Below, in pieces: positions 1 to 64,000 of a DNA stretch of 64,000 nucleotides; the stretch's first letter is position 1, and each line of letters begins with the position of its first letter. Source of the DNA: Octopus vulgaris (taxonomy: Eukaryota). The position numbers and the translations under genes were made by a program. The notes beneath the pieces were generated by a model that saw only the letters and a list, made by a program, of their open reading frames with translations, did no database searches and was not told where the DNA came from. The stretch spans positions 5,580,001-5,644,000 of the forward strand of contig OX597823.1 of NCBI GenBank assembly GCA_951406725.2, read 5' to 3'.

Positions 1-75
1 ACGTGATGTGTCGTCTGCTCTTTCCAGTTTGTTCAGAACCACGTGACAGTGTTGGACGCTCGGTCGGTTCTCCCC

Positions 76-97
76 CCCTCTCTCTCTCTTTCTCTCC

Positions 98-153
<56 letters not shown>
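76..153. repeat. (CT)n microsatellite
   Basis: Read directly. Confidence 0.95.
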
Positions 154-156
<3 letters not shown>

Positions 157-229
157 AGCGGAGTTAACCCTTCCTAACAATTTGCACAGCTGTAGTGTGT
201 GCCGCCCCCGGAACCCCACGAAAAGCACA

Positions 230-460
230 TATTTCTTTATTACCCACAAGGGGTTAAACACAGAGGGGACAAACAAGGACAGACATAGGTATTAAGTCGA
301 TTACATCAACCCCAGTGCGTAACTGGTACTTAATTTATCGACCCCGAAAGGATGAAAGGCAAAGTCGACCTCGGCGGAATTTGAACTCAGAACGCAACGG
401 CAGACGAAATACCGCAAAGCATTTCGCCCGGCGTGCTAACGTTTCTGCCAACTTACCGCC
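230..460 (-). mobile_element. SINE family B (tRNA-related head, Nin/Deu-like core). Other copies: about 3720-3900(-), 6590-6820(-), 14975-15160(+), 21840-22010(+), 48603-48830(-), 53370-53600(-), 56555-56930(-, two), 58001-58396(+, tandem), 59648-59862(-)
   Basis: Many near-identical copies sharing gttctgagttcaaattccgccgaggtcgactttgcctttcatcctttcggggtcgata. TSDs: ACAGAAAATG (48593/48831) and TCTCATAATTTCT (53357/53607). Confidence 0.9.
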
Positions 461-863
461 TCCACCCCCAATCAACTCCGCTAGTAATCAGACTGGTCAC
501 CCGACCTGCTAGAGATAATAACCAAATATCTCCCAAATCACTCCCTTAACCGTCTTAAAAACTCCAAGTGGTGGTACATTGGATGACATAGTCTTAGATG
601 CTCTGCCTGAAATAAAGACATGATGGTTATGGGGGATTGCGCTTTATTGTTCGTCTGTTAGTTCAAAGATCTCGCCATACTAATAACCTGTATGAGAGAA
701 GACATTGTCCCCCCGTCTGCGTGACTACACGATACCCTGGAGACCAATTCCAACATTGCTGGCACATCGCTTGCCAAAACATTACACACTTTATTTTAAA
801 AGTAAATAAGAGCATAAATAAAGTATTGAATTTAATTTCATAATAGAAAAAAAAAAAAAGATG

Positions 864-1249
864 TGGCTGTGTGGTAAGTAGCTTGCTTACCAAACATATG
901 GTTCCGAGTTCAGTCCCACTGCGTGGCATCTTGGGCAAGTGTCTTCTGCTATAGCCCCGGGCCGACCAAAGCCTTGTGAGTGGATTTGGTAGACGGAAAC
1001 TGAAAGAAGCCTGTCGTATGTATGTACATATATATATATGTATGTGTGTGTGTGTTTGTCCCCCTAGCATTGCTTGACAACCGATGCTGGTGTGTTTACG
1101 TCCCCGTCACTTAGCGGTTCGGCAAAAGAGACCGATAGAATAAGTACTGGGCTTACAAAGAATAAGTCCCGGGGTCGATTTGCTCGACTAAAGGCGGCGC
1201 TCCAGCATGGCCACAGTCAAATGACTGAAACGAGTAAAAGAGTAAAAAG
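864..1249 (+). mobile_element. SINE family A (tRNA-like head, central microsatellite, AAAAGAGT tail). Other copies: about 13189-13555(+), 18090-18375(-), 27813-28232(+), 31975-32410(-), 32515-33025(-), 33501-33925(+), 36694-37110(+), 39700-40095(+), 40988-41372(-), 57278-57657(-), 58737-59100(+), 60775-60925(+)
   Basis: A-box-like TGGCTGTGTGG, B-box-like GGTTCAGTCCC, CCTTGGGCAAG core, tandem tail, more than 12 copies in the window. Confidence 0.92.
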
Positions 1250-2176
1250 TAAGAGCATAAATAAAGTATTGAATTTAATTTCATAATAGAAAAAAAAAAG
1301 ATGGAAGAATAACAACATGTTAACCTACAAATTGAAGATATTTAAAGTTTTAAATACTTGTGATTTACGTTGTCGGAGGTTAAACGGAAAAGAAAGTATT
1401 TTATCGTGTCCTCCAATTTCAGATTGATAATGAAATGATATCAATCAGGACAATGCCAAAGACATTTCTGTGTTGTTCGATGATTATTATCAAGTTATTA
1501 AAACAGCCAAAATAGTATTGTCTTTTTTTTCTTTCTGAGGAAAACAAAAAATCGATCAGAAATCGCATAATTGTCGTGTTACACCGTCGAAATGTTTCCT
1601 CAGAAAAATTTTATTTCAAGATGCGATTTATTGAGGAAATTATCTGGAAACAAAGTGGAGAGAATTGGTGCCCCAGACATGGCCAAGTGGTTAGAACAGC
1701 GCGGTCGAGAGATGGCGGGTTCGAATCTCAGACTGGGCGATGTGTGTGTGTTTTATGAGCGAAATACCTAAGATCCAGAGAAGATCCGGCAGAAGGTAAT
1801 GGCGAACTTATGAAACCCGTCCTTATGCGCCAGGCATGGCTCGAGAAGGAACAGAAGAAAAAAAACAGACTGTAATTATGTTTTTAATTACAAGACAAAA
1901 TATCAAACAATTAACCTGAAAGGTTAAATCTAATAACACCAGTTACTTATAAACGTAGTTAATTGGAGTATTAAATTCAAAGACCGTCTTTGCCAATTGG
2001 TCTCTTCATTTAGATTTCTCCCGGAACTGAATGACTACGGCATAACACACCGGGTGTCAATCATTTTAGCTTTATGAGGAAACAGAAAAGAAAACGTCAT
2101 CCATCCACTCGACGCGGAGAAGTTTATTATATTTAAATGGTTTTACGGTTAAAAAATATAGAATACTATTGCTTAC

Positions 2177-2404
2177 CTTGTATTATTGTCATATATTTGC
2201 TTGTATATGACAACAAAATGATGAAATAATTCAGTGTTGGTGACACTCAGACATCAAATATAGATTTTTTTTCCTAAAGTTTTAAATAATTTTTCAATTC
2301 CGCGCTTCGCCATTTCAAAAGGTCGGAGTCGATCACGTGATGTGTCGTCTGCTCTTTCCAGTTTGTTCAGAACCACGTGACAGTGTTGGACGCTCAGTCG
2401 GTTC
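2177..2404 (-). promoter_or_regulatory. Candidate promoter and first exon of a leftward-transcribed gene that runs out of the window
   Basis: CpG-enriched patch with two CACGTG E-boxes (2334-2339, 2374-2379) and a consensus minus-strand donor CAAG|gtaagc at 2177/2176. Confidence 0.45.
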
Positions 2405-2582
2405 CCTCTTCCCCCTCCTCCCCTCTCTCTCTCTCTCCGCCACCACTTCCACCATATTAGTCTAGATTGAGCCGAGTCGACTCTTTCTAGCAATCTGAAA
2501 CCACAAGACGAAACTAGGAAGCTTTTATTTTATTGCTCGATCTGCTGTAAATGGCAGGATATTTCTCTCAAATTTCTTCGTA

Positions 2583-2629
<47 letters not shown>

Positions 2630-3061
2630 TATAATCACCGTGATCACTGTGACCGACCAGGCAATCAGATGTTGCTACACACCGCTGGTCACAATGCGCT
2701 TCGCATTATTTTAGCCTTCAAATGACGCCACCCCGCTGACTAAGCGAGCAGACCAACAGAAGAAAGAATGAGAGGAAGTTGTGGAGAAAGAGTACAGCAG
2801 GGATCCTCCCCGCTGCTTTAGGTGGTTTCGCTCAATAAACACTCACAACGCCCGATCCTACGAACGCGAGTCCGCTGCCCTAACCACTGGGCCAATGCGC
2901 CTCCACACACACACATATATATATATATTTAAGGGGTACATTTGATAAGATAGTATGAGATGCACTGTCTGAAATAAAAACGAGATGGTCATAGTGGAAC
3001 GTCTTCTGTCATTGGTTTGTCATTCAGAGCTCTACCGTTACTAAACATGTACGGTATAGCA

Positions 3062-3502
3062 CACTGGTTCTCAATGGTTTTGAATTCGTGGCACTGGTGG
3101 TTAATTACATTGTGTGTAGATTTCACGTGGGAAAACTGTTTTATAAGTAGTATTTATGTATATCGTGAATAATAAGTTTTTCAAGACATACAATCTCTCA
3201 AGTTTTAAATCTCTTTCAAAAATATACGGGGCACCATTTGTGAACCACCAAAATATATAGTAATATTAGATCTCGGAGTACACACATGATGTTATAAATT
3301 ATAACAAGTAAATATTGAGTTGAAAACCCATTTGGATTGAAAAAGTCGAAGGCTGCCCATAATACTCGAACACGACATATATATCTCTTGAAAAGCAGTT
3401 TTAATTAAAACACTACTGCAACTTTTTATTCACTTCTGACTTGCTTACACTCTATTTTGAAGTAATCCACGGCCCCGATCTTTGATAGTTTGAGAAACCC
3501 TG
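3062..3502. mobile_element. Decayed hAT-like non-autonomous element
   Basis: Ends cactggttctcaa and ttgagaaaccctg resemble Charlie-type TIRs; no clear TSD. Confidence 0.45.
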
Positions 3503-5786
3503 TTCTAAAGCCTTAATCCATTTCATTCTGATCTGCAGGAAACTAGTCTTATGATAAAAATTTTGTTTTAACGTGATCTGAGGCAAAATCTTCCATCAAA
3601 ATTTCGTGTTTATTGTAATAGCTTAATTATTACAATCTCCATGGCGTATAAGTAACCAAGATCACTTTCTTCCTGGTCTGGACGCAGCTCCGTTACAGGG
3701 TTCTAGGCGAGTCATTTTGGATATGCAAGGGAACAAATCAATCGCATCGACCCTAGCACTTGACTTGTACTTTATTTTATTGACCCTAAAGTGAGGAGAA
3801 GCAAAGCTGATCTCGGCGGGATTTGAACTCAAAGCATAAACAGCATTAGTGCTACTTAGAATTTTGTCCGACGTGCTAACCATTCTGCAATTTCGCGGCC
3901 TTAAGATGATTGGATCTTCCAGAGGTGGATGACGTTTTGTAAAAACACGTTCCATTCATTTTAGGCCAGAAATATTAAAGGTACATAACTGAGGCTTGTC
4001 TATGTTAAGCAACTGGCATTACTAAATAATTCTCTCCCTTGAGCGACAGTTAACAGCATTTAATGTCGTAACAAACGCATTGTCTTGAAGAAAATTGTTG
4101 TGAGCAATATGGAGTAATGGCATAAAAGTGAAACATTCGTGCCTTGGGGTAAGAAATGCCTCAACCTTTAGAAAACAGTTGCTGTTGTGAGCAATAACAT
4201 GGCAGGTTTAATGTGGAAGCACAGCAATGATATATGGACAAAGATTTTAAAAAGTTACTAAGGAAGAACATTAAGTTTGACTGAATGGATAAATTCAACT
4301 TAATAGGCAATGTTTTTCTGACTAGAATCTTAGCACCAGCCCCCACTCCCAAATTTCGTCTTTTTTTTTCCTACGTATTTACAGCTAGATGCCCATCCTG
4401 TCACCAACACACCCTTTTGGGGGGGTTTAAGGAATCTTTCACGATTTTGAAAGCACATAATAAGTACACCATTTTCTTTTTCTATAAGTGAAGCCATTTG
4501 TTTGTATGTTTTTTTAAAAAGTACCAACGTAAAGACAAACATGCACCTTTTTAAAAATATATACAAGACTCCTTTCAGTTGCCATCGACCAAATTCACTC
4601 ATAAGGCATTGGTCAACCTGGGCTTCTGCTTGAAGACACTTGTTAAGCATATCATACAATAGGACTGTAACCTAAACCAGATGCTTGGGATGCAAACTTT
4701 AACCACACAGCCATACTTAACACCTAAGATTTAGGGAAATGCCAGAGAATCCCTTTTTGTGTGTACATGTGTGTATATGCTATTTCCACCATGACTGCCC
4801 TTCTTAGACATGCATACTGCCAACATTATTTGATTGCCCCCAGCACATAATTCAGTTACAATCTTTGTTAAATGAAACTGACTTAAACCCTTGATTTACC
4901 TCATGGAATTTACACTTAAGCAACACAAACTTCCATAGATTTTATCCAACCAAATTTCACCCTAAAAAGCAATAGTCAAAAAGTGATGTGCATTGGAATC
5001 CAAGGGCCCGGGAACAGGGGGTGCACCTGCACCCCTTGGAATTTTCAGGTGGTGCAAGATCAAAATTTGCACCCCCTACATAATTTTACCAGTTTCAGAA
5101 AATAGTGTCCAAAAAATTATCTGTATAAGATGCTTGAAGCTAGATTTCGTTTCAAAGCAAAAACAAAGAACAAAAACAAATAAATAAAAGTGATGAAGCT
5201 GGGCTTAAAATTCCCAAGGGAATTTATGACTAACCAACTGCTGAAGCAAAGAAGCATCAAATAAAAAGTATGTGACAACAACAACAATAGCAGCAAACAA
5301 CAACATGACCAGCATCTACGGCTACTCTTCAATACATAGCATTACTTGGATTCTTGAAGACAGCTCTATTCTGACAAAAATAGCTCCAAAATCTTGCAAT
5401 GCTGAAAATGTGTGAAGGTTCTTGTCCTCTCTCAAGTTCTTTGAAGTTGATGTTGATAAAGACTGACAACATGGTTGAATGGATTCGTCTGTTTGACCTC
5501 AGCCTAAAAATAGAAGTCCTTTAAAAATTCTTTCAGTCATATCAGTTTTCTCATTTGGGTTGTTAGGTCCAAAGTTTGACAAGGGAACAAAATGATTTAT
5601 TTTTATCTTTGATATTTAATGCTCATTGTTAAATGCTTTGATACTTATTGCTCATTCGAAATACTAGTCCAGTTTAATAAAAAAAAGATTTTGAAAGGAA
5701 ACACTTAACTATAAATGATTGCAGACCAACCCTGAAATGACCTAATTTGCAAAGAAATGTATTCAACAATATCAGATCTGCAGACG

Positions 5787-5964
5787 AGACTTCATGGAAA
5801 ATCCGAAGGACTTCCTGGAAAATTCCAAGGGTGACACTTCCTGGAAAATTCCGAGTATTTCCTGGTAAGTTCCAATGTTAAGATACTTCTTGGAAATTTC
5901 CGAGGATGTAACTTCCACGAAAATTCTGAGCATTTCATGGAAATTTCCGAGGACTTGCTGGAAA
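5787..5964. repeat. Degenerate minisatellite, about 8 units of 20-28 bp (consensus agacttcctggaaaattccg)
   Basis: Read directly. Confidence 0.85.
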
Positions 5965-6989
5965 GTGAAATCAAAATCAAAATTGCTGACGTGGCCGATG
6001 ACAGTACTGCCTGATTGGCACTCATTCCAATGGAATATTAACAGCACATCTGAATGAGGGGTGTTACCGGCCCACTTATGGGTATCCCTCATTCATTAGA
6101 CAATGAATTTTGCTTGCGAAGACCTATTGAGGCAATTGTAAACAAATCAAAATCGCTGATGTGGCCGATGACAGCAATTCCTGATTGGCACTCGTGTCAG
6201 TGGAAAGTTAAAAGCACATCCAAGCGTGATCATTGCCAGAGCCACGGATTTGCTCCCATGCCGGTGACACATGAAAAGTACCATTCGAGCATGATCATTG
6301 CCAGCATCGCTTTACTGGCACGTAATAACACCTTTTGAGTGTGGTCATTGCCAGAACCACCTGACTGGTTCTCATACCGGTGGCAGGTAAAATATCCCAC
6401 TACACTCTCAGAGTGGTTGCATTAGGAAGAGCATCCAGCTGTAGAAACTTTGCCAGATCAGATTGAACCTGGTGCAGCCTCTGGTTCACCAGTCCTCAGG
6501 CAAACAGTCCAACCCATGGAAAGCAGACATAAAACGATGATGATATATATATATATATATACACATACATGATAGGCTTCTTTCAGTTTCTTATTTCTTT
6601 ACTGTCCACAAGGGCCCACACTCAGAGTGGACAAACAAGGACAGACAAATGGATTAAGTCAATTATATCGACCCCAGTGCATAACTGGTACTTATTTAAT
6701 TGACCCCAAAAGAATGAAAGGCAAAGTCGACCTCAGTGAAATTTGAACTCAGAATGTAACGGCAGAAGAAATACTGCTAAGCATTTCACCTGGTGTGCTA
6801 ATGATTCTGCCAGCTTGCCTGCTTCTTTCAGTTTCCGTCTACCAAATCCACTCACAAGGCATTGGTCGGCCCGGGGCTATAGTAAAAGACACTTGCCCAA
6901 GGTGTCATGCAGTGGGACTGAACCAGGAATCATGTGGTTGAGAAGCTAGCCACGTTTGTGCCTATTCTTACTGCCCAGCTGGTGTTAGA

Positions 6990-8150
6990 AAACCTACAAT
7001 GCTAGATGTTCTATATATAACAGCCACGTATATTTTCATTACTGGTGACTTCAGCCACCCTGAAATTGAATGGGAAACTTTCCGTTGGTAATAACACTTT
7101 ACCACCACTCCTAGAACTGTTATCAGTGTTGTGACAAAAGAACCTCTAAGTGACTCAATCATGCTATGATCATTGCCAATCTGTTTCTTGTAGGCAGAAA
7201 CAAGAAGCACCACCACCTTCAAACCACTCGCTTTGACTGGAACTGTTACCGTAAGAAGTTACGACACCTAAACTGGTTTGAATTTTACAATCCAGGGGAT
7301 ATCAATACTGTTTTTCAAAATATCTTCAGTGCAATCTGGACTGCATGTGAAGCATCACTACTGTACAAACGCTCTAGAAATAAAAACAATGTAATTTGGG
7401 AGACTGCAGCAGTTCGACTTGCCAGGAAAGATCATTGTGATGCTGAACAGAAATACAGACAGCATAGAACAAATGAGAGCAGAAGATGCAACAGATCATC
7501 TAACCGACTCAAGCAAGCAATGAAAAAGGCAGTGCTTGAGTTTGAACGATATATAGCAACAAGCCCTGAAAATATGTGTGTTCAAAACAGAGTTCTCACT
7601 CTCTAACTGGCCCTATTCACGATCCCCACACAGGTCAGATGACTGATGACGCCAAGGAATGCACTGAGCTTATTGCTGAATGCTATGCTGGCATTTTTAC
7701 TGCTGATAACCCTAACGTATCTTCTTCCCCAACTCTGACATCAAATTCCATAACATCTGTGAAATTCACATCCACAATGCTGTGACACCACCTCAAGAAT
7801 AAGTGCAACTATGCCTCTCCTGATCTTGATGGTGTAACTTATTTTCTTATCAAACGTGGTGGGTTCTTTCTATTGCACCAGCTTTCTTCCTTTTGTCAAT
7901 TCTGCTTTCAATGGCTGCTGTGTGTGACTGGCTTTGAACTGGTTGATCACCCTCCCTATGTTAGTGATTTGGTTCCTGCTGGTTATCATGTTTCCCAACA
8001 TAGAGAAACACTCAGCTGAGCACCAGTATCACTATGATGAGAACATCTTATCTGTTGTTGATGACCATTTTGATCAACAGAAAAGCTTCTTCGCCAGTGT
8101 GACCCCAGCACTGCAACTACTTATGGAAGTGTGTGGACAGTAAGAGGAAC
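6990..8150 (+). mobile_element. Decayed CR1/L2-group LINE ORF2 fragment (APE endonuclease and linker)
   Basis: ITGDFSHPEIEW resembles GDFNxPxIxW; YDHC corresponds to the SDH motif; ASPDLDGV resembles SPGPDGI; many stops and frameshifts. Confidence 0.7.
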
Positions 8151-8492
8151 TGTTAGAAAATGAACTTCATTTGGTCACATTCCATTGAAAGTGTCTAGCT
8201 CAGATTATGAACATTTCAGCCAACCCTCATAATAATAAAAGTTAACATTGAAAAAAATCCACATTTTTCATGAAAAAATTAGGACCTGGGCTTGCACCCC
8301 CTTAGCAAATTTTGTTGCTGGGCCACTGTTGGAATCACACCTAGAACCTTGTGGTCCCAGATTTTACCCACGTCATCAAATAGTAAACTAGTGTTTCAAG
8401 CAAAGAGTTGGCTTTCAACTTGCAAAACATTTCTAAGAATACAACAGAAAAATAAGAACAACAAAATTGTCTTTGAGAAAGTCTCTCAGCTA

Positions 8493-8498
8493 TTTATT
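8493..8498 (-). terminator. Probable calreticulin polyadenylation signal AATAAA (3' UTR about 0.5 kb)
   Basis: AATAAA on the minus strand about 500 nt after the stop, followed about 35 nt later by a U/GU-rich tract (ttttgttgttcttatttttctgttg). Confidence 0.65.
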
Positions 8499-8995
8499 TG
8501 TAAATTTACATATATTACATCCTTTTGTTTTAAATTAAAAAAAATATATATAATAAAAAACAAAAAAGAAAAACAAAGTGACAACAGGACAAAAAACAAC
8601 AAACAGACCATGTCAGTTCATGTCATGCTTGTAAAAACGAAGTACATTTCAAACACAGGCGGTTTTGATGTGCACATGAAAATGTAATTGACAAGATTTT
8701 TCAATAGCTTTGAAGACATTTTAGGTTCCAATCCTGTTGCCATTCTTCCAACAGACCATTGCTGCTGCTGATGCTGCTGCAGGGGAACCCAACATCCTGC
8801 TTAACATCAATATTTTCTCAAACAGATATTTTAACTGTGAGCCACAACTGATGTAGTTTCGGTCATCTTCAAATTAAAAGAGAGTCTTGTCACATGAATG
8901 ATGAATTGACCCATCCCAGCCCATAGAGTCAGCCCAAACCCTCCCCCTCCCAAAGAAACAAGAAAGTTACTGGTTGTGTAACTCAAGAAGCAGCT

Positions 8996-9019
8996 TTACA
9001 ATTCTCCACCGTGGGAATC
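8996..9019 (-). CDS. CALR: Calreticulin terminal coding exon 11 (24 nt): DSHGGEL-stop
   Basis: Strong acceptor gtttttctttttgtttcag, phase 0, GAT TCC CAC GGT GGA GAA TTG TAA, xxEL C-terminus. Confidence 0.88.
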   Translation of the reverse strand, partial: DSHGGEL

Positions 9020-12000
9020 CTGAAACAAAAAGAAAAACAGTTAAGTTTTGTTGAAGCATTTTCTTGACAAATAATTACTTAATTATCTCCCCTGAAGTTA
9101 ATTTTTGTTTTTTTAAGTTTAACATATTGCATTCGATTGCAGCCATACAGAAGCACTTCCTACCAAAAGCTGTGTTGGCAGGAGCTTTTGATAGACCCAC
9201 CCAGGTTGGACAGATCAACTATTAAAGGCCAAACACAAAGCAATCCACTGATCCTGTAAGTTGAGACCGCGAGCACAATGATACAGCCCAGTGCCATAAA
9301 AACTAGTTTTTAAGTGGAAATAGCAAAAAGCTATTTGATACAACTGCTAAGCTATCAAACTCACCAAAATCTGGCCCCTAATCCAGGACTGATGAAGCAG
9401 GAGTAAGTGACTAAATCTACCCCAGTACAACATAAAGAGATTCCACAGATTCATCTCCCAACCCATCGATCAATATGTACAATATCTTGTACTGTTTTGT
9501 TTCCAGCTCTGGTCCTATTCCTGGATATATAGATGACCCCAGGTCAGAATTCAAACCAGGAACTTAAATTTCTGAACTCAAGTGATATCACTTTTGTAGG
9601 AAACTACTAAGCACAGGTTTTTTCCTCTGGATACCAAAGGCTTGGTGAATAAGGAAATCATCCATTTAGGAATAAAAGTTTCTACTTCAAACCTAGTCTA
9701 GGACAACCAGACATCACATACTGGACAATGGAACTGACCAAAAGAACACACACACACACAGGACAGGATACACAAAACTATCTTAAAATCCTTCTCACAA
9801 CTGTAGTTGATAAAATTTATTATCATTAAACTTTTGGAAATCAGTGAAATTGCTCCTGAACCTGAATTATTTTAGATTATATTTAATAATCTTTCTTTAT
9901 CACAATCTCGCAAACAAGGATACTAACATGCACAGATCGCAAGAAAATGAATTTAATTCTAAAACTGGATTAACATGTGCAAACATAGTAAGTCATAAGT
10001 TTCAGTAGAATACAATCAGGACAAAATGTTTGAAATGCACATAACTGGGAAAACTTCACTTAGGCTCAATGCGTGTGTCTCTTTTCTGTGATTATACCTA
10101 TTTCTGATGCTTTGTACATCATATAGTCACCATATATTCACCAAATTCACAAAAGTAAAAAAAAAAAATATATATACCTTTTTGGGTTCTTCTTCCTCTT
10201 CTTCATCATCATCTTCATCTTCGTCTTCCTCCTCATCATCTTTTTTCTTGTCAGCTTCTTCAAAATTAAAGATTAAAAAACAAAAATAAGACATTAACTG
10301 AAGATAAAATTGGAAGAAAACTTCAATGACTCCAGCTGTAAAAAGTGCCCAACCATATTCATTCCTTCAGAAGTCATATCTACAGCTGTCACAGAATTAA
10401 CCCACATGAAACCACAGTTCAATTGTTCAGAGAACAAAAACAAGAGCTAAGCCGCCTTCTGTTTGAGAAAGAATGATTAGCTTCATTTTAAGAACTTCTT
10501 GTTTGTACCAGGGTTTTATTAAGTGAATTTCTCTGGATTCATTTCTATGAGCTTGATGGTGGTTGGTGAGTTGGAATTCAGTGACAACGATTTATACACT
10601 GGATGCCCTTTCAAATGCCAACTACTTTATGGAATGTACTGCGTGCTTTTCATGGTACCAGCACTTATGAGGTACCCGAGTAAATTGCAAGTCAAAAGGA
10701 AAAAAAAAAAAAAAAAAGCTCCTGCAACTGAGTGGGAATGTATTTTGCAATGGGTAGGGACAAGTCTTTATGGTTCAAATTCCTGCAGTACTTAGGACTA
10801 AGAGAGCAACTGAATCACCGAACAGTTTGGCCGAATGAATGCAGCATGGTTCTTAGACGTTACACTCTTTTTGGGTGCAACTCTTCTTGCTGCCATCATC
10901 ATTACTGTTGAGGTGAAAATTAAATAGGTTTCAGATCTGCATCTACCTCACTGAAACATTTGCTAGAGGAAAGAGAAATTGAAAATTGAAAAATAGAAAC
11001 CAACCTTCATCTTTCATTTTCTTTTCTTCTTCTTCTCGGACTTTTCGTTCTTCCTCTTCCTGTTGGTCTTTCATTTTCTTTTCAGGATCCTAAAGTAAAA
11101 AAAGAATAAAAAATTAGGAAATCTATCTACCTAACTCATAGCTACGGGTTTGAACAACTGTCACCACGGCAGTCTTACCAGTCAGTACCAACAGTCTCAA
11201 GTCAATGACATCATTTAACATACACATTTCATTTCTTAAACAAGTTACTATCAAAACCCGTTTACAACAGTCAGATTTCACACCCAAGATGGGGAGTCAC
11301 AAAAACATTGTAAGCTTCTTGTGATATTCATGTTATATAAATAATTTTTGGCAACTGTCGCCAAATAAACATCACCTATCAACACTACCAAATATCAGTA
11401 AATAACTTTGGTAAAAAGAAATCAACATTACCTTAGTTTTTGCCCATGTCTCTTTGGCATGTTCATCTGCATCTGCAACACTGTTACCAACAAATATGTT
11501 ATCAAAGATGGTTCCAGATTTCACCTAATGAAATAAAAAGTTTTTTTAAAATCAAAATGCCAGAATATGTGCCCAATAAAATATTTCACCCATTCATATA
11601 TAGCCTTGGAAGTGACCAATACCTTATCGGTATAAAAACTGTACAGAAGCCAGCTGTGTGTGTGGGGGGGGGGGGGGGTGAAAGAGAGAGAGAGAAGTTA
11701 TGAGTGTATTAAGCAAAGAAATGTCGTCTGCAGGTCTTCAATAACACTAGAATGGTCCAGTGAAAAAAAAAAAAAAAAAACCCAACTTATTTGAAAAACA
11801 AGGCAAGAGGTTTTGGCAACCGAAAGAGAATCAGCAAGCCTCAGCCACCCTACGCCAGCATGGAAATCAACACCAATTTCATGTGTTTGATTTAAATCAA
11901 ACATACCTACATAGTATTCCCATAGTGTATGTGCACACACACAGTTATATGTAAATACATCTATGAAGACACTTGCCCAAGATGTCACTCAGTGGGACTG

Positions 12001-15000
12001 TACTATACTATGAGGTAACGAATGCATCTATTGATGTGATTAACAATTATATGGGTAAACCTGAACACCAAGAGTAATAAAGCAAGAACCTCAGTCCTAT
12101 CAACATGGTTTACAAACCAGCAAATGAACACATGTAGATATGAGAAATACAAACTCAAACATCCATACACACACACACACTCATTATATGACAACCTTTT
12201 TTCAGTTCCCGTCTACCTGAATACATACCAGGCACAAACACAAAAAATGCTGTTGAAAAGGAATGAGCAGTAATTTAGAAAGACTGATAAACCAGTCAAT
12301 CGATACTAAAAAAAAAGTGAACTACATTCCTAAAATCCAACATTGTCCAATTCTCTGACCATGATTTGTACAGGTCATTACAATCAGAGTCAATTCTTAG
12401 AATCATAGCCCTCCAAGACAGGTTGGCAGATACATCTCATTTGGCAAGATTTCTTCAGCTTCGACCTAACAACCAGTCATAAAAAATAGGTTTTACATCA
12501 GAGAATAGTGCATCCTTTCAAAATGATGAATGAAACCACCAATCAGTTCTCTTACCCAAACGTGTCTCACTTTATATTTTAATAGCAAAATATTACCAAT
12601 AATTCATAAACATACCATGCAAGTAACTTGGTGGAAACCATGTGCCCACAGTTGTGTATAATTAACACATATACTTTTAACATAAAAACAACAACAGGTC
12701 TTTACATTTTTACAAGTCCAATGATATCTATAAGAACTATACTATCCTTAAATATGTTTTAGCATGAAGGCCGCGGCCATGCTGGGGCACCACCGCTGGC
12801 AATGGTTTTTTTTTTATACATGGAATTATGATTCCAGCACAATTGTCACATTGGAACTGCTAGTCCCATTAAGATTTGCTTGTTTACCATTGTTATAAGG
12901 CCCAGTCTGATCTGACAGTGTTTCTACAGCTGGATGCCCTTCCTAACGCCAATCACTCCGTGAGTGTAGTGGGTGTTTTTTACGTGCCAGGAGAGGCTGT
13001 CAACGGCCACGATCAGTTGGTGCTTTTTATGTGCTTTTATGTTTAGAAAACCAGGATCACATTCAGTTTAACCAACCATCATCTAATTGACTAGGATTTG
13101 GGAAAGACTTGCTTTCTATTCATGTAACCACATACAAGCACCCTCCTTGACTCATATATATATACATATACACATTACATATATATAGGTACAGATGTGG
13201 CTGTGTAGTAAGAAGCTTGCTTCCCAACCACATGGTTCAAGTTCAGTCCCACTGCATGGCACCCTGGGCAAGTATCTTCTACTACAACTTCAGGCTAACC
13301 AAAGTTGTGAGTGGATTTGGTAGACGGAAACTGAAAGAAGCCTGTCATGTGTGTATGTATGTATGTATTTGTCCCCCCACCATTGCTTGGTAACTAATGT
13401 TAGTGTGTTTATGTCCCCAAAACTTAGTTCAGCAAAAGAGACCGATAGAACAAGTGCTAGGCTTACAAAGAATTAAGTCCTGGGGTCGATTTGTTCAACT
13501 AAAGCAGTGCCTCTAGTATTGCCGCAGTCAAAATGACTTGAAACAAGTAAAAGAATACACTGTTTTGCATACATTTTCCCACACACACCAGCTTGTAAAG
13601 ATGTGCCAAGTGCAAACATTTCTGTACTGAATATTCTTATAGTAAACCACTTGCCTAGTATCTAGGACTTAGTAAACCACTTGCCTAGTATCTAGGACTT
13701 AGTAAACCACTTGCCTAGTATCTAGGACTTAGTAAACCACTTGCCTAGTATCTAGGACTTAGTAAACCACTTGCCTAGTATCTAGGACTTATCAGTCTTG
13801 GTTACGACCCTTTGATCAGTAGACATACATTTATATGGAAGGTCTGAATGTACAGCTACGAGACTGCTCAGTGCAGATATTGTGCCTCACTGTTATCATT
13901 AATTTGTTGTTGACCATAAGTGCTAAAAGATATTTACCTGCCATAAGTCAAAGCCCACAGCACCAATGCTAGTGTATTTGTAGAGATTTGTGTCAGGAGA
14001 ATAGTCTGGGTTATCAATTTCTGGGTGGATCCATTCGCCCTTGTAGTTGGGGTTATCAATCTGCTTGGGTTTCCATTCACCCTGTAAAGAACAATATCAG
14101 TCACCATGTCAATAACTGAAAGGTTACCAGGCAGAAATATTGAAATCTACATTTACAAAATCTGAACTCTGAATTACAACTTACTTTGTAGGCTGGGTTA
14201 TCAATCATTGGGGGTTCCCATTCTCCATCCATATCATCATCCCAATCATCAGGTTTCTTGGCATCAGGGTCAGGAATGTGTTCGGGTTGATCCCAATCTT
14301 CAGGTTTTTTGTCATCAGGGTCATCCATTTTCTCACGATCATCCCAATCTTCTGGTTTCTTTGCACTAGGATCCTAAGTGGAAAAATAAATAAATGCCCT
14401 GATCAGTCAGAGACGCAGCTCGTATTGATATACAAAGTAACAGTGGAAACAGAAGTAGGATTTATATTTTAAAGGTGGTCACCAATGGTGTAAAATTACA
14501 GATTCAAGAAAGGTATTTTAGTCCTAAACATTTCAACATGCTGTCAATCCAGTATTTCAACATCAAGAGGGAACCAGTAGAGAAAATTGATAATATTTCC
14601 CAAGTCAACATAGCAAAAACATCTTAAAGTACCTTTCGAGAGAAATTGAAAGCCTTGTTATATTGTACAGTGTAACATTTGATTAACAAGTTACAAACAT
14701 TCATCTAACATTCAGCAGAAGCACTGAGCAGTCTTTTTAACTGAATCATCCAGGTGTATCGAAACAAATGGATGAAATAACATTCAAAATACTTAAGTAG
14801 TGTGATCCCAACTTCTGGTTGTAGCTATGCACTAAAGCACTTACTCAAAATCTGTACAAAGTCAAACAATCAGAAGGAGCCATAAGGAATTTCTACACAA
14901 TGCTCTAAAACTGATAAACATCTCTTTTCACTAAATCTGGCTGGCTGGGTTTACACATAACATATATAAATAATGGGCAGCAAGCTAGCAGAATTATTGA

Positions 15001-16130
15001 CACAGTGGACAATATGCTTAGCAGCATTTCGTCCATCTTTATACTCAGAGTTTACCTTTCACCCATTTGGAATTGATAAAACAAGCACCAGTTGAGCACC
15101 AAGGTTGATGTAATCGACTTAACCATTCCCCCATAATTGCTGGCCTTCTCAAAAATTTGAAACAGAGATGACGCCCTGGCCATCTCTAAAAGAGCCAACA
15201 GGCACACATTTGACAGGCTTAGAAAGGACCCGATTAGTGCCCTAGGCTCCCTGGGAGTCAACTATTGAAATCAACCTCACCAGCATGGACTTCCTAGATG
15301 TCACTCTAGACTTGGGGCTCCAGTACACACAGGCCCTACTGCACACCAAACGAAAGGCTGTCCTACATCCACACAGCCTCCTGCCAACCCCACCCCCTAT
15401 CATATTCAAGAACTTAGTGAAGGGTGTCAGCAAGAGGATCTCGAACTTATCCTCATGCCAAGAAATGTCTGACACCACAGCCACCTATTACGAGGCACTC
15501 TGGAACATCGTTTGGTTTACCCCACATTTCTCACTCAATGTAAAGACTCATGTGGGAAGAATATTCCCCAGGATAGTAGACAAACACTCCAGACACACAG
15601 GAAGGGACCTTTTATTGCACACCCACCATGGAAAGTATATTAGCGAACATCCATAAAACGTGGGAGGGAGTACAACGACTGACCAGTGGGGGACCAATGC
15701 AAGGCTGAGGAAATCATTGATGAGGAGTAATAGCAGCAATGGCTCATCCAACAACACTGACAGCAATGGCAGATACGCCAACGATCCCCAACGCCTGCAG
15801 TCCCAGCAAAGCTAGCAGTTCCACACCTAGTGTTACCAATGACGGCAACCACATGACCACCATTGACAATGACACAACAAGAAGCTAGAAGCAACCTAAT
15901 GGCAGAATTGCACGTTCACCATTTTAGCCCATATGGACTGCTAAGTGAACTAGTCTAAGGTAGATAGTCATCACCAACCCAAATTGTTTATTAACTCACT
16001 GACTGTAACAATTCCACCTCCACAGTTTGAAAAGCTATATGGCCTTTGCTATTAGAGTCTGACGAGTCGTCCATAATGCGCATGCAAAACCACTGGGCCT
16101 TCTATGATTGGACATACACTCAACTGCATA

Positions 16131-16164
<34 letters not shown>

Positions 16165-19100
16165 CATGACCAACCAGGCAATCAGATGTAGCCACACACC
16201 GCTGGTCATAATGTGCTTCGCATTGTTTTAGCCTTCAAATGACACCAACCCACTGGCTAAGCAAGCAGGCCAACAGAAGAAATAATGAAAGTCATGGCGA
16301 AAGAGTACAGCAAAGATCCCCCCCCCCCCCTGCTGGAGCCTCGTGGAGCTTCAAGTGTTTTTGCTCAATAAACACAACGCCCGGTCTGGAAATCGAAACC
16401 ACAATTCTACGACCGCGAGTCCACTGCCCTAACCATATATATATATATATATATTTATTGTTGCAGTAACTACAAGTGTTTGTGGTATTGCTATTGAAGA
16501 ATTCTAAAACAGAATAACTGTGAAACATGCAACAGATCAACAAGAAGAATAAGTTACCTTGATTTTCTTGGGTGGCAAGAAGTCCCAGTCAGATTCCAAA
16601 TCGCCACTTTCAACTTTCTCGTTATCAATTTTCACTTCATAAGTGTTGTCTGGTTTTACTATCAAGGTGTACAAGTGGGTGTAAACATCATCCTGTAATA
16701 ATTTCAAATGAATTTGATCAGCAATTTCCACAAATGCCAAATAATCAAAATAAAAATCATTTTCTTGACAAATATAAAAATGTTTAAGCTTTGCACCCTC
16801 ACCTTGCATCGGATATCTTTTTTAGTCAACAAGTTCTTTCCTTTGTAGTTGAAGATGACATGTACTTTCTTCGTGCCAGGACCACAGATATCAGGACCTG
16901 GAGATATACAATACATTCGTACAAATTTCTGTCACTAGACCAAGGTAAAGTTGAAGCACCACTATTGATGAATTTCAGCAATAATATTAACCCTAGTAAT
17001 TAGTAATGTGCTCATGTTTATCTTGTTATATTTTTGTTGAAATACGTATTTTTTCAACAAATTTTGAAAATAAGAGTCTATTCAAATTATTCGATGTTTG
17101 AAACAGAAATTAACATGAAATTTTGATGGAAGGTTTAAATATCGTAATTTTTTTATACAATTCCTAATAACATTTAGTTATAAAAATAAGTTGGTTTAAA
17201 AAAAAAACAGTGAATGAGTTTGAGGGTTCCATAGAGCAAAATAGGCACCAATGGCAAAATCATTTGAGAAACACTGCTGTAACTAAGCAGAAGCTCGATT
17301 TATGACCAACATGGACATTTAGGATTTCAAGTTGCAAACTCATCTATGATACAACAATTAATTTTCTTCCGTGATCATTCCTCTGAACACATCTCACACA
17401 CAAGAAAGCCTTCACTCTTCAGTTGCTTAGAATACTATATTACACTTTCACTATAGTGAAGCAAGTTACTAAGAGTCAAATGTCTTAGACATAGATGCTA
17501 TACTGTACAAGTAACAGAAAGAAACCACTACTATTCTTCGCCATCCCCCACCCTCAAATACAACTGAGTTTATTATTTCTATAATAAATACTTTTTTCAA
17601 TGTCTTCAGTTAAGTGAAGCAAGATAATGCTTACGAGATACAAGTACCAAAACTAAAAAGAATTTTTAAAATTTACTATTCTGTGATACAAACATCAATA
17701 TGAACTTGGAGAGTTGGTGAAACTAGAACTTTAACAGCTATAGTTATCCGTGAAGTTCAGAGAATGTGTTAATAAACTATGAAAGCTACTTAAATTTACC
17801 ATCAGTATAAATTACTTCCAGGTCTTGGCACTAAAATGCATAGCTAGTTAGCTGCTGTGTACAATGCTTATGAAGGTCATAAATTTTACCTTTCAGCATT
17901 CAGGTCTAAAGGTGAGCCACAACTTGTTTATAATTCATAGACATGCCTCATGAAAACAGCATAAATGTGGTCAGTTCGCATGGTTGCTGAAGGCTTTCCA
18001 TTACTGCAGAGAGATCTTTGCAGGACTAACCATCAGTTTATTAGATCAGAGATTACTGATTCTTTCACTAATTTTAGTAATTAGACTGGTCATGCTGGGG
18101 CACTACTTGAGTTTTTGTCAAACAAATCAACACCCCTTGTACTTTTTTTTTCTTTATTAAAGCCCAGAACTTCTTGTATCAGTCTCTAAGTGATAGGGAC
18201 TGGTTGTCAAGCACTGGCGTGAGACACACACACACAAGTTTTCTTTCAGTTTCCATCAACCAATTCCACTCACAAAGGCTTTGTTCAGTCAAGCATTAGA
18301 TATTAGCTTTAGTGGGACTGAACTCAGAACCATGTGATTGGGAAATAAACTTCTTACCACACAGCCAGGCCTGCACCTGTTTATAGTTTTAACTACCATT
18401 AGTATAAATAACCGCATCACCTTAACAGGCCAGTTCGAATCATTTGTAACACACACACACACGTAGAATAAATAGAGTTTGTATTCACCGAACATAATGA
18501 GGTATGGAGAATCGCCATGGAGATTTTTCTGATCAATATCATCACTGTACAATTTGATGTAGCCACCACCACAGTCAATATTCTGTTCATGTTTCACTGT
18601 AAACTGGAGAACAAGTGGTTCATTTTCATTGCTGAATTTATCAAAATTAGCTGAAATTCCATAGAATTTAGCATCTTGTGATGTTTTCAAGCCTGTAAAG
18701 AGAGGATTTAGAAAAACAAATTACTATGACAGCATGGGCGAAATATGGATATACTGTATATGGAGTGAGGAACTTCTTATTGAGCAGCATACCTTTGTCT
18801 TTGACAGCATCACCATAAAATTTTCCTGCTGATATTTCAAATTTTCCTTGATCACTGCCTTTGTATATTGAGTCGACCCATTTTGATCGCCAAGAATCAT
18901 CTGAAATAGAAAAGTAAGTGTTATTGTAACTTTAAAAAAAATCCTTTTCCAGAAAAAAAAAAAGGGGGGGGGGGGCTGTCTTCAAGATTACCATAAGAAA
19001 TGAAAACGAAATAGCGCCACTAGTACAATCTAGAACCTTTAAAACAAGCTTTCTAGAATTGTCGTTAGGAACTAATAGCTATCACTTTTGATTCATCAAT

Positions 19101-22100
19101 TAGTTTGTCGAATTAATTATTTTGAAACCCCTTCCACCAAATAAAGCCCAAAATTTAGTAAAAGCAAAAGAAAGAAAAAAAGTACAAAACTTTAGAAGCA
19201 GAGTTACAAGTTAACCAGGTAAATTGAATTGACATTTTCACGTGACCTTAAAAAGAAACTATTTTGCCCACGCCCCCTACTATATATGTCAATGACTACA
19301 AGCTTAAAATTAAGCATGCAACAATATCAATAATTATCAAGAGACTACTCTGTACACTAAACACAAGCCCGGCAGAGTCTCAGATGTAAGAAGAGAGGAG
19401 TTGAAAAACTTCGAGTAAACAACCATGCAATAAAAATTGAAGTTTTTCAACTCCTTATCTTACATATGCGCAACCCAACCCGTATTTGTATGGGAAAATA
19501 TGCAAGCTATGGATTTCTATTGGTAAGTAATCCGATATAGCGATAACAGTTTAAAAACTGTAAGTAGCTATATTTGCTTTGTTTAAGCCAATTTTTCTTG
19601 AGAAAATATTTATTACCATTAAAATGTGAATAATTTCCATTCAAGTGTAGTGTGTAGGTTAACGAATTACCGAAATAACATTTAAATACTGTGCGAGATA
19701 AATATTTCATCTGCTGACAAGGATTAACTGATATGCCATAAAGCTAAGCCTTATTTCTCACATAGTTAACCCTCATTTTTTATATAAAATGCAAAATTTT
19801 TAAGCGGTGTTATCGAGTACCGGTCAGGATTTTAAAATAATTTTAAAATTCCGGGCTACAAATTAGTATAAAATTTTGTAAGGAAATCAACAACTAAAGT
19901 CCCCAACATTGCATGAATTCTTCACTGGTCTTGGCAGCGATCAAATAAAGGCACAAACTAGCAACCACTGAAACAAACTGCAATGCAGCTGGCTGCACCA
20001 AGGGAGGTCTGCTGGGGGAGAAGACTGTGGCAGACGCATTCATTCTTACACACGTGGATATTAATTCAAAAATAAAAGCAGGGTTGGCATGGAATCAAAT
20101 TATAGCAAGAGTTTCGGAAACGAAAAACAAATGTGAATACAGATATGTTCACATGTATCAGATAAAATACAGAAAGAAAAAAAAAAAATCAAGTAAAAAC
20201 AGATAAGACAGACCACATGCTGCTTCAGATTATATCCGCATTTTGTTCCAAACGTAAATGCTACGGAGATCAGCCACCAGAACTGGTGGCCCAGAGTGAT
20301 TGAGAGAGTTCAGAGGAAAGATGGACGGCAACACATACCCGTAAAGCCGACCTCTATTCGGCAAAAACTTGTTACAGACAGAAGGAACAAAATCAGACAA
20401 CTATAACCCACTTATATCTAATCAGTAATGATAGAGAGCATTTACAAGAATAACCTCCGTCGAGGAAACTATTATGGCACCACCGAGACCTACACAACCC
20501 GGCCGTAAGTGTTTTTAATGTTTTAATCTAATCAGGACAAATTCGACAGAAAAAGCCCAAAATATAATGCATGATCTGTATTCCCCACTTCTTTTCCCAG
20601 ATGGTTTAACCGTACTGGGAAAAAGTTCCTATTATACCAGCATCAGCGCAATACCTTCAGAATTATTTCTAATTCTTCTACCTTTCTATTTCCAGTGATT
20701 CGCAGAAATTAATTATTAAAGAATATGACAGTTGCGCCGAACATCAATAAGCTCTTGGATAGAGAGAGAATAATTTCCAAGAGTGGAGGAAGTGATACGG
20801 TGGTTAAATGAAATAAGCTAGCAGCATATTTCTGACACATCAGCAATGATTATGTCTAACATAAAATACAGGGACAGAAATTTTGCCGGCGGGGAATGCT
20901 ATTATATTACTAGTTTAAATCGACTCCTTAATATTCAACACATTTTATCGAACCCGGCGCGATTTTAACTCCAGAAAAGAATCTTAACCAAATAACGCTC
21001 CATCGATACAAGAATAATTCCTAACCCTGACAGACTAACCATAAATATTCCAAGTGTTGCTATTTGATCAGTTCCAATTTTTGGAACATCCACAGAAAAT
21101 AGAGTACATTTAATTTTATGGAGTGGAGGAACCATCGCTTTGACAGTCTTCATTAATTTTTTTCTTAATATGAGCCTAATGCATGTGTATATATTTTTGT
21201 ATTTATATATGCAGATTTCGATGTTGGTCGATTCCTTGGGAGCTGGAGTTTCACTGTGGGGAGAGAGCATTAGTATTTCTTTACAATTTGGAATTTTAGC
21301 TTCGTTAATTGATTCTTTTAAAGACGAACAAACCCAAAGCCAAGATAAAATTCTAACTGAACACAACAACATACTTAGATTACCAATTTGAATTTGGGAC
21401 CGCAAGGGCGAGAATACAGAATACATACCATTCAGGATATTTTGAATAGATGTCTGTTTTTCTGCATCACCGAAGATGCACAGAATCAACAGCAATTGGT
21501 GGGAGTCAAAGAGAAAATACCGAAACACACACACATGGCTTTCGAGTTTTCTGGCAGTTTCTCCAACCTATCTCTGAATTACATATGCAGACTAATATTA
21601 TTTACTGCCGCTGTTTAACTGAACCTACGTTGAAAGGCGTTCCAGCCATGGCCACTCTTTTATTATATATATTAAGGGCTAGTGTTCAATGTGTTCTGTT
21701 TTTTTTCAAAGATAGTGATTCAAAGATGTTTGCTATTCCTAGAAGGTGGAGTAATAGCTATTAGCATCATTAGGCTCGTCCCTTGTGGGTTGTCCTCAAT
21801 ATTTTTTGGGCCCTTGTGGCCAATAAAAGAAATTGGTATTAGGACAGTGGATTGACAGAGTCATTAGAGCCTTGAACAAAACTCCTAGGGGCATTTCTTT
21901 CAGCTTTTTTGTTCAGGGTTCAAATCCCGCTCAGGCAATCTGTACCTTTTAGTCCTACGTTGTAAATAAAATAAAGTACCAATCAAGTACTGGGATCGAT
22001 ACAATCGATATGACTTATGCTTAGGATAAAAACATTATTATTAATACTAGGCCCAAGTTAGAAATCATCGTAGATTTATATTTAATGAGCGTTAAAAGGA

Positions 22101-22787
22101 AGGCGTTTATGGACATTTTCAAATTATATTTGATGAAACAATGCAAACAACTTTTAGCTTATTTCATTTTTAAAAACAAATTAATCAAAGTGTCAATAAA
22201 ACTGCTAATCCGTGGAACCGAATCCTGCTACAGACTGCAAAGAGGTTTCGATTCCAGGTCAAAGCCATTTTGCTACAGACTAAATAAAATCTCCAATAAA
22301 AAGAACTGGATTGAGCACATTTTTTTTTTCACATTCTAAGCTCCTCTCAATACAACTGAGGGTGTAATTAATGAAAACAAAATCAACGTATGGATTTTTT
22401 ATTTAAAATATTTTCTGTGTGTTTTTCATTTCCGTTTTTTTTTTTCTCAACAAGAAAAGCAATATCTGTTTCCAAAATCACCAGCTTCTAATTGAGATTT
22501 TTAATTTAAATTGTTTTATTCTCATTCAACGAAGTCGGATATCTGAAACTGCAGTAAAAATAAGGGAACAATATTGACACAAGCAATATTGTCCGTCGTC
22601 CCCAATTAATTAAAAATAATGTGATGATGGTAACAACGATGCCAAGTTGTTGATGATGAAGAGGGATTTAAAAAAAAAAAGAGAAAGTTTGTTACTCACC
22701 AATGAAATCTTCTTTGAAATACACTTTCGCATTAGAAAGAGCAACTAAAACTAAGAAAAGCCCTCCGGATAGCGTAAGGCGCTCCAT
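8996..22787 (-). CDS. CALR: Calreticulin, complete spliced CDS (11 coding exons, 1245 nt, 414 aa)
   Basis: Exons joined by hand: 22787-22700, 18900-18793, 18692-18489, 16897-16803, 16692-16558, 14373-14185, 14081-13938, 11524-11432, 11089-11005, 10257-10178, 9019-8996. All introns are GT-AG with consistent phases. Signal peptide [20 protein letters not shown], family motifs [14 protein letters not shown] and IMFGPDICG, P-domain repeats KPEDWD and [26 protein letters not shown], acidic C-domain, no transmembrane segment (so not calnexin). Confidence 0.97.
10178..10257 (-). CDS. CALR: Calreticulin exon 10 (80 nt, or 77 nt from the distal AG): (E)[26 protein letters not shown]
   Basis: T-rich tract, tandem AAG-AAG acceptor, donor AAG|gtatat, acidic Ca-binding tail in the correct phase. 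Confidence 0.9.
11005..11089 (-). CDS. CALR: Calreticulin exon 9 (85 nt): [28 protein letters not shown]
   Basis: Acceptor ttttactttag, weak donor GAAG|gttggt, EKKMKD motif of the C-domain. Confidence 0.92.
11432..11524 (-). CDS. CALR: Calreticulin exon 8 (93 nt): [31 protein letters not shown]
   Basis: Acceptor tttcattag, donor AAG|gtaatg. Confidence 0.97.
13641..13790. repeat. Perfect 30-bp minisatellite x5 in calreticulin intron 7
   Basis: agtaaaccacttgcctagtatctaggactt repeated five times without mismatch. Confidence 0.98.
13938..14081 (-). CDS. CALR: Calreticulin exon 7 (144 nt): [25 protein letters not shown]...GFDLWQ
   Basis: Acceptor tctttacag, donor CAG|gtaaat, type-2 P repeats. 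Confidence 0.98.
14185..14373 (-). CDS. CALR: Calreticulin exon 6 (189 nt), P-domain: [15 protein letters not shown]...[14 protein letters not shown]
   Basis: Acceptor ttttccacttag, donor AAA|gtaagt, type-1 P repeats. Confidence 0.98.
15163..16120 (+). mobile_element. Penelope-like element (PLE) remnant: RT C-terminal half to 3' end, antisense in calreticulin intron 5
   Basis: RDDALA (YRDD catalytic motif), [48 protein letters not shown] (PLE IIWFNPPxSxNVKT motif), SELV near the end; CTGACGA at 16059-16065 followed by (TA)n. Confidence 0.85.
16558..16692 (-). CDS. CALR: Calreticulin exon 5 (135 nt): [20 protein letters not shown]...[11 protein letters not shown]
   Basis: Acceptor attacag, donor AAG|gtaact. 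Confidence 0.98.
16803..16897 (-). CDS. CALR: Calreticulin exon 4 (95 nt): (G)[31 protein letters not shown]
   Basis: Acceptor atctccag, donor AAG|gtgagg. Confidence 0.98.
18489..18692 (-). CDS. CALR: Calreticulin exon 3 (204 nt): (G)[10 protein letters not shown]...[14 protein letters not shown]...PYLIMF
   Basis: Acceptor ctttacag, donor G|gtgaat, calreticulin signature motif. Confidence 0.98.
18793..18900 (-). CDS. CALR: Calreticulin exon 2 (108 nt): (D)[35 protein letters not shown]
   Basis: Acceptor tctatttcag, donor G|gtatgc, AGKFYGD motif. Confidence 0.96.
22700..22787 (-). CDS. CALR: Calreticulin coding exon 1 (88 nt): [29 protein letters not shown]
   Basis: ATG at 22787, hydrophobic signal peptide, VYFKEDF motif, donor G|gtgagt, phase 1. 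Confidence 0.95.
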
Positions 22788-22966
22788 ATTTCTTTTTTTT
22801 ATTATTATTTATCGGTTTTTGTTTTTAAAAAAATTTTTCTTTTCGGGGGTCGAGCAGACACTTGCGTCAAATTGAAACCACGGCGCCGACTGAAGGCCAA
22901 GAGGGTTTTGTAGCGCTATTTGTTAGAGAGAGGTGGAGGCGAGGGGGAGGACATGTGATGAAGACA

Positions 22967-22985
22967 GATGGAAGCTGTTCATTGG
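22967..22985 (-). promoter_or_regulatory. Second, imperfect ERSE-like element
   Basis: Minus strand reads CCAAT gaacagctt CCATC (N9 spacing, 2 mismatches in the ATF6 half). Confidence 0.55.
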
Positions 22986-22998
22986 TCGAGACGTCCGA

Positions 22999-23017
22999 CC
23001 AATCGCAGCTCACCACG
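22999..23017 (+). promoter_or_regulatory. ER stress response element (ERSE) of the calreticulin promoter
   Basis: Exact CCAAT-N9-CCACG (CCAAT cgcagctca CCACG) about 210 bp upstream of the ATG. Confidence 0.85.
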
Positions 23018-26000
23018 CGCAATGCAGCCGTTGTTCAATCGAAATATCAAACGTTAGTTACATTAGAGTGTGTGCAATTCATGTTGAGAATAAATTCTAC
23101 GGTAGCCCCAAACTGCAACAAATGTTATAAATGCAAACCTAGTTCTCATTCATTCCGCCACAACCACTGCCAGTTGTTGCTGTGGTCGTCGTCGTGAATG
23201 TCACCACCGCCACCATCATCATTATGGTCATCAAGTTTTTTTTCCCGTCTTATCGCCAGTCATCATCACCTTCGTTACCGCCATCAAGCTTTGCTCTTTA
23301 TCTTATTGTCATCATAATCATCATTTACTCAAATATATCCTATATTTGTACCTAAAATGTGTTTGAGTGCTTGTCCGCCGTGAATAGTGCAACTGATAAC
23401 TGCTGACAAAGTCCGTGAGTGATCCGAGTTCAGTTCCCAGTTCCAACTATTTCACTCAATTCTTCTGGGAAAACCAGGAACGCCATAACGGTTATCCCCC
23501 ACCCACCCCATAAAATATATAACAAATGATCAATAAAAATGAATGTTTCTTGTCATAAACCTTCGCAGTTTAATGTGGTTCTTCTGGGAGGAGGGGTAAC
23601 CCCAGTTCAGCTTTGATCGAGTGGCTCTCTAACCACGAGCATTCCAGCTGGTTCTTTCCCGTTTTTTTTTTCTTTTACGGATATGTAGGTCTAAGTTATC
23701 CAGTATGTTCTGCGTATCCATATGTAGGGTGTGGCTTGGGGGAGATTTAGCTGCTATTTCTAGCAGGTTAACGGTCACATAGTGGTTACTTCAATGTTTG
23801 TCCCTATTTAGATGTGTGTATGCTCAGAACTGCCAGCAGAAATTTGGCAAAGTGGAACAAGGTTACTTTACCCTTTCTCTTCTCCCCCTTGTCCTAGTAA
23901 GTGATTGGAGGCTCCTTCCCATCATCAGAAATTTAGGAGGACCCTTCTGAGATGTCTGGGATAATGTACTAGGCCATGCATATGCTCACTTATGTATGCC
24001 TATATTTGTATTAATTTATTTTACATCTTTTACTAGTTCCAATCATTTTGGTTGAGGCAAAACCTGGGCCTCCTGTTCGATTAAGTGCAGATATTACAGT
24101 GCCGGTGGCACGTAAAAAGCACCCACTACACTCACGGAGTGGTTGGCGTTAGGAAGGGCATCCAGCTGTAGAAACACTGCCAGATCAGACTGGGCCTGGT
24201 GCAGCCTCCTGGCTTCCCAGACCCCAGTTGAACCGTCCAACCCATGCCAGCATGGAAAGCGGACGTTAAATGATGATGATGGCTATGTAGTTAAGAAATT
24301 CACTGCCCAACCTTGTGGTTTTGGATTTGATCCCACTGTGCAGCACCCACTATAGCTCCTACCCAACTGATGCTTTGTGAGTGAATTTTGTATCCAGAAA
24401 CTTTGTCTGTGTGCGTGTGTGTATTTGTGCTTTGCTTTTCTTCACTTGACAACTGGTATCCATTTACATACCCCATAACTTAACAGTTCAATCCAAGAGA
24501 CCAATAGAATAGGTACCAGATTTTAAAATGAAGCATAGAGGGCACCAGTTTGTTTGACTAAACTCTTCAGGTTCATGTCCCAGCATAGCTGCAGTCCAGG
24601 GGCTGAAACAAAGAAAAGATAAATGACAAGAGACTACAATAAAATAATAGCATTCCTTGTACTACCAGAAATGTGGACTTCTACTGGCCTAAGTGATACA
24701 ATAAGTCAATGTATTTAAAAAGCATGTGGTGTTCACTTCCAAAAGATCCTAATTACACATTTGTGTGGTACAGTCATTCATAAAGAGAAAAATAACAATT
24801 TTCACTTAAAGCATGAATGAAACCTTGAGTTAAAACATTAATGAGGTTACAACACTAATTAAAGTTTAAGTAAAAAATTGTTGCAAAAGTAACATTACAT
24901 CATCATCATCATTTAACGTCCGTTTTCCATGCTAGCATGGGTTGGACGGTACGACCGGGGTCTGGGAAGCCAGGAGGCTGCACCAGGCCCAGTCTGATCT
25001 GGCAGTGTTTCTACAGCTGGATGCCCTTTCTAATGCCAACCACTCTGTGAGTGTAGTGGGTGCTTTTTATGTGCCACCGACACGGAGGCCAGTCGAGGCG
25101 GCGCTGGCAACGGCCACATTCGGATGGTTCTTTTATGTGTCACCAGCACTGGTATCACAACTACAATTTCCATTGATTTTTTTTTATCGATTTCGATTTC
25201 GATTTCACTTGCCTCAACAGGTCTTCGCAAGCAGAGTTTTGTGTCCCAAGAAGGAAAGGTATGCATAAGTGGACTGGCTACATCCGAGGTAAAGGCCATG
25301 GGTTATGGTCTCACTTGTCCTGCCGGGTCTTCTCACGCACAGCATATTTCCAAAGGTCTCGGTCACTAGTTACATATACCTAAAATCCTCTCACTCTCTC
25401 TTGCTCTCCGTCAGTTAGAAGGGCTCCTCTTAGCTCCTTAAGTCTTGCCTATAAACACATTCATTGTTAGTTGTTTGTCTCTATTTCACTTCTTTTTCTT
25501 TTTCTGGAATGTAAAAACAGCAAAAATCTGTTGAAAACTAAAAATGAAGCATTTAAAAGACATAATGGACATCCATTGAAAAGGTACAGATCAATGTCGT
25601 GAAAAGTATTTTAGGGGCCATAAACAAACATCGTCTTTGGTAAAAAAGAAAGAAGTGAAATATAGACAAACAACAACTGGTATGTTTATAAGTAAATACC
25701 ATCATAAGCCCTGGGACTCATACGGCCAGTTATGCAATATTCAGGACATTTAAGTGACTGAGATCACAACTTACTGTCTGAGTGAGACACCAATCTATTG
25801 CAGTGAGTGAACTGGAAGAATGTGAAATGAAGTGCTTTGTTCAAGAAGACAAGGCACTGCCCTGTATGGGAATAGAAACCACAATCTCATGATCATGAGT
25901 GCAACACCCTAATCACTAGGCCATAAGCCTTCATTTTGAATGCTTCTATAGGTTTTATTTATTATGTCCTTCCCCAAATATAACAATATTGGTTTCACAT

Positions 26001-26479
26001 CAAAATTCTTGCAAAATAAATTCAAAATAAAAAAATATTTATTTCTAACTCAAAAACCATGCACAACTTTAGGAGGAGGTGAACTGTCAACAAAATTAAT
26101 CTTAGTGTTTAGCTGGTGCTTGGTTTATCTTTCATCCTTGCCCATAATTCCTCCAACCCACTCTAATAAATGGCAGCCAATCCTGGGCAGATCTGAAAGC
26201 AGAAATACAAAGGGAAGTAACTAAGCATTACCAGGTATTTTATTTGGTGCTTTGTCATTTCTGCTACTCCCTCACCACTCTCAACGATAATAATGAGAAA
26301 GCACTCTATATGGTTGATCTACCTGCTAGCAGTAGCGGCCCAATCTTCCTCAAAGTTCAAACTTTTTGTCTTGTTTTGGGAATTTGGTAGATGGAAACTG
26401 TTTAGAAGCTTGTGTGTGTGTGTGCATGCATGTATGTGTGTATGTGTGTGCCTTTAAGTTTGTCTCTAACACTGCTTGA

Positions 26480-27210
26480 CCACATCATCATTGTCATTTA
26501 TCACCCACTTTCCTTGCTGGCATGGCCAGAGAGCTGCACCAGGTTCCAGTCTGATTTGGCATGGTTTCTATTGCTGGATGCCCTTCCTAATGTCAACCAT
26601 TCCAAGAAGGTAATGCTTTTTATGTGCCACTGGCATGGATACCAGTTACATGACGCCGGCATTGGCCACAACTATGATTTCACATGGCTTGATCAGTCTT
26701 CTCAAGCACAGCATATCGCCAAAGGTCTCGGTCACTTGCTATCACCTCTGTGAGGCCCAACATTCAAAGATCATGTCATGGCTTCCTGGGTCTACCTCTT
26801 CCACAGGTTTCCTCCACAGTTAGAAATCAGCACTTCTTTATGCAGCTGTCCTTGTCCATACACATCACCAGACTATACCAACACAGTCATCTCAGGTTTT
26901 CTTTCTTGACGCTTACATTCTACCATACATGCACACTGACATTGCACATCCAGCAAAGCATACTAGCTTAATTTCTTTCAAGCCTTTGCATGTCCTCTGT
27001 GGTCACAGCCCAAAACTTCACTGCTGTGTAGCATGGTTTTTCACACACAGGCATCATACAATCTGCCTTTCCCTCTGAGGGAGAGGCTCTTTGTTAACAA
27101 CAAGGGTAAAAGTTCTCTGAACTTTGCCTATTTTTATTCTAGCAGCTACACTCTTGGAGCATCCACCTCTGTTGCTGACTTGGTCACCTAGGTAACGGAA
27201 GCTATCAATT
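26480..27210 (-). mobile_element. RTE-clade LINE 3' fragment. Related 3' ends with (GAT)n tails at about 6050-6545(+), 12880-13030(-), 24095-24280(+), 24897-25370(-), 29400-30056(-), 30057-30350(+), 30908-31130(-)
   Basis: Minus-strand translation IDSFRYLGDQ...AKFRELLPLL...GRLYDAC; GRGRPRKTW at 30058+; shared 3' UTR and short-repeat tail. Confidence 0.88.
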
Positions 27211-29266
27211 ACTACTAACTACAACTTCCTGTGTTAATTTCTGTTCACCCTGATAACTTAGCAGTGCAGCCAAAAGAAACCGCTGGGACACATACTATGC
27301 TTAAAATAAATACTAAGGTCAATTTGTTTGACCAAACTCTTCAAGGTGGTGCCCCAGCATGGCAGCAGTCAAGTGACTGAAACATGTAAAAGAATATAAA
27401 GAAAACAAAGAAATACATTGACTAAATGCAGTCGAAGATGTCTGCAGAAACTAAACTGGTCATAGGTCTTCTCAAGCAATACTGACCTAAAGTTAAACAA
27501 TGTAACAATTGCTTTTCACAGAAGCACAAGGTTCACACATACTGAGATGAGTTTGTACATATTTTATCAACTCTAGAAAAGTGGAAGGTAATGTTCACTT
27601 CGGGAAGAATTTAAACTGTGGCAGTAAAAAAGACTGCATTAGTGTGTTTCACTCCTTACCGATTCACTCAGTTCATCATTCCTAACAAGCATTATAATAA
27701 CCAGCAGAATATGTGAAAATTTCATGGCTTATATCAGCATATTTAAAAACATGTTAAAATGTTAAACAAAAGCAAGGACTTGTGAAAAATTTTTTCTTGA
27801 AATCCTGCCATTGGCGCAGGAGTGGCTGTGTGGTAAGTAGCTTGCTAACCAACCACATGGTTCCGGGTTCAGTCCCACTGCGTGGCACCTTGGGCAAGTG
27901 TCTTCTGCTATAGCCCCGGGCCGACCAATGCCTTGTGAGTGGATTTGGTAGACGGAAACTGAAAGAAGCCCATCGTATATATGTATATATATATATAAGT
28001 TGTGTGTATATGTTTGTGTGTCTGTGTTTGTCCCCCTAGCATTGCTTGACAACCGATGCTGGTGTGTTTACGTCCTCGTCACTTTGCGGTTCGGCAAAGG
28101 AGACCGATAGAATAAGTACTGGGCTTACAAAGAATAAGTCCCGGGGTCGATTTGCTCGACTAAAGGCGGTGCTCCAGCATGGCCGCAGTCAAATGACTGA
28201 AACAAGTAAAAGAGTAAAAAGACTAAAAGAGTATTTAATCAAAACTGTACTTTTAAATATAATTGAAATGAACTTAGAAGGTATTGCTTATTTACCTTCT
28301 TTTTAATGTTTGACGGATATGATGTGCTCTATAGTTTAAGGAAATAAAAGACGAATTAAAACAATAAAACCTATTCAAATATATACAAAAAGTAAACAAA
28401 CTACAGTTTATGTTGTCCAACCACCAATGCTCAGTCCAATTGAGATTATTTTCATTTCTTTTCATTTCACCCCAGTTCAGCTACCTACCTATTATAATCT
28501 ATTAATATGGCTTTCTATCTGCATTTCTATTGATATATCTATAGACTCATTTACATACCTATCTATCTGGCAAGCTATTTGTCTACCATATCTACTTTCC
28601 CTTCTGCTGGTGTATGCATCTGTCTACTTTCATAATACCAATGAGCATTTAAACCTAACAAAAAAAAAATGCATTATAGCAGTGTTCCAGCATGGCCACA
28701 ACTTTTGGTCTGGAACACTTAGAAGATAAAAGTGTAACATCCACAGCTATTTGCTAACTAAAGTTATTTCACTGTTGATATATCTTTAAATTTATGGATA
28801 TTCATGACATCGCTTCATTATGTTAAACATTTCAACTAGGCCTGCAATTGGAACACTCAAAAACAGAATGATATAGACCTTCTCCTGCTCTCTCTCTCTC
28901 TCTCTCTCTCTCTCATGTCTTCTCTTTTTATTTTTTCCCTGATTTCACAATTTCCATTTCTCTCTTTGTCTTCCCTTCTCTCTCTCTCACTATATATATA
29001 AATCTTTCTTCATTCGAATGAAACATACAGACAAAATAGCCAAACCACAGGAACCAGCAGAATAATAGTATAGATAATGTAAAGCTTCAAAATTATATAT
29101 GTATGTATGTATGTATGTATGAATGTACATACGCACACACACACGCACACATGCATTCATGTATATATACATATATTTACATAAAAAGCCTGCAGTCCAC
29201 TCTGCAAGGTGGTTGGTCTTAGGAAGGACATGGCTGCTTCCTTCTCTGGAGACTGTCAGAATGGAC

Positions 29267-29309
29267 GCCTCTGATGAAAAACCAATAAGGTTTGAAAATT
29301 GATTAAGGT
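29267..29309 (+). ncRNA. Minimal type-I hammerhead ribozyme motif
   Basis: cct CTGATGA a aaacc-aataa-ggttt GAAA attgat TA agg: stem I cct/agg, stem II aaacc/ggttt, self-complementary stem III AATTGATT. Confidence 0.65.
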
Positions 29310-30448
29310 TGTTCATAATTCTTTTTTTTCAGTCTGTGGAGAAATGGCTAAAATTTGCCCTGTTTATAATTATACTATATGTTATATATATATATATATC
29401 ATCATCATCATCATCATCATCATCATCGTTTAACATCTGTTTTCTATGCTAGCATGGGTTGGACGATTTGACTGAGGACTGGCGAATCAGATGGCTGCAC
29501 CAGGTTCCAATCTGATCTGGTAGAGTTTCTACAGCTGGATGCCCTTCCTAATGCCAACCACTCTGAGAGTGTAGTGGGTGCTTTTATGTGCCACCGGCAC
29601 GGGGGCCAGTCAGGCAGTACTGGCAATGACTTCGCTCAAATGTTTTTTCACATGCCACCAGCACAAGTGCCAGGAAGGCAACGCTGGTAACAATCACGCT
29701 TGAATGGTGCCTTTTACGTGCCACTGGCACGGAAGCCAATTAGCCTCTCCATCAACGATCATGCTCGGATGGTGCTCTTAGCACCCCACTAGCACAGATG
29801 CCAGTCATTAAATTTGATTTCGATTTCACTTGCCTCAACAGGTCTTCGCAAGCAGAGTTTAGTGTCCAAAAAAGAAAAGGTATGCATAAGTGGGCTGGTT
29901 ACGCATCTAGCATAGGCCATGAGGTTATGGTCTCATTTGGCTTGCCGGGTCTTCTCAAGCACAGCATATTTCCAAAAGTCTTGGTCACTAGTCATTGCCT
30001 CGGTGCGGCCTAAAGTTCGAAGTTCGTGCTTCACCACTTCATCCCATGTCTTCCTGTGGAAGAGGTAGACCCAGGAAAACCTGGAACGAGGTGGTAAAGC
30101 ACGATCTTTGAACTTTAGGTCTCACCAAGGAAATGACTAGAGACCGAGACCTATGGAAGTATGCTGTGCGTGAAAAGACCCGGCAAGACTAGTGAGACCA
30201 TAACCCGTGGCCTCTACCTTGTATGTAGCCAGTCGACTTATACATACCTTTTTTTCTTCTTGGGACACAAAACTCCACTTGTGAAGACCCGTTGAGGCAA
30301 GTGAAAATCAAAATCAAATCAAATCATATCAGAAAGCAGAAAGCAGAACCAAAATCGAAGTCGATCAACATGCACATACATGTACACACAGATATACATC
30401 TATATGGATACATGTATACATGCTTAAATACATACATATATATATATA

Positions 30449-30662
30449 AAGTTAATCCAAACAAGAAAGCACAAAAAACACAACAACGCGAGCACGTGGA
30501 ACAAATATAGTATTATTGGACGCTCAGGAAAGAAGGAAAGAAGGAGGGTTGAATGTTTCGAGCGGAGGTCTTCGTCGGAAACATAGGAGAAGGAAAGATC
30601 CAGAGAAGGGAAGACAGAGGAAAAAAAATCACCAACAGTACACACGAGGTCACATTTTGAAA
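30449..30662 (-). mobile_element. TA-embedded non-coding PLE-like repeat with a degenerate hammerhead (30548-30582); truncated relative at about 38490-38573
   Basis: Minus strand gttt CCGACGA a gacctccgctc GAAAC attcaac, flanked by (TA)n; shares ggacgctcagga and AC-rich segments with 38490-38573. Confidence 0.55.
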
Positions 30663-32443
30663 ATATATATATATATGCATGTGGGTTTGTAATTCTGAAA
30701 AGGGATCTCAGCTACAGGTAGTGACACTGCTGTCCCTTTCCCATGTCAGTAGTTTGTCCACTCTCTTTTAAATAGGATACATCCAACATGAGAAACAAGT
30801 AAAGATAAGCATCAAAAGCGGCATCTGACTGTGAAGCAAATCCCTCAATGCTATGTTCGTCTAACTCATGCTGGGATGGAAAAATGAATGTGAAACAAAC
30901 AAGCTATGTCATCATCATCCTCATAATCATCATCATCATCATTTAACATTTATTTTCCATGCTGGCATGGGTGGAATGCCAATGAGTTAGAGGACTGTTT
31001 TATGTTCCAGTGTCTGCTTTGGCGCCGTTTCTACAGTTGGTTGCCCCTTCTAATGCCGACCACTTTACAGCATGTATTGGGTGCTTTTCTCATGGCACCA
31101 GCACTAGTGAGGTTACCTTGCAGCTTGCAAGACTACCTACGATTCCCTTCAGAGGACGGGGTACAGAGGGAGGTGACTTTTTTGCTAGGTGATATGGGGG
31201 TCAATATATGAGGGAAAGGGCCAAAACAAAACAGATTTCTTGCTGTAGAGGAGCAACATGAATACTCATATCAAAGAAGAGGGCGTTATATAATGTGACA
31301 CTGGGTTCTCTGTACATAGGAAAAAATGGAGTGGTCATGGCTGGAATGTATTTCACCATAGGTCTGTATGAATAAAGCTGACCTGGGTATTGTAACTATG
31401 TTTTAAAAGTTGACATTTTTTTTATGTGAACTTGCAAGACTGAGTTCAAATATACCTGTGAAAAAGGAGAAAGCAAAATGAAGAAAAGGGGTTGTATTGA
31501 TCTAGGGGGGGCCTTTCTACCTTAGTTTGTATTGATCTAGGGGGGCCCTTCTACCTTGATGGCGTGATTTGAAGGAGATTTGATGATTAACTCCAGCAGG
31601 TCTAAAAATCATTGGCTTGTTGAGAGTTGTTCAACGCCTGAAGTACCTACATAGGTACCACAGGGATGCCTAATATATAATCTGTCGGATAAAATGATGC
31701 GCTTCAGAGTTATCTGTGTTCACCATAGAAACAATGCATTGTTGATGACGACATGATACAAAGTGCCAACCTCACACGAACAATATCAATAAGCAATTCC
31801 ACTGTCATCCAACTCTGCAACCAACTAGAACAGCTCATCACAATCAATATAATCAATGAACCAATGAAAGAGTCACTATGTGTTAGTTCAGCCTGCTAGA
31901 AACAACAGCCAAATTTCCTTGAAGTTACACCCTAATGTCTTTAAAAATATGTATATATATATATATGTATATTTTTACTTTTTATTCTTTTACTTGTTTC
32001 AGTCATTTGACTGTGGCCATGCTAGAGCATCGCCTTGAAGGGTTTTAGTCAATGAAATCGACTCCATGACTTATTTTTAAAGCCTAGTACTTATTCTATC
32101 AGTCTCTTTTGCTGAACTGCAAAGTAAACACACCAATACTGGTTGTCAAGCAGTGACGGGATGGGGGACAAACACAGGCATAAAGACACATAGAGAGACA
32201 CACATATACACACACACACACACATACATACATGCATACACACATATACAACGGGTTTCTTTCAGTTTCCATTTACCGAATCCACTCACAAAGCTTTGGT
32301 CAGCTTGAGGCTATAGTAGAAGACACTTGCCCAAGGTGCTATGCAGTAGGACTGTACCCGGAACCATGGAGTTGAGAAGCAAGCTTCTTACCACACAGTC
32401 ACGCCTGGACCTATAAATAAGTATGTATGTGTGTGTATGTATG

Positions 32444-32514
<71 letters not shown>

Positions 32515-32746
32515 TTCTACTCTTTTACCTGTTTCAGGTATTTGATTGTGGCCATGCAGGAGTACCACCTTTAGTCGAACAAATCAACCCCAGGACTTAT
32601 TCTTTGTAAGCCTAGTATTTATTCTATTGGTTCCTTTTGCTGAACCGCTAATTTACAGGACATAAACACACCAACCTTGGCTGCCAAGTGATTGGGGGGG
32701 GGGGGCAAACACAGACACACAAATATACACACACAACACACACACA

Positions 32747-32794
<48 letters not shown>

Positions 32795-33665
32795 CATATA
32801 TACATACATATTTATATATATATATATACACACACACACATATATATATATATACACACACACATATGACAGGCTTCTTTCAGTTTCTGTCAACCAAATC
32901 CACCTCACACAGCTTTGGTTGGCCTGAGGCTACAGTAGAAGACACTTGCCCAAGGTGCCATGCAGTGGGACTGAACCCAGAATGATGTGTTTGGGAAGCA
33001 AGCTTCCTACCACACAGCCATGCCTATATATAAAAACAATAACATGGTTGGGCTGAGCTGATTGAAACGTGTTCTTTATCAATGAACAAAACAATTACTG
33101 CATGTAAAAACAATGTTTGCTTCAGGTGAATTGAGAGCAAATTGTTTTGTTCATCAATAAAGAACACATCTGGAATAGCTGTAATGAACCTCAGCCCATC
33201 TGTTATTGCTTATACTTCATCACACTCAGAACCTTTCCTCCGTTGGATCTTGAGCCTACAGTGGATTGTGGAATGCGTGCTGGAGTGTACGCCTGTGTGA
33301 CTTTACATATATGTTACTTGGTCATTACTTGTGAATGTATGCACAACTGGAAGGACAAATTTGTATTTACTTTAGTAGGTATGTGAGTGTGCATACCCAC
33401 TGTTAGTGTACAGGTGCACTGACCCTGACTCTGCCTTGGTGCCTTTGTCATTTAATTACCTTGATTCAGTTGGATCCTAAAAATTATATATATATATATA
33501 GGCGCAGGAGTGGCTGTGTAGTAAGTAGCTTGCTTACCAACCACATGGTTCCGGGTTCAGTCCCACTGCATGGCATCTTGGGCAAGTGTCTTCTGCTATA
33601 ACCCCGGGCCGACCAATGCCTTGTGAGTGGATTTGGTAGACGGAAACTGAAAGAACCCTGTTGTA

Positions 33666-33718
<53 letters not shown>

Positions 33719-33930
33719 GTGTGTCTGTATTTTTCCCTCTAGCATTGCTTGACAACCGATGCTGCTGTGTTTATGTCCCCGTCACTTTGCGGTTCGGCAA
33801 AAGAGACTGATAGAATAAGTACTGGGCTTACAAAGAATAAGTCCCGGGGTCGATCTGCTCGACTAAAGGAGGTGCTCCAGCATGGTCACAGACAAATGAC
33901 TGAAACAAGTAAAAGAGAGAAAGAGATATA

Positions 33931-34202
33931 TCGTTGCTATTAAGTTAAATAGATTGCTTCATATATGGGCTGAGCTTTTTTATGTTCAAATTTGGCCAAA
34001 TGCAATTTTTTCAATATTTAATTTTTGCTTGCAATAGCCAGTTCTTTAGGTTAAACTATCGTATCTCCAGCTGCTTCAGATGCCAAGATATCAAAAATTG
34101 TCAAAGTGTGCTACAATGGTTTTGCTATGGAATGGTGAGACTATTTTTCCGTTTACTGAAAAAGCAATGTTTGGGACTTACAACACTTTTGCAAAATAGC
34201 AA

Positions 34203-34205
<3 letters not shown>
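33931..34205. mobile_element. MITE with TCGTTGCTATT terminal inverted repeats in a TA context
   Basis: ta-tcgttgctatt ... aatagcaacga-ta. Confidence 0.6.
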
Positions 34206-34246
<41 letters not shown>

Positions 34247-34249
<3 letters not shown>

Positions 34250-34705
34250 TATTGAATGGAAGAAATGGAGTTGAACGAAGATTGTACAGAATTCCTTTTA
34301 TTACATTCTACACATGTTTCAAAGGCCACAAATTTCCAACCTTAAAGAGCCTCCTCGTTCGAATTGCTGCACCTCTGTTCTGTTTTGTTCTGTCAACGGA
34401 ATTCCTGTTTTTTCCTGATGAGAAAGCCACAATATGGTATCCTTATTTAATCAGAATTTGGAAATTTGTGGCCTTTGAAACATGTGTAGAATGTAATAAA
34501 AGGAATTCTGTACAATCTTCGTTCAACTCCATTTCTTCCATTCAATAATAATATTAAACTTCAATTATCCGCACCAATGCACGGTTGCAGCACCAAATGG
34601 TCTTATCTCCAACCGTGTATTTTCTGCTGTGATTTTTGCTACCCAGGTATCGGTTAAACTTTTGAATAATCTGTAACAAGAAAATTCATCTTTCTATTTC
34701 AACAA
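34247..34705 (+). mobile_element. Young foldback PLE-like element: perfect 93-bp inverted repeat plus hammerhead
   Basis: 34247-34339 is the exact reverse complement of 34458-34550 (118-bp spacer); (TA)n on both sides. Confidence 0.85.
34412..34491 (+). ncRNA. Minimal hammerhead ribozyme motif
   Basis: ttc CTGATGA gaaagccacaa...ttgtggccttt GAAA catgtg TA gaa; predicted cleavage after A34488. Confidence 0.7.
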
Positions 34706-34768
34706 ATATATATATAATATATATATATATGTATATGTATATAAAGAAAGAACACAAACGAGTCGAGG

Positions 34769-34855
34769 CTCACTACAGCTGTTTCAGGCATGTTTTTTTT
34801 ATTGAAGAACAATCTAATTATATCATGAAAAAAAAACACATTTTCTTCAGGTGAA
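34769..34855 (-). ncRNA. Minimal hammerhead ribozyme motif inside foldback element 34742-35024
   Basis: Minus strand ttcac CTGAAGA ... GAAA cagctg TA gtgag; 5-bp stem I, palindromic stem III ACAGCTGT, stem II partly decayed. Confidence 0.7.
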
Positions 34856-35266
34856 TTAAGACTTAAACTTACATATTTGGTTCAGAAAAAATATCGAGAT
34901 ATGGAATGTGTGTTGACAGTGTCATTCTGGCAACTCTCCGGTTGATTTAATTGGTTTATTCATGAATAAAGAACACATTTGAAACTGGTGTAATGGAGCT
35001 CAACCAATTTGTGTTCTCTCTTTACGTAAACACTAAATCTAGAACCTTCTGTTGGCATGCATGCATAATTTCATATACATGTATACTAATATGAGTGTAT
35101 ATATTGATTTGCTCATGTACATGTATATGTAAGTGTTAGGACATGTCCATATATGTAACGATCTATTTGTGCATGCTTGTATACAATGAATAGAGTAATC
35201 TCGACCATGACTTGGTATCGTTATTAAAATACTTTGATTCAAATGAATCCTACAAATAATTAATTG

Positions 35267-35318
<52 letters not shown>

Positions 35319-35611
35319 ACTTGTCTAGTTGTCAATGTAGTGTGTATATTAACCAAAGTATACAATATTATAGATCCATTACAGCTGATCATACTAATGG
35401 ATTTCACGCACCATTTTTTCAATACCTGCCATCTCAGATGAACACAGTTACCAGACAACCATCCACTTACATAATATTTGGGATGAAACCAATAGGTAAG
35501 ATCAGTTGTAATGGATCTATAACACTATACATTGATTAATAAATATATGTAGATGTATATGTATGTATATGTGTGTGTGTGCATATGTATGTATATATAT
35601 ATGAATATATA

Positions 35612-35669
<58 letters not shown>

Positions 35670-36854
35670 GTAGTGGTACAACAAAGCACCAATGTTTACT
35701 GGAAATAGCAGGCGATACATTTACGACTATATGTATTTACGACTCAATGTGTATATAATATATATATATATATATATATACTACATTTAAAGGTGGTGCT
35801 CCAGCATGGACACAGTCAAATGACTGAAACAGGTAAAAGAGAGTACATATGTGGAAAATCATATTTATTGAATTTGATGAAACTTGACATGTGAGTAGAA
35901 GTCGTGTCTAGAAACCTCATGACATACTTAGAGCGTTGAAAAAATCGATAATATGGCCCCTAGAAAGGACCTTTATACCTCATTTGACTATTTTTAAACA
36001 CCCAAGGGAAATAACCCATACCACCTGCAGTTTTTAGCGAAGCGATCAATATTTGATTCTTATAATCAGCCGACCTAATTCTGCATTTCACAATTTTGAA
36101 CTACTAAACATTATTATTGCACTTCCTTAATTTGAATCATAAACATTAAAGACTTCATTCATACATTTCTATACATACATACTTTTTTGAATGGCCATCA
36201 CTCCGATAATTCTGCATTTTTACAGTCACACTTTTTCCATGACAGTAGAAAAATGTTTTATTCTACAACATATTTATAGTGGCTTCATGCAGGCATAGCA
36301 TGGATTCGATCCTCGATTGCCAAATTTCGCACGGTAAAACAATAGTTTTTCAGTGAATGACAGCAGTTATACATTTCCCAGATGCATTCGCTAAGCAGAA
36401 TAATGTCTTTGCCTCTCGCCAATCTCCAACAACCTCTCTCACCAACTTCTGACAATCTTTCTCACCAACCTCTGAAATTCTCTCTCACCAACCTCCAACA
36501 ATCTCTCCCTCCTCCAGCTGACATTTTTTTGTACTTTTCCATGATGGGAAATACACCTTTTGTGGCAGTTATAACAAAATTGCTTTCTTATATCAGAGTA
36601 ATAAGGTGTTTCAATAGAACATATTTACCCCTAGGAATTACTGGGTACACAAGCCAGTAGATATATATATATATATATATATATACTTATATAGGTGCAG
36701 GCATGGCTGTGCGGTAAATAGCTTGCTTCCCAACCAGATGATTCTGGGATCAGTTCCACTGCATGCTACCTTGGGCAAGTGTCTTCTACTGCAGCCTCAA
36801 GCCAACCAAAGCTTTGTGAGTGGATTTGGTAGACAGAAACTGAAAGAAGCGTGT

Positions 36855-36903
<49 letters not shown>

Positions 36904-37139
36904 ATATTTGTGTGTTTGTATCTGTCTTGGTCCCTCCACCATTGCTTCACAACTGATCTTGGTGTGTTTTCGTCCCCGTAACTTAGCAATCAGGCAAAAG
37001 CGACTGATAGAATAAGTACCAGGCCTACAAAAAATAAGTCCTGGGGTCGATTTTTTTTACTAAAAGGTGGTGCTCCAGCATGGCCACAGTAAAAATGACT
37101 GAAACAAGTGTGTAAAAGTGTGTATAAATATATATATAT

Positions 37140-37172
<33 letters not shown>

Positions 37173-37590
37173 CATACATATATTCTAATTGCTTGTGTAT
37201 AATTCCCCATCCCATGCGTCATATGTTATTTTCCTGCGTATAACTCGCAGTAGTTTTCTTTAGCCTAAAAGAAACGCAAACACGTGTCTTTGTCTGATGC
37301 ATGGTTTTGCTTTTACTTTATATCAGAACAATAAACTATAACATTTTAGTGAATTATGATTTTTCATTTTAATCAATACTATCTTATTGTCCATTGTTAT
37401 CCGATACCTGATCAATAGCACTTTCCTTCAATTGTAAACTTACACTTGTTTCATCATAATCAATTTCTTTTTGCTCTCTAAGATCTCTGATCCATCAAAT
37501 GCATTTGTTGTACAAAAATTTTGAGCCACTATATCAGAATCAACAGAGTCCCATACCTGGTCACAGTGAAGGCTTTTTCAAATTTCATCA

Positions 37591-37957
37591 TCTCTATATA
37601 TGTAAACGGTAAAATGTCTGTCTGTGTGTGTCCTTTATACAAATCCACAACTTTTCAGTTAGAGGGCTCGTACTTTCTATGGTCATTCAAAACCGTCCAA
37701 GTGTGGTCGTGCACATCTTTACATTTCCCCAGTCACCCTGCAATGCCATTAAAAAAATCAATAGAAGTGACTTTTTTGTGAATTTTCTATCCAAATCCCA
37801 ATCAAAATGCCTGAAACTTGATACGCCAATTGAATGCCAGCTAGCTGTATGTGATTGGTCAGAGATTTGGACAGTATTCGCGTGTATGTGCACACACATG
37901 CAGCAGTATATGCATGCGCTAGCACTATGACCCAACGTTGCCAGGTCATAATGCTAG
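37591..37957 (+). mobile_element. Non-autonomous Helitron (other Helitron-like 3' ends near 36658 and 61078)
   Basis: A|TC start (tctctatata), internal microsatellite, subterminal hairpin tatgacc...ggtcata, CTAG|T end, no TSD. Confidence 0.8.
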
Positions 37958-38238
37958 TGTATAATAAAAATCAGGGTTGTGATTAGCTAGGCATTCAGAA
38001 TATAATTCTTTCAAGGGTTTCCTAAAAGCCTTTCCTTAAAGGGTTTTGTTAATCCTCAAAAATGACAAGTTTTGTGCTGTGCTGTTTGCAAACTGTTTCT
38101 TACATCATCCAGAAGATGACCATGGAAAGAATCCATTAGAAGCATTGATTTTAGTTTTTGCAAAGTACTAGCAAAATAATTCCAAACAACCAAATCCACT
38201 CCTGAACTGTATTATTGCACTTTTGATGCTTTTCATTT

Positions 38239-38279
<41 letters not shown>

Positions 38280-38453
38280 GATAGATAATTACACTCATGT
38301 ACATATATATACATACACATACAAGCACATACTTGTATACAATGAACTTTTTTCAGCTTCCTTTCTTGCCGAACTGTTAAGTTCCAGGGACATAAACACA
38401 CCAACGCTGGTTGTCAAGCAATAGCAGGGAGACAAATACATACACACACACAC

Positions 38454-38484
<31 letters not shown>

Positions 38485-38571
38485 TATATAAATCCCCAAA
38501 AACGACAAACAAACACAAAAAAAACCAACAATGTGAGGACGTGGTACATGTAAAGTATTAGCAGACGCTCA

Positions 38572-38611
<40 letters not shown>

Positions 38612-39329
38612 TTATGCATATATATATGTATGTGTGTGTGTAGTAAATAACACATATACAGACATATATATACACATTCATACATCAGTAAATATTCCAA
38701 TCTTTAATGATTCTATTTCTACCCTCTCTGTGGGAAGTTATTTTCCCCTTCACATGAGTAAATCACTTCTCTTTCTTTCTCCTCATCTTATTTCAACCCA
38801 TTTCCTCTTGGCCTTCACTAAATCACTTCCACAAGTGCCAGCTATTTCAATATCCTAGTCAAGCACTGCACAGTTGTATTTAATAATTAATGTGTTAATT
38901 ACGCAATCAAGAATAAAAACCCACTTTATTAGAAGTGGAGCTGGAAGTTTAGTACCGTATATCTTGTGGCTGTGGGTATTCTCTAGTAAGGTGTGGTCTG
39001 CAAATTGGCAATGTATCATATCTGAACCCATTTCATTCACTTTAACCACTGTGGCTTTTGAAACACCTAAACCTTCCACACGTAGAAACATCAAGAGAAG
39101 GTTGACATGAGAGTTGGTTTCTGTTTTATTAAACCAATCACTAATATCAATCTGAAGTGACATTTGTTATTGGTGTTGTTGTGTAGCCCAAGGTTAGACT
39201 TAACCATACAAACCTTTGATCAAAAGTGTTTCAGCCATGATCATCCTGTCTGTGATTAATGTATAATGTATCTAGAACTACATTACCCTGGATACGTATT
39301 CTCAAGGTTAGTAGCAAGCGATTTAGCTC

Positions 39330-40415
39330 TCCTACCATATTTCTGTTGAAATGCACTGTCTTTTTTCAATTATTTTTGAAATTAATGGATAAATTAGTCA
39401 TTATTAAATTGGGGTTTGAAGCATAAATTAGCATGAAATTTTTATGAATGTTTTTTTTTTAGATCACTTTAAAACAGGGAATTTGTATCATAGAAACAGG
39501 GGCAATCTCAAGTGGGTTGGTATCAAAAGGGTTAAACCACACCCTACCACCATTGGATGATGTAGTCTGGGATTTACAGTAATAAAAAATGACTGGATGG
39601 TCATGGCTGGGATGCTTCTGAACTTAAGATATGCTTAACCCTTTTGCTATCAGATTTCTGTTGAAATTCACTGCCTTTGTTTCAATTAATTTCGAAGAGA
39701 GTGGCTGTGTGGTAAGTAGCTTGTTTACCAACCACATGGTTTCGGGTTCAGTCCCACTGCGTGGAACCTTGGGCAAGTGTCTTCTACTATAGCCTCGGGC
39801 CGACCAAAGCCTTGTGAGTGGATTTGGTAGACGGAAACTGAAAGAAGCCCGTCGTATATATGTATATATATATAAGCGTGTTTGTGTTTGTCCCCCTAGC
39901 ATTGCTTGACAACCGATGCTGGTGTGTTTATGTCCTCGTTACTTAGCGGTTCGGCAAAAGAGACCGATAGAATAAGTACTGGGCTTACAAAAGAATAAGT
40001 CCCGGGGTCGAGTTGCTCGATTAAAGGCGGTGCTCCAGCATGGCCGCAGTCAAATGACTGAAACAAGTAAAAGAGTAAAAGAGAGTAAAAAGAGTAATTA
40101 TTTATTAAAATAACATTGTCATTATGAAACTGGTATTTGGAACATAAATCAATATGAAATTTTTATGGAAGGTTTTAATGTAGTTCACCTTAACCCTTTT
40201 GTTACCATATTTCCATTGAAATACATTGCTATTATTTCAATTAATTTTGAAAATAATGAAGAATTTAGTAAAATAACTTTTTCCTTTATTAATATGATGT
40301 TTGGAACATAAATTGGCATGACATTTTTATGCAAGGTTTTAATTTAGATAATTTTAAAACAGGAAGTTTGCATCATAGAACCAAAGGTGGTCTCATGCAG
40401 ATTGTTTCAAGATTA
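39330..40415 (+). mobile_element. Three clustered piggyBac-like MITE copies, the middle one interrupted by SINE A; other fragments at about 16987-17140 and 47290-47415
   Basis: Termini TTAA|CCCTTTTGTTACCA (40190), TTAA|CCCTTTTG (39636) and TGGTATCAAAAGGG|TTAA (39535); shared AT-rich body. Confidence 0.75.
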
Positions 40416-42244
40416 TGATCTGATAACAGGAATAAAATCTAACAAAGATTAATGTGTGGGCTTCCAATTCTGCACCTTTAACTACAAGTATTTGTTGGCC
40501 AAAATTCATTCCTTGACCAATGATAAAGTTTAGTTATTTGGTATCTCATTTACTTTGAGCTTCCCTGGATTTTAATTTATTCTTTTTATATTGAACTAAA
40601 GGAAGGAGCTGTGTCCATGGCTTTTGCTGGCCCTTTGAGACTGGCGAGTTTAAGTGATTATAATATTGTAACAAGGACTTGTGGTGGGTGAGAAGATAGT
40701 TTTTTCAGTAGAAGTGATCAATTTATACATGCAACAGGGAATCATTTACAGGGTAGTAGCAGTTTGTCCCTAGTTCTTCTTGTGAACCTAAGAGCCATTT
40801 CAAATATTCCATAAAGTTGTCACATCTATTATTATTTATTCACTCTACTTCTTTATATCCCTCAGTTATTTCAAGTCTGGCAAGTATGGTAGTGGTGGGG
40901 GACCTAAGTTCTCACAAGGAGGTTTTATTAATGTTGAAACATATCTAGAGTTGTCACTGCCAAAGATCAGACTCACCTTCCTTTGTCTACTCTTTTACTC
41001 TTTTATTTGTTTCAGTCATTTGACTGCGGCCATGCTGGAGCACCACCTTTAGTCGAACAAATCGACCTCAGGATTTATTCATTGTAAGCCTAGTACTTAT
41101 TCTATTGGCCTCTTTTGCTGAACCACTAAGTTACGGGGATGTAAACACACCAGCATCGCTGTCAAGCAATGGGGGGGGGGGGGGGATAAACACACACACA
41201 CACATATATACAATAGGCTTTTTTCAGTTTCCATCTACCAAATCCACCCATAAGGCTTTTGTCGACCCAAGGCTATAGTGGAAGACACTTGCCCAAGGTG
41301 CAATGCATACGCAAGGTGCTTGCCCATGTGGTCGGTAAGCAAGCTACTTACCACACCGCCACTCCTGCGCCTGTATGTTCATATTCTACTTTTGATTAAT
41401 TTAACTTTTATGATTGTCTCCCTTAAATTTTTTTTTTCTAGACTAGATTTCCTTTTTCTTTTTTCCTCATTAGGGATGTAAATTTAAATATTTAAATTTT
41501 TTTTGTTTCACTACATTAAATATATTGGCATATTGAATATGTTAGCAATACTTGTTTTCCTAGCAGAAGATTTCCCTACACAAACCATAAAGCTGGTTGT
41601 TAATTATGCAAAAGTGAAATTTTTTAATAATTATAATACGGTTAAAATGTATAATTCTTCTTTTTTTTCTTTCTCAGAATTTATTGAGAAAGTCATACAA
41701 ACAGACACAATAGAATGAATCTAAGCCGCCGGCATGCTTTTATTTATTATTCATTTATCTTTGCATATATTTTAAACTATTTTATTTCCTTGTACAAGTA
41801 GTTCGCGAGGCGGGAGGAGGGGGTAAGCAGATTATGCAATTATTGTACTTATGGTCAACCATAGTTTACATTGGCTGAGTAGGTTAGCCAACTGTTTAAT
41901 CACCTTCCCGAGGACAAGAGATGTTCGCGTTACGTGGTGAGTTTTATGAAATCGGGGTTTCGAAGCCGCTCCACCAATCGCTGGCGACGACGTGGGAACA
42001 CTCACATTCATGTCGTGTGTATGTGTTGTTACTCGCCCGCGCGCACACGCACACACACACATATGCATACATTATGTGTGTGTGTGTATGTATATATATA
42101 TATATATATATATATTATACACAAACACTCACACGTAGATACGCATGAATACATACACATACACATACTCATACTCTCACATGTATGTATATGTGTGTGT
42201 ATGTAACATATATATATATACGTACGTACTTCTGTCTGTCTGTC

Positions 42245-42276
<32 letters not shown>

Positions 42277-44261
42277 TGTATGTATGTATACACACACACA
42301 CACACACATTACCTTGACGTCCTTCAGCAATGCTATATTTCACTTCACTTCCCATCATTTCGTTGCAATCCTCCACCGGCGATTTATTTAATGCACGTAA
42401 CTTATATATACACACCTACAGACACACATGTGTTTATACACGAATACACTCGCTATACTCCACCATTTATACATTAACAGAAACACTAATGTGTTGCTGA
42501 TGCTATTACCTTGAACAAGTAATATCCGTTGTTGAATTTTGTCAAACGGGGGAAAGTGTTTTATTCATAAACATATCGATTTTGATATCAGATCTTCAAC
42601 ATATACCCAATGCAATCCATTATATATATATATATATATACACAAAGCACGCATCCACACTCATGTACATACACACGTACACACTCATACATGCTTATAC
42701 ACTAATATGTATTTCTGTATACATATCTGCATGCATACATAGTTTGTATATATTTATATACGTATGTGTGTATATGTGTGTGTGTCTGTGATTATTCATA
42801 AATTAATCCAAACATCTGCGCTCGCGTGTGCGCGCGTGTATTTGTGTGTGTAAATTCCAAGTGCTCGTGTAATTAGCGAATGTTTTCGAGGCTAAAATCC
42901 GATTCCAAAACCCTGTTGGAACAGTAATCTTATAATGTCTACATGTCACAACTTCTCTCTAACCTTTCTTCCATATTATTTTTCTGATCAAAACATCAAA
43001 GCAAGATAAAGAACGAGTAAATGGCAGTGGAAGGCTTCTTGTTAGTGCAAAGTGAGTAGAATATGTTAGGAACTTGGGAAAAAAGTGCTCATATTTTCTC
43101 TGAGTCATCATAGAGCTATAAGCAACGTCCGGAGGAAAAAGAAACAGATAAAGTGATGAAGACGGGTTTCTTAGGACAACATTGATAAATTTTGTGAAAC
43201 AAGGAAGAAGGGTTTACTGTACTGCTCACTGGTTTTTTAAAAAGGCTAGAGGGAAATGGTCACACGTAAGCAGAAAATGTCAGATCGTAATTTGATACAG
43301 GAATACATCGGAATATAACGAAAGGCCTAAAAGGATAAACCCCTCAGCCAGAAGTTAAAATTAACGAGAATCTACAGGCATAGAAGACAGAACCTGATCA
43401 AAAGGAAGACTCCGACATGCCCGGCAATCAATAACTGTGTGGCCCTCTGCTTGAAGGAGATAGAGCATATTTAGAAGCAATGGGGGTTTCCTGATCAGGA
43501 TTGATCAGGGGTTTCTTTGCGACTCGAAGATACTCACTTAATTAGATTGAGCAAATAGCAGAGAGTGTAGCTATTCTATATTGCGATGGATCTGAATTCC
43601 TGGTTATTTTTTAAAAAGTTCAGCTTGGCAAAAGTTTAAGGCAAATATATATTCTCCATTTGTTCTCAAATCACTGTGATCAGAGATCGATAAAGGGAAT
43701 ATCCCACTGTAAATCGATATATTTATATACATATATACCTGTGAGTGTGTAGTGTATGCCGAAATTATGGGAAGGTACAGTATATCGAAAATAATACAAA
43801 TATGTTTTGGAATGTCACACTAGGTTGTATGAAATCCACTAACCCTTCGAAAATCCCCATTCCTGACGAAGGAATTCAATATATATACATATATATATTA
43901 TATACATGTATGTGAGTACGTTTATATTTTAATTTTCCGATATAATTCAGTTTTTGATTTAATTCATTTATATTTATCACAGAATTAAGTAAATTACGCT
44001 GTGTAAAGTTGCCAAAGTGGAGAAGAAAATATTTGTGATCGAGGAGGGTCCGTCACACAGTTTAACATTAGCACAGTTCTGTTGATTTGGGGTTTAATCA
44101 GACACGAATTAAGGCGTGGATGGACTTTGGGGTTTGCATTTCAGTGAGCTTTCAGTGATTGTATGGAAATTTATTATAATGCTGTATCTAAAAGTATAAG
44201 TACTCTAAATTATTGAATTTTAAAAAAGGTGGCAGGGTTAGTTATATCTATACACACATAT

Positions 44262-44263
44262 AC

Positions 44264-44353
<90 letters not shown>
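44262..44353. repeat. (ATCT)n microsatellite; compound (ATGT)/(ATCT)/(TA) tract also at about 45290-45472
   Basis: Read directly. Confidence 0.95.
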
Positions 44354-44369
44354 ATGGATGTGCGCACGC

Positions 44370-44622
44370 ATCTGTATATGACTGAGTTAAGGGTGTTTTG
44401 AACTCAAGATCGTTAGGTCGTAGTTTCGATTCTCGAAACGGGCGATGAAGTAGTCTCCATCTTCAGAAAGCGACTATATTCCACTCGTTTTGCTCCAATC
44501 CACCCCACTCGAATTAAGAATGAGTATCAGTGACAGCTGGGAGTTAACACTACGAAGGACTAGCGTCCTGTTCAGGGTTGAGTCCTTGCACTCTCGATCG
44601 TCAAATAAATAAATAAATAAAA
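44370..44622 (+). mobile_element. Older tRNA-derived SINE with (AAAT)n tail
   Basis: B-box-like gtttcgattc, actagcgtcctgttcaggg 3' motif, tandem tail. Confidence 0.6.
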
Positions 44623-45374
44623 TCCCGCTGTGACCCGGTCAACTTCCGACTCGGGGTTAAGCTTGTATACTTGATGTAAGCAGATATTACAGCGAAAGGA
44701 AACATTATACCAGAGCTTGTTGGTCGGTGAGTCAAAGTTTGTGCGAGACAAACTTTTTTTTAACAACTAATTCTCAAGAACAAAACGAATAAATTAAATT
44801 GTTCAACTTTTTCTTTTTTTTTTTGAAAATATTAATGGGAGCTTCACAAAGTTTATGGTGATCCTATTCCGGTTCCTAGATTCATGTAAGATCGTATATT
44901 ATACAGATGTATATACTCATGCATTTCCAAATTAATAATAGCCAAATCTCCCTCAAACTGTACCCTACTGGCTTCAAAGAGAGACGGTATTAAAATAAAT
45001 AATGTGGTAAAGGGTACACTGTATTTGAGAAGACTGGATAGTCGTGGCTGGAATGTCTCTGAGCATATATCGGCTTGAGGTTAAACAACATTCATGATGG
45101 CACAACCACACAACAGAGTTTTTATATAGCAACTACAATTGCTAGAAATAGCAGCCAAATGTTCAATCGTCTTAAGTAAGGAAGTACATTGGATAATGTC
45201 TTCCTAGATACTCTCTCTTTTGTACATCTATCCATCCATACATATGTACGTGCATACGCTCATACACTTATGTATGTGTGTGAATCTATCTCTGTCTGTA
45301 TGTATGTATGTATGTATGTATGTATCTGTCTATATCTATCTGTCTGTCTATCTATCTGTCTGTCTGTCTGCCTG

Positions 45375-45475
<101 letters not shown>

Positions 45476-47782
45476 GACGGTGCCCCAGCATGGCCACAGC
45501 TCGTGAGCTGAAACTAGATAAAATAAAAAAAATAAAATATGAGCGGTTTAGTTCACTTGTGATCTAAACGAATAGGTACGCTGAGTAAGTGCTATGGTTG
45601 GTCGTCCGTTAGGTTCCAAGTTCACAGCTGAGACTGGATCTAGGGATCCGTGTTAGGGTTCCGTTATAGCAGGACCTGTACCTTCATGGAAGTACCAACC
45701 AACATCCATATTCTCTGGAAAAAGATGAATTGTGAACATTATTCTCCCACCTTTATTCTACCTTTACTCTTTATTCTTCTATTTTATTCCTCGTGAACAC
45801 ACACACACCTATTTTATAAGTTGGTTTTACTGAACGCATACCAACACGTCGCACTGGTATCACTCATTTCTCTCATTCCGATCAGTAAATCAAATGTAAT
45901 TTTAATTAACAATATACTTAAAAAGTTGGCCCAAATATATTTTTTTTTACTGCTCCATGTGTTACTATCATGTTATTGTCGTTTTAGAGTCAGGGTCATA
46001 AGTTAAACGAACAGATATAATCAAAGGCGTTCCATTCATGACCACATACCGCCTTTCGTTAATATAGTATCTAAGACAACTTTATAATGTTCCGCTTTTT
46101 TAAAAGGCACTAACAGTATGATTTAAGGGATATATAACTGCTATTTTTATCTAGTGCTGGAGCAGACATGGTCATGGGCAATCCAGTCATGACTAAAGCG
46201 CTTATTTAAGGCATTATCCTATCTCCCACATTTTTTAAAAGGCATTAGTGTGATTTTAGGGCGATATGGCTGCTATTGTAGTGCTCGACATGGTCAAAAA
46301 CGTTCCGGCCATTACCACACGGCCTTTTATTACTATAATGCATCCTGAAACAACATTACCCAATGTGTCCCACAATTTTTTAACCTCATTAGAGTGTGGG
46401 TTCAAGACACACGGCTGCTGTTTTTAGCACCTTAAGCAACCATATATAGGTTCCCCCAACCACCGATAAGCATTAACACGATCCGATTAGTACTACCTGA
46501 TTAAGTAAACACATGTTCAAACAACCCAGCCATGACCACCACCTTTTATTCAAACAGTCTATCCAGGGCAATATGATCGGAAGTGTCCTTTTCAAGATGC
46601 TAGGGGAGTGGTCCTCAATCGAGGTCCGTATGACCCTTATGGGGAGTGGGGTCTATATAAGATTTAGTTGCTAAAAATTATATGCACTGAATCGGTTATA
46701 CTCAAAATATTTTAACTTTTTATACAATTCCTATTAAAATTTAATTATAAAAATATAATGGGATTTTTAAAAAAACATCAAATGGCTATGGAATCCTGTG
46801 GAGTAAAACAGCAATCAAAGGGGTTCCACACTTGCAAATAATGGTCGAGTTTTTGGCTGATATTTCTAACAGATCGGGCGACCATTTAGTGTTAGTTTTG
46901 GTGGGCCGTAGTAATTGTTCTTAGTCTTTGAGTCCATGTCTGTCCCGATGAAGATCTTACGATTACAAGCGCTCATCCTGTGCATTTTGTTCAATATGGT
47001 CTTCCATAGACAATTGAGCATGATGTGAGGGTGATTGGGTTGCTCTATCTAGCATGATTAATGGTTACTAGGTGTTTAGTGATTTATTCCCAGGCCGGAT
47101 CTATGAGCAAACGCATTTCATCCGTGACTATTCTGTCTTTTTGTATATCGAAGACCACACTGGTCAATAAATGTGGCCTTTGCCTCTCCACTTTCTTTCT
47201 CTTTGGTGACGACGGCGGCGGTGGTGGTGATAGTAATATAAGGTGGTGGTGATGGTGGTGCGGAGGGGGGTTAGGCTGTGGCTGAAAAATAAAGTATTTC
47301 GTAAAATACCTGTCATTATGAAATTAGTGTTTAGAATATGAATTAATATGAAATGTTGATCACTTTAAAACAACGCTTGAAGAGGTGGTCTCAGGCACGT
47401 TAGTATCAAAAGGGTTGTGGTACGGTGTGATTCGTGGTAATGTTGGCAGCTAGCTCTTATTTCTAACAAGTCGAACAACAATGTAGACTCTCCATGATGA
47501 TGGTGGTCATGTTGTAAAGTTATATACAGAACCGATACGAATGAAAAAAAGAGGTAGTACCAGCGAAGAAGGATTTTCTGATTAAGCGTACATACATGCA
47601 TACTTTTGTTCTCATTAACACATATGTACAAGAAGTAGCCGGTATCTTCAATGTCTTGTTGTTTAGCCCCGGGTCAGACCTACTCAACTGACCACCTATA
47701 TAATCTAAGACGTTCGTGCCTTACCTCCCGTCTTTTTCAGACGTAAGTGCACTTAGGACTATATTATCTTTTTTTATTTATT

Positions 47783-48309
47783 CAGTAATACCTCGATAAA
47801 CGAGTTAATTCGTTCCCGGAGATCGCTCGTAAAGCAGAGCAATAATTTCTCGTAGTAGCAATGTTTTAAATCATAATTCGTTCTCATAAAACTATTTTAC
47901 CTATAAATTTCATAATGGTCGTAAATAAATGGCAATAAAACAACAGTGGAATGTAAAAAATACTTCATGTAAAGTAAAAAAGTATGTCAAGTTCATTTAT
48001 AATAAAAAAATATAATCGTTTCCTGAACCCCTTTCACTCGCACTAGACTCGTACACACCAGCATTTGAAGACGCGGTCACCGATTCACAAGCACTCGTAG
48101 AAGGACTTGTAAATTTCTTTTTAAACAAATAATTCTAGAGTTGTTAGCTTAGAAGCTTTTTTCGCTCTCTGTAAATTTCTCGGTAACACGCATTTGTTAT
48201 GGTAGTAGAAACTTTTGCACTTGGTTCACAAAATAGCTGTTTGACCATTATATATTTATTATAAAATAGAACTCGTAAATCTGGCTTCTCGTAAAGTGAG
48301 GCATCACTG
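47783..48309. mobile_element. Tigger/pogo-like non-autonomous DNA transposon
   Basis: Ends CAGTAATACCTCG and GTGAGGCATCACTG|TA. Confidence 0.65.
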
Positions 48310-48554
48310 TACTCTTTTAATACATTAAGGTGTGGCATGAATTAGATATGGCTACAAGTTTCTATTCAGCGAATGTTTAAGAACTGTGCTTTTCGACCGC
48401 TTTCTGTTTGACGTCCTCATAATATTCAGGCGCTGTCAGTGTTACAAACACACAAAAAAGAATAAACTAACGCAAAATGGTGAGGGAATTAAGTAGCAGA
48501 AGATTAGTGGGGGGGGGGGGGGTAATGGGTTGTATACCCCGGAAGTGACGTGTT

Positions 48555-49060
48555 TAGCCGTGCCTCGTGGACATGGTTGCAAAGGCGTTGCTACAGAAAA
48601 TGTATTTCTTTTCTACCCACAAGGGGCTAAACACAGAGGGGACAAACAAGGACAGACAAAGCGATTAAGTCGATTCCATCGACCCCAGTGCGTAACTGGT
48701 ACGTAATTTATCGACCCCGAAAGGATGAAAGGCAAAGTCAACCTCGGCGGAATTTGAACTCAGAACGTAACGGCAGATGAAATACGGCTACGCATTTCGC
48801 CCGGCGTGCTAACGATTCTGCCAGCTCGCCACAGAAAATGGTCAACGACACTCGCTGTAATAGCCACCCAACTTAGCGAAGGTTATTTCTCACGTAAGCC
48901 GCATTTATCCTGATCTTGTGGAGGAAATCAACAATACGGAGTCGGAGAACACCTGAGGTCTCGAAGGCGACCACTACAAACTGATAGCAACCGGCCAGGC
49001 TCCTGTATTTGTTTATACTCCGCTCCCCTGTGTTACGGGCTTGGCGATTCTTTTGTCCGT
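48555..49060 (-). mobile_element. CRE-like non-LTR retrotransposon 3' fragment (restriction-like endonuclease end) interrupted by SINE B
   Basis: KYRSLAGCYQFVVVAFETSGV...WLLQRVSLTI, continuing as SNAFA after the SINE; resembles the KY...FxPxAxETxG...QRxSxAIxRGNA C-terminus. Confidence 0.7.
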
Positions 49061-49162
49061 TTACAATCTTCACAGGCATGTCCTATGAAAAACACTATAC
49101 TACAGTACTCAGACTTCATCTCATAAGTTATTGGTCAACTCAAGGTAAGGAATTATAAAGTA

Positions 49163-49361
49163 CAGCAATCCCTCGCCACATCGCGGTTCACCTATCGCGC
49201 ACTCAGTATATTTTTCTGGCTAATATAAGTAAATTTATATCACGGACTCCTCAGTATACCGCGAGTTTCTGCGGCCGATAGGTATTTATATTTTTTTAGA
49301 TTTTAATTATTTCTGTGGGAGATTTTGGAACGTAACACCCGCGATAGTCGAGGGATTACTG
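49163..49361. mobile_element. Tigger-like MITE
   Basis: TA|CAGCAATCCCTCG ... CGAGGGATTACTG|TA. Confidence 0.8.
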
Positions 49362-50156
49362 TAATTATAAAATTTCGCAAGGTACCATGCAGTGGGAACA
49401 AAGCACAAATCACGTTTGTGGCGGTTGTTTAACCCTGACTGAGTCAACCTATGATTAAAAACATTCCATCATCATCATCATCACTCCCACCGATATCATT
49501 GTCACCACTATCACCTCCACTACCACCATCATCATCGTCATCATCACCATCATTATCGTTTAGCGACTTGGGTCAACACCGAGCTCACGATTTCATTTCG
49601 TTACGACACCACCGAAGTCTTGTGCTTCATATTCCGAATTCCTTGGCGATATCATCGAGATAAGAGAGCAAACGATTTTTCTCACCAAACTGGCCAAGAT
49701 CTTTAAAAACAAATGATAGCACTATCTCATCTTTTGCTCTAAAACAGAGCTCGTTAAATCATACTCTGTGTTATCAAACTGCTTATAAGATGAGTGGTAA
49801 AGTTCTTTAGATTTGTGTTGGTTGATTTTCCTTGAAGTATTTTGTACTTCACGTAGAAGTTAAGCGTAGCAAATATCTAATCCTTATAAAGACTTATCAG
49901 GAGCCATCATGCTTCAGACATATTTATATGTATACAAAACCTCTTCCGCTAAAACTGGTGACTCAACTTAATAGTGGAGTACGAAAAGATGTACAGAAGC
50001 CGGTCGTATATCTTTTTATTTATTTATGTTTAATTTAGGAGGGAAGACAAGTGTTCATGACCAGTTACAGGGTTTCCGAAACCAGGAGAGAGAGGAAAGT
50101 ATCTTCAAACGGGAAGCCGGGCCCGAGTGTTTTTAACTGAGTGGATTCCTCTAAAG

Positions 50157-50387
50157 CAGTGGTTCCCAAACTTTTTCAGGCTGCTGCCCCCTTGACACCC
50201 TGGCCACACTCCTAGTGCCCCCACCCCAACTAACCATCACAAACATAGACCTGTTTTTGAAGCAAATTCAAAGCAACTATATTTCACAAAACTTAACTTA
50301 ATGAACCCATTATTTTCTTCAACGCTCCCTTGGAACTTTCCACCCCCACCCCCAGGGGGACAATACTGCCCACTTTGGGAATCACTG
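50157..50387. mobile_element. hAT/Charlie-like MITE
   Basis: TIR CAGTGGTTCCCAAA / TTTGGGAATCACTG; 8-bp TSD CTCTAAAG / CTCTGTAG. Confidence 0.8.
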
Positions 50388-50602
50388 CTCTGTAGGCACT
50401 CGAAGTGTCAGGTGGTGGTGTTAAACTGGGCGAAGAGTTTAAGTGTACCATCTAAGCAGGCCATGGTAAGATTTGAACTCGGAACTTAAAGACCTGGAAC
50501 AAATACCAAAGTGAATCGAGTCGGACAGTTTTGAAGTTCCGCTAATTCACCGCCTCGGATTAGTTCTTTTCTTTTTTAAGTCGAACCCTGAAGGATGAAA
50601 GG

Positions 50603-50749
50603 CACTAGCGTAGCTAGGGTGGGGGTTGTAGGGATGGTCCGTCCCGGCGGCACTTTTGGTTGGCTGTTGTCAGTATGTATTTTTTGCAGGATCCGGGGCG
50701 GCAAACGGAAGGGCCGCCCCGGGTGGCACACACTCTAGCTACGCTAGTG
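50603..50749. mobile_element. hAT-like MITE with CACTAGCGTAGCTAG TIR; second copy at 57932-58447
   Basis: Perfect 15-bp TIR; 8-bp TSD ATGAAAGG/ATGGAAGG; second copy TSD TACGTATG/TACGTCTG. Confidence 0.85.
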
Positions 50750-51135
50750 ATGGAAGGTAAGGTTGACTTCATTGTGCAGAAAGCCAAATACTATGGACGA
50801 AATGGGGGTGATTTGGCGCAGCTGAGTGGACATTCATCCTGATTGGGCGACAGTACTTTTTGGCATTGGATGCAAATACACACACAAGTGTAGAAATATA
50901 CACAAACAGACAGAAGGGGGGGGGAGAAGGAAATTACAATTTATTAATTGAACATGATTGACTTATAAACACTTTTCCTCTTCTACACACAAAGAAAATA
51001 TACTCACAAACATAAAGAGAGAAGAAGAGAGCGAGAGAAGCATTAAAACGTCCGATGTCAAATAAGTTAGCTTCGAATCAGCACCGCCAAATAAGCAGCG
51101 CCGAAACGCTATGCCAGAACGTATCATAGCCTACT

Positions 51136-51438
51136 TTTTATTTTATTTATGCGCCCTTTTCAAGCCTAGCCAGGCTCATGGGCCCGGTTACCCGGTTTCT
51201 GTGGGGTATGTGTTTCCCCCAGCTGGACGGGACGCCAGTCCATCGCAGCGTTACTCAAGAAACAGGAAGGAAGAGTGAGAGAAAGTTGGGGCAAAAGAGT
51301 ACACCACTCCCTGCCGGAGACTCGTGGAACTTTAGGTGTTTTCACTCAATAAACACACACAACGCCCGGTCTGGGAATCGAAACCGCGATCCTCCGACCG
51401 CGAATCCGCTGCCCTAACCACTGGGCCATTGCGCCTCC
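51136..51438 (-). mobile_element. SINE family C (tRNA-derived, possibly tRNA-Arg). Other copies: about 1677-1860(+), 2633-2905(-), 16160-16435(-)
   Basis: Head ggaggcgcaatggcccagtggttagggc...ggtttcgattccc, 13-bp TSD ATCATAGCCTACT at 51123 and 51439. Confidence 0.88.
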
Positions 51439-52572
51439 ATCATAGCCTACTGCGGAACATTCTATTCAGTGCTCAAGCGATTCAGTGAATCCGCCAGCTG
51501 TTGAATCTTTCATGTAAATTAGCAGTTCGATAAATTGAAATCTATAAAATAGGTATCATATTGAAATAAAACACTGGGTTCGATATGGTTGACTAAGAGT
51601 AAATAAATAAAGCCAAACGAGAAGTCTGTGGTATCGTACCATGATGGCAGGAACCAACAAAATAAAAAGCTTCTGAACTTGTTACTGCAAGCCGAATATT
51701 AGTTGCTGGAGCGTTTGCTTACATGTCTAAACAAAATGAACATCCGATCTTTATTTTAGCCTATCATTTCTTAGACAATCATCTGTTATGAGAAAGTAAC
51801 ACATGGGCTGAGTGGTTTATTTATCAAACAAGAATATCAATGAAAAGTATCGGCTGACTATTGTTATGAGGCGACCAGCTTTAAGTTTTACAAAAGCCAG
51901 TGACTAGCAAGTGGCGATATGTCATTGGTGAATCTATTTGCCCCCTCCCGCTTCGTCTTCCTCTCTTAAACCTTCTCTCACAACTTCTTTTTCTCCAACA
52001 CCTCCAACACCCTGTCTATGCACAATCACATTCACTGATGATCTAATAATTCTTTCTCATATTACAACGTTTGCGGTGGATTGGTAGGTTCGTTAGAGCA
52101 TTGGACAAAACATCTTTAAGTATTTGTGTTCTGGCTCTGTACATTTTGAGTTCGAATCCCGCAGAGGTCAAACTTCGCCTTTTATCTTTCCGGGGCCGAT
52201 AAAGTAAGATACCAGCTAAATATAGAGGTTGATTTACTCCCTTATCCGCCCCAATCACATTTCTTTTCCATCGACTGTCTATTGTATCCAGTCTCTTCAT
52301 TTCAACCTTTTTTTCTTCCTTTTACCCTCACGTGTCGAACAAAATAATTTCAAAGTTTAGCTATATAATTTCAAATAGCACCGAAGTCAACTTTGCGATT
52401 CATGCTTCCAGGGTCGATAAAATTAAGCACCAGCCAAGCCCTCGGGTCGGTTTGCTCGCCACTCCCTCCTTTGTTAGACGCATTTCGCTCTCAATCCTTC
52501 ACCTTAGTCCCTTTCTTTCAACATTTCTCTCTCCCCTTTACTCTCACTTTATGGAGTTTTCGAACAAAATAT

Positions 52573-52998
52573 GGATTTTTTCGGTTTGAACGGCAATTTT
52601 TTCTAGCGGTGTCATATGAAATTGTCACCCATAATTATGACCCTAGTATCGATCTATTGCATTTCAATGTTTTAGGGTTAGAGTTAGGGGTGGGGTTAGG
52701 TATGGAGGGAAGGGTATCTTTTTTTCTTCAGAAATGTAAATAAACCCAATCTGTTTCTTAAACGAGGGACATATTCATACGGCACAGAATGTTTTCACCT
52801 CAATAGACATCATTGATTGGTTGAAATTGCAGAAACTAAAGAAAAAAACAACACATATCTTACAAACTATAGAATTTTCTCAACAAAGCCAAGAGAAAAA
52901 GATGTTTTATAAACACATTCTACCAGTATACGAAGTTTAAAAGTCTTTAGTTACGTGGAAATAATTTTTAAAAACTGCCGTTCAAACCGAAAAGATCC
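52573..52998. mobile_element. MITE with GG termini and about 29-bp TIRs (Merlin- or Mutator-like); deleted derivative at about 54560-54638
   Basis: GGATTTTTTCGGTTTGAACGGCAATTTTT / AAAAACTGCCGTTCAAACCGAAAAGATCC; flanks CAAAATAT / CAAAATAC. Confidence 0.75.
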
Positions 52999-53129
52999 CA
53001 AAATACTTTATGTTCTGGGCTCAAATCTCACCGAAGTCAGCTTTGCCCGTCATCCTTCTAGGGTCAATATGAAAGCAGTAAGGCCGCGTGTGTCTGCGTG
53101 AATGGAATTACAATAGAGGACAAGACTTG

Positions 53130-54440
53130 TCTTTCAATCCCTCACTTGTTTATCTTCCCATCTCGCTTATACCCCCCCTCTCTCTCTCTTCACACTCCGC
53201 AGCCATTTCAACATTATCTTATGGTTTTAATCTTTACTTTCTCTTTCTCGCATCTCTCCAATTCTGTCTTTATCAGACAATACATCTCACCCCACTCTTT
53301 TCATTCCTACTTCAGCTCTCAGATATCTCAACAATCATTCTCTCTTGCTCTCTCAATCTCATAATTTCTTATTTCTTTACTACCCACAAGGGGCTACACA
53401 CAGAGGGGACAAACAAGGACAGACAAACGGATTAAGTCGATTATATCGACCCCAGTGCGTAACTGGTACTTATTTAATCGACCCCGAAAGGATGAAAGGC
53501 AAAGTCGACCTCGGCAGAATTTGAACTCAGAACGTAACGACAGACGAAATACTGCCAAGTATTTCGCCCGGCGTGCTAACCATTCTGCCAGCTCACCGCC
53601 TTTCATTCTCATAATTTCTCTACCTTCATTTCCCTATTACACCTTTTTCCTTTCACACACCTTATTCTTCTTTCAAATTTGTTCGACTCTTCCTTCTTTT
53701 TCATCTTTTATCTCAGCTATTTCCCTTTCTTCTTCTTCACATACTTCCATGCCTTATTCTCGCCACCCTTCTTCCCATTCGTGATTCTCTTCAAATCTGT
53801 TTTTCACATTTGCCCTTCTCCAATAATCTTTCACATTTTGCCCGTCCTCTCGCTTCGTATTTTTCTCACAACAGATTTCCGCCTTTCTCTATCATTCTTA
53901 TTCTTTTTATATTCTTCTCTCTCACTCTCATTCTCTCATACGGTTTACATTTCTCTCTTACTCTCTCGATCTCATATTCTTACACACTATTCACTTCTCT
54001 CTCTAACGCACACGCACAGAGTCATACTCTTTGCGTGTCTCTCTCTTTCCCTCACTCACACTCATTCTCTTTCACACACTCCATTTCTTTCACTCTTACT
54101 GCCACTTCTTTATCACTTCTCTATTTCACTTCCTTTCAAAACATTCTCCTTCATTCACCTTTCTCCTCCAACCTTTCCTCTTTCATATATTTTTTCTGAA
54201 CTCAATACTTTCTTCCCTTCACCTCATTTCTTTCTTTCTTCGATTTTCTTTTTCTTTTTTGTCAATATTTCTCTCAATTACTTATTTTCCATGAGAAAAA
54301 ATCAGAAGAATTTCCTATCTTTTTACTCACAATTTTCTCACGACTTTGATTTTCGCCCCTCTCTTTCTCTCTCGTCGCTCCAGTTAATATCCTTCCCGCT
54401 TTCATTTTTAATCTTTGTCTTCTTCATGCTCATCCTTTCT
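53130..54440 (+). repeat. Long low-complexity pyrimidine-rich tract
   Basis: About 1.3 kb strongly C/T-biased on the + strand, interrupted by a SINE B. Confidence 0.85.
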
Positions 54441-57400
54441 CTTACAAACCCAGGAAGGGCCTTACCTTACACAACAGGCTTAAAATCTTCGCTAACCCGC
54501 GATTATTCACGAAATTATTTATTTGACAAACAGAAAAAAAAACTAGGGAAACAGGTATCGGATCTTTTCACTTTGACCGGCAGATTTTTAAAATAATTTC
54601 TTTGTAACTAAACACTTTTAAACTTCGTGAAAAGATCCTTATCATAATGACCGATATAAATGTTGGTTTGTTTATTTCTCCAGTTATGATTTTCATTGAA
54701 TGGAGAGAAGTGGAGAGAGAGTGAAAGAGATTTAACAAAAGAATTGTTGGATAAGGGTCCTATAACTTCCTGAAAAAGGAGTCTTTCTCATTCGCAAAAT
54801 GGGCCCTCCTTAATTTTGTTCAGATTGCTTTCAATTTTGGTGAACCGATGCAACTCTGAGTTTTAGTTACGACCGACCAATTACTTTATCTCGTAAATTA
54901 AAGAATCTGATGTTATTTGGAATTAAAGTTGGGAAATTTGGGTCATTTTAGCCAATCAACAGACAGCGTGGCATTAGCAGCTTGTTACCATGACAACCGC
55001 ACGCTGCGTTGTGGTTCACTGTTGTCTGTGCCGCTGGTGTCTATGTTGATTTTTTCACTCTTAGTATTTTTTTACATATTTTTGGGACTCATTGACTCAG
55101 ATAACTGGATTTATGATTTCACTAGGTTAATTATATTCATAAACTTTTTAATTAGGAGTATTTCTTAAACCCTTAGCTTCACATTTCAGCAGCTTAACTG
55201 AAATTTAGCACATGTAACAGGAACTGAGAGGGATATCGTGGAACAGAGAAACTGTGGGTGATACAGATAATTTGACATTCTTTTACTCGAGACAAATTCT
55301 TTGTTGACCAGTGTTATTCTTATCGTAGTTTACAAAGCCAAACATGAAAACGTTACTCAACTTTGGAGTTTTGGAGACACACACACATGCACTTATATAT
55401 TAAAGATGTACACAAATACATGGCCGGTATACATAATACTGAAGTACGCATAAAGTAAACACATGCTGACTAATATATTAATACAACAATTTTTAAAAAT
55501 TATAAAGGGTATTTCTGTTTATTTAGAAACCTACAATGAACAGGTTAGACACTAAACTATAAATTTCACAGGGTACAACCTCAAAAGTTGACGCCGCTAA
55601 ACGCAGAAAATTGCTGTTTCGCTATTGGCTAAAAATACCCAGTTTTTTCGATTTTTAAACCTCTAACTTTTTTCACTATTTTTTTTCTCCACAACATCAT
55701 ACCTTCAAAGCAATGAGATGGAAGGCTACATTATTATAGCCGATTTTCAGATTTTTTACTTCCTTTTAAAAAATGCATATTTTGCAAATGAAAAATCAAC
55801 TAGATCCCTGAAAAATACACAAATTTTAATAAAATTGTACAGAGATAGGTCTTTAATGGAGTAGATTGCTATTATGCTAATAAGATTCAGAAAAATAACA
55901 TAATTATAGCAAATAAACAAATGAGAATTTTATTTAATTTTAAGGTAATAAATAATTTTCTTTTGAAAATTAGTATTACTCTTATAACTAAGAAATTCTA
56001 TAAAAGTTCAATTATAATTATTGTTTGCCATATTTCCTGATATCAACCGTTGTAACAAACGAATACTCCCAAAGATACCCATTACAGGGCCGCTCCCAGG
56101 AATTTTTCGAAGAGAGGGCATAAGGTCAGAAACGAATACAATTCCGGGAAAAAAGGGCATAATAACATTATTTAGAATGGTGCACTTCTTTTCTTGAGGG
56201 GACACGTGCCCCTCATCCTCCACCCCTGCATTATATGATGGCTAACATTGATTACTGCTTATGAGAGCACATCGAAGGTGATGACAGCGTCGACCCATGA
56301 CATTCATCCTCCCCTACACTGTTTTTCTTGAGAGCAGACCTGGTTGACAGGACCAATTCGAGATAGGCAGATCCTGTGGCACTGGGGTCACTTTCAGTGA
56401 CCCCGAACAACAGCCACAGGAATTGATGGCGATGTCTCCGCCTCTCGGAGGCTGGCTTCCAGTCTCGATCTCACTGAAGAAGACCATTTTTGGGAATAGG
56501 TTACCTGGCAACCGAATCAGCAATTTCGGGGAAGTTAGTAAGTTGCTTACATCGACTCCAATGTTCAACTGGCACTTATTTTATTGACCTCCGAAAGGAT
56601 GAAAAACAAAGTCGACCTTGGTGGAATTTGAACTCAGAACGTAATTTGGCGGAAGCAATGCCGCTAGGCATTTTGTCCGGCGCGGTAACGATTCTGCTTG
56701 TTTGCCACTCTAACAGTTATAATAATAATCCTTTCTACTGAAAGCACAAGGGCTGAAACTTGGGGGAAGGGGACTGGTCGATTACATCGATCCTAGTGTT
56801 TCACTGGTACTTAATTTATCGACCCCGAAAGGATGAAAGGCAAAGTCAACCTCGGCGGAATTTGAACTCGGAACGTAACGCCAGACGAAATACCGCTAAA
56901 TGTTTCGCCCGGCGTGCTAACGATTCTGCTTTACTGGTGCTTTATTTTACCGACTCCCAGAGGATGAGAGGCAACACATTTCCATTGACTTCATTTATCT
57001 TCAAACTTTAAATATTCAAATTATTATTAATGAGGTCGATTTGCTTTTACTTTATCTTCCAAACTTAATTTATTCAGGCTTAATTGTTAATGACATTTCA
57101 CTTATATTCAGCATTCTATTATATCGATTTACCTTCATTAATTTCCAGGTTTTCACCCATGTTTAATTGAAGTTTCCTATATTTTAACTGATAACAAAGG
57201 GTTTCTAGCATTGGTACAAAGCTACGTAGTTTCAGGGACACACAATTTAGACCCCACTTTTGGATTCGTGTGTTTTATCTTTTACTTGTTTCAGTCATTA
57301 GACCGTGACCATGCTGGAGTACCGCCTTGAATTTTTAGTCGAATGAATCAACCCCAGTACTTACTTTTTAAGCCTGCCTCTTATTCTATCGGTCTCTTTT

Positions 57401-60400
57401 GCAGAACCGCTAAGTTACGGCGACGTAAACACACCAGCACCGGTTGTCAAGTGGTGATGGGGGTAACAGACACACATAGATATATATATATATATATGAG
57501 CTTCTTTCAGTTTCCGCCTACCAAATCCATTCACAAGGCTTTGGCCGGACAGAAGCTGTAGCAGAAGACATTTGCCCAAGGTGCCACGTAGTGGGACTGA
57601 ACCTGCAACCACGTGGTTAGGAAGCAAGCTTCTTACCACGCAGCCACTCCTGCGCCTATTTATTATTAAAATTTGTTTTTGTTTCTAATTTAGTCACAAG
57701 GCTAGCACTTCTTAAAAAGAAAGGTTAGTCTATTCTACTGGCAACAGCACTTGGCTGGTGCTTTATTTTATCAACCCCGAAGAAAAAAAATGAAACATAA
57801 AGTTGACCTTAGTAAGATTTGAACGAAAAAAGCCAAAATGGATACTGCGAAGGGTTTTCCCAACACTAACGATTCTGCCAGCTCGCAACCTTTTAATTTG
57901 GTAACATTAATTTTTACACTTAGTACGTATGCACTAGCGTAGCTGGGGGGGGGGGGCAGCATTTTTAAAGTGGCACCACTGTATGTGTTTTTTGCGTTAA
58001 GGCGGCGAGCTGGCAGAAACGTTAGCACGCCAGGTGAAACATTTAGTGGTATTTCGTCTACGGCTACGTTCTGAGTTCAAATTCCGTCAAGGTCGACTTT
58101 GCCTTTCATCCTTTCGGGGTCGATTAAAAAAGTATTAGTTACGCACTGGGGTCGATATAATCGACTTGATCCGTTTGTCTGTCCTTGTTTGTCCTTTCTG
58201 TGTTTAGCCCCTTGTGGGTAGTAAAGGAATAGGTATTTCGTCTGTCGTTACGTTCTGAGTTCAAATTCCGCCGAGGTTGACTTTGCCTTTCATCCTTTCG
58301 GGGTCGATAAATTAAGTACCAGCTGCATACTGGGGGCGATCTAATCGACTAGCTCCTCTCTCAAAATTTCGGGCCTTGTGCCTAGAGTAGAAAAGAATGT
58401 GTTTTTTGTGGGGTCAGGGGGCGGCACACACTCTAACTACACTAGTATACGTCTGCCCCCATTGACTAAATCAATCCTAGTATATTACTGGTACTCATTT
58501 TACCGATCCATAAACATGAAAAGCCTAATTCAGTGGCAGGTGAATTTGAGCACAGAACATGTAGACAAAGAAGTGAATACGGAAAAGTATTTAATCTGGT
58601 ACCACACCACTATGTGAAGACACGTGGCCTAGTGATAACGGTGTTACAATCACGACCACAACGTCATGGTTTCGATTCCCGCAAAACACTTCATTTCACG
58701 TTTCTCCAGTTCATTCAGGTGAAAATTAATAACCTGGGCTGTGTGGTAAGTAGCTTGCTTACCAACCACACGGTTCCGGGTTCAGTCCCACTGCGTGGCA
58801 CCTTGAGCAAGTGTCTTCTATTATAGTCTCGGGCCGATCAAAGCCTTGTGAGTGGATTTGGTAGACGGAAACTGAAAGAAGCCCATCGTATATATATATA
58901 TATATATGCATATGTTTGTCCCCCCAACATCACTTGACAACCGATGCTGGTGTATTTACGTCTCCGTCACCTAGCGGTTCGGCAAGAGAAAAAGTACTAG
59001 GCTTACAAAGAATAAGTCCTGGGCTCGATTTGCTCGGCTAAAGGCGGTGTTCCAGCATGGCCGCAGTCAAATGACTGAAACAAAATAACAAAATAATAAA
59101 AAAAAAGACTGGTATCCCGTTCAGAGAGAATGTTGTGATTTTGGTCACTTATGCACCATGGAAACCGAGTAACCGACCCTGGGAGTCCAAGAACTTGAGA
59201 CAGTAATAGCGAAGGGACTTACATATCAGTTCCATTTCTTTTGTTTGTTTGTTTGTTTCGGATATGAAATGTATTCCAAAAAATTTCATCAAAGTTAAAT
59301 TATAATTATTGTATGTCTGCTATATTTCCTTATATTATCCATAGTGGCAAAAGCACACTTCCAAAGTATTACCCATCACATGAGGGGTAAAACTCCATAG
59401 TATATTTTATTGTGTCTGGGGGAGTCATTCTCTTTTAGTGCCTTGTTAATTTAACACACTCACCGGTCTGATTTCCACTCAGTTACTAAAATTTTCGTTG
59501 CGTCTTGCAACCTTGTCAATAGCTGTTGACTGTCCGTTGTCGGAACTGCCTTCTTTTTTCGTTTTTTTTTTCTACAAGAACGAAACTCTATAGTATGTTA
59601 TATAGTTAGCAAAAGATTATTGTTTTCCTACCTTATTTCTTATAAATAATCCTTTCTACTATAGGCACAAAGTCTGAAATTAGGGGTAGGTGGATAGTCG
59701 ATTACATCGACCCCAGTACTCAACTGGTACTTAATTTATTGACCCCGAGAGGATGAAAGGCAAAGTCGACCTCGACGGAATTTGAAATCAGAACGTGCAG
59801 TCAGAGAAATGCCGCTAAGCATTTTGCCCAGCATGCTAACGATTCTGCCAGCTCACCGCCTTATCTTAATATATAAAACAGAGTTTGTGTGTGTTCCTTA
59901 TGGATTCGAAAACTGAGTTGCCGATTTTGACGTATGAGGTATCAAAAGTTTCAGTAATCTTTCGGCTACCAAATGAAGTATGTTTTTTGCACAACTCCTT
60001 TTAACTACAAAAATTACTTCGAAAACGAGGTCGGGTCGCACAATTTTGAGGTCTTTAGCTAAGGGAGGCAACTCTGCCTCCACAACCTAAGTCTTAGATA
60101 GAGCATAATGAGAAAATGTTTAAAATACATGGAGTTTTGTCAGGGAATGAAACTTCGAAGATATACCATCAATTTTATTAGTATTATTTAGTAGATAATC
60201 TTTTAATGTGGAGCATGTTTGTCTGCGTTTTGTTTATCCCAGAGTTGCCTCTGATGTAGCAGACTCATCGCATAGTTATTTTTTTTCTTCCTGAAATACT
60301 GCAAATCTGTGTCTTTCTTTTGATGAAAGGGTGTGTTTTAAGACAGATTTGGCTGCTATTTGTAGTGGATCAAGTTACCACAGACACACCTCAGTATGTG

Positions 60401-61559
60401 CTTTGTTGTGGTGAAAAAAATATTTTTTCTCAGAATATTTTGCACAATAATTTTAAAAGAAATCTGGACGTCGTTCTTACTGCTAAGCATTCAACTTCAA
60501 ATTACAATTGTTAATTGTTGGAAGTGAAGTAGACTGGGATGTACATATAGTGTTATCGTATGGAGTGGAAGTTCAATACGAAGTTTTGAACTCATTATCT
60601 TGTGGTTACCTTAGATTTGAAGCCATTAAGTCTTTAAACATTATTTTACTGGGTTTAGTCATTCGATCTCAATCTGGCATTTATTTTATAGATCTCTGCT
60701 TGATGAACTGCTGACTTTGAGACATAGTGGGACACAACATTCGATTTAACACACACACACACACACACACATTAGGTGCAAGAATGACTGTGTGGTCGAG
60801 AAGTTTGCTTCCCAACCACATGGTTCCATGTTCAGTCCCTTTGCATAGTACCTTGGGCAAATGTTTTCTACTATAGCCCTAGGTCAACCACAGCCTTGTG
60901 ACTGAATTTAGCAGACGGAAACTGCAGCATTGTTCATCAGAAAAATGACCGAAAATCATGTTTGTAAAGAAGAGTTGTTTGCTTCATACTTCTTGTGTAC
61001 AGATTCTGTCCATAAGAAAGGAACAAATAATACAACGTAGGTCATAATACTCTGGCAACGCCGAGATGCATTGCTAGTATTTTATAAATAATGAAACTGT
61101 ACCCCCAGTGTGCTCTTTCTGCTTGAAGTTCAGAGCTATCTAATTGGATGCACATTGCATGCAAGGAAAATTCTTTGTAGGAACTCTTATTCCTAGGTTG
61201 TCTTGGTTTGAACCTAAGAAACTATTGTAAGCTTATCTATTGATCTCCTTTAGATCTTAAATCAGGTATTTTCTATCTGAGTGTAAGACGTTGTTGTTGA
61301 GCTCGAAGTGACCACAGCTGGAACATTTCTGCTCTTAAATCAGCCCTGATCGAGCAAACCCAAGGTAAGAGATGTTGCAACTGTATCAATCCGTCTCAAT
61401 TTTAAGACTTTATGTTTCATTATTAAATGTGTCCTAAATGTTTGTAGACAGTAAAATACAGGTTGAGGGAATATGGTTGCTAATTGTAGCAAGTAGAGAG
61501 ACAGTGGATGCCCTTCCGTTGTAGATGTAAGGTGGTCAACAATCCCAATAAAACAAGGT

Positions 61560-61857
61560 CGAAGGTAAAGAATACATACACCCGGTGTTTAGGGTTAGAG
61601 TTAGGATTAAGGTTAGGATTACGCCAAAACGGGTGGTGTGCGTATTTCTTACCTCCGCAGGCTATCACAATAACAAAAAGTAATGTCCATGTGATTCCAT
61701 CACTCTAATAAGAAGATACTCATCGGAATTCCAACAAGTGTTTACTTCTATCTTACTGTTTATATCCTTGTTTTGGTGAAGATAAAGAATACACACACCA
61801 GGTGTTTAGGGGTTAGGGTAACACCGAAAACGGGTGGTGTGCGTATTCTTTACGTCC
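61560..61857. mobile_element. Two short foldback MITEs with TTAGGG-like loops (61560-61658, 61777-61858)
   Basis: Arms gaaggtaaagaataca(c)acacc / ggtgtgcgtattctttac-tccg enclose ttaggg variants. Confidence 0.7.
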
Positions 61858-62374
61858 GTCCCAAAATGTTTAGCAGCGTTTCCTTCGTCCTTATGTTCCG
61901 AGTTCAAATTACGTTGAAGTCGACTTTGTACAAAATAAGTATCAGTTGAAAACTGGAGTCGATGTAAATTCGAATACACTGCTCCCTTAAAATTTTAGGC
62001 CGTACACATATAGTGGAAAGATTAGTATTAATATTATGGCAGAGGTTCGGAATAGCTATTAGTATCTCACGGGGAAGTAACTGGACACGAAATTGAGTGG
62101 CAAAATGTAAAAACTGAAATTCTAGGGGGAAAAATACGGTAAACTTTTACAATTACACTTGTCTCAGGAGAAGGGGATAATCGCTGATCGGCGGACTTTC
62201 AGAATCTTTTTTTATTACCTTCACAGTGATTACCGTTTTACAAAATTAAATTAGAAAATTGGACAAAACAGAGAACAAAATTGTAAAAATCAGAAAGAAA
62301 AATAAAAGACCAAAACAATTGACCACCTTGGGTTGAAAAGTTGGGGGTGCCGGGAAACCTGTCTAATGGTTATT

Positions 62375-62607
62375 GAGATACACCAGCACACTCGCAGCGT
62401 TGCCGCAAGTGATGGCGAGGTTGATGCGCTGGAATAGCCAAGCGCCCTCACGAGCCTTCACCAGTTACCTCTGCAAGGCGAGTTGCCAGGGAAGACAGGA
62501 ATCCAGCAGTTAGTGGTCTGACTCCCCACCAAAAGTCTTGAACGCCATAGGATGGAAAATGTAGTTGGCCGACAGATAGCGGTATTTCTGGATTTTGTTC
62601 CGCTCGT
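62375..62607 (-). mobile_element. CRE-like non-LTR retrotransposon 3' fragment
   Basis: ERNKIQKYRYLSANYIFHPMAFKTFG, GFLSSLATRLAEVTG, REGAWLFQRINLAITCGNAASVL across frameshifts. Confidence 0.75.
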
Positions 62608-64000
62608 AGAGTAGAATTCCACCGAGAAATCAATCTCAGTTATAAATCAAAATTAAATTTGATCGGTGTATTCTTAATTATGTTCCTAACTTAGACTGCA
62701 TCCGCCATTGCAGAAGAAAACAAATTACTTTTTAGAAGCTGAAAGTAAATTTTGAACATAAACTTATCAGAGTTTACAAATTGGTGACGCGAAAATTGAA
62801 ACAGAATTGCGAAAATAAGAAAGTCAATTTGTTGAGAACGAATCGTCGAAAGTCTGGCTCTACACCGTCAGTAACTAAGATGCACATTAAACGGTGCATT
62901 CTTAATTATGTACAGCTGTAAAATTTTATCCACCTTTGACGCAGACAGTCCCATTTCGTTACTTCGAAAAACATTTCGTAAATTTAATTCGTCTATTTAA
63001 TTTTTATATACCTATATTCATTGTCCACTTATTTATTTTAAATATATCTAATTTTTTAAACTTAAAATTCACCTCTCAATCTTGACTTAACAATTTTTCT
63101 TCGATGTTTTCAAAAAAAGAAACATAAAAATGGCAATATTTCAGTGATTTGGTAAACAAAACAATTCTAACGTTCACTTAAAAAGAAATCTGAAAGAATA
63201 TTTCTAAATATTTCTAAATCATTTATACCACAGCTATTGACCTTGCGAACCCGTCTGTTCAGTAACTTCTAAATTAAAAACGAAATAACCAAAGTAGTTC
63301 AGATCTTCGAATCGTCAACGGTTGTTAGTCACGCTATGATCTAAAAGTTTCCAGACTTCCACTAATATTCAAACTATTTAGATCATCAAATTTTATTCGC
63401 AATTAAAAACAATAACAACTAAAAATACAAATCACACAACAGAAGAACTAAATGTAAGTTTATTATTATTTGCGAATTTTCTGTAAACATAAAAGTAAAG
63501 CTTCTTGCTTGCGTTCGTGACTAACAACTGATACTAATCAGATTCATTATTTGTTAAGGCCGAGTCATCCTTGACCGAACGGACTTATTTATAGTCAAAG
63601 TAATTCAGCCTTGACCACCACTTCTTGAATTTTGGCACAGCTTGTTCATAGTCCTTTTTAATGGATTATAAGATTATAAGATTGGAATATTTGATTATTA
63701 TTTCTAGTAGATCGAACGCAAACAGTCGATTGCTTTAGGGACTCGTTTTCATCGATTGTCAAGTTCGAAAGGGATTTACACACAGTTGTTTGTGTGTGTG
63801 TCTACATGTATACACACACACACACACACACACGTATGTAAACATAGATTGGATGGTCAGTGTCCAGCACCATATCTCCACATTTGTTACTGCCCTTCGT
63901 TAACTCCATGAGATTTCACCTCTTGAGATCCACCTTCTCGCCTAGGAACCCTTCCATCCTTCTCTCTTGCTCACCATTTCTGGTTCCTTTACACTCACTT

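What the first reader, a model, noticed from the sequence alone, without database searches (positions are those of the whole stretch)
8996..9019. Calreticulin ends in HGGEL, not KDEL/HDEL
Seen: the last exon encodes DSHGGEL-stop, and I found no alternative HDEL/KDEL exon in intron 10 or the 3' UTR. Established: calreticulins are retrieved by the KDEL receptor through K/H/RDEL-like tetrapeptides; xxEL is the core, but G at both -4 and -3 is atypical. A-to-I editing cannot restore D because it only makes A-to-G changes. The lectin residues (GGGYIK, YLIMFGPD, DLW) are intact. Inference: either weaker ER retrieval with more secreted or surface calreticulin, or a co-evolved cephalopod KDEL receptor that reads His at -5.
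Basis: partly seen in the sequence, partly recalled or inferred. Interest (0 to 1): 0.7.

Follow-up and report, generated by a model that had tools for sequence, protein, structure and literature searches.

The report
Octopus calreticulin's unusual HGGEL return tag
Octopus and cuttlefish calreticulin, a protein-folding helper, ends in HGGEL instead of the usual HDEL/KDEL address tag, and because this ending is strictly kept and also appears on folding enzymes of unrelated animals, it likely still works as a tag that returns the protein to the endoplasmic reticulum.

Summary
Confirmed. The window holds the only calreticulin gene found in this genome (11 exons, minus strand, 414 aa, identical to Octopus vulgaris CAI9728618). 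Exon 11 (9019-8996) encodes DSHGGEL-stop. Spliced transcript contigs join it upstream; no base difference is listed there. HGGEL ends 14 of 14 coleoid-clade calreticulins and 0 of 99 others. It looks like mollusc H-D-E-L with Asp replaced by Gly-Gly. The same HGGEL ends two hydrozoan-like disulfide isomerases of independent origin, and octopus HYOU1 ends in DGEL. Six of 11 octopus ER-protein tails lack the acidic -3 residue; all keep Glu-Leu/Phe. The single KDEL receptor keeps all 15 pocket and gatekeeper residues checked. Its coleoid-specific H111S change lies at a loop position that varies among distant receptors. Best reading (0.6, untested): HGGEL is a working non-canonical retrieval signal, probably weaker than HDEL, with His at -5 replacing the -4 residue. 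Against: human receptors reject ADEL/DDEL, and a PGEL reporter went mostly to the Golgi. No support was found for secretion. Not found in the literature searched. A new variant of a known signal; moderate interest.

The parts
8999..9013 (-). Codons for the C-terminal pentapeptide His-Gly-Gly-Glu-Leu
   Evidence: invariant in 14 of 14 coleoid rows
8996..9019 (-). Coding part of exon 11: DSHGGEL and TAA stop
8467..8995 (-). 3' UTR; AATAAA at 8498-8493; poly(A) begins near 8467
   Evidence: signal; loose T runs before 8467 in X12 and X7
9020..10177 (-). Intron 10 (1158 nt, GT-AG); no alternative xxEL exon found
   Evidence: only low-depth unspliced contigs
10178..10257 (-). Exon 10, acidic C-domain
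   Evidence: loose end of X12
11005..11089 (-). Exon 9, charged C-domain
11432..11524 (-). Exon 8
13938..14081 (-). Exon 7, end of P-domain and DLW motif
14185..14373 (-). Exon 6, P-domain repeats
16558..16692 (-). Exon 5
16803..16897 (-). Exon 4 (PDICG)
18489..18692 (-). Exon 3, lectin-site motifs CGGGYIK and YLIMF
18793..18900 (-). Exon 2
22700..22787 (-). Coding part of exon 1: start codon and hydrophobic signal-peptide-like N-terminus
   Evidence: signal peptide judged by eye, no predictor run

Best explanation
[quoted passage not shown] Shown: the tail, its conservation, its recurrence on other ER proteins, and an unchanged receptor pocket. Inferred: (1) it arose before the octopus/cuttlefish split by replacement of Asp in HDEL with Gly-Gly; (2) Glu-2, Leu-1 and the free carboxylate would bind R5/W166 and R47/Y48/R159/Y162 as in the solved structures; (3) losing both the -4 positive and the -3 negative charge leaves the net charge at -2, as in KDEL, so the tail may pass the D50/E117 charge screen that rejects ADEL (-3) and DDEL (-4); (4) the flexible Gly-Gly would let His-5 reach W120/E117 in place of the -4 residue. 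Affinity is probably below HDEL, with the acidic C-domain and partner binding adding to ER residence.
For: HGGEL in 14 of 14 coleoid-clade calreticulins (FastTree support 0.99; 5 named species, 9 unnamed rows). Positions -6 to -11 vary, and only 11 of the 34 preceding tail columns are invariant among 13 of these rows. Decapodiform EPDHGGEL matches EPDHDEL of Haliotis, Lottia and Solemya. HGGEL also ends two PDIs (P0300, P0314), 83% identical to Hydractinia PDI and 55-56% to octopus PDI; grouping them with coleoid PDIs is rejected with tails trimmed (p-AU 1.9e-44). xGEL ends 14 of 95 PDI-type hits and 4 of 99 non-coleoid calreticulins; all 32 GEL tails carry His at -4 to -6, from about four independent lineages. 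In this genome all 11 ER-protein tails read keep E-2 and L/F-1, and 6 of 11 lack an acidic -3. The receptor keeps all 15 key residues checked. PMC2140024: -3 tolerates every residue but Pro when Lys is at -4. PMC8276033: -3 Asp binds weakly in simulations, and tails without K-4/D-3 are still handled by KDELR2. PMC8248988: proofreading depends on net charge; my charge sums are.
Against: No binding or localisation data for HGGEL exist in what I saw. PMC8248988 states a requirement for acidic residues at -2 and -3, shows that human receptors with D50/S54/E117 (as in octopus) reject ADEL and DDEL, and says -5 only modulates. PMC2140024 does not name Gly among efficient -4 residues in its text (figure not visible). 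Its PGEL reporter was mostly Golgi, although SUMF2 itself stays in the ER with or without the motif. PGEL has the same -2 net charge as GGEL, so charge alone is not enough. The convergent PDIs are unnamed and placed only by tree.
Confidence: 0.6

Rival explanations
1. HGGEL is a deliberately weak signal, selected so that part of the calreticulin leaks to the cell surface or into secretions.
For: Gly at -4 is not among efficient residues and the PGEL reporter was mostly Golgi. Calreticulin is listed in the O. vulgaris ink proteome. Strict conservation fits a tuned weak signal as well as a normal one.
Against: In that proteome calreticulin is 'Not Found' in file F1 and found in F2 and F3, like PDI; BiP spectra are in F2, and ribosomal and metabolic proteins abound. 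F1-F3 are taken to be the syringe and two milked samples. It is the only calreticulin found, so ER quality control depends on it. The same tail on PDIs is not explained.
Confidence: 0.15
2. The tail hardly binds the receptor. Calreticulin stays in the ER through its acidic, calcium-binding C-domain and through partners, and the tail is a tolerated remnant.
For: 18 of 21 human ER proteins, including CRT3 and SUMF2, stayed in the ER after motif deletion (PMC2140024). The acidic domain is normal: 34 D/E in the last 60 residues against 31-36 in other molluscs.
Against: A remnant should drift, yet H-G-G-E-L is invariant while neighbouring residues vary, and the same five residues arose again on PDIs.
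Confidence: 0.13
3. HGGEL works only with a co-evolved coleoid receptor; H111S in the luminal TM4-TM5 loop widens the entrance for Gly-rich or non-acidic tails.
For: Position 111 is Ser in 12 of 12 coleoid rows and His in 119 of 119 other close hits. This loop is flagged as near the selectivity residues. Coleoid PDI also lacks Asp-3 in 9 of 9 rows (HVEL, HSEL, HIEL).
Against: Among 119 of 150 alignable distant representatives the position is His in only 44 (Tyr 33, Ser 3). The pocket is unchanged. HVEL and HGGEL occur in other lineages, whose receptors I could not pair. Shared ancestry alone explains the co-occurrence.
Confidence: 0.11
4. Assembly error or wrong terminal exon.
For: One annotated isoform (P0122, 400 aa) reads into intron 9 and has no EL tail; low-depth unspliced contigs exist.
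Against: Spliced contigs from four studies, no listed base difference in the exon, and the same tail in five named species.
Confidence: 0.01

Closest known systems
Metazoan calreticulin (PF00262; human PDB 8tzo_C)
   Same: Signal-peptide-like N-terminus, lectin motifs with the Cys pair, P-domain repeats, acidic C-domain; E 7.6e-191 over residues 12-411.
   Different: Ends in HGGEL. Of 99 non-coleoid rows, 89 end in xxEL: HDEL 49, KDEL 24, RDEL 6, HGEL 4, HEEL 2, HQEL, HTEL, KTEL, KEEL 1 each; none GGEL.
KDEL/HDEL/RDEL retrieval signals (PROSITE pattern [KRHQSA]-[DENQ]-E-L as quoted in PMC2140024)
   Same: Free C-terminal Glu-Leu on a luminal ER chaperone; His nearby; net charge -2 like KDEL.
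   Different: Gly at -4 and -3, so it fails the pattern; His sits at -5.
PGEL of human SUMF2/pFGE (PMC2140024 Table I)
   Same: Natural xGEL tail without a basic -4 residue on an ER-resident protein.
   Different: No His at -5 was tested. The PGEL reporter was mostly Golgi and SUMF2 did not need the motif. A separate paper reporting PGEL as an efficient signal is recalled only; it was not held.
ADEL/DDEL signals of S. pombe and K. lactis (PMC8248988)
   Same: Lineage-specific signal without a basic -4 residue.
   Different: Those receptors change positions 50, 54 and 117; the octopus receptor keeps D50, S54 and E117, and its BiP ends in KDEL.

Membership tests
Calreticulin | Calreticulin-family lectin domain | tested here: met
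   PF00262 E 2.8e-83; best PDB hits are calreticulins
Calreticulin | Lectin-site motifs and Cys pair (their role is recalled) | tested here: met
   CGGGYIK, YLIMFGPDIC and DLW align with the human chain
Calreticulin | P-domain repeats and acidic C-domain | tested here: met
   34 D/E in the last 60 residues
Calreticulin | Soluble, distinct from calnexin | tested here: met
   No hydrophobic stretch after the N-terminus by eye; the only other PF00262 locus (C13) matches calnexin best
Calreticulin | C-terminal ER-retrieval signal | tested here: inconclusive
   xxEL end present but non-canonical; function untested
Canonical KDEL-type motif | Glu at -2 and Leu at -1 at the free C-terminus | tested here: met
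Canonical KDEL-type motif | D/E/N/Q at -3 | tested here: not met
   Gly in 14 of 14 coleoid rows
Canonical KDEL-type motif | K/R/H (or Q/S/A) at -4 | tested here: not met
   Gly in 14 of 14; His is at -5
Canonical KDEL-type motif | pH-dependent binding to the KDEL receptor and retrieval of a reporter | not testable with these tools
Switched-specificity receptor (ADEL/DDEL type) | Changes at receptor positions 50, 54 and 117 | tested here: not met
   D50 and S54 in 11 of 12 coleoid rows (one row lacks the region), E117 in 12 of 12

The most novel reading that the evidence does not exclude
HxGEL is an unrecognised, repeatedly evolved class of ER-retrieval signal read in a shifted register: a Gly linker lets an upstream His act as the passkey. 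Coleoid cephalopods moved several major ER chaperones (calreticulin HGGEL, HYOU1 DGEL, GRP94 HSDEL, PDI HxEL) to a relaxed code, possibly helped by the receptor loop change H111S.
Probability: 0.25. Interest if true: 0.62.

Novelty: new variant of a known kind. Interest (0 to 1): 0.4.

Why it matters
The structural model of the KDEL receptor rests on three carboxylates and a basic or His residue at -4. A core chaperone that has kept a tail lacking two of these features across octopuses and cuttlefish, opposite a receptor with human-type gatekeepers, is a cheap natural test of that model and of the disputed role of position -5. If it works, motif patterns miss a class of ER residents (xGEL tails) in invertebrates and would mislabel them as secreted. 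If it does not, coleoids either keep calreticulin in the ER without the receptor or release some of it.

Tried and rejected
Assembly error, alternative last exon and A-to-I rescue: rejected. A second, canonical calreticulin: none found; the other family locus is calnexin-like, though these searches score only the best candidates. Receptor duplication or pocket change: one locus, pocket unchanged. I did not locate receptor exon 1 in the genome myself; R5 and H12 come from the annotated P0252, whose exons 2 and 3 match the genome. H111S looked striking against close hits but weakened against distant representatives. Complex prediction of receptor plus tail was not available, so there is no structural model. 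No run holder is on record as RNA. Ink proteome as evidence for secretion: uninformative. Glucosidase II beta search rang nowhere; the UGGT tail was not found in 40 kb. No named Nautilus or vampire squid calreticulin was among the hits, so the origin cannot be dated more closely. Literature: 'HGGEL' gave 15 papers, none relevant by title; two or more of HGEL/GGEL/KGEL/DGEL/KDEL gave 6 unrelated papers; calreticulin or KDEL with cephalopod terms listed nothing on this tail (top listings only). Subscription papers are not searched. The supplement of PMC2140024 (values for single Gly variants) could not be read and bears on how weak Gly-4 is. Earlier scan findings: none. Four long window ORFs had no Pfam match.

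Full report
Observation. The minus strand carries an 11-exon calreticulin gene from 22787 to 8996. All ten introns are GT-AG and the product is 414 aa. It is identical to P0001, named calreticulin-like of Octopus vulgaris (CAI9728618.1). Exon 11 codes D-S-H-G-G-E-L-stop. No other phase-0 exon ending in xxEL lies between 10178 and 3000. Contigs of six transcript-like runs and one DNA-like run were laid on the region. Four of the six join exons 8, 9, a masked 78-letter piece and exon 11 in one contig; a fifth shows the exon 10 end as a loose end at the exon 11 acceptor. Poly(A) starts near 8467, about 30 nt after AATAAA. One search lists no difference within 8996-9019; one search shows none but its list was cut. 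A-to-G editing cannot give DEL or EEL. A transcript ORF in the supplement of PMC10142993 also ends in this tail.

Copy number. The P-domain search found one match in the genome. The family search found this locus and one on C13, which matches calnexin best. No canonical second calreticulin was found.

Conservation. Of 134 calreticulin-like proteins fetched, 113 went into a tree; 19 fragments under 355 aa, one garbled bird entry and one intron-read-through isoform were left out. Fourteen rows form a clade (support 0.99) with O. vulgaris, O. sinensis, O. bimaculoides, Argonauta hians, Sepia pharaonis and nine unnamed rows. All 14 end in HGGEL. Of the other 99, 89 end in xxEL (HDEL 49, KDEL 24, RDEL 6, HGEL 4, HEEL 2, four singles) and none in GGEL; 10 have no EL end. 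In the coleoid rows the last five residues are invariant while -6 to -11 vary. Decapodiform EPDHGGEL lines up with EPDHDEL in abalone, limpet and Solemya, so the change is best read as Asp replaced by Gly-Gly, pushing the old His to -5 (inference). It predates the octopus/cuttlefish split; no nautilus sequence was available.

Convergence. Among 95 of 120 hits that passed a PDI-type filter, 14 end in xGEL, two of them in HGGEL. These two are 83% identical to Hydractinia PDI and 55-56% to octopus PDI. An AU test on 31 rows with tails removed rejects joining them to coleoid PDIs (p 1.9e-44; the group was named after a first tree was seen). The other 12 xGEL PDIs group beside Anisakis. All 32 GEL tails in both sets have His at -4 to -6, but they stem from about four lineages, not 32 events.

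Other ER proteins of this genome. I read terminal exons directly from the genome: BiP KDEL, GRP94 HHSDEL, HYOU1 HRNDGEL, P4HB HSEL, PDIA3 KKEL, PDIA4 HIEL, PDIA6 KSEL, ERp44 RDEL, ERdj5 HDEF, a CNPY protein NEEL. Only P4HB is matched to an annotated protein; the other names and last exons are my reading from family hits and recalled features. With calreticulin, 11 of 11 keep Glu-2 and Leu/Phe-1, and 6 of 11 lack an acidic -3. Coleoid P4HB lacks Asp-3 in 9 of 9 rows, whereas named other molluscs mostly have KDEL or RDEL. For the remaining proteins I have no mollusc baseline.

Receptor. One KDEL receptor locus was found. The O. vulgaris protein keeps R5, H12, R47, Y48, D50, S54, E117, W120, E127, Y158, R159, Y162, W166, R169 and D177 (numbering by alignment to chicken KDELR2). 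The one luminal coleoid-specific change noted is H111S (12 of 12 against His in 119 of 119 close hits). Among distant representatives this position is His in only 44 of 119 alignable rows of 150, so it is weak evidence for co-evolution.

Mechanism. PMC8248988 (abstract, sections 5, 6, 9, 11 and passages) places Leu-1 and the carboxylate on R47/Y48/R159/Y162, Glu-2 on R5/W166, Asp-3 on R169 and the -4 residue on E117/W120, with a net-charge screen that rejects ADEL and DDEL. PMC2140024 (abstract, parts 1-4 of 7) found -3 tolerant of all residues but Pro, -4 best as K/R/H/N/F/W/Y, and a PGEL reporter mostly in the Golgi. PMC8276033 (abstract, Results) found Asp-3 weakly bound and divergent tails still handled by KDELR2. 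PMC7617889 and PMC7561476 were seen as passages only; neither PMC7617889 nor PMC8248988 mentions H111. From this I infer that the Glu-Leu core binds normally, that GGEL keeps the -2 net charge of KDEL, and that Gly-Gly lets His-5 take the W120/E117 site. This is untested. The human-receptor data against uncharged -4 residues, and the poor PGEL reporter, are the main reasons for doubt.

Secretion. PMC10142993 (passages and supplement rows) lists calreticulin in ink, but not in file F1, and with PDI, BiP, ribosomal and metabolic proteins. This fits tissue disruption by milking. The syringe sample gave the fewest proteins, so it neither supports nor excludes secretion.

Verdict. A real, conserved, apparently unreported variant of the KDEL-type signal on an otherwise ordinary calreticulin. 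It fails the canonical motif at -4 and -3 but most likely works like it (0.6). Rivals: tuned leak (0.15), receptor-independent retention (0.13), receptor co-evolution required (0.11), artefact (0.01). Interest 0.4: surprising to a specialist in ER retrieval and directly testable, but narrow.

Noticed in passing
L051:9706-9797 (G000:C20 near 34,759,700, + strand): The HYOU1/GRP170-like gene ends in HRNDGEL, a second xGEL tail in this genome, with Asp at -4. Its last three codons and stop are the same letters as in calreticulin.
   Followed up: partly
L007:3078-3101 (G000:C1 near 48,155,090, - strand): The GRP94-like gene ends in a tiny exon VSHHSDEL: Ser at -4 with His at -5 and -6.
   Followed up: partly
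L003:1357-1404 (KDEL receptor, - strand): The frame runs on past the last donor into a 16-residue alternative tail ending ILSV. A decapodiform-type transcript (P0132) has a similar tail, and oyster, abalone and snail 'X1' isoforms end in LLDV, IDIV, IEVV or INIV. Possibly a conserved mollusc receptor isoform with a PDZ-like end in place of the lysine-bearing tail.
   Followed up: partly
L003 (KDEL receptor exon 2, residue 111): His111 of animal KDEL receptors is Ser in 12 of 12 coleoid rows.
   Followed up: yes
window 10258-11004 (intron 9): An annotated 400-aa isoform (P0122) reads into intron 9 and lacks any EL tail; only low-depth unspliced contigs cover this intron.
   Followed up: partly
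window 8483: Contigs of four runs carry a 9-base insertion in the 3' UTR relative to the assembly.
   Followed up: no
window 13640-13790 (intron 7): About five head-to-tail copies of a 30-base unit.
   Followed up: no
window 6160-7020: A very high-copy repeat: contig depth in the millions in the DNA-like run X16.
   Followed up: no
G000:C18:43,283,000-43,364,000 and C25: Eight tandem intronless HSP70 genes (one with an internal stop) on C18, and two cytosolic-type HSP90 loci on C25.
   Followed up: no
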